Part shown: in pieces, positions 1-42,857 of the stretch
Layout of the letters: each line of letters opens with the position of its first letter
How positions within the stretch are numbered: position 1 is the stretch's first letter
Assembly: GCA_903831815.1 (NCBI GenBank)
Contig: CAIKZC010000009.1
Span: 71,576-114,432 of the forward strand
From: an uncultured bacterium
GTDB lineage: Bacteria; Patescibacteriota; Minisyncoccia; Phycocordibacterales; UBA11359
Reading direction: 5' to 3'
Length of the DNA: 42,857 nt
Program-made: the position numbers and the translations under genes
Notes under the pieces: generated by a model
Told to the model about the DNA's origin: nothing
The model's input: only the letters and a program-made list of their open reading frames with translations
Databases searched by the model: none

Positions 1-93
1 ACTGCTTGGTGCGAAGCCATGTTGGCAACCCTAGATGCAGCCTGTACAAGAAGTTGCTGCTAGCAATCTCCTGCAACGCATCGATAAGTGGTT

Positions 94-127
94 GGAGACA
101 TGAAAATCCTCACATGTCTCCTTTTTT
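94..127 (+). terminator. Rho-independent terminator
   Basis: GGAGACATG-10 nt loop-CATGTCTCC followed by TTTTTT; the upstream gene is mostly outside the window. Confidence 0.7.
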
Positions 128-141
128 ACTCCGCTCAAATG

Positions 142-213
142 TGACCCTACAGAGAATCGAACTCTGATTACTGCCTTGAGAAGGCAATGTCCTAACCGTT
201 AGACGATAGGGCC
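142..213 (-). tRNA. tRNA-Glu(CTC)
   Basis: Reverse complement GGCCCTATCGTCTAACGGTTAGGACATTGCCTT-CTC-AAGGCAGTAATCAGAGTTCGATTCTCTGTAGGGTCA folds as a cloverleaf; CCA not encoded. Confidence 0.95.
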
Positions 214-279
214 GTGCGAAAAATATAACATGAAAATGTAATAAGTGAAAGAGAAGCGGAAGTGCCTTTCGAATCTCTT

Positions 280-1578
280 TTATCTTGTTGTCCACTCCTC
301 CTCTTGTCTCACCAACAGTTCACCCGCCTTATCTGGATTTAACATAATTTCTTTCACCGCCATCTCCATACGCATTGATTGAGAACCTTTTACGAGCACC
401 ACATCCCCTTCCGCGATCATATTTTGAATAAACGCGCCGGCTTCTTGCGAAGAATCGAATTGCAAAATATTTTTCTCGCTCATACCGGCGTCCTGTGCCG
501 CTTCCGCCATGCGACGAGAGCGTACGCCAACCGTAACAAAAATATCGCAACTTTTGGCGGCAAGTGTACCAATATCTTTATGTGCTTCCGAAGAATGTGC
601 TCCAAGCTCCATCATGTCTCCGAGCACCGCAATCCTGCGTTTAACTTTTGCCAAAGTTCCCAAAGTCTGAAGGGCTTCGGTTGTTGCCACCGGTGAAGCA
701 TTGTATGTATCATCAATAATCAAACTTCCTTTAATACCGTCGATCAAATGCATGCGTCCGCTTGGCGGAATATTATTTTTAAGTGCCAACTTCATTTGCT
801 CAGGATGAATTCCTTGCGCATATCCGACTGCCATGGCGGCCAGAGCCGGATAGACATGATGCTTGCCGAGAGATCCAAACAATTCTATATCAAGCGGTGT
901 GCCAGCGTAGTCAACATTAAAACCAATACCTGTGGGAAAATTGCCTTTACCGTTTTTTTCGGTCAACACTTTGTAATGACTGGCTTTTATAATTCCCCCA
1001 TCAAAGCCATAAAATATTTTTTTACTTTCCGTGTAATCACCAAAAGCGCGCACATCTTCATCGTCATAATTTAAGATCGCGATACCGGCGGGTCCAAGAG
1101 CTCGCACCAAATAAGCTTTTTCCTGAATCAGATCTTCGCGATTTTTGAAATACTCAACATGCACGGGAGTTTTACCGAAACGAGTTACAACAGAAATATC
1201 GGGCTTGAGCCACGTGGTCAATGACCGAATATCGCTGGGTCGATCGGCACCAACTTCTAAAACAAGCCATTCCGGATATTCATGCTCGGAAGCTATGAGG
1301 GAGAGTCCGTGGAACACGTTAGACAGCCAAGCAAAAGGATTATTCCAACCGTTGTCACAACCCAAGATCGTAAGCGGCACACCAATTTCGCTATTAAAAC
1401 TTTTTTCACTTTTGCGAATATGTTGACTTGATGACAAAACGGAGAAAATCGCGTCTTTGGTTGAAGTTTTACCTACACTTCCGGTGACCGTGATTATTTT
1501 AGGATGATATTTTTTAATGACTTGCCGCGCCTCTTTTTGTAATACAAAAACAATAATTTCTTTAACAAATTTTTTCAT
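280..1578 (-). CDS. murF: UDP-N-acetylmuramoyl-tripeptide--D-alanyl-D-alanine ligase
   Basis: VTGSVGKTSTK P-loop, FNSEIGVPLT, DDTYNASP, LGDMMELG, VLVKGS motifs. Confidence 0.93.
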   Translation of the reverse strand: MKKFVKEIIVFVLQKEARQVIKKYHPKIITVTGSVGKTSTKDAIFSVLSSSQHIRKSEKSFNSEIGVPLTILGCDNGWNNPFAWLSNVFHGLSLIASEHEYPEWLVLEVGADRPSDIRSLTTWLKPDISVVTRFGKTPVHVEYFKNREDLIQEKAYLVRALGPAGIAILNYDDEDVRAFGDYTESKKIFYGFDGGIIKASHYKVLTEKNGKGNFPTGIGFNVDYAGTPLDIELFGSLGKHHVYPALAAMAVGYAQGIHPEQMKLALKNNIPPSGRMHLIDGIKGSLIIDDTYNASPVATTEALQTLGTLAKVKRRIAVLGDMMELGAHSSEAHKDIGTLAAKSCDIFVTVGVRSRRMAEAAQDAGMSEKNILQFDSSQEAGAFIQNMIAEGDVVLVKGSQSMRMEMAVKEIMLNPDKAGELLVRQEEEWTTR

Positions 1579-1617
1579 GTTTAAATTGTAGCATTTTTAT
1601 CTTAAAATAGTGTAGCC

Positions 1618-3321
1618 CTATCGATCCGGCGGAATTTGGTAATAATTGATCAAGAATTTGACCGCATCAATGAATGGTTGAGTAAGAGAATGCGATGCGT
1701 ATTCGACGTCTTTTGGATATACAGTGTAAAGGAAGACAAGAAAACGAGGGTTATATGCTGGGAAATAACCAAAGAATGAATGTAAATATCTATCAGTGTA
1801 ATATCCACCTTGCGGATTGGCAATTTGAGCCGTACCTGTTTTTGCCGCAATGCTATAATTGGTTTGTTTTATCGCACCTTCAAGCAACGCTTGATCCACA
1901 ACATTGACGAGCATTTGAGTGATCGTATCGGCAGTCGATTTTTTGATGACTTGCCTACCTTGCACGATCGGAGTTGTTTTTACCAAACCATTTAGATAAT
2001 CGATCTCTTTCGTGACATGAGGAGTGACTAAAACGCCTCCGTTAGCCAAAGCCGAAAGCGCGCGTGTAATAACGATCGGTGACATGGCGATTCCCTGACC
2101 ATATGAAGCGGTAGCATGTTCAATGTCACGTGTGTTCTTTAAGTTATTGATCAAACCATGAGCTTCATTCGGCAAATCAATACCGGATTTTTCTCCTAAA
2201 CCGAAATTTTCCAAGTATTGACTGGAAAGCGTATTCCCAAGTTTACCGGCCACGTAAGCCGCGCCCATATTAAGTGATTGATTTAAAACTTGTTGCATCG
2301 GCACTACACCTCGCGCAACTCCGTCGTAGTTGCAGAACTTTTTATTATTCAAAGTTTCGCAACCTTTGTCGTTGTAAGTTGAATTTACGGTCACTACTCC
2401 GGCATCAAGTCCGGAGGCCATGGTCAAAGCTTTTACGATCGATCCCATTTCATAAACATTTTCAACGAGAGGATTATTAAATACTGTCGGGTCTTTTACG
2501 GTTTGAAAAGTATTTGGATCATAGGTCGGGTAACTTCCGAGGGCATATATTTCTCCCGTCTTCGGGTCAATAATGATCCCGCCAGTCATGACGGAATTAA
2601 ATTTTTTATTCGTTTCGGTCAACTGTTCATCTAGAAAAGATTGAACCGTCGGTTCGATCGTCGTCACAACATCACCCTCTTGATTATCCGATGAAGCTAT
2701 TGAACCAATATCAGTAAACATTTGAGCAAATGAATTGACCTGCATATTTTGAGTTGAACGTTCCAAAATAGAATCATCCGAACTTTCCAAACCGGTACGT
2801 CCAACAAGATCGTTGCCTTTAAAACCAACAAAACCTATGCTTTGTGCCGCTAGCGTAGCGCCTGGATAAAACCGCCATTGTTCTTTATATAGACCGACTC
2901 CGGGAATTTTTTGTGCGGTGATTTTATCAGCCTGCTCCGAACTCAAACGATGTGATATTTCTTCATAAGAATCGTTTGTTTTGCCTGCTTTTTGAATAAA
3001 CGAAGCATGGTCGATAGTAATGACGGTTGATAATTTTTTATAAACATCTTCGGCGTTAATAATTAGTCTTGGATTTACAGTAAGAAAAAAACCAGGCTTA
3101 TCGGTTGCCGCAAAAGTTCGCAAACCGCCTTTGTCGACAAAATATATATTACCTCGATCAAATATTGTTTGACTCGAACTAATATATTGATGATCGGCTT
3201 GTAATTTAAAGGATTGACTGTAAACAACCTGTAAAAAATACAAACGAATAATGAGAACTGCGGCACAGCAAATAATCAGGGTGGAAAATAATCGTATTCT
3301 TGTGGCAAAATTATAGCGCAT
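1618..3321 (-). CDS. ftsI: Class B penicillin-binding protein, FtsI/PBP3-like
   Basis: N-terminal TM, RGNIY, SxxK (GSIVK), SLN, KTG motifs; follows mraZ-rsmH-ftsL. Confidence 0.85.
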   Translation of the reverse strand: MRYNFATRIRLFSTLIICCAAVLIIRLYFLQVVYSQSFKLQADHQYISSSQTIFDRGNIYFVDKGGLRTFAATDKPGFFLTVNPRLIINAEDVYKKLSTVITIDHASFIQKAGKTNDSYEEISHRLSSEQADKITAQKIPGVGLYKEQWRFYPGATLAAQSIGFVGFKGNDLVGRTGLESSDDSILERSTQNMQVNSFAQMFTDIGSIASSDNQEGDVVTTIEPTVQSFLDEQLTETNKKFNSVMTGGIIIDPKTGEIYALGSYPTYDPNTFQTVKDPTVFNNPLVENVYEMGSIVKALTMASGLDAGVVTVNSTYNDKGCETLNNKKFCNYDGVARGVVPMQQVLNQSLNMGAAYVAGKLGNTLSSQYLENFGLGEKSGIDLPNEAHGLINNLKNTRDIEHATASYGQGIAMSPIVITRALSALANGGVLVTPHVTKEIDYLNGLVKTTPIVQGRQVIKKSTADTITQMLVNVVDQALLEGAIKQTNYSIAAKTGTAQIANPQGGYYTDRYLHSFFGYFPAYNPRFLVFLYTVYPKDVEYASHSLTQPFIDAVKFLINYYQIPPDR

Positions 3322-3631
3322 TTAAAGACAGAGTGCTGTTTACTGGTTTTTGAACGATAAAAATTTGTTGTTTAGAAGCATCTAGGAAACCTTGAGAATA
3401 AGCAAAATCGAGCGTAATCTTGTTCTTTAGACTAACATATTGTGATTCGAGATCACCAATAGAAGCGGAGCTGTTGGCAAGGGTTTTTTCGGCATTTGTG
3501 GCCGCCACAACGTTAAAAACCGTTCGATTTACGGCATAGATATAACCGCCGGCTAACATAATATTTAGGGAAAGCAGCATCCAGACGATCGGTATTTTAA
3601 AATTTTGAATTTTGTTAAATAGGTTTTTCAT
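3311..3631 (-). CDS. FtsL-like single-TM coiled-coil protein
   Basis: One TM plus coiled coil and AYSQGF motif; located between rsmH and ftsI. Confidence 0.6.
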   Translation of the reverse strand: MKNLFNKIQNFKIPIVWMLLSLNIMLAGGYIYAVNRTVFNVVAATNAEKTLANSSASIGDLESQYVSLKNKITLDFAYSQGFLDASKQQIFIVQKPVNSTLSLNAL

Positions 3632-3633
3632 AT

Positions 3634-4518
3634 TTAAATTTTTTCTATGATTCTTAATTTCGCGCTTCGTGATCTTGGGTTCTCTGCAACTTCCTGCGGG
3701 CTCGGGGTAATCGGTTTCTTATTAATCAGCTTCCCCTCGCCCGCCACCGCCTTCTCCTTAAAAAATCTTTTGACAATTCTATCTTCCAAACTATGAAAAG
3801 AAATTAGCGCCATTCGTCCGCCGGGTTTTAATTTCGCAAAAGCTTTCGGTAGTGCTTCTTTAATAGCCCCGAGCTCATCGTTGACCGCAATGCGGATTGC
3901 CTGAAATGTTTTGGTAGCCGGATTTATTTTTTTGAAACCAAATTTTGGAACGGCGCTTGCAATAATTTCCGCGAGCTGCTCGGTTGTTTCAATCGCCCGG
4001 ATTTCCCGCGCCGTCACAATAGCTTTGGCAATACGTCGAGCAAATCGGTCTTCACCATAAGCGTAGATGATATCGGCTAGCGTTTGTTCGGCCCAGGTAT
4101 TTACAATTTCGTAAGCGGTGATATCGGTCGACAACAAATCTTTCTTCATGGTCATGAGCAGCGGTTCACTCGTTTTGAAACTAAAACCTCGTCCGGATCC
4201 TTCAATCTGATCTGAACTAAGTCCGAGGTCAAAAAGAATTCCATCGACTTGCTCCACTCCGGCTTGATCCAAAACTTTATCTAAATTACGAAAATTTTCT
4301 TGAAAGAAGCTGGCGTTAAGCGATTTGATATTTTGTTTTGCCCGAGTGATCGCATCTGCGTCAACATCGATACCGATTACGCGAACATCTCCATTAAGTT
4401 TTTCCAAAACCAACTGACTGTGTCCGCCGGCATTGAGTGTCGCATCAACAAAAACGGATCCCGGTTTGAGATTTAGTCCATCTACTGATTCATGTAAAAG
4501 AACAGTTGTGTGTGCCAT
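3634..4518 (-). CDS. rsmH: 16S rRNA m4C1402 methyltransferase
   Basis: HTTVLLHE, DATLNAGGHS, DLGLSSDQ, FQAIRIAVNDEL, ISFHSLEDRIVK, NPRSRSAKLR. Confidence 0.97.
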   Translation of the reverse strand: MAHTTVLLHESVDGLNLKPGSVFVDATLNAGGHSQLVLEKLNGDVRVIGIDVDADAITRAKQNIKSLNASFFQENFRNLDKVLDQAGVEQVDGILFDLGLSSDQIEGSGRGFSFKTSEPLLMTMKKDLLSTDITAYEIVNTWAEQTLADIIYAYGEDRFARRIAKAIVTAREIRAIETTEQLAEIIASAVPKFGFKKINPATKTFQAIRIAVNDELGAIKEALPKAFAKLKPGGRMALISFHSLEDRIVKRFFKEKAVAGEGKLINKKPITPSPQEVAENPRSRSAKLRIIEKI

Positions 4519-4521
4519 AAA

Positions 4522-4956
4522 TTAGATCATGCCAATTTCCCCCAGTTTTTCGGCCAAATTATCGGCTTCGATCTCGACTTTTCCTTTGTAAGCCGCCCAA
4601 CGAGTTTCATCCCAAATTTCCACTCGATTGTGCATGCCGGCAAAGACGACCCTCTCTCCCAATCCGGCGAACTTTTTTAAAAAATCCGGAATGAGAATAC
4701 GACCGACACTGTCCACTTCAACTTCAGCGGCGCCGGCGAGCATAAAACGATTAAGCCCGCGACTGCCCGACTGACCAACACTGAGACTCGCCAATTTCTC
4801 CGAAAACTTTTCCCATTCTTTTAAGGGATAAAGGAAAAGACATGTATCGAGACCGCGAGTCACCACAATATGCTTGCCAACTTGATTGCGAAATCGCACC
4901 GGCAGTGAGATTCGGTTTTTTTCGTCGACTGTATGGATATATTCACCGATAAGCAT
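4522..4956 (-). CDS. mraZ: Division/cell wall cluster transcriptional regulator MraZ
   Basis: GEYIHTVDEKNRISLP, DSVGRILIP, RVEIWD. Confidence 0.97.
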   Translation of the reverse strand: MLIGEYIHTVDEKNRISLPVRFRNQVGKHIVVTRGLDTCLFLYPLKEWEKFSEKLASLSVGQSGSRGLNRFMLAGAAEVEVDSVGRILIPDFLKKFAGLGERVVFAGMHNRVEIWDETRWAAYKGKVEIEADNLAEKLGEIGMI

Positions 4957-4968
4957 ATTTTTTGATTT

Positions 4969-5004
4969 ACCACTTCATCCCACTTACTTACCATTTTATC
5001 CCAC
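4969..5004 (-). promoter_or_regulatory. MraZ-binding repeats
   Basis: Minus strand GTGGG-ataaa-ATGGT-aagtaa-GTGGG-atgaa-GTGGT, 10-11 bp period, just upstream of mraZ; matches known MraZ GTGG/TGGG boxes. Confidence 0.75.
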
Positions 5005-5028
5005 TTTGCAACAAAAGTACAACAAAAG

Positions 5029-5037
5029 TTATCCACA
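5029..5037 (+). promoter_or_regulatory. DnaA box
   Basis: Perfect TTATCCACA in the mraZ promoter region. Confidence 0.5.
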
Positions 5038-5062
5038 GTTTTGTGAATTTTTCCGGCGCAAC

Positions 5063-5090
5063 AAAAAAGCCTGCAACTACAGGCTTTTTT
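5063..5090 (-). terminator. Terminator after greA
   Basis: AAAAAAGCCTG-caacta-CAGGCTTTTTT. Confidence 0.8.
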
Positions 5091-5111
5091 GTACATTTTT
5101 AGCAGTTTTTC

Positions 5112-5579
5112 TTATGCCGTATCCACTATAGTATAAGGGATTATCCCCTTTGGACTCTTGAAGTCAAAAGTCTGTCCTTTTTTCTTGCCCATTAGCTCTG
5201 CGCCTAATGGAGAAGTATAAGAAAGTTTTCCGGAACTTAAGTCGGCCTCTTCGCTACTCACGATTGTATATTCAGAATCTTCTTTTGTGTTTTCTTTTCG
5301 TAAAACTATTTTCGAACCGATAGTTACGACATCAACGGTATGACCGGAAACAATGAGTGCATTCTTGAGGATGGACTCGATCTTATTGATACGATCTTCA
5401 ATATTGGATTGCGCTTCGCGAGCTTCTTGATATTCCGCATTTTCGGAAAGATCACCCAAAGATTTTGCATATTCGAGATCTTGCGCAATTTCTTTACGTC
5501 TAACGGTCTTCAAATTTTCGAGCTCGGAACTTAGAGCGCTAAATTTCTCTTTAGTTAAATATGTATTTTCCTGATTCAT
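5112..5579 (-). CDS. greA: Transcription elongation factor GreA
   Basis: LGDLSENAEYQEA, SPLGAELMGKKKG; sigma70-type TTGACA...TACAAT promoter upstream. Confidence 0.97.
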   Translation of the reverse strand: MNQENTYLTKEKFSALSSELENLKTVRRKEIAQDLEYAKSLGDLSENAEYQEAREAQSNIEDRINKIESILKNALIVSGHTVDVVTIGSKIVLRKENTKEDSEYTIVSSEEADLSSGKLSYTSPLGAELMGKKKGQTFDFKSPKGIIPYTIVDTA

Positions 5580-5644
5580 ACAAATACTTAGTTAATTTGT
5601 GTAGGGGTCATTGTAACAGACGACAATATATTGTCAACCAATTT

Positions 5645-7315
5645 TTATTTTAAATATTGCGGAGTGTTTTGAGACATCCAATCCAGCAAGCCCCGCATAA
5701 CGAAAATCGATCCCGTTAAATTGTCGCGCGATCCTTTTTCCATAATCACGGCGTAAGCAAAACGCGGATTTTCATAAGGAAAGAATCCTGTAGCCCAGGA
5801 GTTGACTAGAGCTTTACTAACACCAAGTTCAGCCGTACCGGTCTTGTTAGCAACGTCGACATACGGAACATTTAGCGCCACGGAAATTCCATCAGTCACA
5901 CCTAGCCTCATTCCCTGCTGAACCACATCAAAGTTTTTTTGATCGATTGGTACGGCAGTTTTTTGAACCGGCTGACCGACGAAAATCGTAGGCTCAAGAA
6001 GCGAACCTTTATTAGCAACTGCGGCAACAGCTCGCACCACTTGAATTGGTGTCACCTGAAAACCGTACTGACCGATGGCGGTATGATATGTGTCACCTAA
6101 CCTCCACGCCTCGCCGTCAAAGTTTGCCGCTTTCCACTGTGGGGTCGGAATCGTTCCTACTTTATCATTAAAAAATCCATTTCCGACATCCCCGCCAAAA
6201 CCAAAAAGTTTCAGGTACGAATCGATGGCATTTATCCCCAAACCTTTTTGATCACCAAATCCCCCGCCGACCGTGTAAAAATAAATGTCTGAAGACATGG
6301 CCAACGCATGTCGCATATCCATGAGCCCGAGCGGTTTCCAATCTCGAAAAACGGAACTCAATTCCGGATAATATGGATTTGGAATAGTGATCGAACCGGT
6401 GCTCATTATTTGTTTGGCTGGATCAATTATTTTTTCTTGCAAAGCCGCGAGCGCCATATAGGGTTTTACGATCGAACCGGGAGTGTAAAGTCCGGAAACC
6501 ACTTTATCCAAAAAAGGATGGTTGGTATCTTTATTATACGCATTGATTGCTTTACTATTATCGCCATCCGTCATGATCTGAGAACTAAACTCTGGATAAC
6601 TGGTCATGGCTAAAATTTCTCCGGTATGAACATCCATAATAACGCCGGCACCTCCGGTAAAACCGACTTTGGCGGCCAGATCGCCTATTTGTCTATACAA
6701 TTCGTTTTGCAAAGAAGCGTCTATGGAAAGGGTCAGATTTTTACCGTTGACAGGCAGATCAATTATGCTACTTGATTGAATATTTCCGGCGGCATTGGTC
6801 TCAACGATTCGTAAACCGTTCGTTCCGGCCAGATCGGAGTCATAAAAACCTTCCACCCCATCCACGCCTCCGAGCTGTTCTCGATAATAAAAACCCGATG
6901 AATCTTTGGTCGGATATTTCACGTATCCGAGAATATGCGAGAGTCCCAATAGATCGACATATTTTCTTAAAGAAAAATTATTATCCTCTTCATTCGGAAC
7001 ATTCCAAGCGAGCAATGTGTGATTGCGGTCGTAAATCAGTCCACGTTCGGCAAAAACCGGAGTTTGACGCAAACGGTTGTTTTCAGCCTTTTGATTATTT
7101 GTGTCACCGTGCACTATCTGCAAATAACAAAGTCTCGTGACGAAAGAAATCAAAACTATCAAAAAGAATGTTCCGATAAAAATAATCGAACGAAGCTGAA
7201 TAGGTTTTTCCAACCGACCTTCAAATTGATTGCGATCAAATTCGGGCAAATTGCTCGAGTCCAGAAAAATTTCGTCCGGCTCAATGGTGGAATTGTTTAA
7301 AAGCTTTTTTGCCAT
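5645..7315 (-). CDS. mrdA: Penicillin-binding protein 2 (elongasome transpeptidase)
   Basis: ERGLIYDRN, PGSIVK, SSDIYFY, KTGTAE; downstream of mreBC. Confidence 0.9.
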   Translation of the reverse strand: MAKKLLNNSTIEPDEIFLDSSNLPEFDRNQFEGRLEKPIQLRSIIFIGTFFLIVLISFVTRLCYLQIVHGDTNNQKAENNRLRQTPVFAERGLIYDRNHTLLAWNVPNEEDNNFSLRKYVDLLGLSHILGYVKYPTKDSSGFYYREQLGGVDGVEGFYDSDLAGTNGLRIVETNAAGNIQSSSIIDLPVNGKNLTLSIDASLQNELYRQIGDLAAKVGFTGGAGVIMDVHTGEILAMTSYPEFSSQIMTDGDNSKAINAYNKDTNHPFLDKVVSGLYTPGSIVKPYMALAALQEKIIDPAKQIMSTGSITIPNPYYPELSSVFRDWKPLGLMDMRHALAMSSDIYFYTVGGGFGDQKGLGINAIDSYLKLFGFGGDVGNGFFNDKVGTIPTPQWKAANFDGEAWRLGDTYHTAIGQYGFQVTPIQVVRAVAAVANKGSLLEPTIFVGQPVQKTAVPIDQKNFDVVQQGMRLGVTDGISVALNVPYVDVANKTGTAELGVSKALVNSWATGFFPYENPRFAYAVIMEKGSRDNLTGSIFVMRGLLDWMSQNTPQYLK

Positions 7316-7587
7316 AGATCTTTACGAACTTTTGATTTCAAAAATATTAAAATCGCGAAAATGACCAATGCGATCAATGAATAAAATAATTCCAAACCGA
7401 ATATTCTTTCGCGAGGTGCGGCGTAAACCACATCGAAAGCAAAAGCGGCCAACGGAAATTCGACAAATCTTTTGAAATACCAAACGCAAAAAATACCCGC
7501 AAGAAAAACGAGCCACCATGCGCCAAGTAAGGCGGACACAAATAAAATAATATCTAAAATTATCCTGAGAAGTAATATATTTTTCAT
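7297..7587 (-). CDS. Small membrane protein at the mreD position
   Basis: 96 aa, mostly hydrophobic, between mreC and pbp2. Confidence 0.6.
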   Translation of the reverse strand: MKNILLLRIILDIILFVSALLGAWWLVFLAGIFCVWYFKRFVEFPLAAFAFDVVYAAPRERIFGLELFYSLIALVIFAILIFLKSKVRKDLWQKSF

Positions 7588-8355
7588 TTAAATATTTCTA
7601 TCGATCTGAACAAAATGCAATTGACTTATGTTTACCGGCAAAGTAAATCGCAAATAAATAAACGGTTCGTTTTCATTGGAAGAAATGTTTTCAACGTGAC
7701 CGAAGATTTCAGCCCCGATGCTCGGCGCGGAGATCGGATCACCCTCGGCCACAAGTGAGCCTTTCGGCAATTTGATCAAAAAATTTCCATTACCTCGCGC
7801 TTCGGCCACAGTTTGAATATTTTTACCAAGATTGACGTTTATTTTTTGTCCGGAAGAAGAATAGAATTCCACGACGGAAGAATGTACATTAACCGAACTT
7901 ACCACTCCGATCGGCACGTACCCGAGAGCCAAAACCGTATCTCCGACCGCCACTTTATCACTCGAGCCGACATCAACGATCGCCGTGTCGTAAAGCGACA
8001 TGGGTGGTTTTGACAATACGGTCGCCAAGACCGTCGAATTATTGCTGTGTCGCCCTAATAAATCTTTTAGATCTGAATTTTCTTGGACCAAAAGTTTATC
8101 CCGATCGATCGCGACCTGCACTTCGGCCAATTGATCTTTAAGTTGTTGATTTTCGGAAACTATTGAATTTTTACTTGTTAACGAGCCAAAAGTCGCTGCA
8201 CCAATATCGCTGACATAAGTGCCGACTTTAATAAGCGGAATCGAAACAAACAATCCGCCGAACTGTATTATGACTGCCACGACCAAAACACCAATCACTG
8301 TCCACGAGTAAATCCAAACTTTATTTCTAGATTTGGGGCGGCGTATCGTCTTCAT
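7588..8355 (-). CDS. mreC: Rod shape-determining protein MreC
   Basis: TM, coiled coil (ENSDLKDLLG), VDVGSSDKVAVGD; follows mreB. Confidence 0.88.
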   Translation of the reverse strand: MKTIRRPKSRNKVWIYSWTVIGVLVVAVIIQFGGLFVSIPLIKVGTYVSDIGAATFGSLTSKNSIVSENQQLKDQLAEVQVAIDRDKLLVQENSDLKDLLGRHSNNSTVLATVLSKPPMSLYDTAIVDVGSSDKVAVGDTVLALGYVPIGVVSSVNVHSSVVEFYSSSGQKINVNLGKNIQTVAEARGNGNFLIKLPKGSLVAEGDPISAPSIGAEIFGHVENISSNENEPFIYLRFTLPVNISQLHFVQIDRNI

Positions 8356-9388
8356 TAACTAACAGTATATCATTATATTTTTCAATGTCCTCTAAAATGA
8401 CACCGGTGCCGCGAGCTACGGCAGTAAGAGGATCTTCGGCAATGTGAACAGGTAAGCCTAAATGATCATGCAAAATGGTATCCAAACCGACTATAAGAGC
8501 GCCTCCTCCAGTCAAATAAACACCACGTTGCATGACGTCAGAGACAACTTCAGGCGGAGTAGTTTCCAAAACTTCTTTGGCGGCATCGAGCAATGTCGCG
8601 ATAGACTGTCCGATTGCTTCACGGATGTCGGTTTCGGTAATGACTACCTCGCGCGGCAAACCGGTAATGAGATCGCGTCCTTTGACCACCGCCTCTTTAG
8701 GGGTGTGGTTTGGCAAAACCGAACCGATGGATATTTTAATTTGCTCGGCAGTTTTTTCGCCGATTAAAATTTTAAATTCACTGCGAATGTAAGCAATGAT
8801 GTCGCTATTTAATCTGTCGCCGGCAATGCGCAGATTTTTTGAACGCACCACACCACCGAGTGAAATGATGGCGATGTCGGAAGTGCCGCCGCCGATATCG
8901 ATGATCATAGTGCCAACCGGTTCGTGAACGGGTAAATGTATTCCGATGGCGGCGGCCATTGGTTCTTCGACGATATGGACTTGACGCGCGCCGGCGTTGC
9001 GCGTTGCGTCACGCACGGCGCGCGTCTCCACGTTTGTGATACCGGAAGGAACACCAACCACTACGCGCGGTCCCAACATTTTCTTGGAAATTTTTTGCGC
9101 TTTATTAATTAAATAAGTGATCATTTCTTCCGTCACTTCAAAATCGGAAATAACTCCATCAACGAGTGGTCGAACGGCTTTTATATGTCCGGGTGTGCGG
9201 CCGATCATATCTTTAGCTTGAGCGCCAACAGCCACCACTTGCCCAGTTTTTTGATTGACTGCGACTACCGAAGGCTCATTAATGACAATTCCATGTCCGC
9301 GCAAATATACCAAGGTGTTGGCTGTACCAAGGTCAATACCTATATCGTTGGAGAACATTTTGTAGAATCGGTCTAAGGGATTTTTCAT
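8327..9388 (-). CDS. mreB: Rod shape-determining protein MreB
   Basis: GIDLGTANT, EPSVVA, IDIGGGT, LTGGGA, PLTAVARG. Confidence 0.97.
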   Translation of the reverse strand: MKNPLDRFYKMFSNDIGIDLGTANTLVYLRGHGIVINEPSVVAVNQKTGQVVAVGAQAKDMIGRTPGHIKAVRPLVDGVISDFEVTEEMITYLINKAQKISKKMLGPRVVVGVPSGITNVETRAVRDATRNAGARQVHIVEEPMAAAIGIHLPVHEPVGTMIIDIGGGTSDIAIISLGGVVRSKNLRIAGDRLNSDIIAYIRSEFKILIGEKTAEQIKISIGSVLPNHTPKEAVVKGRDLITGLPREVVITETDIREAIGQSIATLLDAAKEVLETTPPEVVSDVMQRGVYLTGGGALIVGLDTILHDHLGLPVHIAEDPLTAVARGTGVILEDIEKYNDILLVNEDDTPPQI

Positions 9389-9397
9389 TACGGTTTT

Positions 9398-10654
9398 TTA
9401 AGAAGTTTTCTGAATTTTCTGAAACAGTGTCGCTTCATCAACAAGTGTCGCTTCATCCTCCGTGCGTAACTTTAACTCAAACTTATTTTCCTTCATTGTC
9501 TTTTCACTAATCACGATTCGATATGGAATACCAATCAAATCCGCATCGGCAAATTTCTCTCCCGCGCGAGTGTCTCTATCATCCCACAATACAGTAATTC
9601 CCTTTTTATTCAAATCTCGATAAAGTTTTTCCGCCGCCGCCGAAACCGCTTCACTGCCCTTCATTTCAATAAGATGTGCTTCGAATGGGGCGACTTCTCG
9701 AGGCCAAACAATACCTTTTGCATCTGACAAAACTTCAACTATAGTGCCCATCACGCGTCCTGGACCAATGCCGTAGCAACCCATTATCACATCGTGTTTT
9801 TCACCTTTATCATCAACGTAAAAAAGTTCTAGTGGTTTAGAAAACTTATTACCAAGATTAAAAATATTTCCGACTTCAACACCTTTCTTTTCAACCAAAG
9901 TTTTTTTATTCAAACCAAGGTCGGCCAAAACTTCCGGAGTTAAAGTTTCCTTATTAACCGCCACCAGCTTTGTTTCATCAACATAAATTATATCTTCACC
10001 GGCATCGCAAATCGTTTGAAATTCTTCGGAATATTTGCTGAAAGTGCCACCAAGCGCAAAAGTCGGATATGTGACCGAACCCAAACCGACTCGATCAAAA
10101 ATGCGAACGTAAGCCGCTTTGGCCAGTTGATAAAATTCATCATGCTCTTTTTGATCTCTTGAAAACGAATACAAATCTTTCATTAGAAATTCGCGTCCGC
10201 GGATGATACCACTCTTGGCTCGCATTTCATTTCGAAATTTCGTTTGAAATTGATAGACGGCTTTTGGCAAGTCGCGATATGACGCCACGAAATTTTTCAT
10301 AATGGTCGTCAGCGGTTCTTCGTGTGTCGGCGCAAGTCCAAGTTCAGAATCATTTTTTAATTTTGTCTTGAACCAAACATCCATTTTGTCATCGTCCCAT
10401 CGATCAGTTTTCTGCCAAAGATTTTTATCCTGCAAAGCAGTCATCGAAATTTCTTGTCCGCCAATTTCGTTCATCTCTTCGCGAATGATTCCGACAATAT
10501 TATTGAGCACTCGCAAACCGAGAGGTAAAAACGAATAAACACCGGCCATTTCTTTGTGAATAAATCCGGCGCGGATGAGCAACTCGGCATTTTTGGAAAC
10601 TTCATCTTTCGGGGCCTCTTTTCGTGTTTTGGTGAATAGTTGTGATTGACGCAT
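9398..10654 (-). CDS. proS: Proline--tRNA ligase, short form without INS editing domain; start moved to MRQSQLF
   Basis: LLIRAGFI, LAPTHEE, KFRNEMR, REFLMKDLYSF, MGCYGIG, GEKFADADLIG. Confidence 0.93.
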   Translation of the reverse strand: MRQSQLFTKTRKEAPKDEVSKNAELLIRAGFIHKEMAGVYSFLPLGLRVLNNIVGIIREEMNEIGGQEISMTALQDKNLWQKTDRWDDDKMDVWFKTKLKNDSELGLAPTHEEPLTTIMKNFVASYRDLPKAVYQFQTKFRNEMRAKSGIIRGREFLMKDLYSFSRDQKEHDEFYQLAKAAYVRIFDRVGLGSVTYPTFALGGTFSKYSEEFQTICDAGEDIIYVDETKLVAVNKETLTPEVLADLGLNKKTLVEKKGVEVGNIFNLGNKFSKPLELFYVDDKGEKHDVIMGCYGIGPGRVMGTIVEVLSDAKGIVWPREVAPFEAHLIEMKGSEAVSAAAEKLYRDLNKKGITVLWDDRDTRAGEKFADADLIGIPYRIVISEKTMKENKFELKLRTEDEATLVDEATLFQKIQKTS

Positions 10655-10819
10655 GTTGGTGTGTTTAATAGCCCAATAATACAGCAAAATATTAAAAATC
10701 ACAAAGAGTAACAATCGGATACTTGACGGCAAACCGGGGACGTGACTATACTACAGAAAGATAAAGTGGCTAATGATTTAGTCACCGAAACGTCAATGGA
10801 TTTACAAGGAGAGGAAATC

Positions 10820-11245
10820 ATGGCACATCCCATCGTTGAGAAGATAAGGGCATCGGCTCATGCAAAAGCCTTTGACAAGCAACTGGAGAAGGAATACCCG
10901 ACCATATTTGAAACCGATGAACTGAAAGTCTTCACTAATCCCCCAACCAAAGACATCTTCATCAGAGACAAGGTGTCGGGCGTGAGCATTCTGATCCGTT
11001 CGCTCGAAGGAGGAGGAATCATCATCGTATCCGACGATGATTTGATCAAGCGCACCGGTGTCGAAGATGCAAGCTGTTTCATCGTCCTGCCTAGACAATC
11101 CAGGCGTCGGAGAATACATATGAACAAACTTCGAGAGGTCTCACCGGTTCCTTCCTTCCGTCAGATACAGACTGAGTTGTCAGCTTGGGTAAACAGCGTG
11201 GCCGCGCGTCGGCCGCGCCGTCAGCGCCGCAGACAATGTAAGTGA
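10820..11245 (+). CDS. Hypothetical protein with Arg-rich C-terminus (stand-alone unit)
   Basis: TTGACG...TATACT promoter, AAGGAGAGG SD before ATG 10820, terminator at about 11275-11312. Confidence 0.6.
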   Translation: MAHPIVEKIRASAHAKAFDKQLEKEYPTIFETDELKVFTNPPTKDIFIRDKVSGVSILIRSLEGGGIIIVSDDDLIKRTGVEDASCFIVLPRQSRRRRIHMNKLREVSPVPSFRQIQTELSAWVNSVAARRPRRQRRRQCK

Positions 11246-11274
11246 CACGATTTTATCCAAGTCACTCACAAACT

Positions 11275-11312
11275 AAAACCGCCTACCACTTCGTGGAGGC
11301 GGTTCGTTTTTT
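11275..11312. terminator. Bidirectional terminator
   Basis: AAAACCGCCT-ACCAC-TTC-GTGG-AGGCGGTT then T-run, between convergent genes. Confidence 0.7.
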
Positions 11313-11345
11313 TATTTTTATTTTTTCTGACCTTTTTCGCCTACC

Positions 11346-12485
11346 CTACCAAAACATTTTGAAGACGTCGTGGAAAGTGATGACGAGCATGAGCAAGATG
11401 AGCAGAGCGAAACCAATCGTGTTAAGAGTGTTAGCGACTTTTGGTTTTATTGGCGAACGTTTTATAGCTTCTATAATAATGAACAAAATTCGTCCACCAT
11501 CGAGCGCCGGAAACGGCAATAGGTTTATAACCGCCAAGTTGATGGAAATAAAGGCCGTGAACGAAAGCAAATAAATAAAGCCTAGATGCGCCGCGTCACC
11601 AACGAGACCAATAATGCCAACTGGACCGGTCACTTGTTTCAGATCAGCTCGGCCAATAAAAATGTTTTTGAAAAATGAGACCAAACCGATTGCTGTTGTT
11701 TTTGTCAGGTCGTAGGTTAAAATCGCGCCTTGATAAAAAGCTTGATGAATTGGTAATCGAAGTGCACCAATAGTATCAAGACCAATACCGAGAGCGGCTT
11801 TGCCCTCGACAACACCAATAATCGGAGTGACAACAATTTCTTTTGTTGTCTGTCCTTCCGAGATTTTGATTGTGATTGGTTGATTATCACTTTGAGCAAT
11901 GAAATCTTGAACATCGGAAGCCTTAAAAGTATTTGAACCGAAAACTGAATCGCGCACATCGCATGTGGTCTGGACGTCGCCAAGATTACATAATTTTGAC
12001 ATCGATACAATAGCATCACCTGTTTTCAAATTAGCCTTGGCGGCCGGAGAACCAGGTAGAACACTTGTAATGACAACTTTTGCATCGTTAAAATGAGCGG
12101 TCGGATACGAGTTAACTGATGCAGGAAGACCTGACATAAAACCAAGAGAGATGAGGAGCCAGGCAAATAAAATATTGAAAGAAACGCCGGCAATCAAAAC
12201 TAGAGTTTGAATCCATTTTGGTTTGTTGACTAGACTGCGAGAGGAATCTGAACCAGTTAGCGACTCCGCGTCGGGGTCTTCGCCAAAAATTTTCACGAAG
12301 CCGCCAAAGGGAATCCAGTTCAGCGAATAAACGGTTTCACCGTATTTCTTGCTGAAAATTTTTGGCGGAAATCCCAAACCAAATTCATCAACTCTAACAC
12401 CAAATAATTTGGCAATAGAAAAATGCCCAAGCTCATGGACAAAAATCAAAACAATGAGCACTACTACGAATATAATTATGGACAT
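11346..12485 (-). CDS. rseP: RIP metalloprotease RseP (M50 family, with PDZ)
   Basis: HELGH, IPFGGFV, PDZ (GSPAAKANLKTGD), NLLPFPALDGG. Confidence 0.93.
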   Translation of the reverse strand: MSIIIFVVVLIVLIFVHELGHFSIAKLFGVRVDEFGLGFPPKIFSKKYGETVYSLNWIPFGGFVKIFGEDPDAESLTGSDSSRSLVNKPKWIQTLVLIAGVSFNILFAWLLISLGFMSGLPASVNSYPTAHFNDAKVVITSVLPGSPAAKANLKTGDAIVSMSKLCNLGDVQTTCDVRDSVFGSNTFKASDVQDFIAQSDNQPITIKISEGQTTKEIVVTPIIGVVEGKAALGIGLDTIGALRLPIHQAFYQGAILTYDLTKTTAIGLVSFFKNIFIGRADLKQVTGPVGIIGLVGDAAHLGFIYLLSFTAFISINLAVINLLPFPALDGGRILFIIIEAIKRSPIKPKVANTLNTIGFALLILLMLVITFHDVFKMFW

Positions 12486-12512
12486 AGAAATGAGATAAAT
12501 TTATGATTAGAA

Positions 12513-13064
12513 CTAGCCGGTGATTTCTTCTTCTTTCTTTTTGCACATCGCTTCGAGAGTTTTGACAGTATCTTGAATAATTTTTTCCATTTCGGTTTTG
12601 AAGCGGAATTTTTCATCTTCACTCATGCCACCTTCTTTTTCTTTGGCTTGAATCGCTTCCCAAGTTTCATCACGATGTTTTCGCAAAGAGATTTTAGCTT
12701 GTTCTAATTTGGTTTTAGCTAATTTAATAAATTCATCACGACGCTCCGTGGTCAACGGCGGAAATGAAACACGAATTCCTCGATCATCAACCGCGACAGA
12801 AACACCTAGGTTGGAAGCAACGAGAACTTTTTCAATTTCTTTTATCTGACTGCTATCCCAAGGTGAAATGCGAATTGTGCGAGGATCTTCGGTCGACATG
12901 TTTCCGACCTGATTCAGAGGCACGAGCGAACCGTATGAATCAACTCGAATAAAATCCAGAAGGCCAATGCTGGCACGACCAGTACGAATTTGAGCATTTT
13001 CTTTCTTTAGCCATTCTTCGACATCTTTAACACTTGTTTTTAACGGGGTGAAATTGTATATCAT
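12513..13064 (-). CDS. frr: Ribosome recycling factor
   Basis: IRTGRAS, IRISPWD, FPPLTTERR. Confidence 0.96.
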   Translation of the reverse strand: MIYNFTPLKTSVKDVEEWLKKENAQIRTGRASIGLLDFIRVDSYGSLVPLNQVGNMSTEDPRTIRISPWDSSQIKEIEKVLVASNLGVSVAVDDRGIRVSFPPLTTERRDEFIKLAKTKLEQAKISLRKHRDETWEAIQAKEKEGGMSEDEKFRFKTEMEKIIQDTVKTLEAMCKKKEEEITG

Positions 13065-13798
13065 CTATTTATTGTAACAGACAAACACAAATGTTCAAGT
13101 AAAAGTTTGATTGACGGCGCGCGATCGTGTAAATATTTTTTGACCATTAAAATTTCCGTGAGCGCGCCGGCGTTTTCTGCCAGCTCGCCTTTACCTTGAG
13201 AATGTAGCGCCGGCGCGAGGGCCTCTTCAAGTGCCGCCACAAAATCGATCGCTTTACCTTTATCTTTTTCTTCAATAATACTTTTGACCAAAGTCAATCG
13301 CTCCGCCACACTCGCAGTCAAAAATTTCTTGACCAAGCTTTTTATTTCTAAACCGCTTTTTTCATTTTTTGAAACATCTCCTCCGTGCAAAACCTCTTCA
13401 CCAGACATATCCACAACCACCAGCCGCGAACGCAATGTCGGTATCAAAACTTGTGTATTAGGCATCACTAGAAAAAAGTGCGCACCTTCTGACGGTTCTT
13501 CAAAAATCTTGAGTAAGGCATTTTGCGCTTCGCTCGTTATAAATCGAGTGGAAATAATAAATATTTTTTTGCCGGCTAGTGCTCGTCTATTGTGCCGCTC
13601 TTGCAAATCCCGTCCATCATCAATCGTAAAAGTTTCAAATTCCTGATATGAAAAATCCGGATTATTTTTTATCGCCACACCAAAATCTTTTTCCAAAAAT
13701 TTAAACAACTCCGGCACGACTGTCATTTTCTCACCCTGAAAAGCATAGGCGTGATGTATCGTCCCAGTATTCTTATAAATGTCTCGCAACAATTTCAT
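13061..13798 (-). CDS. holB: DNA polymerase III delta-prime-like subunit (degenerate)
   Basis: HHAY, NPDF, EAQNALLKIFEEP, LIPTLRSR; no Walker A or Zn motif. Confidence 0.75.
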   Translation of the reverse strand: MKLLRDIYKNTGTIHHAYAFQGEKMTVVPELFKFLEKDFGVAIKNNPDFSYQEFETFTIDDGRDLQERHNRRALAGKKIFIISTRFITSEAQNALLKIFEEPSEGAHFFLVMPNTQVLIPTLRSRLVVVDMSGEEVLHGGDVSKNEKSGLEIKSLVKKFLTASVAERLTLVKSIIEEKDKGKAIDFVAALEEALAPALHSQGKGELAENAGALTEILMVKKYLHDRAPSIKLLLEHLCLSVTINR

Positions 13799-13864
13799 CT
13801 CTTTATAATAATGCGTATTACCGACAGCGTAAAGCTTTTCATATTTCAGATAAATTTTTTACAT

Positions 13865-14062
13865 AAAAAAGAACGCGCGGACCGTTGAATGGGTCTCGCG
13901 CGCGTCAGATTGTCGGCCCCCGTGGACCATTTGCTTGGCAAATCAGGTGTTACCCTGTTTCCAAACAATCATCTATTCCGAACCATAATGCCTCCTGCAT
14001 TCGCCAGTCATATTTTGTCGCGCAGATTGAGTTCCAAAGTTAGAACCCCGATCCGATCAACA
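13865..14062 (-). ncRNA. Candidate structured small RNA
   Basis: TTGACA-16-TATACA promoter (14097-14070), several hairpins, terminator at 13906-13865, only micro-ORFs inside. Confidence 0.4.
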
Positions 14063-14106
14063 CTTAGTGTGTATAGCATATCCACAGAATTTGTCAAGCA
14101 TTTAGC

Positions 14107-14146
14107 AAAAACGCCTGTATTTACGCGCCTAAATACAGGTGTTTTT
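14107..14146 (-). terminator. Terminator after 14176..14565
   Basis: AAAAACGCCTGTATTTA-cgcgcc-TAAATACAGGTGTTTTT. Confidence 0.75.
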
Positions 14147-14175
14147 CGCTTTTATACCACTAATTTTTGTTTAAT

Positions 14176-14565
14176 TTAAAATTCCGGCAACAAGTGCATG
14201 AGACTTCGGGCAAGGGCGGAATAATAGGCAGGTTTTTGAAACCAATCACCTTGCTCGGAATCCAATATCCTACCAACAACATCTTCCGCTGTTAGAGTAC
14301 TTAAAAGCTGATTGTAATTTCGTTCAGCGTGCCTTGAAGTTTGAGAAGAAACCGCTTTAATTATCTCGGCCCCCTTTTGAAAAGCTCGCGTCGAGCGTTC
14401 AAGATCTACACCTTCCGGCAATTTATGTAAAACTATTTTTGCTTTTACTGCTTCGACTATTGGATCTACTTCTAAACCGTCTTCCGGTTTTTGTTCCAAC
14501 TCTCCTATTTTCGGTTTTTCCTCTTTATCATGATTAAACCATTCTCCTCCGAATTTCATTGGCAT
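14176..14565 (-). CDS. Hypothetical protein
   Basis: 129 aa ORF, TATAAT upstream, terminator downstream. Confidence 0.65.
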   Translation of the reverse strand: MPMKFGGEWFNHDKEEKPKIGELEQKPEDGLEVDPIVEAVKAKIVLHKLPEGVDLERSTRAFQKGAEIIKAVSSQTSRHAERNYNQLLSTLTAEDVVGRILDSEQGDWFQKPAYYSALARSLMHLLPEF

Positions 14566-14708
14566 AGTATTTTCATTATATCAAACATATATAAAAATAT
14601 TAAAAATTTAGACCGCGAGACCTCTTTATTGACAAGTTTTAAAAATAATGTAATTTAAAGATAGACTCGGGAATGTCCCGTGGCACAAACAAGAAACGGA
14701 GGCTCAAA

Positions 14709-15059
14709 ATGACGAGCATTTTTGTAACGAGAGACCCTAAGGTGATAACTGATGAGGTTTTGTGTCTCATCCACAAAACTTTGGTGGAAATAGTTGTTCG
14801 GCACTTAAACGGGCTGTATGGCAAATTCATTTCCCCAGACAACCTGGAGGCTCGATTTACGGATTATGGTCCCCTCGACATCAAGAAGTACGATCTGTCG
14901 ATTGTGGTCTGGATGAAAGGCGATCCTAACCACACCAGCTGTATTTACCAACGCACCGCGCTTGTCGCCCGAGAAATTGCGAAATTCACACCGCTCGGAC
15001 AGAAAAGTCTTTACATTAGCGTTCGCTTTTATTCTGGCGATGAGTACAGTACCAGATAA
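14709..15059 (+). CDS. Hypothetical protein, tautomerase/MIF-like paralog of 25910..26494
   Basis: GGAGG SD, TTGACA upstream; colinear similarity by eye to the 25910 protein. Confidence 0.6.
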   Translation: MTSIFVTRDPKVITDEVLCLIHKTLVEIVVRHLNGLYGKFISPDNLEARFTDYGPLDIKKYDLSIVVWMKGDPNHTSCIYQRTALVAREIAKFTPLGQKSLYISVRFYSGDEYSTR

Positions 15060-15101
15060 CTGACGAACCCGCCGCCTCCACACAGGAGCGCAACCGACAC
15101 T

Positions 15102-15131
15102 AAAAAAGCTCGCACCCCTATGCGAGCTTTT
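15102..15131. terminator. Bidirectional terminator
   Basis: AAAAAAGCTCGCA-cccc-TA-TGCGAGCTTTT between convergent genes. Confidence 0.8.
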
Positions 15132-15133
15132 CT

Positions 15134-16147
15134 TTACCTCTTCGCAATAATACTTCTCTTATATGTATCAAGATGTTCGAGAGCGATACCAGTCCCCTTT
15201 GCAACACAATATAAAGCATCTTCAGCAAGCATTGCTTTGACACCAGTACGTCGAAAAACCAATTCTGGAAAATTGCGTAGCATTGAAGTGCCGCCAGTCA
15301 TCATAATACCGTTATCAATAATATCTGAAGCCAGTTCCGGTGGAGTCTCCTGCAAAACATCTTTAATCGCCTTGATCATTTCACGCAACTCCTTGCTGAT
15401 CGCTTTCACCACTTCATTAGTTTTTATTTCCACTGAACGAGGCAAGCCGGTCAGAAAATCTCGGCCTTTGATAATCATAGCCATTTCTTCCTCCACTGGA
15501 ATCGCCGATCCAATATTTACTTTTATGTCCTCTGCTGTCTTGTCGCCAATACCGAGGTTATAAGTTTTTTTAATATAATCAACGATTGCATAATCAACTT
15601 TGTTGCCAGCACATTTCACGGAAGTTGAAAAAACAATTCCACCAAGCGAAATTACAGCCACGTCAGTCGTGCCTCCGCCAATATCGCAAATCATTCGTCC
15701 ACTTGGCTCATGAATCGGAATACCCGCACCAATCGCGGCGAGAATCGGTTCCTTCACAACATACGCGCGTTTGGCTCCCGCTCGAATCGTCGCATCAATC
15801 ACCGCACGTCTTTCCGTCGATGTAACACCGGCCGGCACTGAGACCATCACTTCCGGTTTCCAAATACTCCAACTGCCCAAAGCTTTACTCATATAATAGC
15901 GAAGCATGACTTCGGTTACGCGAGCATCAGCAATCACGCCGTCTTTCATCGGGCGATACGCGATCACACTTTCAGGTGTACGACCGATCATAAGTTTAGC
16001 TTCATTTCCAACAGCGAGCACTCGATTGTCTTGTTCAGAAACAGCCACAACTGAAGGCTCGTTTAGCACGACACCCTTGCCAGGCACAAAAACCAAGGTG
16101 TTGGCCGTGCCTAAATCAATGCCGATTTTTTTGGAAAAAAATGCCAT
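15134..16147 (-). CDS. mreB: Second MreB/Mbl-family actin homolog
   Basis: IGIDLGTANT, PMKDGVIAD, DIGGGTT, MTGGTS, CVAKGTG. Confidence 0.93.
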   Translation of the reverse strand: MAFFSKKIGIDLGTANTLVFVPGKGVVLNEPSVVAVSEQDNRVLAVGNEAKLMIGRTPESVIAYRPMKDGVIADARVTEVMLRYYMSKALGSWSIWKPEVMVSVPAGVTSTERRAVIDATIRAGAKRAYVVKEPILAAIGAGIPIHEPSGRMICDIGGGTTDVAVISLGGIVFSTSVKCAGNKVDYAIVDYIKKTYNLGIGDKTAEDIKVNIGSAIPVEEEMAMIIKGRDFLTGLPRSVEIKTNEVVKAISKELREMIKAIKDVLQETPPELASDIIDNGIMMTGGTSMLRNFPELVFRRTGVKAMLAEDALYCVAKGTGIALEHLDTYKRSIIAKR

Positions 16148-16202
16148 AAAGTCCCCTTATCATAGTGCCTTTCGGCTTATTTTACAAACCCTAATATAAA
16201 AA

Positions 16203-16233
16203 GAAAGGCCAACGCGCATGCGCGTTGGCCTTC
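16203..16233 (-). terminator. Terminator after 16256..16705
   Basis: AAGGCCAACGCGCATGCGCGTTGGCCTT palindrome with an A-run on its left. Confidence 0.75.
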
Positions 16234-16255
16234 ACCATTTCTGACTCCGTCACGA

Positions 16256-16705
16256 TCACTGCTTCGACACCTCAGGTGTCAGCGGCTTCAACGTCGTCCC
16301 CCAATCCGGTTTTGTCCCGGGAGATGTGGTTACTATGAAATCTTCGCCACACACAAAGGTGCCTGTGTTAATCGGATAGTAGCTCCGATATAAGCGAGCA
16401 GGGCCTCCGATCCTGTCTTGTGCGATAAACAGCCACGCGCTGTCCGAATCGTGACCGACACGAGTCACAGCAGTGACGTCATAGACAACTCCCTGACGCA
16501 TCTTGATCATGCCTACAGGAGAACCGAGCGCAAAATAGTATGCCAGAACAATCAACACGAGACTGCAACAGGCCGAGAGGATCAACCCGAACAAAATCCT
16601 GTTTGCGGTAGCATCCCCTCTTCCTTCCCGAGTCCTAAAAATCACAAGCCAGGCGATAAGCAAAGTGACAGCAAACACAATACTCAAAAGAATGCTAGAA
16701 TCCAT
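16256..16705 (-). CDS. Hypothetical membrane protein (2 TM plus small beta domain)
   Basis: GAGGAGG SD before MDSSILL, TTGCAG-17-TATAGT promoter. Confidence 0.65.
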   Translation of the reverse strand: MDSSILLSIVFAVTLLIAWLVIFRTREGRGDATANRILFGLILSACCSLVLIVLAYYFALGSPVGMIKMRQGVVYDVTAVTRVGHDSDSAWLFIAQDRIGGPARLYRSYYPINTGTFVCGEDFIVTTSPGTKPDWGTTLKPLTPEVSKQ

Positions 16706-16832
16706 TTGCGACCTCCTCTTTCTTTGACAAAACAACCGTCAAAATTGCCAGAAACAAAAGTTTCTGTAGCACGTTTCTGCCGAGACTATACAATAATTTC
16801 ACTTAAACTGCAAGCGTGCTGAAAGACGCTTG

Positions 16833-16861
16833 TTTACACTTTATATCACATATGATATGAT
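16833..16861 (+). promoter_or_regulatory. Leaderless promoter with palindromic operator
   Basis: TTTACA-17-TATGAT with extended TG; ATATCA-N4-TGATAT at 16843-16858; ATG 6 nt after the -10. Confidence 0.6.
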
Positions 16862-16867
16862 GGTTTT

Positions 16868-18385
16868 ATGACCGAAAAAAGCAATCTAAAAGAAATCGGT
16901 AGTTTGATCGAATCTTTGCGCGAACAAAGCGGAATGACTCAAGCAGAGTTGGCTGACAAGCTAAATACCAGTCAAAGCGCCGTGGCGCGTATGGAAAAAG
17001 GTGAGCAAAATTTTACCACCGAAATTTTAGCTAAAGTTAGCAACGTCTTACACCACAATATCCTCACTCTTTCCAAAGGCACGATAAATTTTCAAATCGA
17101 AGGTGGCCGAAAACTTTCCGGCGAAGTTAATACTAAAACTTCTAAAAACGCGGCTGTGGCACTACTGTGTGCTTCCCTCTTAAACCGCAACACAACTATT
17201 CTCAAAAACATGCCTCGCATCGAGGAAGTTAGTCGCATTATTGAAGTTATTTCCAGTATCGGCGTCGATGTGCGCTGGGTTGAAAATGATATTCATATCA
17301 CTCCGCCAAAAACTTTGGACATGAGTAAACTTGATATTGAAGCGGCAGTCAAAACGCGCAGTATCATTATGCTCATCGGTCCACTCATTCACCTGATGAA
17401 AGAATTTAAATTGCCACAAGTCGGCGGTTGCAAACTTGGCAGTCGTTCGGTGCGTCCACATTTTTATGCACTCCAAGAACTTGGCGTTAAAATCGAAACT
17501 AAATCCGACCACTATAATATTTCAACCAAAAAATTGAAACCGGGATATATCGTAATGTATGAATCCGGCGACACTGTGACCGAAAATGTTTTGATGGCCG
17601 CCGCACTCATCCCAGGCAAAACTGTCATCAAATTTGCTTCGGCCAATTACATGGTGCAAGACATGTGTTTCTTCCTCGAATCACTCGGCGTCAAAATTGA
17701 AGGTATCGGCACAACTACACTCACCGTGCAAGGAGTCGAGTCGATCGACTTACCTATCACATATTTCCCGAGCGAAGATCCAACCGAATCAATGTTTTTC
17801 CTCGCTGTCGCCGCTACGACAAATTCATCAATTCAAATCAACCGATGCCCGATTGATTTTCTCGAACTTGAACTTCTTAAAATGTCCAAGATGGGATTTA
17901 AGTACAAAATTTTGCGCGAGTACAAAGCCAACAATGCCAAAACTAATTTGGTGGACATTAAAACGTTGCCTTCAAAATTAAAAGCGCTTGAGGAAAAAAT
18001 CCATCCTTCAACATATCCAGGACTCAATATCGATAACTTACCTTTCTTCGCCGTTATCGCCACACAAGCCAAAGGTCAAACATTAATCCACGATTGGATC
18101 TATGAAAAACGTGCAATTTATTATACCGAATTGGATAAATTAGGAGCCGATACGATTCTAGCCGACCAACATCGTCTGTTTGTGAACGGCCCAACACCAC
18201 TTCGTGCGGCGCAAATCGTTTGCCCACCAGCACTCCGCCCTGCCACAATTATTTTGATCGGCATGCTCGCCGCCAAAGGTACTTCCATGCTTCGCAATGT
18301 TTACAGCATCAACCGCGGTTACGAAGATCTCGCAAATCGTCTCAATCTACTTGGCGCCAAAATAAAAACTTTTCAGGAGTTTTAA
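16868..18385 (+). CDS. murA: XRE-HTH--UDP-N-acetylglucosamine 1-carboxyvinyltransferase fusion
   Basis: N-terminal MTQAELADKLNTSQSAVARMEKG HTH; SKNAA, GGCKLGSR (active-site Cys), RGYE. Confidence 0.9.
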   Translation: MTEKSNLKEIGSLIESLREQSGMTQAELADKLNTSQSAVARMEKGEQNFTTEILAKVSNVLHHNILTLSKGTINFQIEGGRKLSGEVNTKTSKNAAVALLCASLLNRNTTILKNMPRIEEVSRIIEVISSIGVDVRWVENDIHITPPKTLDMSKLDIEAAVKTRSIIMLIGPLIHLMKEFKLPQVGGCKLGSRSVRPHFYALQELGVKIETKSDHYNISTKKLKPGYIVMYESGDTVTENVLMAAALIPGKTVIKFASANYMVQDMCFFLESLGVKIEGIGTTTLTVQGVESIDLPITYFPSEDPTESMFFLAVAATTNSSIQINRCPIDFLELELLKMSKMGFKYKILREYKANNAKTNLVDIKTLPSKLKALEEKIHPSTYPGLNIDNLPFFAVIATQAKGQTLIHDWIYEKRAIYYTELDKLGADTILADQHRLFVNGPTPLRAAQIVCPPALRPATIILIGMLAAKGTSMLRNVYSINRGYEDLANRLNLLGAKIKTFQEF

Positions 18386-18391
18386 AAAACA

Positions 18392-18832
18392 TTATTTAAC
18401 CGTCTGCCTTTCAAAACCAAAATTTTTGCGGTCGATTAATTCAATTTTGGTCGGAGTTAATTTATACCAACAATAACCTTCTTTTAAAATATTTACGACC
18501 ATACTTGGCGCAGGTTTGCCTTTTTTTAATAAAAACTTGGTCGATACGACAAGCTGTGGTCCGGATAATTTTTCGGCCACACCTTCGAGCTGAACCGCAA
18601 AATCCAATTCACTTCGATTTTGACTCACTGTAATTGTGCCGGCCACTTTCGGATTTTGGGCAATCGCTTTTGAATGTCTGAAATCAGGACTCGACATCCA
18701 ATAAATATTAAATTTTTCGTCGCTGACATAAATAACATCGGCCACCCACACGCCAGCACCATCAATCGTGCCGAGACTCAAGAGATATCCTTGTTCCAAA
18801 ACTTCTTTAACTCGCGATTTCAAATCAATCAT
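18392..18832 (-). CDS. Pyridoxamine 5'-phosphate oxidase-like FMN-binding protein
   Basis: LSLGT, IYWMSSPDFRHSKAIAQNPKVAGTI, VQLEG. Confidence 0.8.
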   Translation of the reverse strand: MIDLKSRVKEVLEQGYLLSLGTIDGAGVWVADVIYVSDEKFNIYWMSSPDFRHSKAIAQNPKVAGTITVSQNRSELDFAVQLEGVAEKLSGPQLVVSTKFLLKKGKPAPSMVVNILKEGYCWYKLTPTKIELIDRKNFGFERQTVK

Positions 18833-18855
18833 ATATATAGACTAGCACTTTAAAA

Positions 18856-18914
18856 TAAGTTATCCACTAAAGGGATACGCTTAGCGATATTTCATATCGC
18901 TTAAGTTATCCACT
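18856..18914. repeat. 13-bp direct repeat flanking a palindrome
   Basis: TAAGTTATCCACT at 18856 and 18902; GCGATAT-TTC-ATATCGC at 18884-18900. Confidence 0.7.
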
Positions 18915-18976
18915 TCCCATCGTTTAACGTTGCAAATTCAAAGCCTCACAATATAAACCAGAAGGAGACACAGCGG

Positions 18977-19666
18977 GTGCCTTCGAACTGTTTTTTTACA
19001 AGGGTGTTGTGTATGGATATACAAACAGGGCTTGTCCGAACTAGTGACACTTCTGTACTGACAATGCGTGGAGCGCAGCCAGATGTGCCGCCGGTAACAG
19101 ACGGCGTTAGTTGGGAAGAAATGTGCCAGAGAGAAGGTCATCAACTGGAGATTGATGTCTTTGGCTTTAGCCCAACCTATGATCCAGACAAGATTAGTGC
19201 TTTGCGAGCACAGAAACCGACGTTTTACAGATCAGTGGTGGAGATCTCAAACCGACAGGCGGAACTCGACTGGTCGGCCAAGCATCCTAGCACTGATTTG
19301 GCGGATAACCTTTTCCAGGCAGTGAGCAGAGGATTGCCAAGAAGACTCAAGAGTCAGTTGATGTTTTGCTGTGCACTTGGGACTGTGGTGGATTACTTCT
19401 TTGGAGCCGATGGGTTTCTCGTTCTCGAAACAGCCAGAAGATGTCCTGTGACAATCGACTTGGTGCGAGCCAGAAACTACTGGCAGATACAGAAGAAAAA
19501 GTCCGATTGGCTCATGACCAGGGAAGATCTCGAGGATTACAAGAAAATCCAGAAGTATGGGCTGCGCATGGCACAACGCCTGATCGAGGTAGACGAAGCG
19601 AGAACGGCCAGATTGACAGGAAGAAGGTGGAGAGAAAGGCCTGTCAAAATGATGTTCTGGCATTGA
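18977..19666 (+). CDS. Hypothetical protein (possible PD-(D/E)XK-like fold)
   Basis: GAAGGAG SD; GADGFL...VTIDL segment; terminator at 19695-19727; start codon uncertain. Confidence 0.6.
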   Translation: MPSNCFFTRVLCMDIQTGLVRTSDTSVLTMRGAQPDVPPVTDGVSWEEMCQREGHQLEIDVFGFSPTYDPDKISALRAQKPTFYRSVVEISNRQAELDWSAKHPSTDLADNLFQAVSRGLPRRLKSQLMFCCALGTVVDYFFGADGFLVLETARRCPVTIDLVRARNYWQIQKKKSDWLMTREDLEDYKKIQKYGLRMAQRLIEVDEARTARLTGRRWRERPVKMMFWH

Positions 19667-19694
19667 ACGATGCATCGAAAGAAGCGCAATATCA

Positions 19695-19727
19695 CCGGCA
19701 CGTGTCCATTACGTGCCGGCTTTTTTC
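19695..19727 (+). terminator. Rho-independent terminator
   Basis: CCGGCACGT-gtccatt-ACGTGCCGG-C-TTTTTT. Confidence 0.8.
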
Positions 19728-19786
19728 TATTTTGTTTTCTATAGCAATTTCTTGTAATTTGTCCGTTTTTCTGCCAAGATGAAGGT

Positions 19787-21685
19787 ATGAAAATCATCGA
19801 GGTGATTCCTATTTCTCGTGGCATCGGCAAAGAAACTCTTTCCTATTTTACCGGCGAAGACGTCCAAGCTGGCGCAATCGTTTCCGTGCCCTTGCGCAGT
19901 AAAAGCGTTTCCGGACTGGTGGTCGGTGTTGAGGATGTGGTTGAAAATAAATCATCAATTAAAGCTGCGCCGTACGCCATCAAAAAAATTGAGAAACTTT
20001 CTCATCACGATTTTCTCTCGCCAGAATTTATTGAAAGCGTGGTGGAGACGGCGCGACGATCGGCGTCGACCACTGGCAGTATTTTGAACACCTTAATTCC
20101 AAAAATAATTCTGGAGCAAGCTAAAAAGAAAATCGTCGCGCCGACCACCCCCAACTTCCACCGCATCCACGAAGAATTTGTTTTGCAAGCCGGTTTTGAA
20201 GAGCGAGCCGGTCAATATAAATCTCTGATTCGAGAATCTTTTGCCCGCAAGCAATCTATTTTTGTTTGCACACCTTCGATCCAAGACGCCCGCCGAATAT
20301 ATGACGCTTTGGCCAAAGGTATTGAAAATTATACCGTCCTATTACACACCGGTCTCAGCGAAAAAGTTTTACTTAAAGCTTGGTACGATGCTATCGAAAA
20401 CGAACACCCTATCCTCATTATCGGCACCGGAAAATTTCTCTGCTTGCCTCGCAAAGACATAAGCCTACTTATCATCGAAAAAGAAAACGGCAAAGGTTAC
20501 AAATCCATGCACCGCCCGTTTTTGGACATCAGAACTTTTGCCGAAATTTTTGCTCGCAAAAGTAAAATGAAAATCGTTTACGGCGACATACTCCTCCGAG
20601 TCGAAACACTGTGGCGACACGATTCCGGCGAGTGCCAGGAAATAATTTCGCCGAGTTACAGACTGCGTATGCAAAACACCAACGAACAACTCGTTGATAT
20701 GAAGCCGTACAGTCCATCGCATGGTCGTGAATTTCAAATTCTGAGCGATGAACTCATCGAAACAATTAAAAAAACGATTGAGAAAAAAGAACGCATCGCC
20801 ATATTTACCGTGCGTCGCGGACTGGCACCGCTCACCCTTTGCGGCGATTGTGGCACGATAGTCGAATGCAAAACTTGCCATGCACCGACTTCCCTTCACT
20901 CACATATCGTTGACGGCGAAAAACAATTTTTCTTTTTGTGTCATCGCTGTGGCGAAAAAAGAAGCGCTGAGGAACATTGTAAAAATTGCGATAGTTGGAA
21001 ACTGGTCATGCTCGGCGTCGGTATTCAGGGTTTGGAAAAAGAATTGCAAGAAAAATTTCCCAATGCCCCACTTTTCAAAATAGACAGCGACACCACGCCA
21101 ACCGACAAAAAAATCCAAGCAGTCATGAAAAAGTTTATGGCCGAGCCAGGCGCGATACTTATCGGCACGGAAATGATGGTGCCATATCTCGAACCTATCG
21201 AGCATACGGCGATTGTTTCTATCGACGCGCTGTTTTCATTGCCGGATTTTCGTATTCACGAACGTTTGATGTACACACTCCTCCAGTTGCGTAACGTCGC
21301 GCAAAAATCTTTCATCTTGCAAACACGCGCGGTCGCCGAGCGCATTTTTGATCATGCTCTGCGCTCGAATATTTTGGATTTTTATCGCGACGAGATTCAA
21401 GAACGACAGTCTTTTAATTACCCGCCATTTTCAATTTTGATAAAAATTAGTTTACACGGTCGCAAAGACGCAGTCCAAAAAGAAATGGAAGACATCAAAG
21501 AATACTTGAATCCGCAGGAGTTGTCGCTCTTTCCGGCTTTCATAAAAAACGCGGACGGACAATTCTCCATGCACGGCGTCATAAAAGTACAGCGCAAAAA
21601 ATGGATCGACGAGGAATTACTGTCCAAACTGCGCGCCCTACCACCACAATTTACTATTGCAGTTGACCCAGAGAGTCTATTATAG
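19787..21685 (+). CDS. priA: Primosomal protein N' with degenerate helicase motifs
   Basis: 3'BD N-terminus (VSVPLRSK), four CxxC pairs, RRG, LPDFRIHER, ER..FNYPPF. Confidence 0.88.
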   Translation: MKIIEVIPISRGIGKETLSYFTGEDVQAGAIVSVPLRSKSVSGLVVGVEDVVENKSSIKAAPYAIKKIEKLSHHDFLSPEFIESVVETARRSASTTGSILNTLIPKIILEQAKKKIVAPTTPNFHRIHEEFVLQAGFEERAGQYKSLIRESFARKQSIFVCTPSIQDARRIYDALAKGIENYTVLLHTGLSEKVLLKAWYDAIENEHPILIIGTGKFLCLPRKDISLLIIEKENGKGYKSMHRPFLDIRTFAEIFARKSKMKIVYGDILLRVETLWRHDSGECQEIISPSYRLRMQNTNEQLVDMKPYSPSHGREFQILSDELIETIKKTIEKKERIAIFTVRRGLAPLTLCGDCGTIVECKTCHAPTSLHSHIVDGEKQFFFLCHRCGEKRSAEEHCKNCDSWKLVMLGVGIQGLEKELQEKFPNAPLFKIDSDTTPTDKKIQAVMKKFMAEPGAILIGTEMMVPYLEPIEHTAIVSIDALFSLPDFRIHERLMYTLLQLRNVAQKSFILQTRAVAERIFDHALRSNILDFYRDEIQERQSFNYPPFSILIKISLHGRKDAVQKEMEDIKEYLNPQELSLFPAFIKNADGQFSMHGVIKVQRKKWIDEELLSKLRALPPQFTIAVDPESLL

Positions 21686-21777
21686 AACAGTTTGACAAAC
21701 GTTCACAAAATTTGTAGTTTAAGAGAAGAGTTTTTGTCATTTCCACCAACAATCATGTTCTCTGAAAGGAGACTCGT

Positions 21778-22287
21778 ATGTCGGAATCAGCTAGATTGGA
21801 CGCACTCGAGAAACAGATTGAAACGAGAAAAGCATTTCTGGCAAAAGTGCTGCCTTTTGTGCTTGAAATCGTTCAGGTCTTTGGGGCGGTCAAAACAAGA
21901 GATGTAAGAAGTAATAACACTCACGTCGTAACCGAACTGTGTTACGGTGGATTCCTTTTCAAAACCGATATCGGGCAATCAATGATGGGCGGCAACTCCA
22001 TCGTGGTAACTTACTCAGGAACAATTGTACTCTGGGTTGACAACAACGCCGACGAAAACTTTGGTGTTAATGAGTGTCGAATCAGGGCCTTCAGTGATCC
22101 TGGCGACGGTTGCCATCGAACACTTCTACATATGGCAGAGGAGAAGGTCGAAACAATGGTCATTATTGCCGATGCCATCAAAAAGCAAAATGAGAAAAAG
22201 ACCGAGAAGGAAGAGCAGGAGCTCGCTCAGGTGAGGAGAAAGCGACAGCTTTTGATCGACGCCGAGCGTCTCGGATTGTCAGTCTAA
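21778..22287 (+). CDS. Hypothetical protein (stand-alone unit)
   Basis: TTGACA-17-TAGTTT, AAAGGAG SD, terminator at 22329-22357. Confidence 0.7.
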   Translation: MSESARLDALEKQIETRKAFLAKVLPFVLEIVQVFGAVKTRDVRSNNTHVVTELCYGGFLFKTDIGQSMMGGNSIVVTYSGTIVLWVDNNADENFGVNECRIRAFSDPGDGCHRTLLHMAEEKVETMVIIADAIKKQNEKKTEKEEQELAQVRRKRQLLIDAERLGLSV

Positions 22288-22328
22288 CGTCCGAATTGAA
22301 ATTCAAACACATGGAGTGTATTTTCACG

Positions 22329-22357
22329 AACTGTCCGACCACGCCGGACAGTTTTTT
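22329..22357 (+). terminator. Rho-independent terminator
   Basis: AACTGTCCG-accacgc-CGGACAGTT-TTTT. Confidence 0.8.
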
Positions 22358-22417
22358 ATTGTTTTGTATTTTTGCGTAAATTTTGACGAAAGGCGTATCC
22401 CCTGTTATGATTTGGGT

Positions 22418-22990
22418 ATGGTTAAGATACTTCAGAAAGAGGACAAACTTTTGCGCAAAACCGCCGAAACGGTGGATTTGGCGTTCATTGGCACTCCAGA
22501 ATTCAAGAAAATCACTTCTGACATGCATGACGCCATTATGAGCCAAGATGATGCCGTAGCTGTGGCTGCTCCGCAGATTGGAGTTTTGAAAAGAATCTTT
22601 GCCATTTCCGGTCGCGTTTTTGATAATTTTGAAATAAAGGAAAACCCGCATCCGGATCTCATTTTCGTTAATCCAGAGATCATTAAACTTTCCAAAGACA
22701 AGAAAATTATGACCGAAGGATGTTTATCGGTACGATACTTGTATGGAAAAATTCGTCGAGCTTCGCGCGCGACGATTCGGGCGTATGATGAACACGGCGA
22801 AAAAATAGAACGGGGTGCATCGGGACTTGTAGCGCAAATCTTCCAACATGAAGTTGATCACTTGAACGGCGTGCTCTTTATTGACACCGCCAAAGACTTG
22901 CAAGATATTCCTCCGGAGAAATTACATATTCACAAAAAAGTTGAACCAAAAACCGGACACAAGCCGGAACACAAACATACCCATGAATAA
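22418..22990 (+). CDS. def: Peptide deformylase; start moved to MVKILQ
   Basis: AVAAPQIG, EGCLS, QHEVDHLNG; TTGACG-17-TATGAT ends 6 nt before the ATG. Confidence 0.95.
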   Translation: MVKILQKEDKLLRKTAETVDLAFIGTPEFKKITSDMHDAIMSQDDAVAVAAPQIGVLKRIFAISGRVFDNFEIKENPHPDLIFVNPEIIKLSKDKKIMTEGCLSVRYLYGKIRRASRATIRAYDEHGEKIERGASGLVAQIFQHEVDHLNGVLFIDTAKDLQDIPPEKLHIHKKVEPKTGHKPEHKHTHE

Positions 22991-23894
22991 TTCCGACGCT
23001 CAAAAAATCGCATTTTTTGGCACGCCGCAATTTGCCGTGACAATTTTGGAAGAATTGAAAACCGCCGGTCTCATGCCGGCGCTTATTATCACCGCGCCGG
23101 ACAAACCCCAAGGTCGTGGCATGATTATGACACCCCCACCAGTTAAAGTTTGGGCCGAGATTAACAAGATAAAAGTCATTCAACCGACGACTCTCAAAGA
23201 AAACGCCGATGAGAAAAATTCGCCGATGTCGCAACTCGCCGAACTCACTAACCAACCTTGGGATCTTTTTATTGTCGCCGCTTACGGCAAAATTATTCCG
23301 GAAAACATTTTGGGAATTCCGAAACACAAAACACTTAACGTTCATCCTTCCCTACTACCTAAATTGCGCGGGCCTTCGCCTATTGAAACAACAATTTTAA
23401 ATGATGATCGAGATGTCGGCGTTACCATAATGCGTTTGGATAAAGAAATGGATCACGGGCCGATTGTGGCACAGGAGAAATTGCCACCCGAAAAAAACAC
23501 AGAAGGAAACGAGGTGTGGCCTATTAACGCGACGATTCTCGAAAACGCCGCCGCGATAGCTGGCGGCGCACTTCTCGCCCAAACTATTCCGAATTGGATT
23601 GCCGGAAAAATCGTCGAAAAAGAACAAGATCACACCAAAGCCACTTATTGCAAAAAAATCACAAAAGCAGACGGTCTCATCGACCTTTTCACCGACCCTT
23701 ACCAAAATTATCTCAAGATTTGCGCTTACTCAGGTTGGCCCGGCACACACTTCTTTCAAAAGAGCGTCGGAAAAAACATTCGAGTCACCATCAAAAAAGC
23801 CCACTACAAAGACGGCCAATTAACTATTGAAACTGTAGTGCCAGAAGGCAAATCTGAAATGCCTTATCAAGATTTTTTGCGAGGGATAAAATAA
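22983..23894 (+). CDS. fmt: Methionyl-tRNA formyltransferase; start moved to MNNSDAQ
   Basis: FFGTPQFA, PDKPQGRG, NVHPSLLPKLRGPSP, MDHGPI. Confidence 0.95.
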   Translation: MNNSDAQKIAFFGTPQFAVTILEELKTAGLMPALIITAPDKPQGRGMIMTPPPVKVWAEINKIKVIQPTTLKENADEKNSPMSQLAELTNQPWDLFIVAAYGKIIPENILGIPKHKTLNVHPSLLPKLRGPSPIETTILNDDRDVGVTIMRLDKEMDHGPIVAQEKLPPEKNTEGNEVWPINATILENAAAIAGGALLAQTIPNWIAGKIVEKEQDHTKATYCKKITKADGLIDLFTDPYQNYLKICAYSGWPGTHFFQKSVGKNIRVTIKKAHYKDGQLTIETVVPEGKSEMPYQDFLRGIK

Positions 23895-24253
23895 GAACCG
23901 ACTTGCTGAAAAAGACGTTTAGTTCGAGCGGCACTGCGTCTGATAATATCTTTTCTTTTGGTATTTTGCTTTTTTAATTCACTCAAAATTTCATCTTTCA
24001 CTTCATCAATAGCTGCGTACAAGTCATCATGATCAGCGGAGGCAAACAAACGTTTGTTTGGCAATAAAATAATAATTTCAGCCCTGAACCCTTGTCCTTT
24101 TCGTTGTCTATGGTCTCTCCTAATATCAACTTCGATAAGAGTTTCTGGCGGAACGTTTTGCAATAAGTGTTCAATAGTGACAAGTTTCTTTTCGATATAA
24201 GACGAGATTGAATCCGTTAACTCTATACCATGCGTGTTTGTTCGAATATTCAT
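23867..24253 (-). CDS. hpf: Ribosome hibernation promoting factor (HPF/RaiA, short form)
   Basis: IELTDSISSYIEKKL, DLYAAIDEVKDEI. Confidence 0.88.
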   Translation of the reverse strand: MNIRTNTHGIELTDSISSYIEKKLVTIEHLLQNVPPETLIEVDIRRDHRQRKGQGFRAEIIILLPNKRLFASADHDDLYAAIDEVKDEILSELKKQNTKRKDIIRRSAARTKRLFQQVGSYFIPRKKS

Positions 24254-24327
24254 ACTAAACAATTATTAATTTAATAATGTCGTACTACAACCGCGCTTCT
24301 CTATACTCTATTATACCGAACTTGCCA

Positions 24328-24567
24328 TCACTTTGTTACACTTTTTTCTACATCAACACTTAAAAGTTTGCTTGGCGAGTGGTGACCGCTAATTATTCGC
24401 ACCTGCGCTGGTTTTATTTTGTATTCCCTAGCCACAATTTCTAAGATTCGTTTATTGGCCAAATTTTGTTTGGCTTTTTCGCGCACAAAAATTTTGAAGT
24501 AATTAGGCTTCTCTAAAACCACTTCCTCTTTTTTAGCACCGGCCACTACCCTGACTTTAATATACAT
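24328..24567 (-). CDS. DUF167/YggU-family protein
   Basis: IKVRVVAGAKKE, ANKRILE, IISGHHSPSK. Confidence 0.85.
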   Translation of the reverse strand: MYIKVRVVAGAKKEEVVLEKPNYFKIFVREKAKQNLANKRILEIVAREYKIKPAQVRIISGHHSPSKLLSVDVEKSVTK

Positions 24568-24717
24568 ATATTGATAGTACCATAAATATATAACCCCGCT
24601 GGCAAGACAACGCCTGTATTGCAAACTTGCGTTTTTTAGCTATACTATTCCTTGTAGCCCAAATCCCGCAAATCCTTTTGCCCGAATCAAGCTACTTGTT
24701 TTTTAACAAACAAATAT

Positions 24718-25027
24718 TCCGCGATAGCTCAATGGTAGAGCAATCGACTGTGGTTACGCAGCTTCCTAAAGAAATTTAGGAATGTAAACAAGGTGAATTG
24801 CTGGAAATCCTTTCAAGGACAATCAGCAGCCAAGCGAGACAATCTGTCTAGAAGGTTCAGAGACTATCCCTTCGGGGAGTAGTTCCGTCAGATTCTAAAA
24901 GACGGCACGAAGCGCCTTGCACCTACAACGACAATCCGTCGTCATGGTGATGATATAGTCCATCCCTAGAAGTAATTTTAGGACAAATGTAATCGATTGG
25001 TTCCTGGTTCGAGTCCAGGTCGCGGAG
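24718..25027 (+). tRNA. tRNA-Asn(GTT) interrupted by a group I intron (exons 24718-24751 and 24990-25027)
   Basis: Joined exons TCCGCGATAGCTCAATGGTAGAGCAATCGACTGT|TAATCGATTGGTTCCTGGTTCGAGTCCAGGTCGCGGAG give a perfect 72-nt cloverleaf. Confidence 0.93.
24752..24989 (+). ncRNA. Group I self-splicing intron, 238 nt, no ORF
   Basis: P (GAATTGCTGGAAA), Q (AATCAGCAG), R (TCAGAGACTA), S (GATATAGTCC); P1 CTGT/GCAG with U-G; P3 CAAGGTG/CGCCTTG; terminal G at 24989. Confidence 0.92.
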
Positions 25028-25176
25028 CCTGTATACAAATTAACAATGTGACAATTTTAGGTGTTGCACCTCAGACTAGAATTCGACGGGCAAATTTGAC
25101 ATATCACGTATTGTCTGCTATATTTTTTAAAGTGTTAAGCATGGTCTTTCACTTCACAAACAATAGGAGCTACGCG

Positions 25177-25449
25177 ATGTCCAAACTTAACGGTCCCGTC
25201 TGCCTCGTCACTGTTCCATTCAACCAGTTGGCAAATATGGCCGTCTTTGCCAAAGCCCATCGGCTTCAGACCGTGTTCTACGGTTCGTTCCAGGGAACTT
25301 CTGAGTGGCTAGTGTATTGTCAAATCGGCGAATGGCCGCATGAGTATCCCATGTATCTTGAGGGTACCGGCATTACCATCGAAGACTTTACGGACGATGT
25401 CGTTTTGGCAAGACTCCTGCCACGCACCGAGTGGGAAATCGGTCTCTGA
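25177..25449 (+). CDS. Hypothetical protein
   Basis: TTGACA-17-TATATT, AGGAG SD before MSKLNG. Confidence 0.65.
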   Translation: MSKLNGPVCLVTVPFNQLANMAVFAKAHRLQTVFYGSFQGTSEWLVYCQIGEWPHEYPMYLEGTGITIEDFTDDVVLARLLPRTEWEIGL

Positions 25450-25489
25450 TTGATCGCAAACCACCAACCCAACACGGGAAGGAACTGGG

Positions 25490-25702
25490 GTGCCGCTCAT
25501 TACCTATAAGAGTGACGAGAATGGAAAGAAACTGGCGACAGACTTAGGTCTCAGCCAAGTTGCAACTGTCCGCTTGGCCATCGATTTGTTGGCCAAGCTG
25601 TCGACAGAACTTTCACAAGGAGCGAGATTGCTCATCCGAGGAACAGATGGTAAAGAAAAGGAAATCATCGTTCCACAGTTGAAGACGAAGCGACACAAAT
25701 GA
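25490..25702 (+). CDS. Ribbon-helix-helix/CopG-like small protein
   Basis: KLATDLGLSQVATVRLAIDLL helix pair; GAAGGA SD; terminator at about 25740-25762. Confidence 0.55.
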   Translation: MPLITYKSDENGKKLATDLGLSQVATVRLAIDLLAKLSTELSQGARLLIRGTDGKEKEIIVPQLKTKRHK

Positions 25703-25764
25703 TAGTATCCCTATCGGTTAAAAGTGAACCTTAAACTTTAGAGCTCCACCAGGGGCTTTTTATT

Positions 25765-25790
25765 TTACTTCCCTTTCACACAGGTTCGAA
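25765..25790 (+). repeat. 26-bp direct repeat, copy 1
   Basis: TTACTTCCCTTTCACACAGGTTCGAA; 25 of 26 bases match 26567-26592. Confidence 0.85.
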
Positions 25791-25909
25791 CATTTTCCAA
25801 GATGCGGAGCATTATTGACACACATCATTAAATAATGTACTTTACATCTTGGAAGTTTGCTCTTGGAGTGTTTTCAAGGCAATTAAGGGTAATTAGCAAA
25901 GGAGTCACC

Positions 25910-26494
25910 ATGCCACTCGTACGTCTTGTCCATAAGGGAGTCAGATTCCCAACGCCCACTCGATTAGAGAAGATCAAGGGGATAATCAAGGAAATCGTCG
26001 CTGGAGCGCTGACTTGTCCTGACTCCGGCGGTGAACTGGTTCCGAAGGAAGTGGAAGTTGAAGTGAAGGTTAGCGAACTCGGCGACTCCCTTCACGAACG
26101 TTATGCTGTCATGTTCTATATCGACGCCAACGACTTCCCATCCCGCAAGGAGAATCTGCAGTCGAGGAGTAACGCTATTGCCGTGAAGATCAGCACGATC
26201 CCGGAGTTCCATGGTATGAGCGGGTTCGTCTGGGTCAGACTTTTCCCTGCGGCATTCACCGATTTTGCTCAGACCGCGCAATACGCCAAGTTGCTCGAGC
26301 AATTCGAACAGCGCCGCACCAAGAACCGCAAAATCAAGAGGAAGGACAACACCTCGCTCCGAGCCGGGTCGCCGATGTATTTCTACTGCGTTGGGTGCGG
26401 CGCCGAAATGACCGTACCGGAGAATTACACGGCACGAGCATCAAGCCACTGCGATGCATGCGGTGAACTGAAAAAATTGGGTTTGCTGAAATAG
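25910..26494 (+). CDS. Tautomerase/MIF-like protein (Pro after the initiator Met) fused to a C-terminal Zn ribbon
   Basis: Starts MPLVRL after AAAGGAG; CVGC...CDAC at the C-terminus; TTGACA-17-TACTTT. Confidence 0.6.
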   Translation: MPLVRLVHKGVRFPTPTRLEKIKGIIKEIVAGALTCPDSGGELVPKEVEVEVKVSELGDSLHERYAVMFYIDANDFPSRKENLQSRSNAIAVKISTIPEFHGMSGFVWVRLFPAAFTDFAQTAQYAKLLEQFEQRRTKNRKIKRKDNTSLRAGSPMYFYCVGCGAEMTVPENYTARASSHCDACGELKKLGLLK

Positions 26495-26517
26495 CAGAAC
26501 CCATGCATAAACTCGCA

Positions 26518-26555
26518 AGGCCGCCCGACCACCTAGGTCTGGCGGCCTCTTTTTT
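26518..26555 (+). terminator. Rho-independent terminator
   Basis: AGGCCGCC-cGACC...GGTCt-GGCGGCCT then T-run. Confidence 0.75.
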
Positions 26556-26566
26556 ATACAAAAAAG

Positions 26567-26592
26567 TTACTTCCCTTTCACACATGTTCGAA
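26567..26592 (+). repeat. 26-bp direct repeat, copy 2
   Basis: TTACTTCCCTTTCACACATGTTCGAA. Confidence 0.85.
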
Positions 26593-26697
26593 AGTTTTGT
26601 GTAATAAATCATCTAGTGATACGGCATGGCGTCGGGTTGTTCCGTGTAGCTAGTTCTTTTTGGAGATTAGAGATACAAACACAAGAGGAGGCGCGCA

Positions 26698-26916
26698 ATG
26701 GAGTGTAGCGATCGAAATTGTGACGGGCAGATCTGTATGAACAAAGGAGTTGATTTAAGTATAGGAGCTAGGGCGGTCATGTTCGTGTTTCCGTGTAGCA
26801 AATGCGGGAAGATGCATTATGCCAATGGATCGGAAGCCAAGGTGAGCAATCAAGAAGGAAGGAATATTATTTCGGAGGGAAGCAAAAGCGAGTCGCAATC
26901 ATTAAGATCAAACTGA
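26698..26916 (+). CDS. Small Cys-rich putative Zn-binding protein
   Basis: CSDRNC...CSKC; GAGGAGG SD; terminator at 26954-26982. Confidence 0.6.
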   Translation: MECSDRNCDGQICMNKGVDLSIGARAVMFVFPCSKCGKMHYANGSEAKVSNQEGRNIISEGSKSESQSLRSN

Positions 26917-27064
26917 GGATGTTCGCGTCGATCTGCAGGTGACGATATCTCGAGCCTTGCACGTTTCGTGCAAGGCATTTTTATTGCGTCGCAGTCCGGT
27001 AAATAATCTCGTATTTACACGGCATCATATAAGAAATCTGTTCTCAAAAAATTAAGGAGTTTAT

Positions 27065-27616
27065 ATGGACATCGGCATACAAAGCCCGGAGATTGTTGAG
27101 GCATTACTAGCCAAACGTCATATTCTACTTCAAGGACCTGTTGAGGGCTTGCTTCAGGCGAGAATCACCCGTCTAATACTTTACCTAAACGCTCTTGATG
27201 ACAGACCGATTACACTTCTCATCGACAGCGGTGGAGGAGAAACCGAAACAAGTCTCTTGATTTGTGATGCAATTGAGCAATCACACGCAGTAGTATCGGG
27301 ACTGGTAGTCGCAGACGTATTCTCGGCCGCATTTAGAATCCTTCAATCATGCCACCGAAGATTGGCTTACCCTAGAGCTCGTCTCCAGTTCCATGCACCG
27401 GCAACCAACGGCAAAAGAGTTGATGAAGACAATTGGAATAAGTACATCATTAGGATTCATGAACTTCACGAGGAGCAACTCCACGTTTACGCCAAGAGGA
27501 GCAAACAGTCGATAAGATCGTTGCGAAAATGGGCGAAGGAACAAAAGTTCTTCACGGCAGCCGAAGCACTCAAGCTCGGTTTCCTTGATGAATTGGTCCA
27601 GCCACCCAAGAAGTAA
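27065..27616 (+). CDS. ClpP-like protease (S14 family)
   Basis: LLIDSGGG, FSAA (Ser), FHAP (His), FFTAAEALKLGFLDE. Confidence 0.85.
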   Translation: MDIGIQSPEIVEALLAKRHILLQGPVEGLLQARITRLILYLNALDDRPITLLIDSGGGETETSLLICDAIEQSHAVVSGLVVADVFSAAFRILQSCHRRLAYPRARLQFHAPATNGKRVDEDNWNKYIIRIHELHEEQLHVYAKRSKQSIRSLRKWAKEQKFFTAAEALKLGFLDELVQPPKK

Positions 27617-27852
27617 AGCCACTCAATCTTTTTGGATCACCCAACCTGCTAGGTGGTCCTTTTTTATTCACTTTTTTTATTATCATTATACTTCTTCACT
27701 ATCGAGTTTTGCAGCCGCTTCACGTGTAGAAACCGATTTGCCCATCATAAATAATGTAAATAAAGCGCGTAAAACCGGCGGCAGGATTGGCATCCAAACG
27801 CACCAAGTGCAATCTTTTCTAATTTATAATATAATTTAGTACAACAAATAAT

Positions 27853-28134
27853 ATGCAACCAGAAAACTTTAAACCGGAGGAATCTAAATTAGCCCAACTT
27901 TTTTTAAACAGAGCAGATGGAGGTTGGCGCTACGCCGGACCTGAAGAACTCACTGAAAGTAAGTTTTCCACTCAAAGTTGTAAAATCGAAGAAGTGCCTA
28001 AGCAAACCGCGGATCAGATCAAAGAAAAATATATTCAGATTGCAAAAGGACTGCAACCTGATGACGACTTTGAAGTTGAACTTGAACCTGACAAAGAAAA
28101 ATGTTTAGTTTTTATTCGTAAAATTTCAAAATAG
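27853..28134 (+). CDS. Hypothetical protein
   Basis: 93 aa ORF, TATAAT upstream. Confidence 0.6.
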   Translation: MQPENFKPEESKLAQLFLNRADGGWRYAGPEELTESKFSTQSCKIEEVPKQTADQIKEKYIQIAKGLQPDDDFEVELEPDKEKCLVFIRKISK

Positions 28135-28138
28135 CTTT

Positions 28139-28510
28139 ATGAAAGATGCTTTGGGTTGGGGTTTTATTCTTTGGTTCATTGGTTACGTACTTGGAATCGT
28201 GCTTTTTGCGTTTGTGTCCCCTGCCGTGCTTGGGTGGATAATTATGCCAATCGGTATAATTATTACGCTCTGGGTTTTATTTAAAAAAATAAAAAGCGAT
28301 TCGTTTCAACACTACGTTATCATTGCAATTGCCTGGACCCTGATTGCAATCGTTTTTGATTATTTATTTTTGGTTTTAATTTTCAAACCGACTGACTACT
28401 ATAAATTGGATGTTTACCTTTACTATGGATTAACTTTCGTTCTGCCAATCATTGCCGGGTTGAAAAAGAAATCCCTGGCCGATAAATCTCGTCTTAATCA
28501 AGCTATTTAA
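28139..28510 (+). CDS. Hypothetical 4-TM membrane protein
   Basis: GWGFILWFIGY, YYKLDVYLYY. Confidence 0.7.
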   Translation: MKDALGWGFILWFIGYVLGIVLFAFVSPAVLGWIIMPIGIIITLWVLFKKIKSDSFQHYVIIAIAWTLIAIVFDYLFLVLIFKPTDYYKLDVYLYYGLTFVLPIIAGLKKKSLADKSRLNQAI

Positions 28511-29840
28511 CATACCCACAATAAGGTATGTTCACTCTTTTCCTTTTGGTTTCTCCAGGCAACCAATTTTCCCGCAATTTTCGCCAAGCTTCATTTCCTC
28601 TGTTCCCTTCGTGATCACCATCTAAAATCGCAAAATCCGTCGCACCAAGATGGACGGCATGCTTGCCAAATCGGCGATTTATTTCATCAACCACGGAATA
28701 CAGATCTTTTTGTTTTACTTCCCGCACACAATTGCCAAAAATATCCAACTGCATCGGATCTTTGGTCAGATCATGCATATTAAATTGCGTCAGACGATAA
28801 AAATGTTTCGGATTAAATATCCGATCAAACTCCGGTTTAATGTAATTTATAAATGTCACCGGGTCTGCTATCGGTCGATCGATCTTTATCTCACAACCGT
28901 CGTGAATAAAATTGTGAGTCATGATACTGAACGAAAAATGTTTGCTCACCAGCTCAAACCGTCTGGCTTTGATGCAAGCATTTTCGATCACTTTGCACAA
29001 ACGAGAAAAAACCTCTTTCGGATCATTGGACGGCGGTGTAAAAGTTTTTCTCTTGCTGATGTTTCGATACTCATCAACGGGTTCGGTTTGCAAAGCTTTC
29101 ACCGCTTCACCTCGTAGCTCGTACCATGTTTCTATTTGAGGTTTATAAAGATTCTCTTCTACCCACTCAAGTCTCTTGTAGGCAAAATCCAACGCCGTTT
29201 TCACTCCTTTGCCTTGTAAATAATGAGTCGTCTTTTCGCCAATACCCCAAATTTTCCCGACCGGCAGATCTTTCAAAAAATATTGCGCCAGCTTTCCGGG
29301 AATGATAGTGAGTCCTGACGGCTTCTTCCATTTGGAAGCGACTTTGGCCAAAGTTTTGGTTGGCGCGAGCCCGACAGAACACGTCGTGCCGATCATTGTA
29401 TCGATATCGTGTTTTATGGCTTCGGCAATTTCCTGATAGGTCATATTGAGAGAGCGTCTCATTCCGGTAATGTCAGCAAAACATTCATCAACAGAATATT
29501 CCTCAACGTCATCCGAATATCGCTTCACAATCTCGAACATGCGTAACGAATACAAGCCAAAAGTTTCATAATCGGAAGGCAAAATAATACATTCCGGACA
29601 AACTTTTTTAATATCATGTATGCCCATGCCGCGCGTCACTCCAGCCCTTTTGGCCTCGATACTCATTGAAGTGGCGATACCTCTTTCCAAGCCGATACAC
29701 ACGGGCTTGCCGCGCAACTTCACATCCCTTTGCTGTTCGCAAGAAGCAAAAAACGAATCCATATCCACGTGGATAATAGCTCTTTTAAAACTTCTGATGC
29801 AGAGGCATGGCAGTTCTTTTTGTTCATATTTTTTATCCAT
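28503..29840 (-). CDS. Y-family translesion DNA polymerase (DinB/UmuC-like)
   Basis: IHVDMDSFFASCEQ, YSVDECF, LAKVASKWKKPSG, IWGIG. Confidence 0.92.
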   Translation of the reverse strand: MDKKYEQKELPCLCIRSFKRAIIHVDMDSFFASCEQQRDVKLRGKPVCIGLERGIATSMSIEAKRAGVTRGMGIHDIKKVCPECIILPSDYETFGLYSLRMFEIVKRYSDDVEEYSVDECFADITGMRRSLNMTYQEIAEAIKHDIDTMIGTTCSVGLAPTKTLAKVASKWKKPSGLTIIPGKLAQYFLKDLPVGKIWGIGEKTTHYLQGKGVKTALDFAYKRLEWVEENLYKPQIETWYELRGEAVKALQTEPVDEYRNISKRKTFTPPSNDPKEVFSRLCKVIENACIKARRFELVSKHFSFSIMTHNFIHDGCEIKIDRPIADPVTFINYIKPEFDRIFNPKHFYRLTQFNMHDLTKDPMQLDIFGNCVREVKQKDLYSVVDEINRRFGKHAVHLGATDFAILDGDHEGNRGNEAWRKLRENWLPGETKRKRVNIPYCGYVK

Positions 29841-30249
29841 ATCGCCTAATCACGCTTTTGACCACCGCTTTAACTTTCAAATATTCCTGCGGATACATAT
29901 CATGAACGCTCGGATTGGCCGCCTGCAAAAATAATTTGCCGTCGCTGCGCTTGCGAATATATTTAACCGTTTCTTCACCATCGATCTCGGCAATGACGAT
30001 ATCATCAAATTTCCATTTATCGGTACTCTCAACCAACAAAATGTCTTCGTTCAAGATGCCAGCCTCCATCATCGAATCACCTCGAACGCGAAAAAGTTTT
30101 GCGGCGTACATATCGACTTGCAAAAGGTCGGCCAAGTCGATAGTTTCGGAAGTTTCTTCTTCCGAAGGATTGGGAAAGCCAACCGTTTTACCGGCGTGCA
30201 TACTGCCGACAAAAGGCAAAATAAAATTTGTATTTAAAGTTAGTCGCAT
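29833..30249 (-). CDS. UmuD-like S24 peptidase without DNA-binding domain
   Basis: AG/GFP cleavage region, VRGDSM (Ser), ETVK (Lys), LQAANP. Confidence 0.85.
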   Translation of the reverse strand: MRLTLNTNFILPFVGSMHAGKTVGFPNPSEEETSETIDLADLLQVDMYAAKLFRVRGDSMMEAGILNEDILLVESTDKWKFDDIVIAEIDGEETVKYIRKRSDGKLFLQAANPSVHDMYPQEYLKVKAVVKSVIRRYG

Positions 30250-30257
30250 CAGTGTCT

Positions 30258-30286
30258 ATTTTAGTGAACAATCGTTCACCAGTCAA
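30258..30286 (-). promoter_or_regulatory. Promoter containing a LexA-type box
   Basis: TTGACT-17-TAAAAT; the spacer holds GTGAAC-AATC-GTTCAC (30264-30279). Confidence 0.7.
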
Positions 30287-30348
30287 TCTAGACACTTCGA
30301 GTAAAATATTTTGTGTAACAAACACTGTTGCCAAACGGTTGTATTTGC

Positions 30349-30732
30349 ATGAAAAACTATTCAGCCAAAAACGTCAACGAATATATTTCCGGCGCTCCGA
30401 AAGAAGCGCGGGCTAAACTTAAAGAAGTCAGAGCGGCAATACGAGCAATCATACCGAAAGCGGAAGAAAGTATCAGTTGGGGTGTACCATTTTATAAATA
30501 TTACGGTGTTCTGGCCGGATTTGTCGCACTCAACGGGTATGTCAGTTTTGGTCTAGCCTTCCGACTTGAAAATAAAGATCGTAAAATTCTTGAAGAAAAA
30601 TGTTACAAAACCGGAAAAAAGACATTTCAAATTAAATTCAATCAAAAAGTGCCCATCTCAATAATTAGAAAAATGTTAAAGGTAGAAGCAAAAAAGAATA
30701 AAGACAAAAAAGTTTTAAATGAAAAAATATAA
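30349..30732 (+). CDS. DUF1801/YdhG-like protein
   Basis: VNEYISGAP, PKAEESISWGVPFY, KTFQIK. Confidence 0.8.
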   Translation: MKNYSAKNVNEYISGAPKEARAKLKEVRAAIRAIIPKAEESISWGVPFYKYYGVLAGFVALNGYVSFGLAFRLENKDRKILEEKCYKTGKKTFQIKFNQKVPISIIRKMLKVEAKKNKDKKVLNEKI

Positions 30733-30916
30733 AGAAAAAGCCAGACACAAAGTGCTGGCGAATGTAGGGAGAGATGGGAAAGAAGGAACGGTGGAAGGGT
30801 TGAAAAGAGTGATTGGTGAATATATCGGGTGGGGTGGCTGAGAGGACTTGGGTTGGAGGAAGGTCATGTAAAGCCGATATAAACACGCGAATCAACTGAT
30901 TTCAAGCTTCTGATCT
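30733..30916 (-). ncRNA. Candidate C/U-rich small RNA
   Basis: TTGACT-16-TAAAAT promoter, TATATCGG/CCGATATA stem, GCCAG/CTGGC terminator with U-run. Confidence 0.45.
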
Positions 30917-31064
30917 GATTATATTTTAGCATTTTCGAGCGTCCAGTCAAGACTTTTTTCATATGCAACATCAATTTGACAAAACATTAAACAGGTGCTA
31001 ATCTCACAAAAGCTGTCAGGGACTCTCGTTCTGTCCCCCTTCACACCAAATAAGGAGAAGCAAC

Positions 31065-31460
31065 ATGGAACTCTTGGAAAAACTGCCTGAAAGATCGCTC
31101 GATCGTATCGAGTGGTTCAGGAAGAAGTATCCGCCGTGCCTAGTTGAAGCCATGGCGGCCAACTCGGTTCTGAAAGAACTCGGTTATAAACTGGATGAAG
31201 TACAAGTATCCACCGAATTCTGGACTACCGGCGTTGTCGTGCGCCTCAATGTTGATGGGAAGAAAGCCTATATCCTCGCCGGTGAACCCGTCCTGGATTT
31301 CGATGAGCTTCAGGCCCTCTCTGTGGAACTCGGGAAAGAGTGGGCCGACGGCTCAATTACGAACAGGGAGAAAAGCCAGTTGTATGCTTCATCGAGCGTC
31401 AAGCGTCGCTTCGACGAGATCGTCACCAACCTGAAGAACGCGGGATTCTCACCGCAGTAG
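31065..31460 (+). CDS. Hypothetical protein (stand-alone unit)
   Basis: TTGACA-17-TAATCT, TAAGGAG SD, terminator at 31507-31540. Confidence 0.7.
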   Translation: MELLEKLPERSLDRIEWFRKKYPPCLVEAMAANSVLKELGYKLDEVQVSTEFWTTGVVVRLNVDGKKAYILAGEPVLDFDELQALSVELGKEWADGSITNREKSQLYASSSVKRRFDEIVTNLKNAGFSPQ

Positions 31461-31506
31461 CAGCTCAAACGCTTTGATTCCTCTTCCGCGTCACCGAAAC
31501 CCACAT

Positions 31507-31540
31507 GGCCGGCCAGTATTCTCTGGCCGGCCCTTTTTTT
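31507..31540 (+). terminator. Rho-independent terminator
   Basis: GGCCGGCCAG-tattct-CTGGCCGGCC-C-TTTTTTT. Confidence 0.85.
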
Positions 31541-31609
31541 GTAATTTTTATGTCTCCAAACGGCATACTTAAAGTCAAATTTATCAATTAACCCATAAAT
31601 ATTATATAC

Positions 31610-31900
31610 ATGATTAGAGAAACTTTTACCGCGATTCCCGGGCACGCCCACGAATTAGCGGACATGATGAAAAGCGACATGTCCAGTTGGCCGGATTTTA
31701 AAGGCCATGTCTTGCTTGATATGGTTACCGATTACAACCAAATCGTGATCGAGTATGAAATTAATAGTTTAAAGGAATTTGAAGACATGATGACGGACAT
31801 GAAAAATCAGCAATCAAAAACCAAAAAAAGCAGCAGACCGCCAAAATACACCGAGTTATATCAAACCGGCAAAAGAGAGATTTTCAAGATCGTCGAGTAA
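31610..31900 (+). CDS. NIPSNAP/dimeric alpha-beta barrel-like protein
   Basis: RETFTAIPG, IVIEYEINSLKEF, GKREIFKIVE pattern. Confidence 0.6.
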   Translation: MIRETFTAIPGHAHELADMMKSDMSSWPDFKGHVLLDMVTDYNQIVIEYEINSLKEFEDMMTDMKNQQSKTKKSSRPPKYTELYQTGKREIFKIVE

Positions 31901-31916
31901 ATGATATAATCGGCTC

Positions 31917-32216
31917 ATGACAAAAAATCCATTCATCAATTCATTGGTGGCGTCTTTGTATATCTCTTTGATCGCTTCGTTATTGTTTTATGGTCCCAAA
32001 AAAGTCGGACTTGAAAGCAGTATAATCATGCCGATTATAATGATTTCTCTTTTTACCTTATCCGCTGCCGTCATGGGATATCTTTTTCTTTACCAACCAA
32101 TTCAGCTTTATTTTGATGGTCAAAAAAAGCAAGCTATTAATTTTTTCCTCAAAACTGTCGCCTTTTTCGCGGCTGTAACTTTTATTATCGCTGTTTTATC
32201 CTTCTGGATGTATTAA
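31917..32216 (+). CDS. Hypothetical 3-TM membrane protein
   Basis: KNPFINS, LSAAVMGYLF. Confidence 0.7.
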   Translation: MTKNPFINSLVASLYISLIASLLFYGPKKVGLESSIIMPIIMISLFTLSAAVMGYLFLYQPIQLYFDGQKKQAINFFLKTVAFFAAVTFIIAVLSFWMY

Positions 32217-32372
32217 AATCAGAAATTGACTTTTTGTGTATTTGTTGTTATAAATAATGCGGAATTTTGCTCGTTGTAATGACAAGGAAATCAGCGCTGG
32301 AAGCCTTTGATGTTAGAAGGTTTTCGGTGCGCACACAATTAACGCCCCAAGTTTGGGGCAAAAGGAGTGGTT

Positions 32373-33920
32373 ATGAGGATCGCGAGACTACTGGCAGCTA
32401 TTGCAACTGTTGAGCCGTTGGAGTCACGCACACTTTTGAGTGCGTTGCCTTGGACAGCGCCGGATGGTACGGACACGTTGTTCGACGCCGAGTTCAATAC
32501 CGGCAAGGTGGTTGATGCGAGTCTAATGCACCAACCGACTTGGCGCGGCAACGGTGATGGAACTTTTTTGGGTCAGACCCAACTGACGGTTACCCAGGAT
32601 GGGATGCCCATCAAACAAAGTGGTGGCATGGCCAGGATGACACTGAATAAGTGGACTCCGAGCATGCTACCAGGACAGCCGGCTTTTCACGGAACGCAAC
32701 TCACCACGAACGATACGTTCCAACTTGGCGCCGATGGCAGTACCCTCACGTTTACGTGGCGGGCCAAGCTGAACACGACCACCAAAGGAATGGTTGTGGG
32801 GTTGTTCGTTTACTACTTCAATCCGGATGGCACGCATGACGAGATCGATTTCGAACTCGTTACTAACTGGAACGGCACAAGGTCCGTTCCGGGCGTGAAC
32901 ACCAACGTCTATTCGGACGAGGCACTCGGGGTAGGTATCCCCCAGTTTGTCAGTATTCCCAAAATGGGAAAACCGACTGGGTTTCATACCTACAGCATTC
33001 AGGTTTCGCCGACAAGCGTTATCTGGATGATCGATGGAAGCATCGTCAGGACTGAGACCGACAAAGTGCCCAGTGGTCCCGTACAGGGATACATCAACAT
33101 GTGGGTGCCGGGCAGAGAATGGCCTGATGCTTACAACGTGAAATTGAAGCCGGTCAGTAGCAAACGCGCCGATCAGCAGTTCAGCGCTTCGGTTGACTAC
33201 TTCAGAGTCACTTCGGTGACTCCGGAGATTCCGTTTACGGTCACAGACGCCTCGGTTCAAAGTGCAACGACCGAAGTAGATCAAGGAAACCCGATTACTG
33301 CGAACGGAACCGTACTTGGAACCGGCAACGGCACGGTGAACTACGCTTGGATGGTTCAAGGCGATAACGACGCCAATCCACAGCAAATCAGTGGTCTGCT
33401 TTCGGCGAACATGATGAATGGCAGCGCCAACATTCCCGACTTTACCGGTCTGCCGGTAAATGTTTCCGGACCGTATCAGGCCTGGATCGATATCACCGAT
33501 CCTGATGGTGAGATGCTTTCAAGCGACTCGTTCTCGTATTCCGTCAACTATGTTGCCCCGGGCATTTCTTTCACTTACGTTCCGCCTCTTGGGAACGGAA
33601 GCAATGTGACGGGGATAGTGACTGGCGGAAACCTGAGCGAGTATGCCGGCGTGGCGCTATACTTGCACGTACCCGGATACAGTCTGGATCCGAGCGTTAC
33701 AAGTGGCTGGTGGACGAAGCCATACTTCACTTCACCTCTCACTTCGATCAATGCGAATGGTACATGGAGTGCCGACGTTGTTACCGGTGGCATCGATCTC
33801 AACTACGGCGTCGAAATCATTGCCTATTTGATTCCGGTTGGATTCGATGTTCCTACGACAGGTGGAGGAACTTTGCCTGCCTCGCTGTCGGAACTGCTGT
33901 TCGTGAAAGTTTCCCGTTGA
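32373..33920 (+). CDS. GH16 glycoside hydrolase with N-terminal LExRxLL motif and C-terminal beta-rich domains
   Basis: DEIDFE catalytic motif, FHTYSI, VDYFRV; VEPLESRTLLS; AAAGGAG SD. Confidence 0.82.
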   Translation: MRIARLLAAIATVEPLESRTLLSALPWTAPDGTDTLFDAEFNTGKVVDASLMHQPTWRGNGDGTFLGQTQLTVTQDGMPIKQSGGMARMTLNKWTPSMLPGQPAFHGTQLTTNDTFQLGADGSTLTFTWRAKLNTTTKGMVVGLFVYYFNPDGTHDEIDFELVTNWNGTRSVPGVNTNVYSDEALGVGIPQFVSIPKMGKPTGFHTYSIQVSPTSVIWMIDGSIVRTETDKVPSGPVQGYINMWVPGREWPDAYNVKLKPVSSKRADQQFSASVDYFRVTSVTPEIPFTVTDASVQSATTEVDQGNPITANGTVLGTGNGTVNYAWMVQGDNDANPQQISGLLSANMMNGSANIPDFTGLPVNVSGPYQAWIDITDPDGEMLSSDSFSYSVNYVAPGISFTYVPPLGNGSNVTGIVTGGNLSEYAGVALYLHVPGYSLDPSVTSGWWTKPYFTSPLTSINANGTWSADVVTGGIDLNYGVEIIAYLIPVGFDVPTTGGGTLPASLSELLFVKVSR

Positions 33921-33961
33921 TGGTGTGTCTTATTTTTAGCCATTTTATAAGGAGATTCTTT

Positions 33962-33991
33962 GCCCCCTGCGCGCTGCGCGCCGGGGGCTTT
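33962..33991 (+). terminator. Rho-independent terminator
   Basis: GCCCCC-tGCGC..GCGC-c-GGGGGC-TTT. Confidence 0.7.
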
Positions 33992-34116
33992 CTATTTCAA
34001 ATTAATCTTAGATTTAACTTCATAGGTTATTCTTTTTCTCGTTGAACTCTAACTTACAGTCATAACTGTAAAATTAGAGCGAAATAACAAATTATTAGGT
34101 TTTAATCAACAAAACA

Positions 34117-34320
34117 ATGAGAAAGACAATATCACAATCTACAAATTATTTTTACGAGCACATCATTAATATATTGTCTGGCGGTAACCGCACGGCAATC
34201 CCTAAGGACGTTTTGGAAAAAGAAGGCTTAGATTTGGCAAAATTAAACCGATATTTTTTCACCAAGCAAGGACCTTACGGCCTAATCCACTTTATTGGAA
34301 TTAAAAAGTCTATTGTATGA
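34117..34320 (+). CDS. Small hypothetical protein
   Basis: 67 aa ORF; stop overlaps the next ATG. Confidence 0.5.
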   Translation: MRKTISQSTNYFYEHIINILSGGNRTAIPKDVLEKEGLDLAKLNRYFFTKQGPYGLIHFIGIKKSIV

Positions 34321-34412
34321 ACGTACTACTTACTCACATATACTCAATTTATGGCATGGTCGCTGCCCTAGCAGCATCAATTATTGCCAGCACCAGTGTT
34401 CACATTCAATAA
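34317..34412 (+). CDS. Putative 31-aa hydrophobic peptide MNVLLTHIYSIYGMVAALAASIIASTSVHIQ
   Basis: ATGA overlap with the previous stop; below the ORF-track cutoff. Confidence 0.35.
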   Translation: MNVLLTHIYSIYGMVAALAASIIASTSVHIQ

Positions 34413-34422
34413 TTATATTCTT

Positions 34423-35100
34423 TTAGGAGATTTTTAATTTATAACCTACGCCACGCACGGTTTCCAAGAGACCGTGTTTTCGGCCTTTGTCGATTTTTTC
34501 ACGAAGCCGAAAAATGTAAACCTCTAAAGCATTGGTGAAATTGTCGTAATTGATATCCCAAACATTATCGGTTAAATTAACTCGCTCAATTACAGTGTTG
34601 GGCCGACGCATAAAATATTCGAGAAGTCGGAACTCCTTCAAAGTTAGTTCGATCTCCTTTCCATCTCTAAAAAGTTTTTTAGTATTTAAATCAAGAAGCA
34701 GATCGGCAACTTTTAATTCCGATTTGAGCAATTCCGCCGGACGTCTAGTCAAAGCCATGATCCTAGCGAACAATTCCGAAAAATGAAAAGGCTTGATCAT
34801 ATAATCGTCCGCGCCACTATTTAGCAAAAGCACTTTACTTTCCGTTTCGCCTCTGGCCGTAAGTATCAAAACCGGCGTCTTGATGCCAGCTTCACGAATA
34901 TTTCGACAAACTTCATAACCCGGTTTTTTAGGCAACATCAGATCCAGAATAATAAGATCATAGTCGGCATGATTAAGTTCAATCTTGTTTTGACCCACTT
35001 CACCGTCAGCGGCATGATCAACAATATATCCTTCACCTTTCAATCCCCTTCTTAGAAGATCGGCCAATTTCTGCTCGTCTTCGACAATGAGTATTCTCAT
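34423..35100 (-). CDS. OmpR/PhoB-family response regulator
   Basis: ILIVEDE, ILDLMLP, GADDYMIKPF, ETVRGVGY. Confidence 0.95.
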   Translation of the reverse strand: MRILIVEDEQKLADLLRRGLKGEGYIVDHAADGEVGQNKIELNHADYDLIILDLMLPKKPGYEVCRNIREAGIKTPVLILTARGETESKVLLLNSGADDYMIKPFHFSELFARIMALTRRPAELLKSELKVADLLLDLNTKKLFRDGKEIELTLKEFRLLEYFMRRPNTVIERVNLTDNVWDINYDNFTNALEVYIFRLREKIDKGRKHGLLETVRGVGYKLKIS

Positions 35101-35132
35101 GTTCTAAATCTAACAGTTATGAGTAAGTAGTC

Positions 35133-35154
35133 AAGAAGCAACTAAGAAACAACT
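35133..35154 (-). promoter_or_regulatory. 11-bp tandem repeat at the -35 of the regulator promoter
   Basis: AAGAAGCAACT AAGAAACAACT adjoining TTGACT. Confidence 0.5.
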
Positions 35155-35234
35155 CTTTTGTTGGAAATTTACATAAAAAAAGGCGGCCGAACTAGTCGTA
35201 CCGCCATTTCTGCTTTTCGGAACTACTCCTTTTG

Positions 35235-36755
35235 CTATTGATAACTACAACTCTGCTCAAAGTCGCCTATTGTCTGACCACAACCATCGTTAATATTGCC
35301 GTATATTCTCCTGAGCCTGATTTCGTTCTGAACACCAGCCTCACGCAACATCCGGCAAAAATTCCTTGCTTCCGCCGTCGTAACATCATTGTCGGCGAGA
35401 TCTAGATCCCCTTTCTTTCTCTTAGACACTTTGTACCTGAGCATCGCAAATCTTCTATACCGACGTGCGAAGGCAATCGCGTCTTCACGGGTGGCATTGA
35501 ACTTCGAAAGGGTGATGGATATAGTGATACCTGGTCTGCCTGGCGACTCATGCCAAATCGCTCGATACCTCGCCAAAATCTCGTCCAAGTCATCGTCTTT
35601 AGATCCTGGCTGGAGAATTTTCCTCTTCCAAGGTATCGCAGAATCCACGCTCCAGTGGTGAGAAGTTCTGGGTAACTTTGCATACCCCTGTCGAAGGAAA
35701 TATGCAAGTTTCTCAGAATCACCGATCGACGTGATAACGAAGTAAAACTGCGGGATCTCGATCTCCGCTAACCGCTTGATGGCCTCGGCACAATTGTCGA
35801 AGTTGTCCGAGGGTTCTCCTTCACCAGAGAAGTAGAGAACAACCCTTTTGGTGACCACCTTTGTATCCAACATCTCTCGAAGCAGGGTACTGTGATTCAT
35901 TGCCAAATAAGGCTGAACAATGATCTCGTTGGCGGTAAAGGACCGAACGAAAGCGACACCTTTTCCAGACGCATCGATGTGATGTTTATGTGCCCGACAC
36001 TTTGGGCACATATGCCGACAACCAAGTGCGCATTGCACCGCGATCGACACTGCATGGGGGTCATCCTCCTTGGGATAGACATACGTATTCAAACAAAAAT
36101 AGGCCCCATCCACTTGCACCTGGGAGGTGATTTTCTCCCCATCATCTCGACCTTTGTCGCTTGGCCTGGTCGTAATACGATTTACACCGCAAATTATCGC
36201 ACTACCCATAGGTATCGACATCCTCCATCGATTCACCTGAAGGTTCCATGAGTAAATGTTCTTGCGTCTCGGCTGCAACAGACCGTTCACCACTTCGATC
36301 AAGTATTTAGGATGATTTATGAATCTCCCCAGATCCTTGAGCATGATTTCGTCCGGCACAAATGTAAGCAGCCCGACTCTAACATGCTCGGCACTGATGA
36401 TGAGAACATTCATTCGCGGAATGATATCCATTACACGCCGAACTAAACCTTCACCAATCTCTGTTCCAACATTGAGATCGAAAATCCCCAAGTTAAATGG
36501 CTTATGAGCCTTCAGGGAGTCCAGAGTGGCTTGGTTCGCCATTGCGATACTCAAAACGCAGACTATCTTCTTGCCAAGCTTTTTCAAAGCGTGAGTTAGA
36601 ACCCAAAGAGTATTTGGATCGTCATCAACGATCAGGATGCTGCCATCCTCACTAGACTCGTTGATAGTGACCAAACCATCTGATTCCCGAAGGTTGGCAA
36701 GAAACTTGAGCCTTCCGGCTTGATGCTCCCTGCGCTCAGTATTTGACGTAATCAT
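35235..36755 (-). CDS. Receiver domain fused to an RlmN/Cfr-like radical SAM protein
   Basis: ILIVDDD...IFDL...IISA...K receiver; GCRHMCPKC, RSFTANEIIVQ, SGEGEP, NINDGCGQ. Confidence 0.8.
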   Translation of the reverse strand: MITSNTERREHQAGRLKFLANLRESDGLVTINESSEDGSILIVDDDPNTLWVLTHALKKLGKKIVCVLSIAMANQATLDSLKAHKPFNLGIFDLNVGTEIGEGLVRRVMDIIPRMNVLIISAEHVRVGLLTFVPDEIMLKDLGRFINHPKYLIEVVNGLLQPRRKNIYSWNLQVNRWRMSIPMGSAIICGVNRITTRPSDKGRDDGEKITSQVQVDGAYFCLNTYVYPKEDDPHAVSIAVQCALGCRHMCPKCRAHKHHIDASGKGVAFVRSFTANEIIVQPYLAMNHSTLLREMLDTKVVTKRVVLYFSGEGEPSDNFDNCAEAIKRLAEIEIPQFYFVITSIGDSEKLAYFLRQGYAKLPRTSHHWSVDSAIPWKRKILQPGSKDDDLDEILARYRAIWHESPGRPGITISITLSKFNATREDAIAFARRYRRFAMLRYKVSKRKKGDLDLADNDVTTAEARNFCRMLREAGVQNEIRLRRIYGNINDGCGQTIGDFEQSCSYQ

Positions 36756-36871
36756 ATTCTACCCCTTGTGCTTTTTGGCACATTGAAGTTGTAAGTTGTC
36801 GAAGAACATACTTCCAAAATTCCAAAGCAATATCGCCGTGGAAACTAATCTAAACCCATACTACGACTAGT

Positions 36872-38026
36872 TTAGGCCTTGTCAACCATCTGGTCATCAG
36901 GATCAAAATCGTAAGGCAAAAAGACGGTGAAGGTGCTACCTTCCCCCACTTTACTTGACACAGAAATTTTTCCGTGGTGCGTTTCAACGATGTTTTTGCA
37001 GATGGCCAAACCCAATCCGGAATCCCCCAAATTTCTGGTTCTAGCTTTATCGATTCGATAAAAACGTTCGAAAATATTCGCAAATTCCTTCTTAGGAATT
37101 CCTATACCGCTATCCTGAACATGGAATATGACGCCTTCTTTGGTTTTTTCAGTCCAGACTTTGATCCAACCATTATTTTTATTATAACTTATGGCGTTTC
37201 TAACCAAATTTAAAATCAATGTTTTCAATTCATCTTCATTCCCAAGTATTTTAACCTTAGACTTATTTACTATATGCTCAATTTTTATTTTTCTATTTTC
37301 GGACACAGCTTTTAGTCCCTTACAAACACTTGCGATTAATTCATCGAAATCAATTTTTTTAAAAACCGAATGAGTTACTGGAACATCATTCGAGGTGAGA
37401 AAGGTTAAATCTGTTAACATTGTAATCATTCTGTGGATCTCAGAGTCAATGTTTTTGGATAATTCAAAATCAACCTTTTCCGACCTATTCATTAAATCCA
37501 GACTGCCGTGCATGATTGCAAGCGATGTTCTAAATTCATGAGAAACATCTTCAATAAAAACGGATTTCAGTTTTGAAATTCTGATCAATTCCTTATTGGC
37601 GTTATCAAGCTCCTTGGTCCTCTCTCGAATATCAGCTTCCATACTTTCGTTTAATTCGGCAAGCTTGTTCCTAAAAGTGATCGCTTTCGTGTTATCGGAA
37701 GCCATTGAAATGACACCTTCAATCTTTCCTTTAGTATTTCTAAACGGAACAGCCAAAATGTCGAGATAAATCTCTTCGCCTTTATTGTTAATATCATGAC
37801 AATTGTCCTTGCGAAAAACTCCGCCATTCTTCAATATTTTTTTGTATTCCTTAACTAGATTTTCGTTTTTAAAAAATTCACCTTTAAAGACATTGTGCTT
37901 TTTATAGTCCCTGATTCTAGAGATTTTTTTATAGTAATTATTGGCAGAGGTAATAAAACCTTTTTTATCGATCGTTATGACACTGATCGGTATGTTGTCC
38001 AAAATTATTTTATCAATTTTGTCCAT
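36872..38026 (-). CDS. Cytoplasmic PAS-domain sensor histidine kinase
   Basis: VSHEFRTSL (H box), NLVRNAISY, DSGIGI, FERFYR, GLGLAI. Confidence 0.93.
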   Translation of the reverse strand: MDKIDKIILDNIPISVITIDKKGFITSANNYYKKISRIRDYKKHNVFKGEFFKNENLVKEYKKILKNGGVFRKDNCHDINNKGEEIYLDILAVPFRNTKGKIEGVISMASDNTKAITFRNKLAELNESMEADIRERTKELDNANKELIRISKLKSVFIEDVSHEFRTSLAIMHGSLDLMNRSEKVDFELSKNIDSEIHRMITMLTDLTFLTSNDVPVTHSVFKKIDFDELIASVCKGLKAVSENRKIKIEHIVNKSKVKILGNEDELKTLILNLVRNAISYNKNNGWIKVWTEKTKEGVIFHVQDSGIGIPKKEFANIFERFYRIDKARTRNLGDSGLGLAICKNIVETHHGKISVSSKVGEGSTFTVFLPYDFDPDDQMVDKA

Positions 38027-38037
38027 AATTAATTAGA

Positions 38038-38766
38038 TTAAATCTTTACGGCTTTGATCCAAAGAGCTTTGGGAATCGTAAGTCTATTTTTTAATTCGGG
38101 GTATCGGCGAACTAGATTTAGTGAAGGTCTGGGTTCGGTGATCTTTGAGATCAAAAAACCGGCTTTAGTTATAGAACCGACAATATCGCTTAGGGTCCAA
38201 TGAAAATCCTTGTATTTGGTTTCCTCCCCATCTATGCGTGTCGAGACAACTTCGATAAGGGTACCGCTAGAAAAATAATTAAAATTATTATTGACCCTAA
38301 AATTTTTTGTTCCCAATAAAGCCGCCAAAGGATGCAGATCGCTTATGATAATTATTCCGGATTTCTTTAATAATTTATATGATGCAGACATTATGGAATC
38401 GATCTTCTTTAAGGAAGGAATTTCCAACAGAACATGCTCAATTAGAATAACATCATAGTAGGATTTCTTTAATCCGGACCTTTCAAGTTTGGTGATGTCT
38501 CCTTTTATGTAAGTAATTTTTGGATTATTTTTATCAGCCAATTTCAATTGTTCCTCCGAGATCTCAATGCCGGTACAGATCGCGCCGCGTTTCGCCAATA
38601 GCTCCAGCCAGTAACCATTTCCCGAACCAAGTTCCAGTATCTTTTTGCCGCTAATATTACCACCGAGCATTCTTTGCAATTCCGCCTCGCCAACGTACTT
38701 TTTACCAAAATTCGGTATTTGTGCGCTTTCAGCCTGTGTCTTGTTCCAATTATGGTTGTTGTTCAT
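38038..38766 (-). CDS. Class I SAM-dependent methyltransferase
   Basis: ILELGSGNG, GIEISEEQL, LKKSG. Confidence 0.88.
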   Translation of the reverse strand: MNNNHNWNKTQAESAQIPNFGKKYVGEAELQRMLGGNISGKKILELGSGNGYWLELLAKRGAICTGIEISEEQLKLADKNNPKITYIKGDITKLERSGLKKSYYDVILIEHVLLEIPSLKKIDSIMSASYKLLKKSGIIIISDLHPLAALLGTKNFRVNNNFNYFSSGTLIEVVSTRIDGEETKYKDFHWTLSDIVGSITKAGFLISKITEPRPSLNLVRRYPELKNRLTIPKALWIKAVKI

Positions 38767-38912
38767 ATGCCTTTAAAGGGCTTAATATTTTATGTTATCA
38801 ATTCACAACACATAGTCAAGGTTATTGGCAAGATTGACTATTTGTATTAAATATTGAATATTTTCACAAAAATGTGTTATAGTTTATATATTATTAATAA
38901 CTAGATATTTTT

Positions 38913-39074
38913 ATGAACAATATCATCGTCAACCACGACAATATTATGGGAACGATCTGGCTAATCGGATGGCTATTTTCCATCGGTTACCTTAAGCTTT
39001 CGTTTTGGAGAGGGGTTTTGGCTATCATAATTTGGCCATATTACATCGGTGCCAAATATCACAAATCAAATTAA
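38913..39074 (+). CDS. 53-aa membrane protein (not in the ORF track)
   Basis: MNNIIVNHDNIMGTIWLIGWLFSIGYLKLSFWRGVLAIIIWPYYIGAKYHKSN; TATAGT promoter upstream. Confidence 0.7.
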   Translation: MNNIIVNHDNIMGTIWLIGWLFSIGYLKLSFWRGVLAIIIWPYYIGAKYHKSN

Positions 39075-39099
39075 TATCTTAATTACGAAATAAATTCAC

Positions 39100-39231
39100 A
39101 TGGCAAAACGAGGAACAACACTTGGCGCGTACAAAAAATCCAAGCGTTCACACAAGACGGCAAAACGACTAGCAGCCAAGAAATTGATGCTCGAGAAAAA
39201 AGCCGCACGACGAAAAACCAAAGGAAAATAA
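39100..39231 (+). CDS. 43-aa highly basic protein (not in the ORF track)
   Basis: MAKRGTTLGAYKKSKRSHKTAKRLAAKKLMLEKKAARRKTKGK followed by a terminator. Confidence 0.7.
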   Translation: MAKRGTTLGAYKKSKRSHKTAKRLAAKKLMLEKKAARRKTKGK

Positions 39232-39251
39232 GACAATTAGATATTAAAACG

Positions 39252-39277
39252 AAAAACGCCGGCTATCCGGCGTTTTT
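39252..39277. terminator. Bidirectional terminator
   Basis: AAAAACGCCGG-ctat-CCGGCGTTTTT. Confidence 0.85.
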
Positions 39278-39293
39278 AGTTTTAGCTTTAATT

Positions 39294-39866
39294 TTACTCA
39301 AAAATCCTTCGCAATATCTCCGTCCTGCCCTCTTCCGTTTTGGCCGAACAAATCACAACTTCCAAACCCGACATCTTTGCTGCGATATTTTTCATTTGCG
39401 CACTTCTCTCTTTTTGATTCAAAACGTCGGCTTTGTTGGCCACCACCAAAATATCTTGATCATTTTCCTGCAAAATCCGCAACATTTCCAAATCTAGGTC
39501 CGTCGGCCCAACTTTCATATCTATAACTAAAACGGCTTTGCGTTTAAAAACTTTTTCAAAGAAATACCACTGAATCATTTTGGCCATCTGTTCCCTTTTA
39601 TCCAAATCCATTTTGGCAAAACCATATCCCGGCAAATCTACAAAATAGACATTCTTATTGACCAAGAAAAAATTTATCTCACGTGTTTTGCCAGGTTTCT
39701 TGCCGGACTTCACCAAATCGCGACTGTGAAGTAAACAATTTATGAGACTGGATTTCCCTACATTTGAGCGACCGACAAAAGCGATCTGGGGCACAGCCTC
39801 ATATAAAATGTCGTCAGTCCCTCTTATTCCCTTCTTAAATTCAGCACTTTTTATTTCCATATTCAT
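39294..39866 (-). CDS. engB: Ribosome biogenesis GTPase EngB/YihA
   Basis: GRSNVGKSS, PGKTR, DLPGYG, NKAD. Confidence 0.95.
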   Translation of the reverse strand: MNMEIKSAEFKKGIRGTDDILYEAVPQIAFVGRSNVGKSSLINCLLHSRDLVKSGKKPGKTREINFFLVNKNVYFVDLPGYGFAKMDLDKREQMAKMIQWYFFEKVFKRKAVLVIDMKVGPTDLDLEMLRILQENDQDILVVANKADVLNQKERSAQMKNIAAKMSGLEVVICSAKTEEGRTEILRRIFE

Positions 39867-39935
39867 TAATGCTATCCGAAATCGGCGCTTTTGTCATTTT
39901 TTGCTGAGTTTGATAGACATGATAGACTATATACT

Positions 39936-40844
39936 ATGAAAAAATATGTATCAAAATATCTAAACGACGAGCAAATTAGCAATATTATCAGCGTCCTGGC
40001 CTTGGTCCTTATATGCGCAATCGGTTATTTTATAATCACCTTTTATCTCGACATAAAATTCATAAAAAGCGATATGGCCTCGACGACAGCGCAATTGGAA
40101 AATAAATTAGCTATTTTACAAAACACTATCGCCGGCACCAGCAACGACTTAGCCCAAAAACTGGCTGATCAGCAAAATCAAAACAACGATATCGGCGAAA
40201 CCTTAAACGGCATCGCAAGCACAGTCGGCACTTTGCAAAAACTTTCTCAAACCGACAAAGAGCTTTTGCAAAAATATTCAAAAGTCTATTTCCTTAATGA
40301 AAATTACATCCCGCTGAAACTGGCAACCATCGATCCAAAATACTTGTACGATGAGAACAAAACAATGCAATTTCATGCCACGGCTTTGCCTTATTTGACT
40401 CAGATGTTGGATGAATTGCAATATGACAATTTACCTACCGTCGTCGCCTCCGCTTATAGATCATTCGGTACGCAAGGTTCACTCAAATCCAGCTACACTG
40501 TGACCTACGGCTCCGGCGCCAACAGTTTCTCAGCCGATCAAGGATATTCCGAGCATCAACTTGGTACCGCTATCGATTTCGCCGCTCCCAAGACCGGAAC
40601 CTTGCTGGATGCCAGTTTCGAGAAGACCGGAACATTCACTTGGTTGATCAATAATGCATATAAATACGGTTTTATCTTGTCCTATCCAAAAAATAACAAA
40701 TATTATCAGTACGAGCCATGGCACTGGAGATTTGTTGGAGTACAATTGGCCACTTATTTACACAATCACAAAGAAAATTTCTACGATCTCGATCAGCGTG
40801 AGTTAGACACTTACCTTGTCAATATTTTCGATCCTATAGAATAA
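39936..40844 (+). CDS. M15B D-alanyl-D-alanine carboxypeptidase (VanY/LdcB-like) with TM and coiled coil
   Basis: SAYRS, SEHQLGTAID, YEPWHWRFVG. Confidence 0.88.
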   Translation: MKKYVSKYLNDEQISNIISVLALVLICAIGYFIITFYLDIKFIKSDMASTTAQLENKLAILQNTIAGTSNDLAQKLADQQNQNNDIGETLNGIASTVGTLQKLSQTDKELLQKYSKVYFLNENYIPLKLATIDPKYLYDENKTMQFHATALPYLTQMLDELQYDNLPTVVASAYRSFGTQGSLKSSYTVTYGSGANSFSADQGYSEHQLGTAIDFAAPKTGTLLDASFEKTGTFTWLINNAYKYGFILSYPKNNKYYQYEPWHWRFVGVQLATYLHNHKENFYDLDQRELDTYLVNIFDPIE

Positions 40845-40952
40845 TTTCCAACTGAAATTTTTAGCCGAACTAAACGGCATGAAACGCGTATTCGAAAGCG
40901 TCAGTTTTTTGGTCTTTATTATTAGATAATTAATTAATTTTTAAAAAAATAT

Positions 40953-41345
40953 ATGGCAAATAGAGTGATTCATTTTGAAGTGCAGGCGGACGATGTTGAC
41001 CGCGCAAAAGCCTTTTATGAAAATGCTTTTGATTGGAAAGTCGAGCAAATGATGACAAAAGAAACCGGAGGAATGGATTATTGGGGCTTAACTACGGGGC
41101 CGGATGGCACACCTGGTATTAACGGAGGCATGTATAAACGTGATCCCAATAAAAAGTTGACCACATATGATTGCACGATTCTGGTACAAGATATAGATAA
41201 AGCTATCGTCGATGTTAAAAAGAATGGTGGAACAATCCAAAGAGATAAGAATGAACTTCCCGGAGTCGGCTGGTTTGCGGCCGGAACCGATACGGAAGGA
41301 AATACTTTCGGCTTGATGCAAGCCACAGACTGGAAAGTTCATTAA
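40953..41345 (+). CDS. VOC/glyoxalase-family protein
   Basis: VIHFEVQADDVDRAKAFY, GINGG, DTEGNTFGLMQ. Confidence 0.9.
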   Translation: MANRVIHFEVQADDVDRAKAFYENAFDWKVEQMMTKETGGMDYWGLTTGPDGTPGINGGMYKRDPNKKLTTYDCTILVQDIDKAIVDVKKNGGTIQRDKNELPGVGWFAAGTDTEGNTFGLMQATDWKVH

Positions 41346-41433
41346 TCACTTCCTGTAACATTTAAAAGTGCTTGGTGTATTATATAGTGAAGGCTTAAAA
41401 GAAGCCCATTATTATAATATTGAACGTATTTCT

Positions 41434-42222
41434 ATGAATAAATTTAGATTAGGAGCAATAATATTGGCAATGTTCGGCGTTATGACAATAGCTTTTCCGG
41501 CTCTTGCCGACACAAAACCTAAAAGTATGCCAACAAGACCAAATGCTTCATCTTCACTGATGCACCGGTCTGATAGTCGACCCGATAATAGCAACAGTTC
41601 GGATAGAATTATGATGAGAAACAACTTTATTGGCACCGTTTCAAACGTAAGCGGCAATACTTTGACCATTGTAAGTCGTCCAGGCTTCGGTAAACCCGGC
41701 TTAGATAATAAAGGACCCGGAACGACAACTTTTACTGTCGACGCAGCTAATGCCAAGATCACTAAACGAAACGCGACGAGCTCCATTTCAAACGTTGCGG
41801 TCGGTGATATCGTTATCGTCCAAGGAACCCTAAACGGAACAAACATCACTGCCACAATAATTCGCGATAATATTGGTTTGGAAAGGAATGCGACCTCAAC
41901 TCCCCCTTTCACCAGTGACGGACAGCCTATCACTGCCGGCAGGATCTCAGCCATCGACGGTCAAACCATAACAATTGCCAACAGGAGCAATGTTTCTTAC
42001 ACGATAGACGCAAGCAGTTCTAAAATATTGCAAGGTAGAAACGAATCCGACATTTCAACATTGAAGACCGGCGACACAGTTATCGTTCAAGGAGCGGTAA
42101 ACGGCACGTCAATTTCCGCTTCAACGATCTTAGACCAGACAAAACCAATTAATTCAAACAACTCACGACCAGGTTTCTTCGGTAGGATCGGACAATTCTT
42201 TATGCACGTTTTAGGCTTCTAA
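41434..42222 (+). CDS. Secreted protein with two DUF5666/OB-fold-like repeats
   Basis: Signal peptide (PALA-D); two repeats G.VS...G.T.TI...TVDA...ISxxxxGD.VIVQG..NGT.I.A. Confidence 0.7.
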   Translation: MNKFRLGAIILAMFGVMTIAFPALADTKPKSMPTRPNASSSLMHRSDSRPDNSNSSDRIMMRNNFIGTVSNVSGNTLTIVSRPGFGKPGLDNKGPGTTTFTVDAANAKITKRNATSSISNVAVGDIVIVQGTLNGTNITATIIRDNIGLERNATSTPPFTSDGQPITAGRISAIDGQTITIANRSNVSYTIDASSSKILQGRNESDISTLKTGDTVIVQGAVNGTSISASTILDQTKPINSNNSRPGFFGRIGQFFMHVLGF

Positions 42223-42242
42223 GTGTTAAAAAATTGATATAC

Positions 42243-42269
42243 AAAAAACCGCTTTGTTAAGCGGTTTTT
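42243..42269. terminator. Bidirectional terminator
   Basis: AAAAAACCGCTT-tgtt-AAGCGGTTTTTT. Confidence 0.85.
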
Positions 42270-42288
42270 TGTTGTTTGAAATCAAAGA

Positions 42289-42561
42289 TTATCTCTGAAA
42301 TCCTCCAGTGCGAGGTGCCATTGGGCGGGCCTCGTTGACCGTGAGCGGTCGTCCGTCAACTTCCTTTCCATTGAGAGAACCAACTGCAGCATCTGCGTCA
42401 GCATCTTCCATCTCAACAAAACCAAAGCCTCGTGACTTGCCGGTCATCTTGTCCATAATAACGTTTGCTGAGATCACATTACCAACTTCTTGAAAAGCGG
42501 CTTTGAGAGAATCATCAGTCGTTTTATATGACAAGTTACCTACGAATAACTTTTTTGCCAT
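42289..42561 (-). CDS. RRM (RNP-1) RNA-binding protein
   Basis: LFVGNL (RNP2), SRGFGFVEM (RNP1), VNEARP. Confidence 0.95.
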   Translation of the reverse strand: MAKKLFVGNLSYKTTDDSLKAAFQEVGNVISANVIMDKMTGKSRGFGFVEMEDADADAAVGSLNGKEVDGRPLTVNEARPMAPRTGGFQR

Positions 42562-42719
42562 TTAACGTAAACTTCTAAAACTAATCGTGAGAAGCGACCT
42601 TCAGTTGGAGCGTGGCTGAAAGCCGCAAACTTACCGACTGAGACATCTACGACTCTAATAGTCTAAAACTATTCGAAATAAAAAGCAAATATTTTTTAAA
42701 ACAGAAATCAACCACCCCC

Positions 42720-42857
42720 CTACCAAAACTTCATAACACTCCAGACGGTTTGCTTCATGACGTTTTCAAGAGTCGCAGTTTTAGGTTGTGCAGGTACGGT
42801 TGTGAAAGTCAGTGAAAGAGGTGAACCATTAGTAGTGAAGGTAAAGGTGCCGGTTGT
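42720..42857 (-). CDS. C-terminal fragment of a Thr-rich protein (truncated by the window edge)
   Basis: Open frame TTGTFTFTTNGSPLSLTFTTVPAQPK...VMKFW-stop. Confidence 0.55.
   Translation of the reverse strand, partial: TTGTFTFTTNGSPLSLTFTTVPAQPKTATLENVMKQTVWSVMKFW

Follow-up and report, generated by a model that had tools for sequence, protein, structure and literature searches.

How can a bacterium read asparagine codons if the only tRNA-Asn gene found in its genome is cut through the anticodon? This question is raised by a locus within a 42,857-nt stretch of DNA (here called the window) from a member of the Patescibacteriota whose 776-kb genome is assembled in 10 contigs and is 95.7% complete. 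Positions 24718-25027 of the window (C9:96293-96602 in the assembly) hold a tRNA-Asn(GUU) gene whose anticodon is interrupted between positions 35 and 36 by a 238-nt intron with no ORF. The reading that we consider highly probable is that this gene, the sole tRNA-Asn(GUU) gene found, gives rise to a 310-nt precursor whose anticodon is split by an IA2-like group I ribozyme belonging to a mobile family.

The identity of the gene can be read from its exons (Table 1). When the two exons were joined by script, ARAGORN returned tRNA-Asn(gtt) with a regular cloverleaf, and an intron-tolerant ARAGORN run on the unspliced DNA reported i(35,238), both in agreement with the 35/36 split of tRNA-Asn(GUU) put forward in the original prediction. 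In the window copy, only one choice of boundaries gives both a U at the -1 position and a G at the omega position. The intron itself was recognized by Rfam Intron_gpI (RF00028), the single Rfam model covering all group I introns, which matched positions 24692-24982 over model positions 1-253 of 253 with a score of 80.3 bits (gathering score 50, E 5.5e-19); a search of the whole genome with this model returned the same intron match as the search of the window. Default ARAGORN and the Rfam tRNA model, by comparison, both missed the split gene and made a tRNA-Glu their sole call in the window, as had been foreseen for tRNA finders in general. The presence of a tRNA-Asn(GUU) gene with a group I intron at this site is thus a confirmed observation, and the compact group I character, the U-G pair at the 5' splice site (22/22 sequences) and the terminal G that had been read from the letters were all upheld, the first by the Rfam score and by covariation in 22 precursors.

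Table 1. Features of the split tRNA-Asn gene and its intron, in window coordinates.
Feature	Coordinates	Strand	Details and support
tRNA-Asn(GUU) exon 1, tRNA positions 1-35	24718..24751	+	34 nt, ends C32-U33-G34-U35; sequence and ARAGORN
Group I intron, ORF-less, IA2-like	24752..24989	+	238 nt, GGTTAC...AAATG; Rfam RF00028, covariation, fold z-score
P1: exon CUGU and intron G+1 (24748-24752) with guide CGCAG (24757-24761), U35.G wobble, L1 loop GUUA	24748..24761	+	Four exon pairs including U.G invariant in 22/22
P2 hairpin, GAAA (GNRA) loop	24763..24782	+	Both-side changes in all 8 pairs; inner 6 well kept
P3 5' strand CAAGGUG, partner 24913-24919	24789..24795	+	7 pairs, 96.1% of cells paired, 3 with both-side changes
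P4 (24799-24804/24823-24828) enclosing P5 (24808-24811/24816-24819)	24799..24828	+	P4 100% paired, 3/6 pairs covary
P6 (24830-24831/24854-24855) and P6a (24835-24840/24846-24851)	24830..24855	+	P6 invariant; P6a 6/6 pairs covary, 88.2% paired
P7 5' strand GACUA, partner 24956-24960 (UAGUC), pseudoknot with P3	24862..24866	+	5 pairs invariant in 22/22; aligns to Rfam consensus AGACUA and GAUAUAGUC
P7.1 UCCC-UUCG-GGGA	24867..24878	+	96.6% of cells paired, 3/4 pairs covary
GUA linker between P7.1 and P7.2	24879..24881	+	Directly 3' of P7.1 in 30/30 family members
P7.2 CCGUC...GACGG	24885..24905	+	82.8% of cells paired, 5/5 pairs covary
P3 3' strand CGCCUUG	24913..24919	+	Covariation count on alignment A1
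P8 (24920-24923/24946-24949) and distal part (24928-24932/24938-24942)	24920..24949	+	P8 97.7% paired, 2/4 covary; distal part 73.4%, many gaps
J8/7 (AUGAUA) and P7 3' strand (UAGUC)	24950..24960	+	GATGATATAGTCCA invariant in 22/22 sequences
P9 hairpin, GUAA (GNRA) loop	24965..24982	+	86.8% of cells paired, 5/7 pairs covary
Terminal (omega) G, 3' splice site	24989	+	G immediately before exon 2 in 30/30 family members
tRNA-Asn exon 2, U36 to discriminator G73 (25027)	24990..25027	+	38 nt, starts TAATC; CCA not encoded

When the 310-nt precursor was folded by minimum free energy, all four tRNA arms appeared together with P1, P2, P3, P4, P5, P6, P7.1, P7.2, P8 and P9, and the energy of this fold, -102.5 kcal/mol (z-score -4.68), was matched by 0 of 100 shuffled sequences. 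The structure was then set on alignment A1, which consists of 22 ORF-less pre-tRNAs from different genomes, namely the window copy and 21 others. In this alignment 92.5% of cells are paired, compared with 77.5% in shuffles and 33-45% in controls in which the structure was slid, and 58 of the 89 pairs show changes on both sides; none of 500 shuffles reached the observed value for any of five measures. Compensatory changes are found in P2, P7.1 and P7.2 and in the P3-P9 core with its P3/P7 pseudoknot, where P3, P4, P5, P6a, P8 and P9 all have both-side changes. The four exon pairs of P1, along with P6 and P7, do not vary in A1, which is consistent with the fold but leaves them beyond the reach of covariation. 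The tRNA arms are also supported, with 99-100% of cells paired and with covariation, the T stem standing at 99.1% and the acceptor, D and anticodon stems at 100% in the 22 sequences. By likeness to the rest of the family, P7 would be the guanosine-binding helix.

Several details of the fold are worth separating from this overall support. The +1 pair of P1, formed between the first base of the intron and the base 5' of the guide GCAG, covaries (G-C in 13 sequences, A-U in 3, C-G in 3, another combination in 1 and a gap in 2). Three pairs of P5 are 98.5% paired and the fourth, which is poorly aligned, 25%, and P6a of the window copy contains one G.A mismatch. When the window copy was compared with the consensus (columns in which at least 19 of the 21 others agree), five columns deviated, four of which make up two compensated base pairs. 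All of the helices named in the original prediction are present, with a reservation as to the 8-bp extent given for P2, as its outer two pairs are particular to the window copy and are unpaired in 19 and 17 of the 22 sequences.

The P10 pairing of GGTTA with TAATC, which had also been proposed, fared less well. Five base pairs can form in the window copy, but the family as a whole lends them no support, as the best helix averaged 2.68 bp for cognate and 2.81 bp for non-cognate combinations of intron and exon, and 1667 of 2000 permutations reached the observed value; P10 was rejected as a conserved helix. The anticodon stem is the likelier exon-aligning device, because its cells are all paired and all five of its pairs covary across the 22 precursors, and it is probably this stem, not P10, that holds the exons together. 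For the Anabaena intron, the anticodon stem is reportedly required.

With these elements in place, splicing can be laid out along the lines of the general group I mechanism. The gene would be transcribed as a 310-nt precursor with the group I ribozyme lying between U35 and U36. A scan for promoters and terminators across 24450-25250 found three promoter-like sites where shuffles averaged 1.8, an uninformative difference. The pairing of C32-U33-G34-U35 with the guide CGCAG, seen here directly in the sequence, has a U.G wobble at the 5' splice site, where an external guanosine would attack after U35. The terminal G would then enter the P7 site, and the freed 3' OH of U35 would attack after this G, so that GU/U is ligated and the anticodon GUU restored. 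Throughout these steps, the anticodon stem rather than P10 would probably keep the exons together.

Such a ribozyme might act on its own or with help. It is possible, though unlikely, that this is a true group I ribozyme whose folding or splicing in the cell requires help from the host, for example from an RNA chaperone or from a cofactor resembling an aminoacyl-tRNA synthetase, a reading that draws on the shortness of P1 (four exon pairs and one intron pair), on a P10 lacking family-wide support and on the assisted group I splicing described for other systems in the excerpted text of Hausner 2014 (PMC3984707). Against this dependence, all core and peripheral helices are present in full, P2 and P9 end in GNRA loops, the fold is as stable as its z-score indicates, and the exons can be aligned by the anticodon stem.

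The subgroup of the intron bears on where it came from. Introns of subgroup IC3 have a compact core in which P7 leads to P3' without P7.1 or P7.2. This trait is not found in the tRNA-Asn intron, in which the 46 nt between P7 (ending at 24866) and P3' (starting at 24913) form two covarying helices, P7.1 and P7.2. According to the excerpted text of PMC3428280, P7.1 and P7.2 linked by G-U-A are the criterion for subgroup IA2, and the tRNA-Asn intron has exactly this arrangement of the two helices and the GUA linker; P2, P7.1 and P7.2 are also among the classifying features of group I introns in the excerpted text of Hausner 2014 (PMC3984707). The four classical bacterial tRNA introns, by comparison, are all marked IC3 (Williams 2020, bioRxiv 10.1101/2020.01.27.920355). 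By its architecture, the tRNA-Asn intron is IA2-like (phage-type) and distinct from the IC3 tRNA introns, which supports the earlier suggestion, drawn from P7.1 and P7.2, that it belongs to subgroup IA; the covariation of 3/4 and 5/5 pairs in the two helices and the GUA linker add to the support.

Searches with blastn placed the intron alongside phage sequences as well. A total of 63 phage records matched, all of them partially and none over more than 41% of the intron. These partial matches include psbA of S-PM2 and a terminase gene, where they lie under protein-coding genes, and others adjoin HNH genes of crAss-like phages. In an E. coli phage, one match lies directly against the truncated end of a CDS annotated as terminase, and a Lak phage locus has the P7-P7.1-GUA-P7.2-P3' stretch in common with the tRNA-Asn intron. 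No tRNA was called at the phage matches in the two records inspected. An origin within the IC3 lineage by mere gain of an insertion between P7 and P3', as opposed to an IA2-type phage-like ribozyme, would suit the location in a tRNA anticodon loop, as in IC3 introns, and the GNRA loops on P2 and P9. It is nonetheless improbable, as the insert consists of two covarying helices with a conserved GUA, the signature stated for IA2 in the excerpted text of PMC3428280, and as the matches under psbA and the terminase gene, the match at the cut terminase CDS and the shared Lak phage stretch all count against it.

The genome was examined from several directions for another tRNA-Asn gene. ARAGORN found 42 tRNAs in the 95.7% complete assembly and no second tRNA-Asn among them, neither exon has a second copy in the 10 contigs, and of 27 stem-flanked CTGTT loops found genome-wide, none lies in a tRNA context. 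As no second tRNA-Asn gene was found, the conjecture that all asparagine decoding could depend on splicing appears to be correct.

The same situation recurs in the order at large. Of its 401 sampled genomes, 84, belonging to 62 of 223 genera, contain an exact Asn-specific 3' junction pattern, and the reversed pattern gave 0 matches; the 401-genome sample includes G249, which contributes to the tallies only. For comparison, 80 of the 84 junction-bearing genomes (G185, G325, G189 and G292 were left out) were set against the first 80 genomes without the junction that are at least 90% complete. An uninterrupted tRNA-Asn pattern was present in 4 of the 80 junction-bearing genomes, a number equal to that obtained with the reversed-pattern control (4), whereas it was present in 72 of the 80 genomes without the junction (reversed-pattern control, 2). 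Most of the 76 junction-bearing genomes without the uninterrupted pattern are at least 96% complete. The interrupted gene is nearly always the sole tRNA-Asn gene in the relatives that carry the intron. This contrast of 4/80 with 72/80 provides strong indirect evidence that the intron is spliced in the cell, and, judging from sequence comparison, the intron is well preserved and very probably functional.

The exon joint was also looked for in sequencing data. Out of 20 sequencing runs listed, four lake-water DNA runs contain the stretch, and two DNA runs (X1 and X2) and two RNA runs (X16 and X17) were examined. The joint 24751/24990 was not seen in RNA in X16 and X17, which contain only relatives of less than 95% likeness, including one contig that spans the intron into exon 2. 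The 24751-24990 joint was seen solely in DNA contigs of X1 and X2, whose loose ends are intronless tRNA-Asn genes of other organisms, and because of this origin the joint is uninformative on splicing. That the locus is a dead, intron-disrupted pseudogene, with tRNA-Asn imported into the cell or supplied by a second gene missing from the assembly, is very improbable. The 10-contig assembly at 95.7% completeness leaves some room for such a gene, and spliced RNA was not seen in X16/X17, which contain only relatives, but the core is intact, its deviations from consensus are compensated pairs, the tRNA arms are 99-100% paired and covarying, and the uninterrupted tRNA-Asn pattern is missing in 76/80 junction-bearing genomes and present in 72/80 without the junction.

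The split gene was used as a blastn query over the 401 genomes of the same order, which yielded 29 loci besides the window's own. Of these, 28 read CTGT/intron...G/TAA and represent tRNA-Asn with the same split site, and one (L028) reads CTGT/...G/CAC and represents tRNA-Asp(GUC), again with the same split site. For several members ARAGORN gave the labels Thr(tgt), Thr(cgt), Tyr or Stop, which were rejected as boundary ambiguity (the intron ends in GTG); all of these read CTGT/...G/TAA. Identity between the tRNA-Asp copy and the Asn copies is 58-71%, and this lies inside the range of 57-84% found among the Asn copies themselves, which suggests that the intron family has probably moved between the two tRNAs, both of which have C-U-G-U. 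The presence of the intron is patchy within genera of the 401-genome sample.

A possible means of movement is found in seven of the 29 related introns, which are 553-585 nt long and contain an ORF starting in the P1 loop (L1). Six of these ORFs encode 106-116 aa, and the seventh is truncated to 79 aa. A Pfam HNH scan of three of the seven (cut-off 21.4 bits) gave one score that passes, at 22.6, and two below, at 16.6 and 20.3. These ORFs have a conserved C-terminus, ...G-I-T-Q-L-P, whose codons lie in the guide ACGCAG and the 5' strand of P2. In the window copy the only frame is a 50-codon stretch at 24627-24779 that ends ...V-T-Q-L-P-K-E-I-stop within P2, and the 238-nt intron has no endonuclease ORF, just as had been noted from the sequence. 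Searches by tblastn with the ORFs of six relatives found no HNH remnant near C9:96293-96602, and the best matches of these six HNH-type ORFs in the genome were weak (lowest E 9e-5, at C2:62500-62673). On this comparison the window copy is best described as an ORF-less member of a mobile family, some of whose other members have an HNH-type ORF within L1.

A pattern scan of the whole collection gave an impression of breadth rather than of frequency, with at least 120 stretches at a minimum of 80 loci. Among the matches listed (80 loci) were 34 Asn junctions, 3 Asp junctions and 1 CAU-type tRNA; the other 42 listed loci were rejected as split tRNAs, being chance matches outside tRNA genes. The record titles of the 34 listed Asn junctions name Omnitrophota in 3 cases, "bacterium" in 2, Gammaproteobacteria in 1 and other lineages in 28. 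We take these 28 titles to be CPR/Patescibacteria: Parcubacteria/Paceibacterota, Saccharibacteria, Portnoybacteria, Staskawiczbacteria, Nomurabacteria, Spechtbacteria, Shapirobacteria, Falkowbacteria and Peregrinibacteria.

As a tentative proposal, held with clearly less confidence than the reading of the gene itself, these introns may form a separate phage-like IA2 lineage that recognizes C32-U33-G34-U35 of tRNAs with GUN anticodons, that moved between Asn and Asp by means of an HNH endonuclease whose last codons (...TQLP) double as guide and P2, and that became fixed in the sole tRNA-Asn gene of about one fifth of the genomes of this CPR order. If this is true, those genomes would rely on RNA catalysis to decode an entire amino acid.

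That group I introns occur in bacterial tRNAs outside the classical sites is already on record, and the arrangement is common in such bacteria. Williams 2020 (bioRxiv 10.1101/2020.01.27.920355) expanded the list of tRNA settings for group I introns from 4 to 21 and reported 0.49 split tRNA genes per genome for metagenomic assemblies of unnamed phyla, the second-highest frequency; some tRNAs of circularized CPR genomes carry group I introns according to the excerpted text of Lui 2021 (PMC8172020), and the excerpted text of the tRNAscan-SE 2.0 paper (PMC8450103) mentions only fMet and Ile2 introns. The caution in the original prediction that the intron may not be wholly new was well placed given the two earlier reports and the 84/401 genomes of the order. 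Its description of the Asn 35/36 site as atypical holds in that the site falls outside the four classical ones, but the rarity that this implies does not agree with the same count. Under the naming rule of Williams 2020, which takes loop positions 0-7 and then the -1 and omega bases, the loop reads CUGU/g...g/UAA and the window intron, which follows the 4th nucleotide of the anticodon loop, would be "Asn.4Ug". In the literature searched, no text was found that uses "Asn.4Ug" or names a group I intron of tRNA-Asn from CPR bacteria; the words Asn and 4Ug are absent from the text of Williams 2020, whose settings stand in Table 1, Fig. 3 and the supplements and may list this one there. As far as we have seen, two points have not been spelled out in print, the IA2-like architecture and the near-universal sole-gene status within the order.

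The comparison with known systems follows the same division. Like the introns of Williams 2020, the window intron is a bacterial group I intron that lies in the anticodon loop of a tRNA, has a U at -1 and a G at omega and is detected by Rfam Intron_gpI and intron-tolerant ARAGORN; the text of that work does not analyse subgroup, endonucleases or sole-gene status in its new settings. With the classical IC3 introns Leu.3Ug, Arg.5Ug, fMet.2Ug and Ile2.5Ug it shares the anticodon-loop site, the U.G wobble of P1 at the 5' splice site, exons that stay paired in the anticodon stem and a gene missed by standard tRNA finders, and it differs from them in its tRNA-Asn host, its 35/36 site and its covarying P7.1 and P7.2 joined by GUA. 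Its partial matches to introns of phage genomes are a point of likeness to phage IA2 introns. As described in the excerpted text of PMC3428280, the Pf-WMP3 DNA polymerase intron, which encodes I-PfoP3I, likewise has P7.1 and P7.2 linked by GUA and an HNH-type ORF overlapping ribozyme core sequence, as seen here in relatives of the window intron. Unlike the Pf-WMP3 intron, which lies in a phage protein gene, lacks P2 and carries its ORF in P6a, the window intron is hosted by a tRNA of a cellular genome and has a P2, and the ORF is in the P1 loop in its relatives and absent from the window copy. The IA2-like architecture and the HNH-bearing relatives would tie CPR tRNA introns to mobile introns of phage type and not to the classical IC3 introns.

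In practical terms, standard tRNA finders would report this genome, along with about one fifth of those sampled from the order, as having no tRNA-Asn. Such a missed tRNA-Asn makes completeness scores too low or gives the false impression that a function is lacking, which an intron-tolerant search corrects. Within a reduced genome, the gene would be a clear example of essential decoding made dependent on ribozyme splicing.

Finally, in the same genome a tRNA-Thr(GGU) gene is also split, and the rRNA genes contain inserts.

The group I intron that splits the tRNA-Asn(GUU) gene of the window belongs to a family in which the P1 loop can carry an HNH-type open reading frame, found in related introns at six loci (L010, L014, L017, L018, L025 and L034) and in truncated form at a seventh (L023). 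The C-terminal end of this frame reads ...GITQLP..., and its codons do double duty in the ribozyme, providing both the guide, ACGCAG, and the 5' strand of P2. The window's copy, which has no ORF, nevertheless retains the frame, ending ...VTQLPKEI-stop within P2. When the ORFs of related introns were used as tblastn queries, two weak HNH-like matches (best E 9e-5) were obtained elsewhere in the same genome (G000), a few hundred bases from a tRNA-His(GUG) gene.

Introns of this family also split tRNA-Asp(GUC) genes at 35/36, with exon 1 ending CTGT, the intron ending in G and exon 2 beginning CAC, at one locus of another genome (L028, G201:C2) and, among the matches listed, at three further loci (L091, L092 and L101). 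Identity of the L028 intron to the tRNA-Asn copies is 58-71%, inside the range observed between the Asn copies themselves. Among the matches listed, the tRNA-Asn 35/36 junction was also found in metagenome-assembled genomes labelled Candidatus Omnitrophota (L076, L079 and L088) and in one labelled Gammaproteobacteria (L070), which could reflect either transfer outside the CPR or mis-binning. A locus of Prevotella phage Lak-A1 (L177) shares with the window's intron the P7-P7.1-GUA-P7.2-P3' stretch, with an identical P7.1; ARAGORN made no tRNA call in the 600 nt on each side of it.

Besides tRNA-Asn, the genome contains a second split tRNA gene, tRNA-Thr(GGU), which ARAGORN mislabels as His(gtg) i(35,190). 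Its 190-nt insert lies directly after U36 and ends in G, and a search against Rfam Intron_gpI gave no match at E up to 1. A consensus built from 14 homologues is group-I-like: U.G is present in P1 in 13 of the 14, P7 is invariant (GACUG/CAGUC), and P2 with a GNRA loop, P4-P6, P8 and P9 are all represented, with covariation in 31 of 63 pairs and with neither P7.1 nor P7.2. Among the matches listed, about 21 of 151 order genomes contained a full-length or near-full-length match, and an intronless form was present in many others.

Coordinates of features in the window, its genome (G000) and the phage
Feature	Location	Strand	Remark
Methionyl-tRNA formyltransferase-like	window 22881-23894	+	upstream of tRNA-Asn
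Ribosome hibernation factor, S30AE family	window 23867-24262	-	upstream of tRNA-Asn
DUF167/YggU protein	window 24328-24624	-	upstream of tRNA-Asn
Retained HNH-ORF frame	window 24627-24779		
Split tRNA-Thr(GGU)	G000:C1:62777-63042 (L035:378-643)	-	outside window
HNH-like matches (two)	G000:C2:62025-62673	-	
tRNA-His(GUG)	G000:C2:61899-61970		
16S rRNA gene	G000:C5:1-2709 (L037)		2709 nt vs 1533-position model
Weak group I match	G000:C5:717-1190		in 16S gene
Weak group I match	G000:C5:1671-1869		in 16S gene
23S gene 3' end	G000:C3:1-721 (L036)		
Group I match	G000:C3:223-420		in 23S 3' end, weak, 45.6 bits
tRNA-like gene	G000:C3:910-981		between 23S 3' end and 5S gene
Lak-A1 locus (L177)	MK250015.1:208774-210045		

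Group I matches were also obtained within the rRNA genes. The three ORFs downstream of tRNA-Asn, up to 26494, had no Pfam match. Against the Rfam tRNA model the tRNA-like gene scored 56.5 bits; ARAGORN was unable to give it an anticodon ('???', ca). Finally, as the genome encodes a tRNA-Ile(UAU) alongside only two CAU tRNAs, AUA decoding by tRNA-Ile(UAU), not by a lysidine-modified CAU tRNA, is suggested (the stretches concerned are G000:C1:87610-87684 and C1:65264-65444); cases of this kind are noted in the tRNAscan-SE 2.0 paper (PMC8450103).

Follow-up and report, generated by a model that had tools for sequence, protein, structure and literature searches.

The window, by which we mean the whole stretch of 42,857 nucleotides analysed here, carries a two-component locus in which all of the features described below lie on the minus strand. 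One of its genes (35235-36755) encodes a receiver (REC) domain fused to an RlmN-like radical SAM domain. The open reading frame is intact and specifies 506 amino acids from an ATG start, with an AAGGGG ribosome-binding site 7 nt 5' of the ATG. Directly upstream is the gene for a PAS-HisKA-HATPase histidine kinase (36872-38026; 384 aa, H-box His at about residue 163; Pfam), and upstream of the kinase there is a class I SAM methyltransferase (38038-38766; Pfam Methyltransf_31/11/23). Directly downstream of the fusion gene lies an OmpR-type response regulator (34423-35100; Pfam REC 89.8 bits, Trans_reg_C 85.5 bits). A consensus scan, the only source for this feature, gave a putative sigma-70-like promoter (36858-36885; TTGACA, 16 nt, TAGTAT; 10/12) that is located where the kinase gene ends, 5' of the fusion gene.

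The fusion protein begins with an extension of 35 residues (36651-36755) that contains a predicted helix at residues 5-24 and is missing from most of its relatives in the family alignment. The REC domain follows at residues ∼36-167 (36255-36650), delimited by structural alignment and Pfam, with the motifs VDDD (43-46, containing D44/D45), IFDL (91-94), IISA (119-122, containing S121), and K140. Asp93 (codon 36477-36479) aligns with the receiver profile as the predicted phospho-acceptor. The radical SAM domain occupies residues 177-501 (35253-36227) and contains, in order, CRHMCPKC (246-253; 35997-36020), RSFTANEIIVQ (271-281), SGEGEP (310-315), WSVDS (368-372), R378, and NINDGCGQ (487-494). 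C246, C250 and C253 of the first of these, the radical SAM [4Fe-4S] motif, align to E. coli RlmN C125, C129 and C132, the GxG(D/E) motif aligns to GMGEP of RlmN, and DGCGQ aligns to AACGQ of RlmN and Cfr, such that Cys492 (codon 35280-35282) corresponds to C355 of E. coli, the methyl-carrier Cys. Where E. coli RlmN has its resolving Cys, C118, both HMM and MAFFT alignments place Ala239 (codon 36039-36041), and there is a Cys, C242, at -4 from the cluster motif. A first-pass annotation made from this DNA had listed these REC and RlmN-like motifs, the Ala at the resolving position and the Cys at -4, and each was found where it had been placed.

Taken singly, the protein resembles RlmN and REC models only weakly. 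Pfam REC scores 22.3 bits, below the gathering threshold of 30.2, Pfam Radical_SAM gives no match, and the NCBIfam RlmN model (TIGR00048) scores 27.5 bits against a cut-off of 290. A phmmer search of the single protein against PDB sequences yielded a marginal match to an NtrC receiver (E = 0.85) and nothing else, and a word-indexed homologue search returned the query protein alone. At the level of the family, the similarity is far beyond chance. An exhaustive homologue search recovered 87 representative clusters (E ≤ 1e-3), two-domain in most, and we treated 61 of these as full-length members. Among the 61, REC is matched in 53 and Radical_SAM in 39 (Pfam, E ≤ 0.01; best REC E-value 2.7e-22), the NCBIfam RlmN model is matched by all 61 (best E-value 5.7e-29), and the Cfr model by 55, below its cut-off. 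When the family profile was compared with the sequences of solved structures, the E-values were 4.4e-42 for 6fz6, 5.8e-38 for Cfr, and 1e-36 for RlmN.

The fusion architecture is present in about 60 representative clusters and in five other genomes; a search with a four-sequence sub-alignment of the family located related loci. Members share just 22-35% identity with the protein of this window, yet the fusion is intact, and the family is best described as sparse and fast-evolving. Three members have titled records, from MAGs titled Paceibacterota, Saccharibacteria and 'uncultured bacterium'. The DNA occurs in lake water, and no RNA dataset was among the sequencing runs listed. Logan contigs from four runs of one study, possibly including the source sample, span the gene with at least 99% identity and no indels; some bins lack contig cover in X2-X4, and contigs of X2 and X3 run across the junction between the REC and radical SAM domains. 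A chimera or a lost stop codon was rejected, as the architecture is kept in about 60 clusters and six genomes and contigs from other samples cross the junction. The copy in this window is itself an outlier of the family, with a mean identity of 26% to the other members, a terminal branch of 1.25 and a REC score under the Pfam threshold, and the family's IKLM is YKVS in this protein. Judged from its sequence, this divergent copy may be under relaxed constraint.

An AlphaFold model built on the 61 homologues has a pLDDT of 90.2 and a pTM of 0.90, whereas prediction from the single sequence without homologues was unusable (pLDDT 36). In this model the protein is a CheY-like receiver of (beta-alpha)5 fold followed by a radical SAM domain of RlmN fold, a barrel with a beta extension and a C-terminal stretch. 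Residues 36-167 superimpose on CheY-like receivers with Z 14-15 and rmsd 1.6-2.9 Å, and the radical SAM part superimposes on residues 47-364 of E. coli RlmN (5hr6_A) with Z 31.2 and rmsd 2.7 Å over 287 residues, compared with Z 21.2 for Cfr and no more than 17.2 for any other radical SAM enzyme. The top 11 Foldseek matches are all RlmN-type or Cfr chains, the ten best being 6fz6 and nine E. coli RlmN chains with E-values from 7.6e-16 to 1.5e-12. A structure search of the ESM Atlas retrieved RlmN/Cfr clusters but no named cluster combining REC with radical SAM, and a feature search of the same resource gave a single sub-threshold match, to a MoaA-named cluster (0.88). Two of the three points on which the first-pass annotation had staked its reading, a fusion that was neither an assembly artefact nor a one-off and an RlmN-like fold, were checked, and the recurrence of the architecture and the modelled fold bear them out.

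Residue conservation was counted in two ways, among the 61 full-length members and among 78 family rows aligned with 43 canonical RlmN/Cfr rows. The receiver residues are largely kept in the 61 members (D45 in 47, D93 in 56, T/S121 in 55, and K140 in 56), as are the cluster cysteines (C246 61/61, C250 61/61, C253 60/61), which are retained in 77 of the 78 family rows. The methyl-carrier Cys is present in 56/61 members and 70/78 family rows, compared with 43/43 canonical rows; one subclade lacks it. Other positions shared with RlmN (in E. coli numbering) are G179 in 75/78 rows and N184 and R242 in all. By contrast, the resolving position C118 is Cys in only 10/78 family rows but in 43/43 canonical rows, the E105 position is never Glu in the fusion family, and M176 is kept in 2/78 rows, the latter two residues being invariant or nearly so in RlmN/Cfr. 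By these alignments the missing resolving Cys is a family trait. RlmN_N (PF21016) was found in none of the 61 members (E ≤ 0.01), and the structural alignment to RlmN begins at RlmN residue 47. The family also has conserved residues of its own, at E. coli positions 307 (K, 90%), 276 (T, 90%), 231 (Y, 82%), and 178 (E, 51/78).

We looked for a replacement for C118 among other cysteines. The Cys at -4 was rejected as a conserved stand-in, since only 2/61 members have Cys there; it is real in this protein but is not a feature of the family. A uniform relocation of the second Cys was rejected as well, with E. coli position 177 being Cys in 27/78 rows and 188/189 in 50/78, and ten of the 78 rows, one of them the same-genus homologue, lack Cys at every candidate site. 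PMC9692996 defines class A radical SAM methyltransferases by two conserved cysteines, and both that article and a preprint (bioRxiv 10.64898/2026.02.27.707579) describe the resolving Cys as indispensable to the turnover of RlmN and Cfr.

The histidine kinase is the one conserved neighbour among the loci scanned. In 6/6 loci it immediately precedes the fusion gene, with both on one strand, including the locus of genome G001, where the kinase is homologous; the five kinases compared, from this window and four other loci, are 46-58% identical and orthologous. The paired kinases are cytoplasmic PAS histidine kinases, and the kinase at 36872-38026 is, on this pattern, cognate-looking with respect to the fusion protein. 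The placement of the gene in a two-component locus between a PAS kinase and an OmpR regulator was noted in the first pass and stands, although its other neighbours do not all recur. The OmpR regulator is found in 2/6 loci only (this window and genome G800), and we consider it a possible second target of the kinase. At loci L041 and L042 no OmpR gene follows, so that the fusion is the sole receiver-domain gene seen beside the kinase. The SAM methyltransferase, which the first pass had also remarked on, is missing from the scanned surroundings of the fusion gene in G800, L041, L042, and L043, and was rejected as part of the system.

In an unrooted tree built by a quick method, a branch with SH-aLRT support of 99 sets all 65 fusion rows apart from the 43 rows of RlmN/Cfr type. 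From this and the residue patterns we infer that the fusion protein is not an orthologue of either. Our preferred reading, to which we would give a probability of roughly 60%, is that the protein is a response regulator with a phosphorylation-controlled, neofunctionalised radical SAM output of RlmN/Cfr lineage, as family alignments and the model suggest. The first-pass inference of a phosphorylation-gated enzyme that modifies RNA or has otherwise been repurposed is supported to that extent. The kinase would phosphorylate Asp93, which would turn the radical SAM domain on or off, and the receiver would stand in for the N-terminal helical domain of RlmN. By analogy with RlmN, Cys492 would first be self-methylated from SAM, and a 5'-deoxyadenosyl radical would then yield a Cys-CH2 radical that attacks the substrate. 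The final step would have to run differently from that of RlmN because the counterparts of C118, E105 and M176 are all missing, and it would probably proceed via another base or thiol, for which E312 and the family-specific Cys at E. coli 188/189 (C322 here) are candidates. Points against this explanation are that the resolving Cys is indispensable according to the literature, that no single replacement Cys is conserved, that one subclade has lost the methyl-carrier Cys as well, and that the copy studied here is the outlier of the family and may be under relaxed constraint.

The weakest step of the explanation is the substrate. A housekeeping RNA is the most likely one and our best guess, because the kinase is the sole conserved partner gene and because the radical SAM domain has a basic pI (8.9 here, with a net charge of +7, and 8.3 as the family median); the absence of RlmN_N weakens this case. 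An alternative is that the RlmN scaffold has been reused under two-component control for a substrate other than RNA, for example DNA, a small molecule, or the side chain of a protein. The loss of the RNA-binding N-terminal domain together with the adenine-specific resolving machinery would fit this, as would the grouping of the family apart from RlmN/Cfr in the tree and the family-specific residues at positions 307, 276, 231, and 178. We nonetheless regard it as unlikely, as the methyl-carrier Cys, specific to RlmN-type chemistry on sp2 carbons, persists in most rows, the domain is still basic, and with the kinase alone recurring there is no conserved neighbour hinting at a dedicated substrate or pathway.

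It is also conceivable that the fusion is simply the organism's own RlmN with an added receiver, performing m2A2503/m2A37 methylation by the same chemistry at the same sites. In favour of this alternative, canonical RlmN is absent from the source genome (G000) and was not found in four of the five other fusion-bearing genomes, and the RlmN fold, cluster cysteines and methyl-carrier Cys are all kept. PMC12641178 describes RlmN as patchy across CPR bacteria, and in the order sample it is above cut-off in only 3/61 genomes. On the other side, most RlmN-less relatives also lack the fusion, which is present in just 1/60 relatives, and genome G800 carries a canonical RlmN (300.5 bits) alongside the fusion. 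The near-absence of the C118, E105 and M176 equivalents, the lack of RlmN_N in every member, the position of all fusion rows outside the RlmN/Cfr clade, and scores on the NCBIfam RlmN model that remain far under 290 bits in the five other genomic copies (38.9-76 bits) as in this one argue against it, and we consider it improbable.

We see little chance that the protein is mainly regulatory, acting either as a phosphate sink that would vie with the OmpR regulator for the kinase or as a feedback module sensing Fe-S, SAM or redox state with a decaying enzyme domain. An OmpR gene directly follows the fusion here and in G800, giving one kinase with two receivers, this copy is the most divergent member, and the catalytic cysteines are unevenly kept, C492 having been lost in one subclade. 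Set against this, the fusion is intact in sequences only 22-35% identical to this protein, it occurs with the kinase but no OmpR partner at L041 and L042, and the catalytic residues conserved across the family (the cluster cysteines, G179, N184, R242, and C492) exceed what a scaffold would need. Least probable is that the family represents nature's version of the RlmN C118A laboratory mutant, with which a covalent protein-RNA adduct is seen. It would then be a signal-triggered, single-turnover protein-RNA crosslinker, not a methyltransferase that turns over, and once phosphorylated would attack RNA and stay covalently bound because there is no resolving Cys; if true, ribosomes or tRNAs could be marked or shut down in this way in these bacteria with tiny genomes.

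The preferred reading, a two-component response regulator with a neofunctionalised radical SAM output, would make this a hitherto undescribed type of radical enzyme under signal control. The family also offers radical SAM enzymology a natural experiment, an RlmN/Cfr scaffold with the methyl-carrier Cys but without the resolving Cys, which points either to an alternative way of completing the reaction or to another function altogether. It also bears on regulation of the translation machinery in Patescibacteria, where RlmN is often missing along with many other ribosome-biogenesis factors.

The closest known systems differ from the fusion protein in instructive ways. E. coli RlmN (PDB 3rf9, 3rfa, 5hr6, 5hr7) is a dual-specificity C2-methyltransferase of 23S rRNA A2503 and tRNA A37. 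The fusion protein shares with it the fold, the CxxxCxxC and GxGE/D motifs, the equivalents of N184, S233 and R242, and the C-terminal GCG with the methyl-carrier Cys, but has Ala239 in place of the resolving Cys and lacks both the Glu at 105 and the Met at 176; a receiver replaces the RlmN_N domain, and identity in structural alignments is 15-18%. Cfr (PDB 9p0p) is the 23S rRNA A2503 C8-methyltransferase that gives multidrug resistance. The fusion protein resembles it in the class A radical SAM fold and the family profile match, although nothing in it corresponds to C105, the resolving Cys of Cfr, and the other differences are as for RlmN; none of the results obtained here indicates a resistance function. 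The best match both by profile and by Foldseek, 6fz6 from Sphaerobacter thermophilus, deposited as a probable RlmN, is a standalone protein of 366 aa without a receiver, and its aligned sequence retains the Glu of IETV, a Cys at the resolving site, and MGMGEP.

Known response regulator outputs are DNA-binding domains plus a limited set of enzymatic ones, the CheB methylesterase being an example of the latter. The PleD diguanylate cyclase and the RocR EAL phosphodiesterase, both met among the structure and profile matches, are further response regulators with enzymatic output. In a full-text literature search we found no account of a REC domain with an RlmN-like radical SAM output, in keeping with the first-pass suspicion that the pairing is undescribed. 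Like CheB, PleD and RocR, the fusion protein combines an N-terminal receiver, complete in its phospho-acceptor residues, with a C-terminal enzyme, and an apparently cognate kinase is encoded next to it. It differs from them in that the output is a radical SAM enzyme, dependent on an Fe-S cluster and oxygen-sensitive, which would be a new route for two-component signals, possibly acting directly on RNA.

The fusion gene of the window (35235-36755, minus strand) is one uninterrupted frame of 506 aa that begins with ATG, with a ribosome-binding site (AAGGGG) 7 nt 5' of the start on the same strand and, in a consensus scan, a sigma-70-like match just 5' of the gene. The motifs from which the first-pass annotation had proposed a receiver joined to an RlmN/Cfr-like radical SAM enzyme are all in place: VDDD (residues 43-46), IFDL (91-94), IISA (119-122) and K140 in the receiver, followed by CRHMCPKC (246-253), RSFTANEIIVQ (271-281), SGEGEP (310-315), WSVDS (368-372) with R378, and NINDGCGQ (487-494). 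Database signals of the protein on its own are weak, with 22.3 bits on the Pfam REC model (threshold 30.2), 27.5 bits on the NCBIfam RlmN model (cut-off 290) and no match to Pfam Radical_SAM.

A word-indexed homologue search with this protein recovered only itself. When 1.84 billion representatives were searched exhaustively with HMMER, 87 proteins matched at E <= 1e-3; 49 of these reached 1e-10 or better, and 24 reached 1e-30. The majority are 430-500 aa long and align with query residues 39 to ~499. Sixty-one were taken as full-length and aligned (A2), leaving out 26 that are shorter, longer or receiver-only (P0018, 20, 30, 32, 33, 37, 39, 40, 46-48, 56, 61-63, 66, 70, 71, 73, 74, 76, 81, 83, 84, 86 and 87). 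All 61 match the NCBIfam RlmN model (best E = 5.7e-29), 53 match Pfam Response_reg and 39 Pfam Radical_SAM. The receiver residues are conserved (D45 in 47/61, D93 in 56, T/S121 in 55, K140 in 56), as are the cluster cysteines (C246 and C250 in 61/61, C253 in 60) and C492 (56/61). With a mean identity of 26% to the rest of the family, and ~35% at best, the window protein is the outlier within it. The assembly artefact that the first-pass annotation had allowed for can be set aside, given 61 full-length homologues and Logan contigs that span the domain junction near 36227-36255 (sequencing runs X2, 36178-36717, and X3, 35558-36356). In all, Logan contigs from four runs cover the gene at >= 99% identity without indels; the runs belong to a single lake-water study, and one may be the source sample.

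The fusion is sparse among whole genomes. The host genome (776 kb, 10 contigs, 95.7% complete) is one of two carriers in a class sample of 401 genomes; the second is G800, and P0002 is identical to its protein. Among 60 genomes of relatives only G001, of the same genus, carries it (483 aa, 34% identity, identical to P0003). For a phylum sample of 401 genomes the 150 best matches were listed, and the host's was the only full-length one; this tally takes in an unpublished genome (G214) that supports none of the claims. Three more fusions came from a pattern scan of species representatives, in records titled Candidatus Paceibacterota, uncultured bacterium and Candidatus Saccharibacteria. Full-text literature searches, with most subscription journals outside them, returned no description of a receiver joined to either a radical SAM domain or an RlmN-like one, and the architecture is thus best called not found in these searches, rather than never annotated. 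The sole relevant co-occurrence of both Pfam names, in a portion of PMC2788356, lists them merely as promiscuous domains.

An AlphaFold model built with A2 has a pLDDT of 90.2 and a pTM of 0.90, while a single-sequence model (pLDDT 36) was unusable. Foldseek ranks 6fz6, a Sphaerobacter methyltransferase, together with nine chains of E. coli RlmN and with Cfr as the best 11 matches in the PDB, at E-values from 7.6e-16 to 8.4e-10; MiaB, viperin and others are next at ~1e-6. VIA-align superposes model residues 177-501 on residues 47-364 of RlmN 5hr6_A (Z 31.2, 287 residues, rmsd 2.7 A), followed by Cfr (Z 21.2) and the best radical SAM enzyme outside RlmN/Cfr (Z 17.2); residues 36-167 align with many receiver domains (Z 14-15). 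These scores bear out the proposed RlmN-like fold for the C-terminal two thirds of the protein, and the receiver appears to occupy the position of RlmN's N-terminal helical domain.

The neighbours reported earlier are confirmed, and each is encoded on the minus strand: the kinase (PAS-HisKA-HATPase) at 36872-38026, the OmpR-type regulator at 34423-35100 and the class I SAM methyltransferase at 38038-38766. The kinase lies directly upstream on the same strand in all six loci (the window, G001, G800, and L041, L042 and L043 in three MAGs), and full-length identity among five compared kinases is 46-58%, above the conservation among the fusion proteins. The OmpR-type regulator is directly downstream only in the window and G800; in L041 a HAD hydrolase and then a MASE3 kinase follow, in L042 another PAS kinase, while L043 stops at a contig edge and G001 is masked downstream. 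No further neighbour recurs across the loci examined. We propose that D93 would be phosphorylated by the adjoining kinase, and that phosphorylation would alter access to, or activity of, the radical SAM domain.

The G800 kinase (L040, 6848-8467, plus strand; 539 aa, REC-PAS-HisKA-HATPase) has its own N-terminal receiver, and a stand-alone receiver gene lies close by on the opposite strand; together these hint at a longer phosphorelay there. Elsewhere in the window, the 517-aa product of a gene at 32367-33920 (plus strand) contains a glycoside hydrolase family 16 domain (57 bits). The 2-kb stretch with this gene is 50% G+C against 41-42% around it, so the gene may be a recent acquisition. A 138-aa ORF at 29833-30249 (minus strand) contains a GDSM stretch and by eye resembles an S24 peptidase domain of the LexA/UmuD type; after it comes an ORF of 445 aa (28503-29840).

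Our best guess is that the substrate is RNA, because of the ancestry of the scaffold, the basic radical SAM domain (pI 8.9 and net charge +7 in the window protein; family median pI 8.3) and the lack of a dedicated substrate gene adjoining. The guess is weakened by the loss of RlmN_N, a Pfam domain matched by 0/61 A2 members, and action on a non-RNA substrate, which the same basic domain and the lack of a neighbouring substrate gene speak against, is unlikely without being far-fetched.

A quick IQ-TREE search was made with 121 radical SAM domains (LG+G4; branch support from SH-aLRT alone, no bootstraps; no outgroup, midpoint root for drawing only). In the resulting tree a branch with support 99 sets the 43 rows of RlmN/Cfr type apart from every one of the 65 fusion rows. 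The fusion family is thus a lineage of its own, whether clade or grade depending on the root, and not a receiver-tagged RlmN. The same split makes it quite improbable that the fusion is a true RlmN under regulation, a reading to be set beside gene content: in G800 a canonical RlmN (300.5 bits) occurs alongside the fusion (76 bits), and in the host, G001 (73% complete) and the three MAGs the fusion was found with no canonical RlmN seen. RlmN is described in part of PMC12641178 as less conserved in CPR bacteria, in line with its presence above cut-off in 3/61 genomes of our order sample.

Most Patescibacteria RlmN-type proteins (L004-L038, L049) cluster with Cfr and not with E. coli or Clostridia RlmN (33-row clade, SH-aLRT 92), and the canonical copy of G800 scores about equally on the Cfr (307 bits) and RlmN (299 bits) models. 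A 353-aa Patescibacteria protein (L028; G359:C4, ORF 1297-2358, plus strand) scores 423-432 bits on three NCBIfam Cfr models (cut-offs 468-550) and less, 283.6 bits, on the RlmN model; in the tree it is the sister of plasmid Cfr and Cfr(D) (SH-aLRT 100), and it is a Cfr-like enzyme of an uncultured environmental lineage. Genome G026 has, besides a canonical RlmN, a second, divergent RlmN-like gene (L008, G026:C2:25251-26078; 127.8 bits, below cut-off) on a long branch at the base of the canonical clade.

The family profile matches RlmN/Cfr sequences of solved structure (E = 1e-36 to 4e-42); in these alignments the Cys of TLCVSSQVGC faces a small residue of the family, either Gly, Ser or Ala, and ACGQ faces the family's GCG. 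Residues were compared in a single MAFFT alignment with E. coli RlmN numbering. The 43 canonical rows are 34 RlmN-type proteins (33 from Patescibacteria genomes, one, L044, from a Nitrospirota MAG), E. coli RlmN, a Clostridia RlmN, Cfr, Cfr(D) and five short matches in the same clade; the 78 family rows (75 distinct) are 65 fusions and 13 shorter matches, which may be gene fragments. Rows were grouped by origin and tree clade, not by the compared residues, and the tree itself uses these columns. The cluster cysteines (43/43 canonical, 77/78 family) and methyl-carrier C355 (43/43, 70/78) are kept. The resolving C118, Cys in 43/43 canonical rows, is Cys in only 10/78 family rows and otherwise mainly Gly (24), Ser (21) or Ala (18). 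Also replaced are E105 (Glu 42/43; family Glu 0/78, Asn 24), M176 (Met 43/43; Thr 48/78), M178 (Met 37/43; Glu 51/78) and E180 (Glu 43/43; Asp 62/78).

A relocated second Cys common to the whole family was ruled out, as no candidate position is universal. The Cys at -4 pointed out by the first-pass annotation is present in the window protein and kept in only 2/61 A2 members; position 177 is Cys in 27/78 family rows, positions 188/189 in 50/78 (C322 of the window protein among them) versus 1/43 canonical rows, and 10/78, the homologue from the same genus among them, lack a Cys at every candidate position. In one well-supported fusion subclade (P0026, P0031, P0034, P0043, P0073, P0018; SH-aLRT 98) the methyl-carrier Cys is replaced by Leu, Phe or a gap; both catalytic cysteines of RlmN are therefore missing there, and the cluster motif is retained. 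A fusion that is mainly regulatory, or whose domain is decaying, has this subclade in its favour and the kept cluster cysteines against it, and we think it very doubtful.

Architecture, fold, residue conservation, kinase pairing and separation from RlmN/Cfr are established by the analysis. Sections of a review (PMC9692996) and of a Cfr structure preprint (bioRxiv 10.64898/2026.02.27.707579) describe class A enzymes as using two conserved cysteines, of which C118/C105 takes the C2/C8 proton and is indispensable for resolution of the protein-RNA crosslink. In the fusion family methyl-Cys492 and the Cys-CH2 radical are probably still formed; the last step would have to differ from that of RlmN, since neither the base (C118) nor its invariant neighbours are retained.
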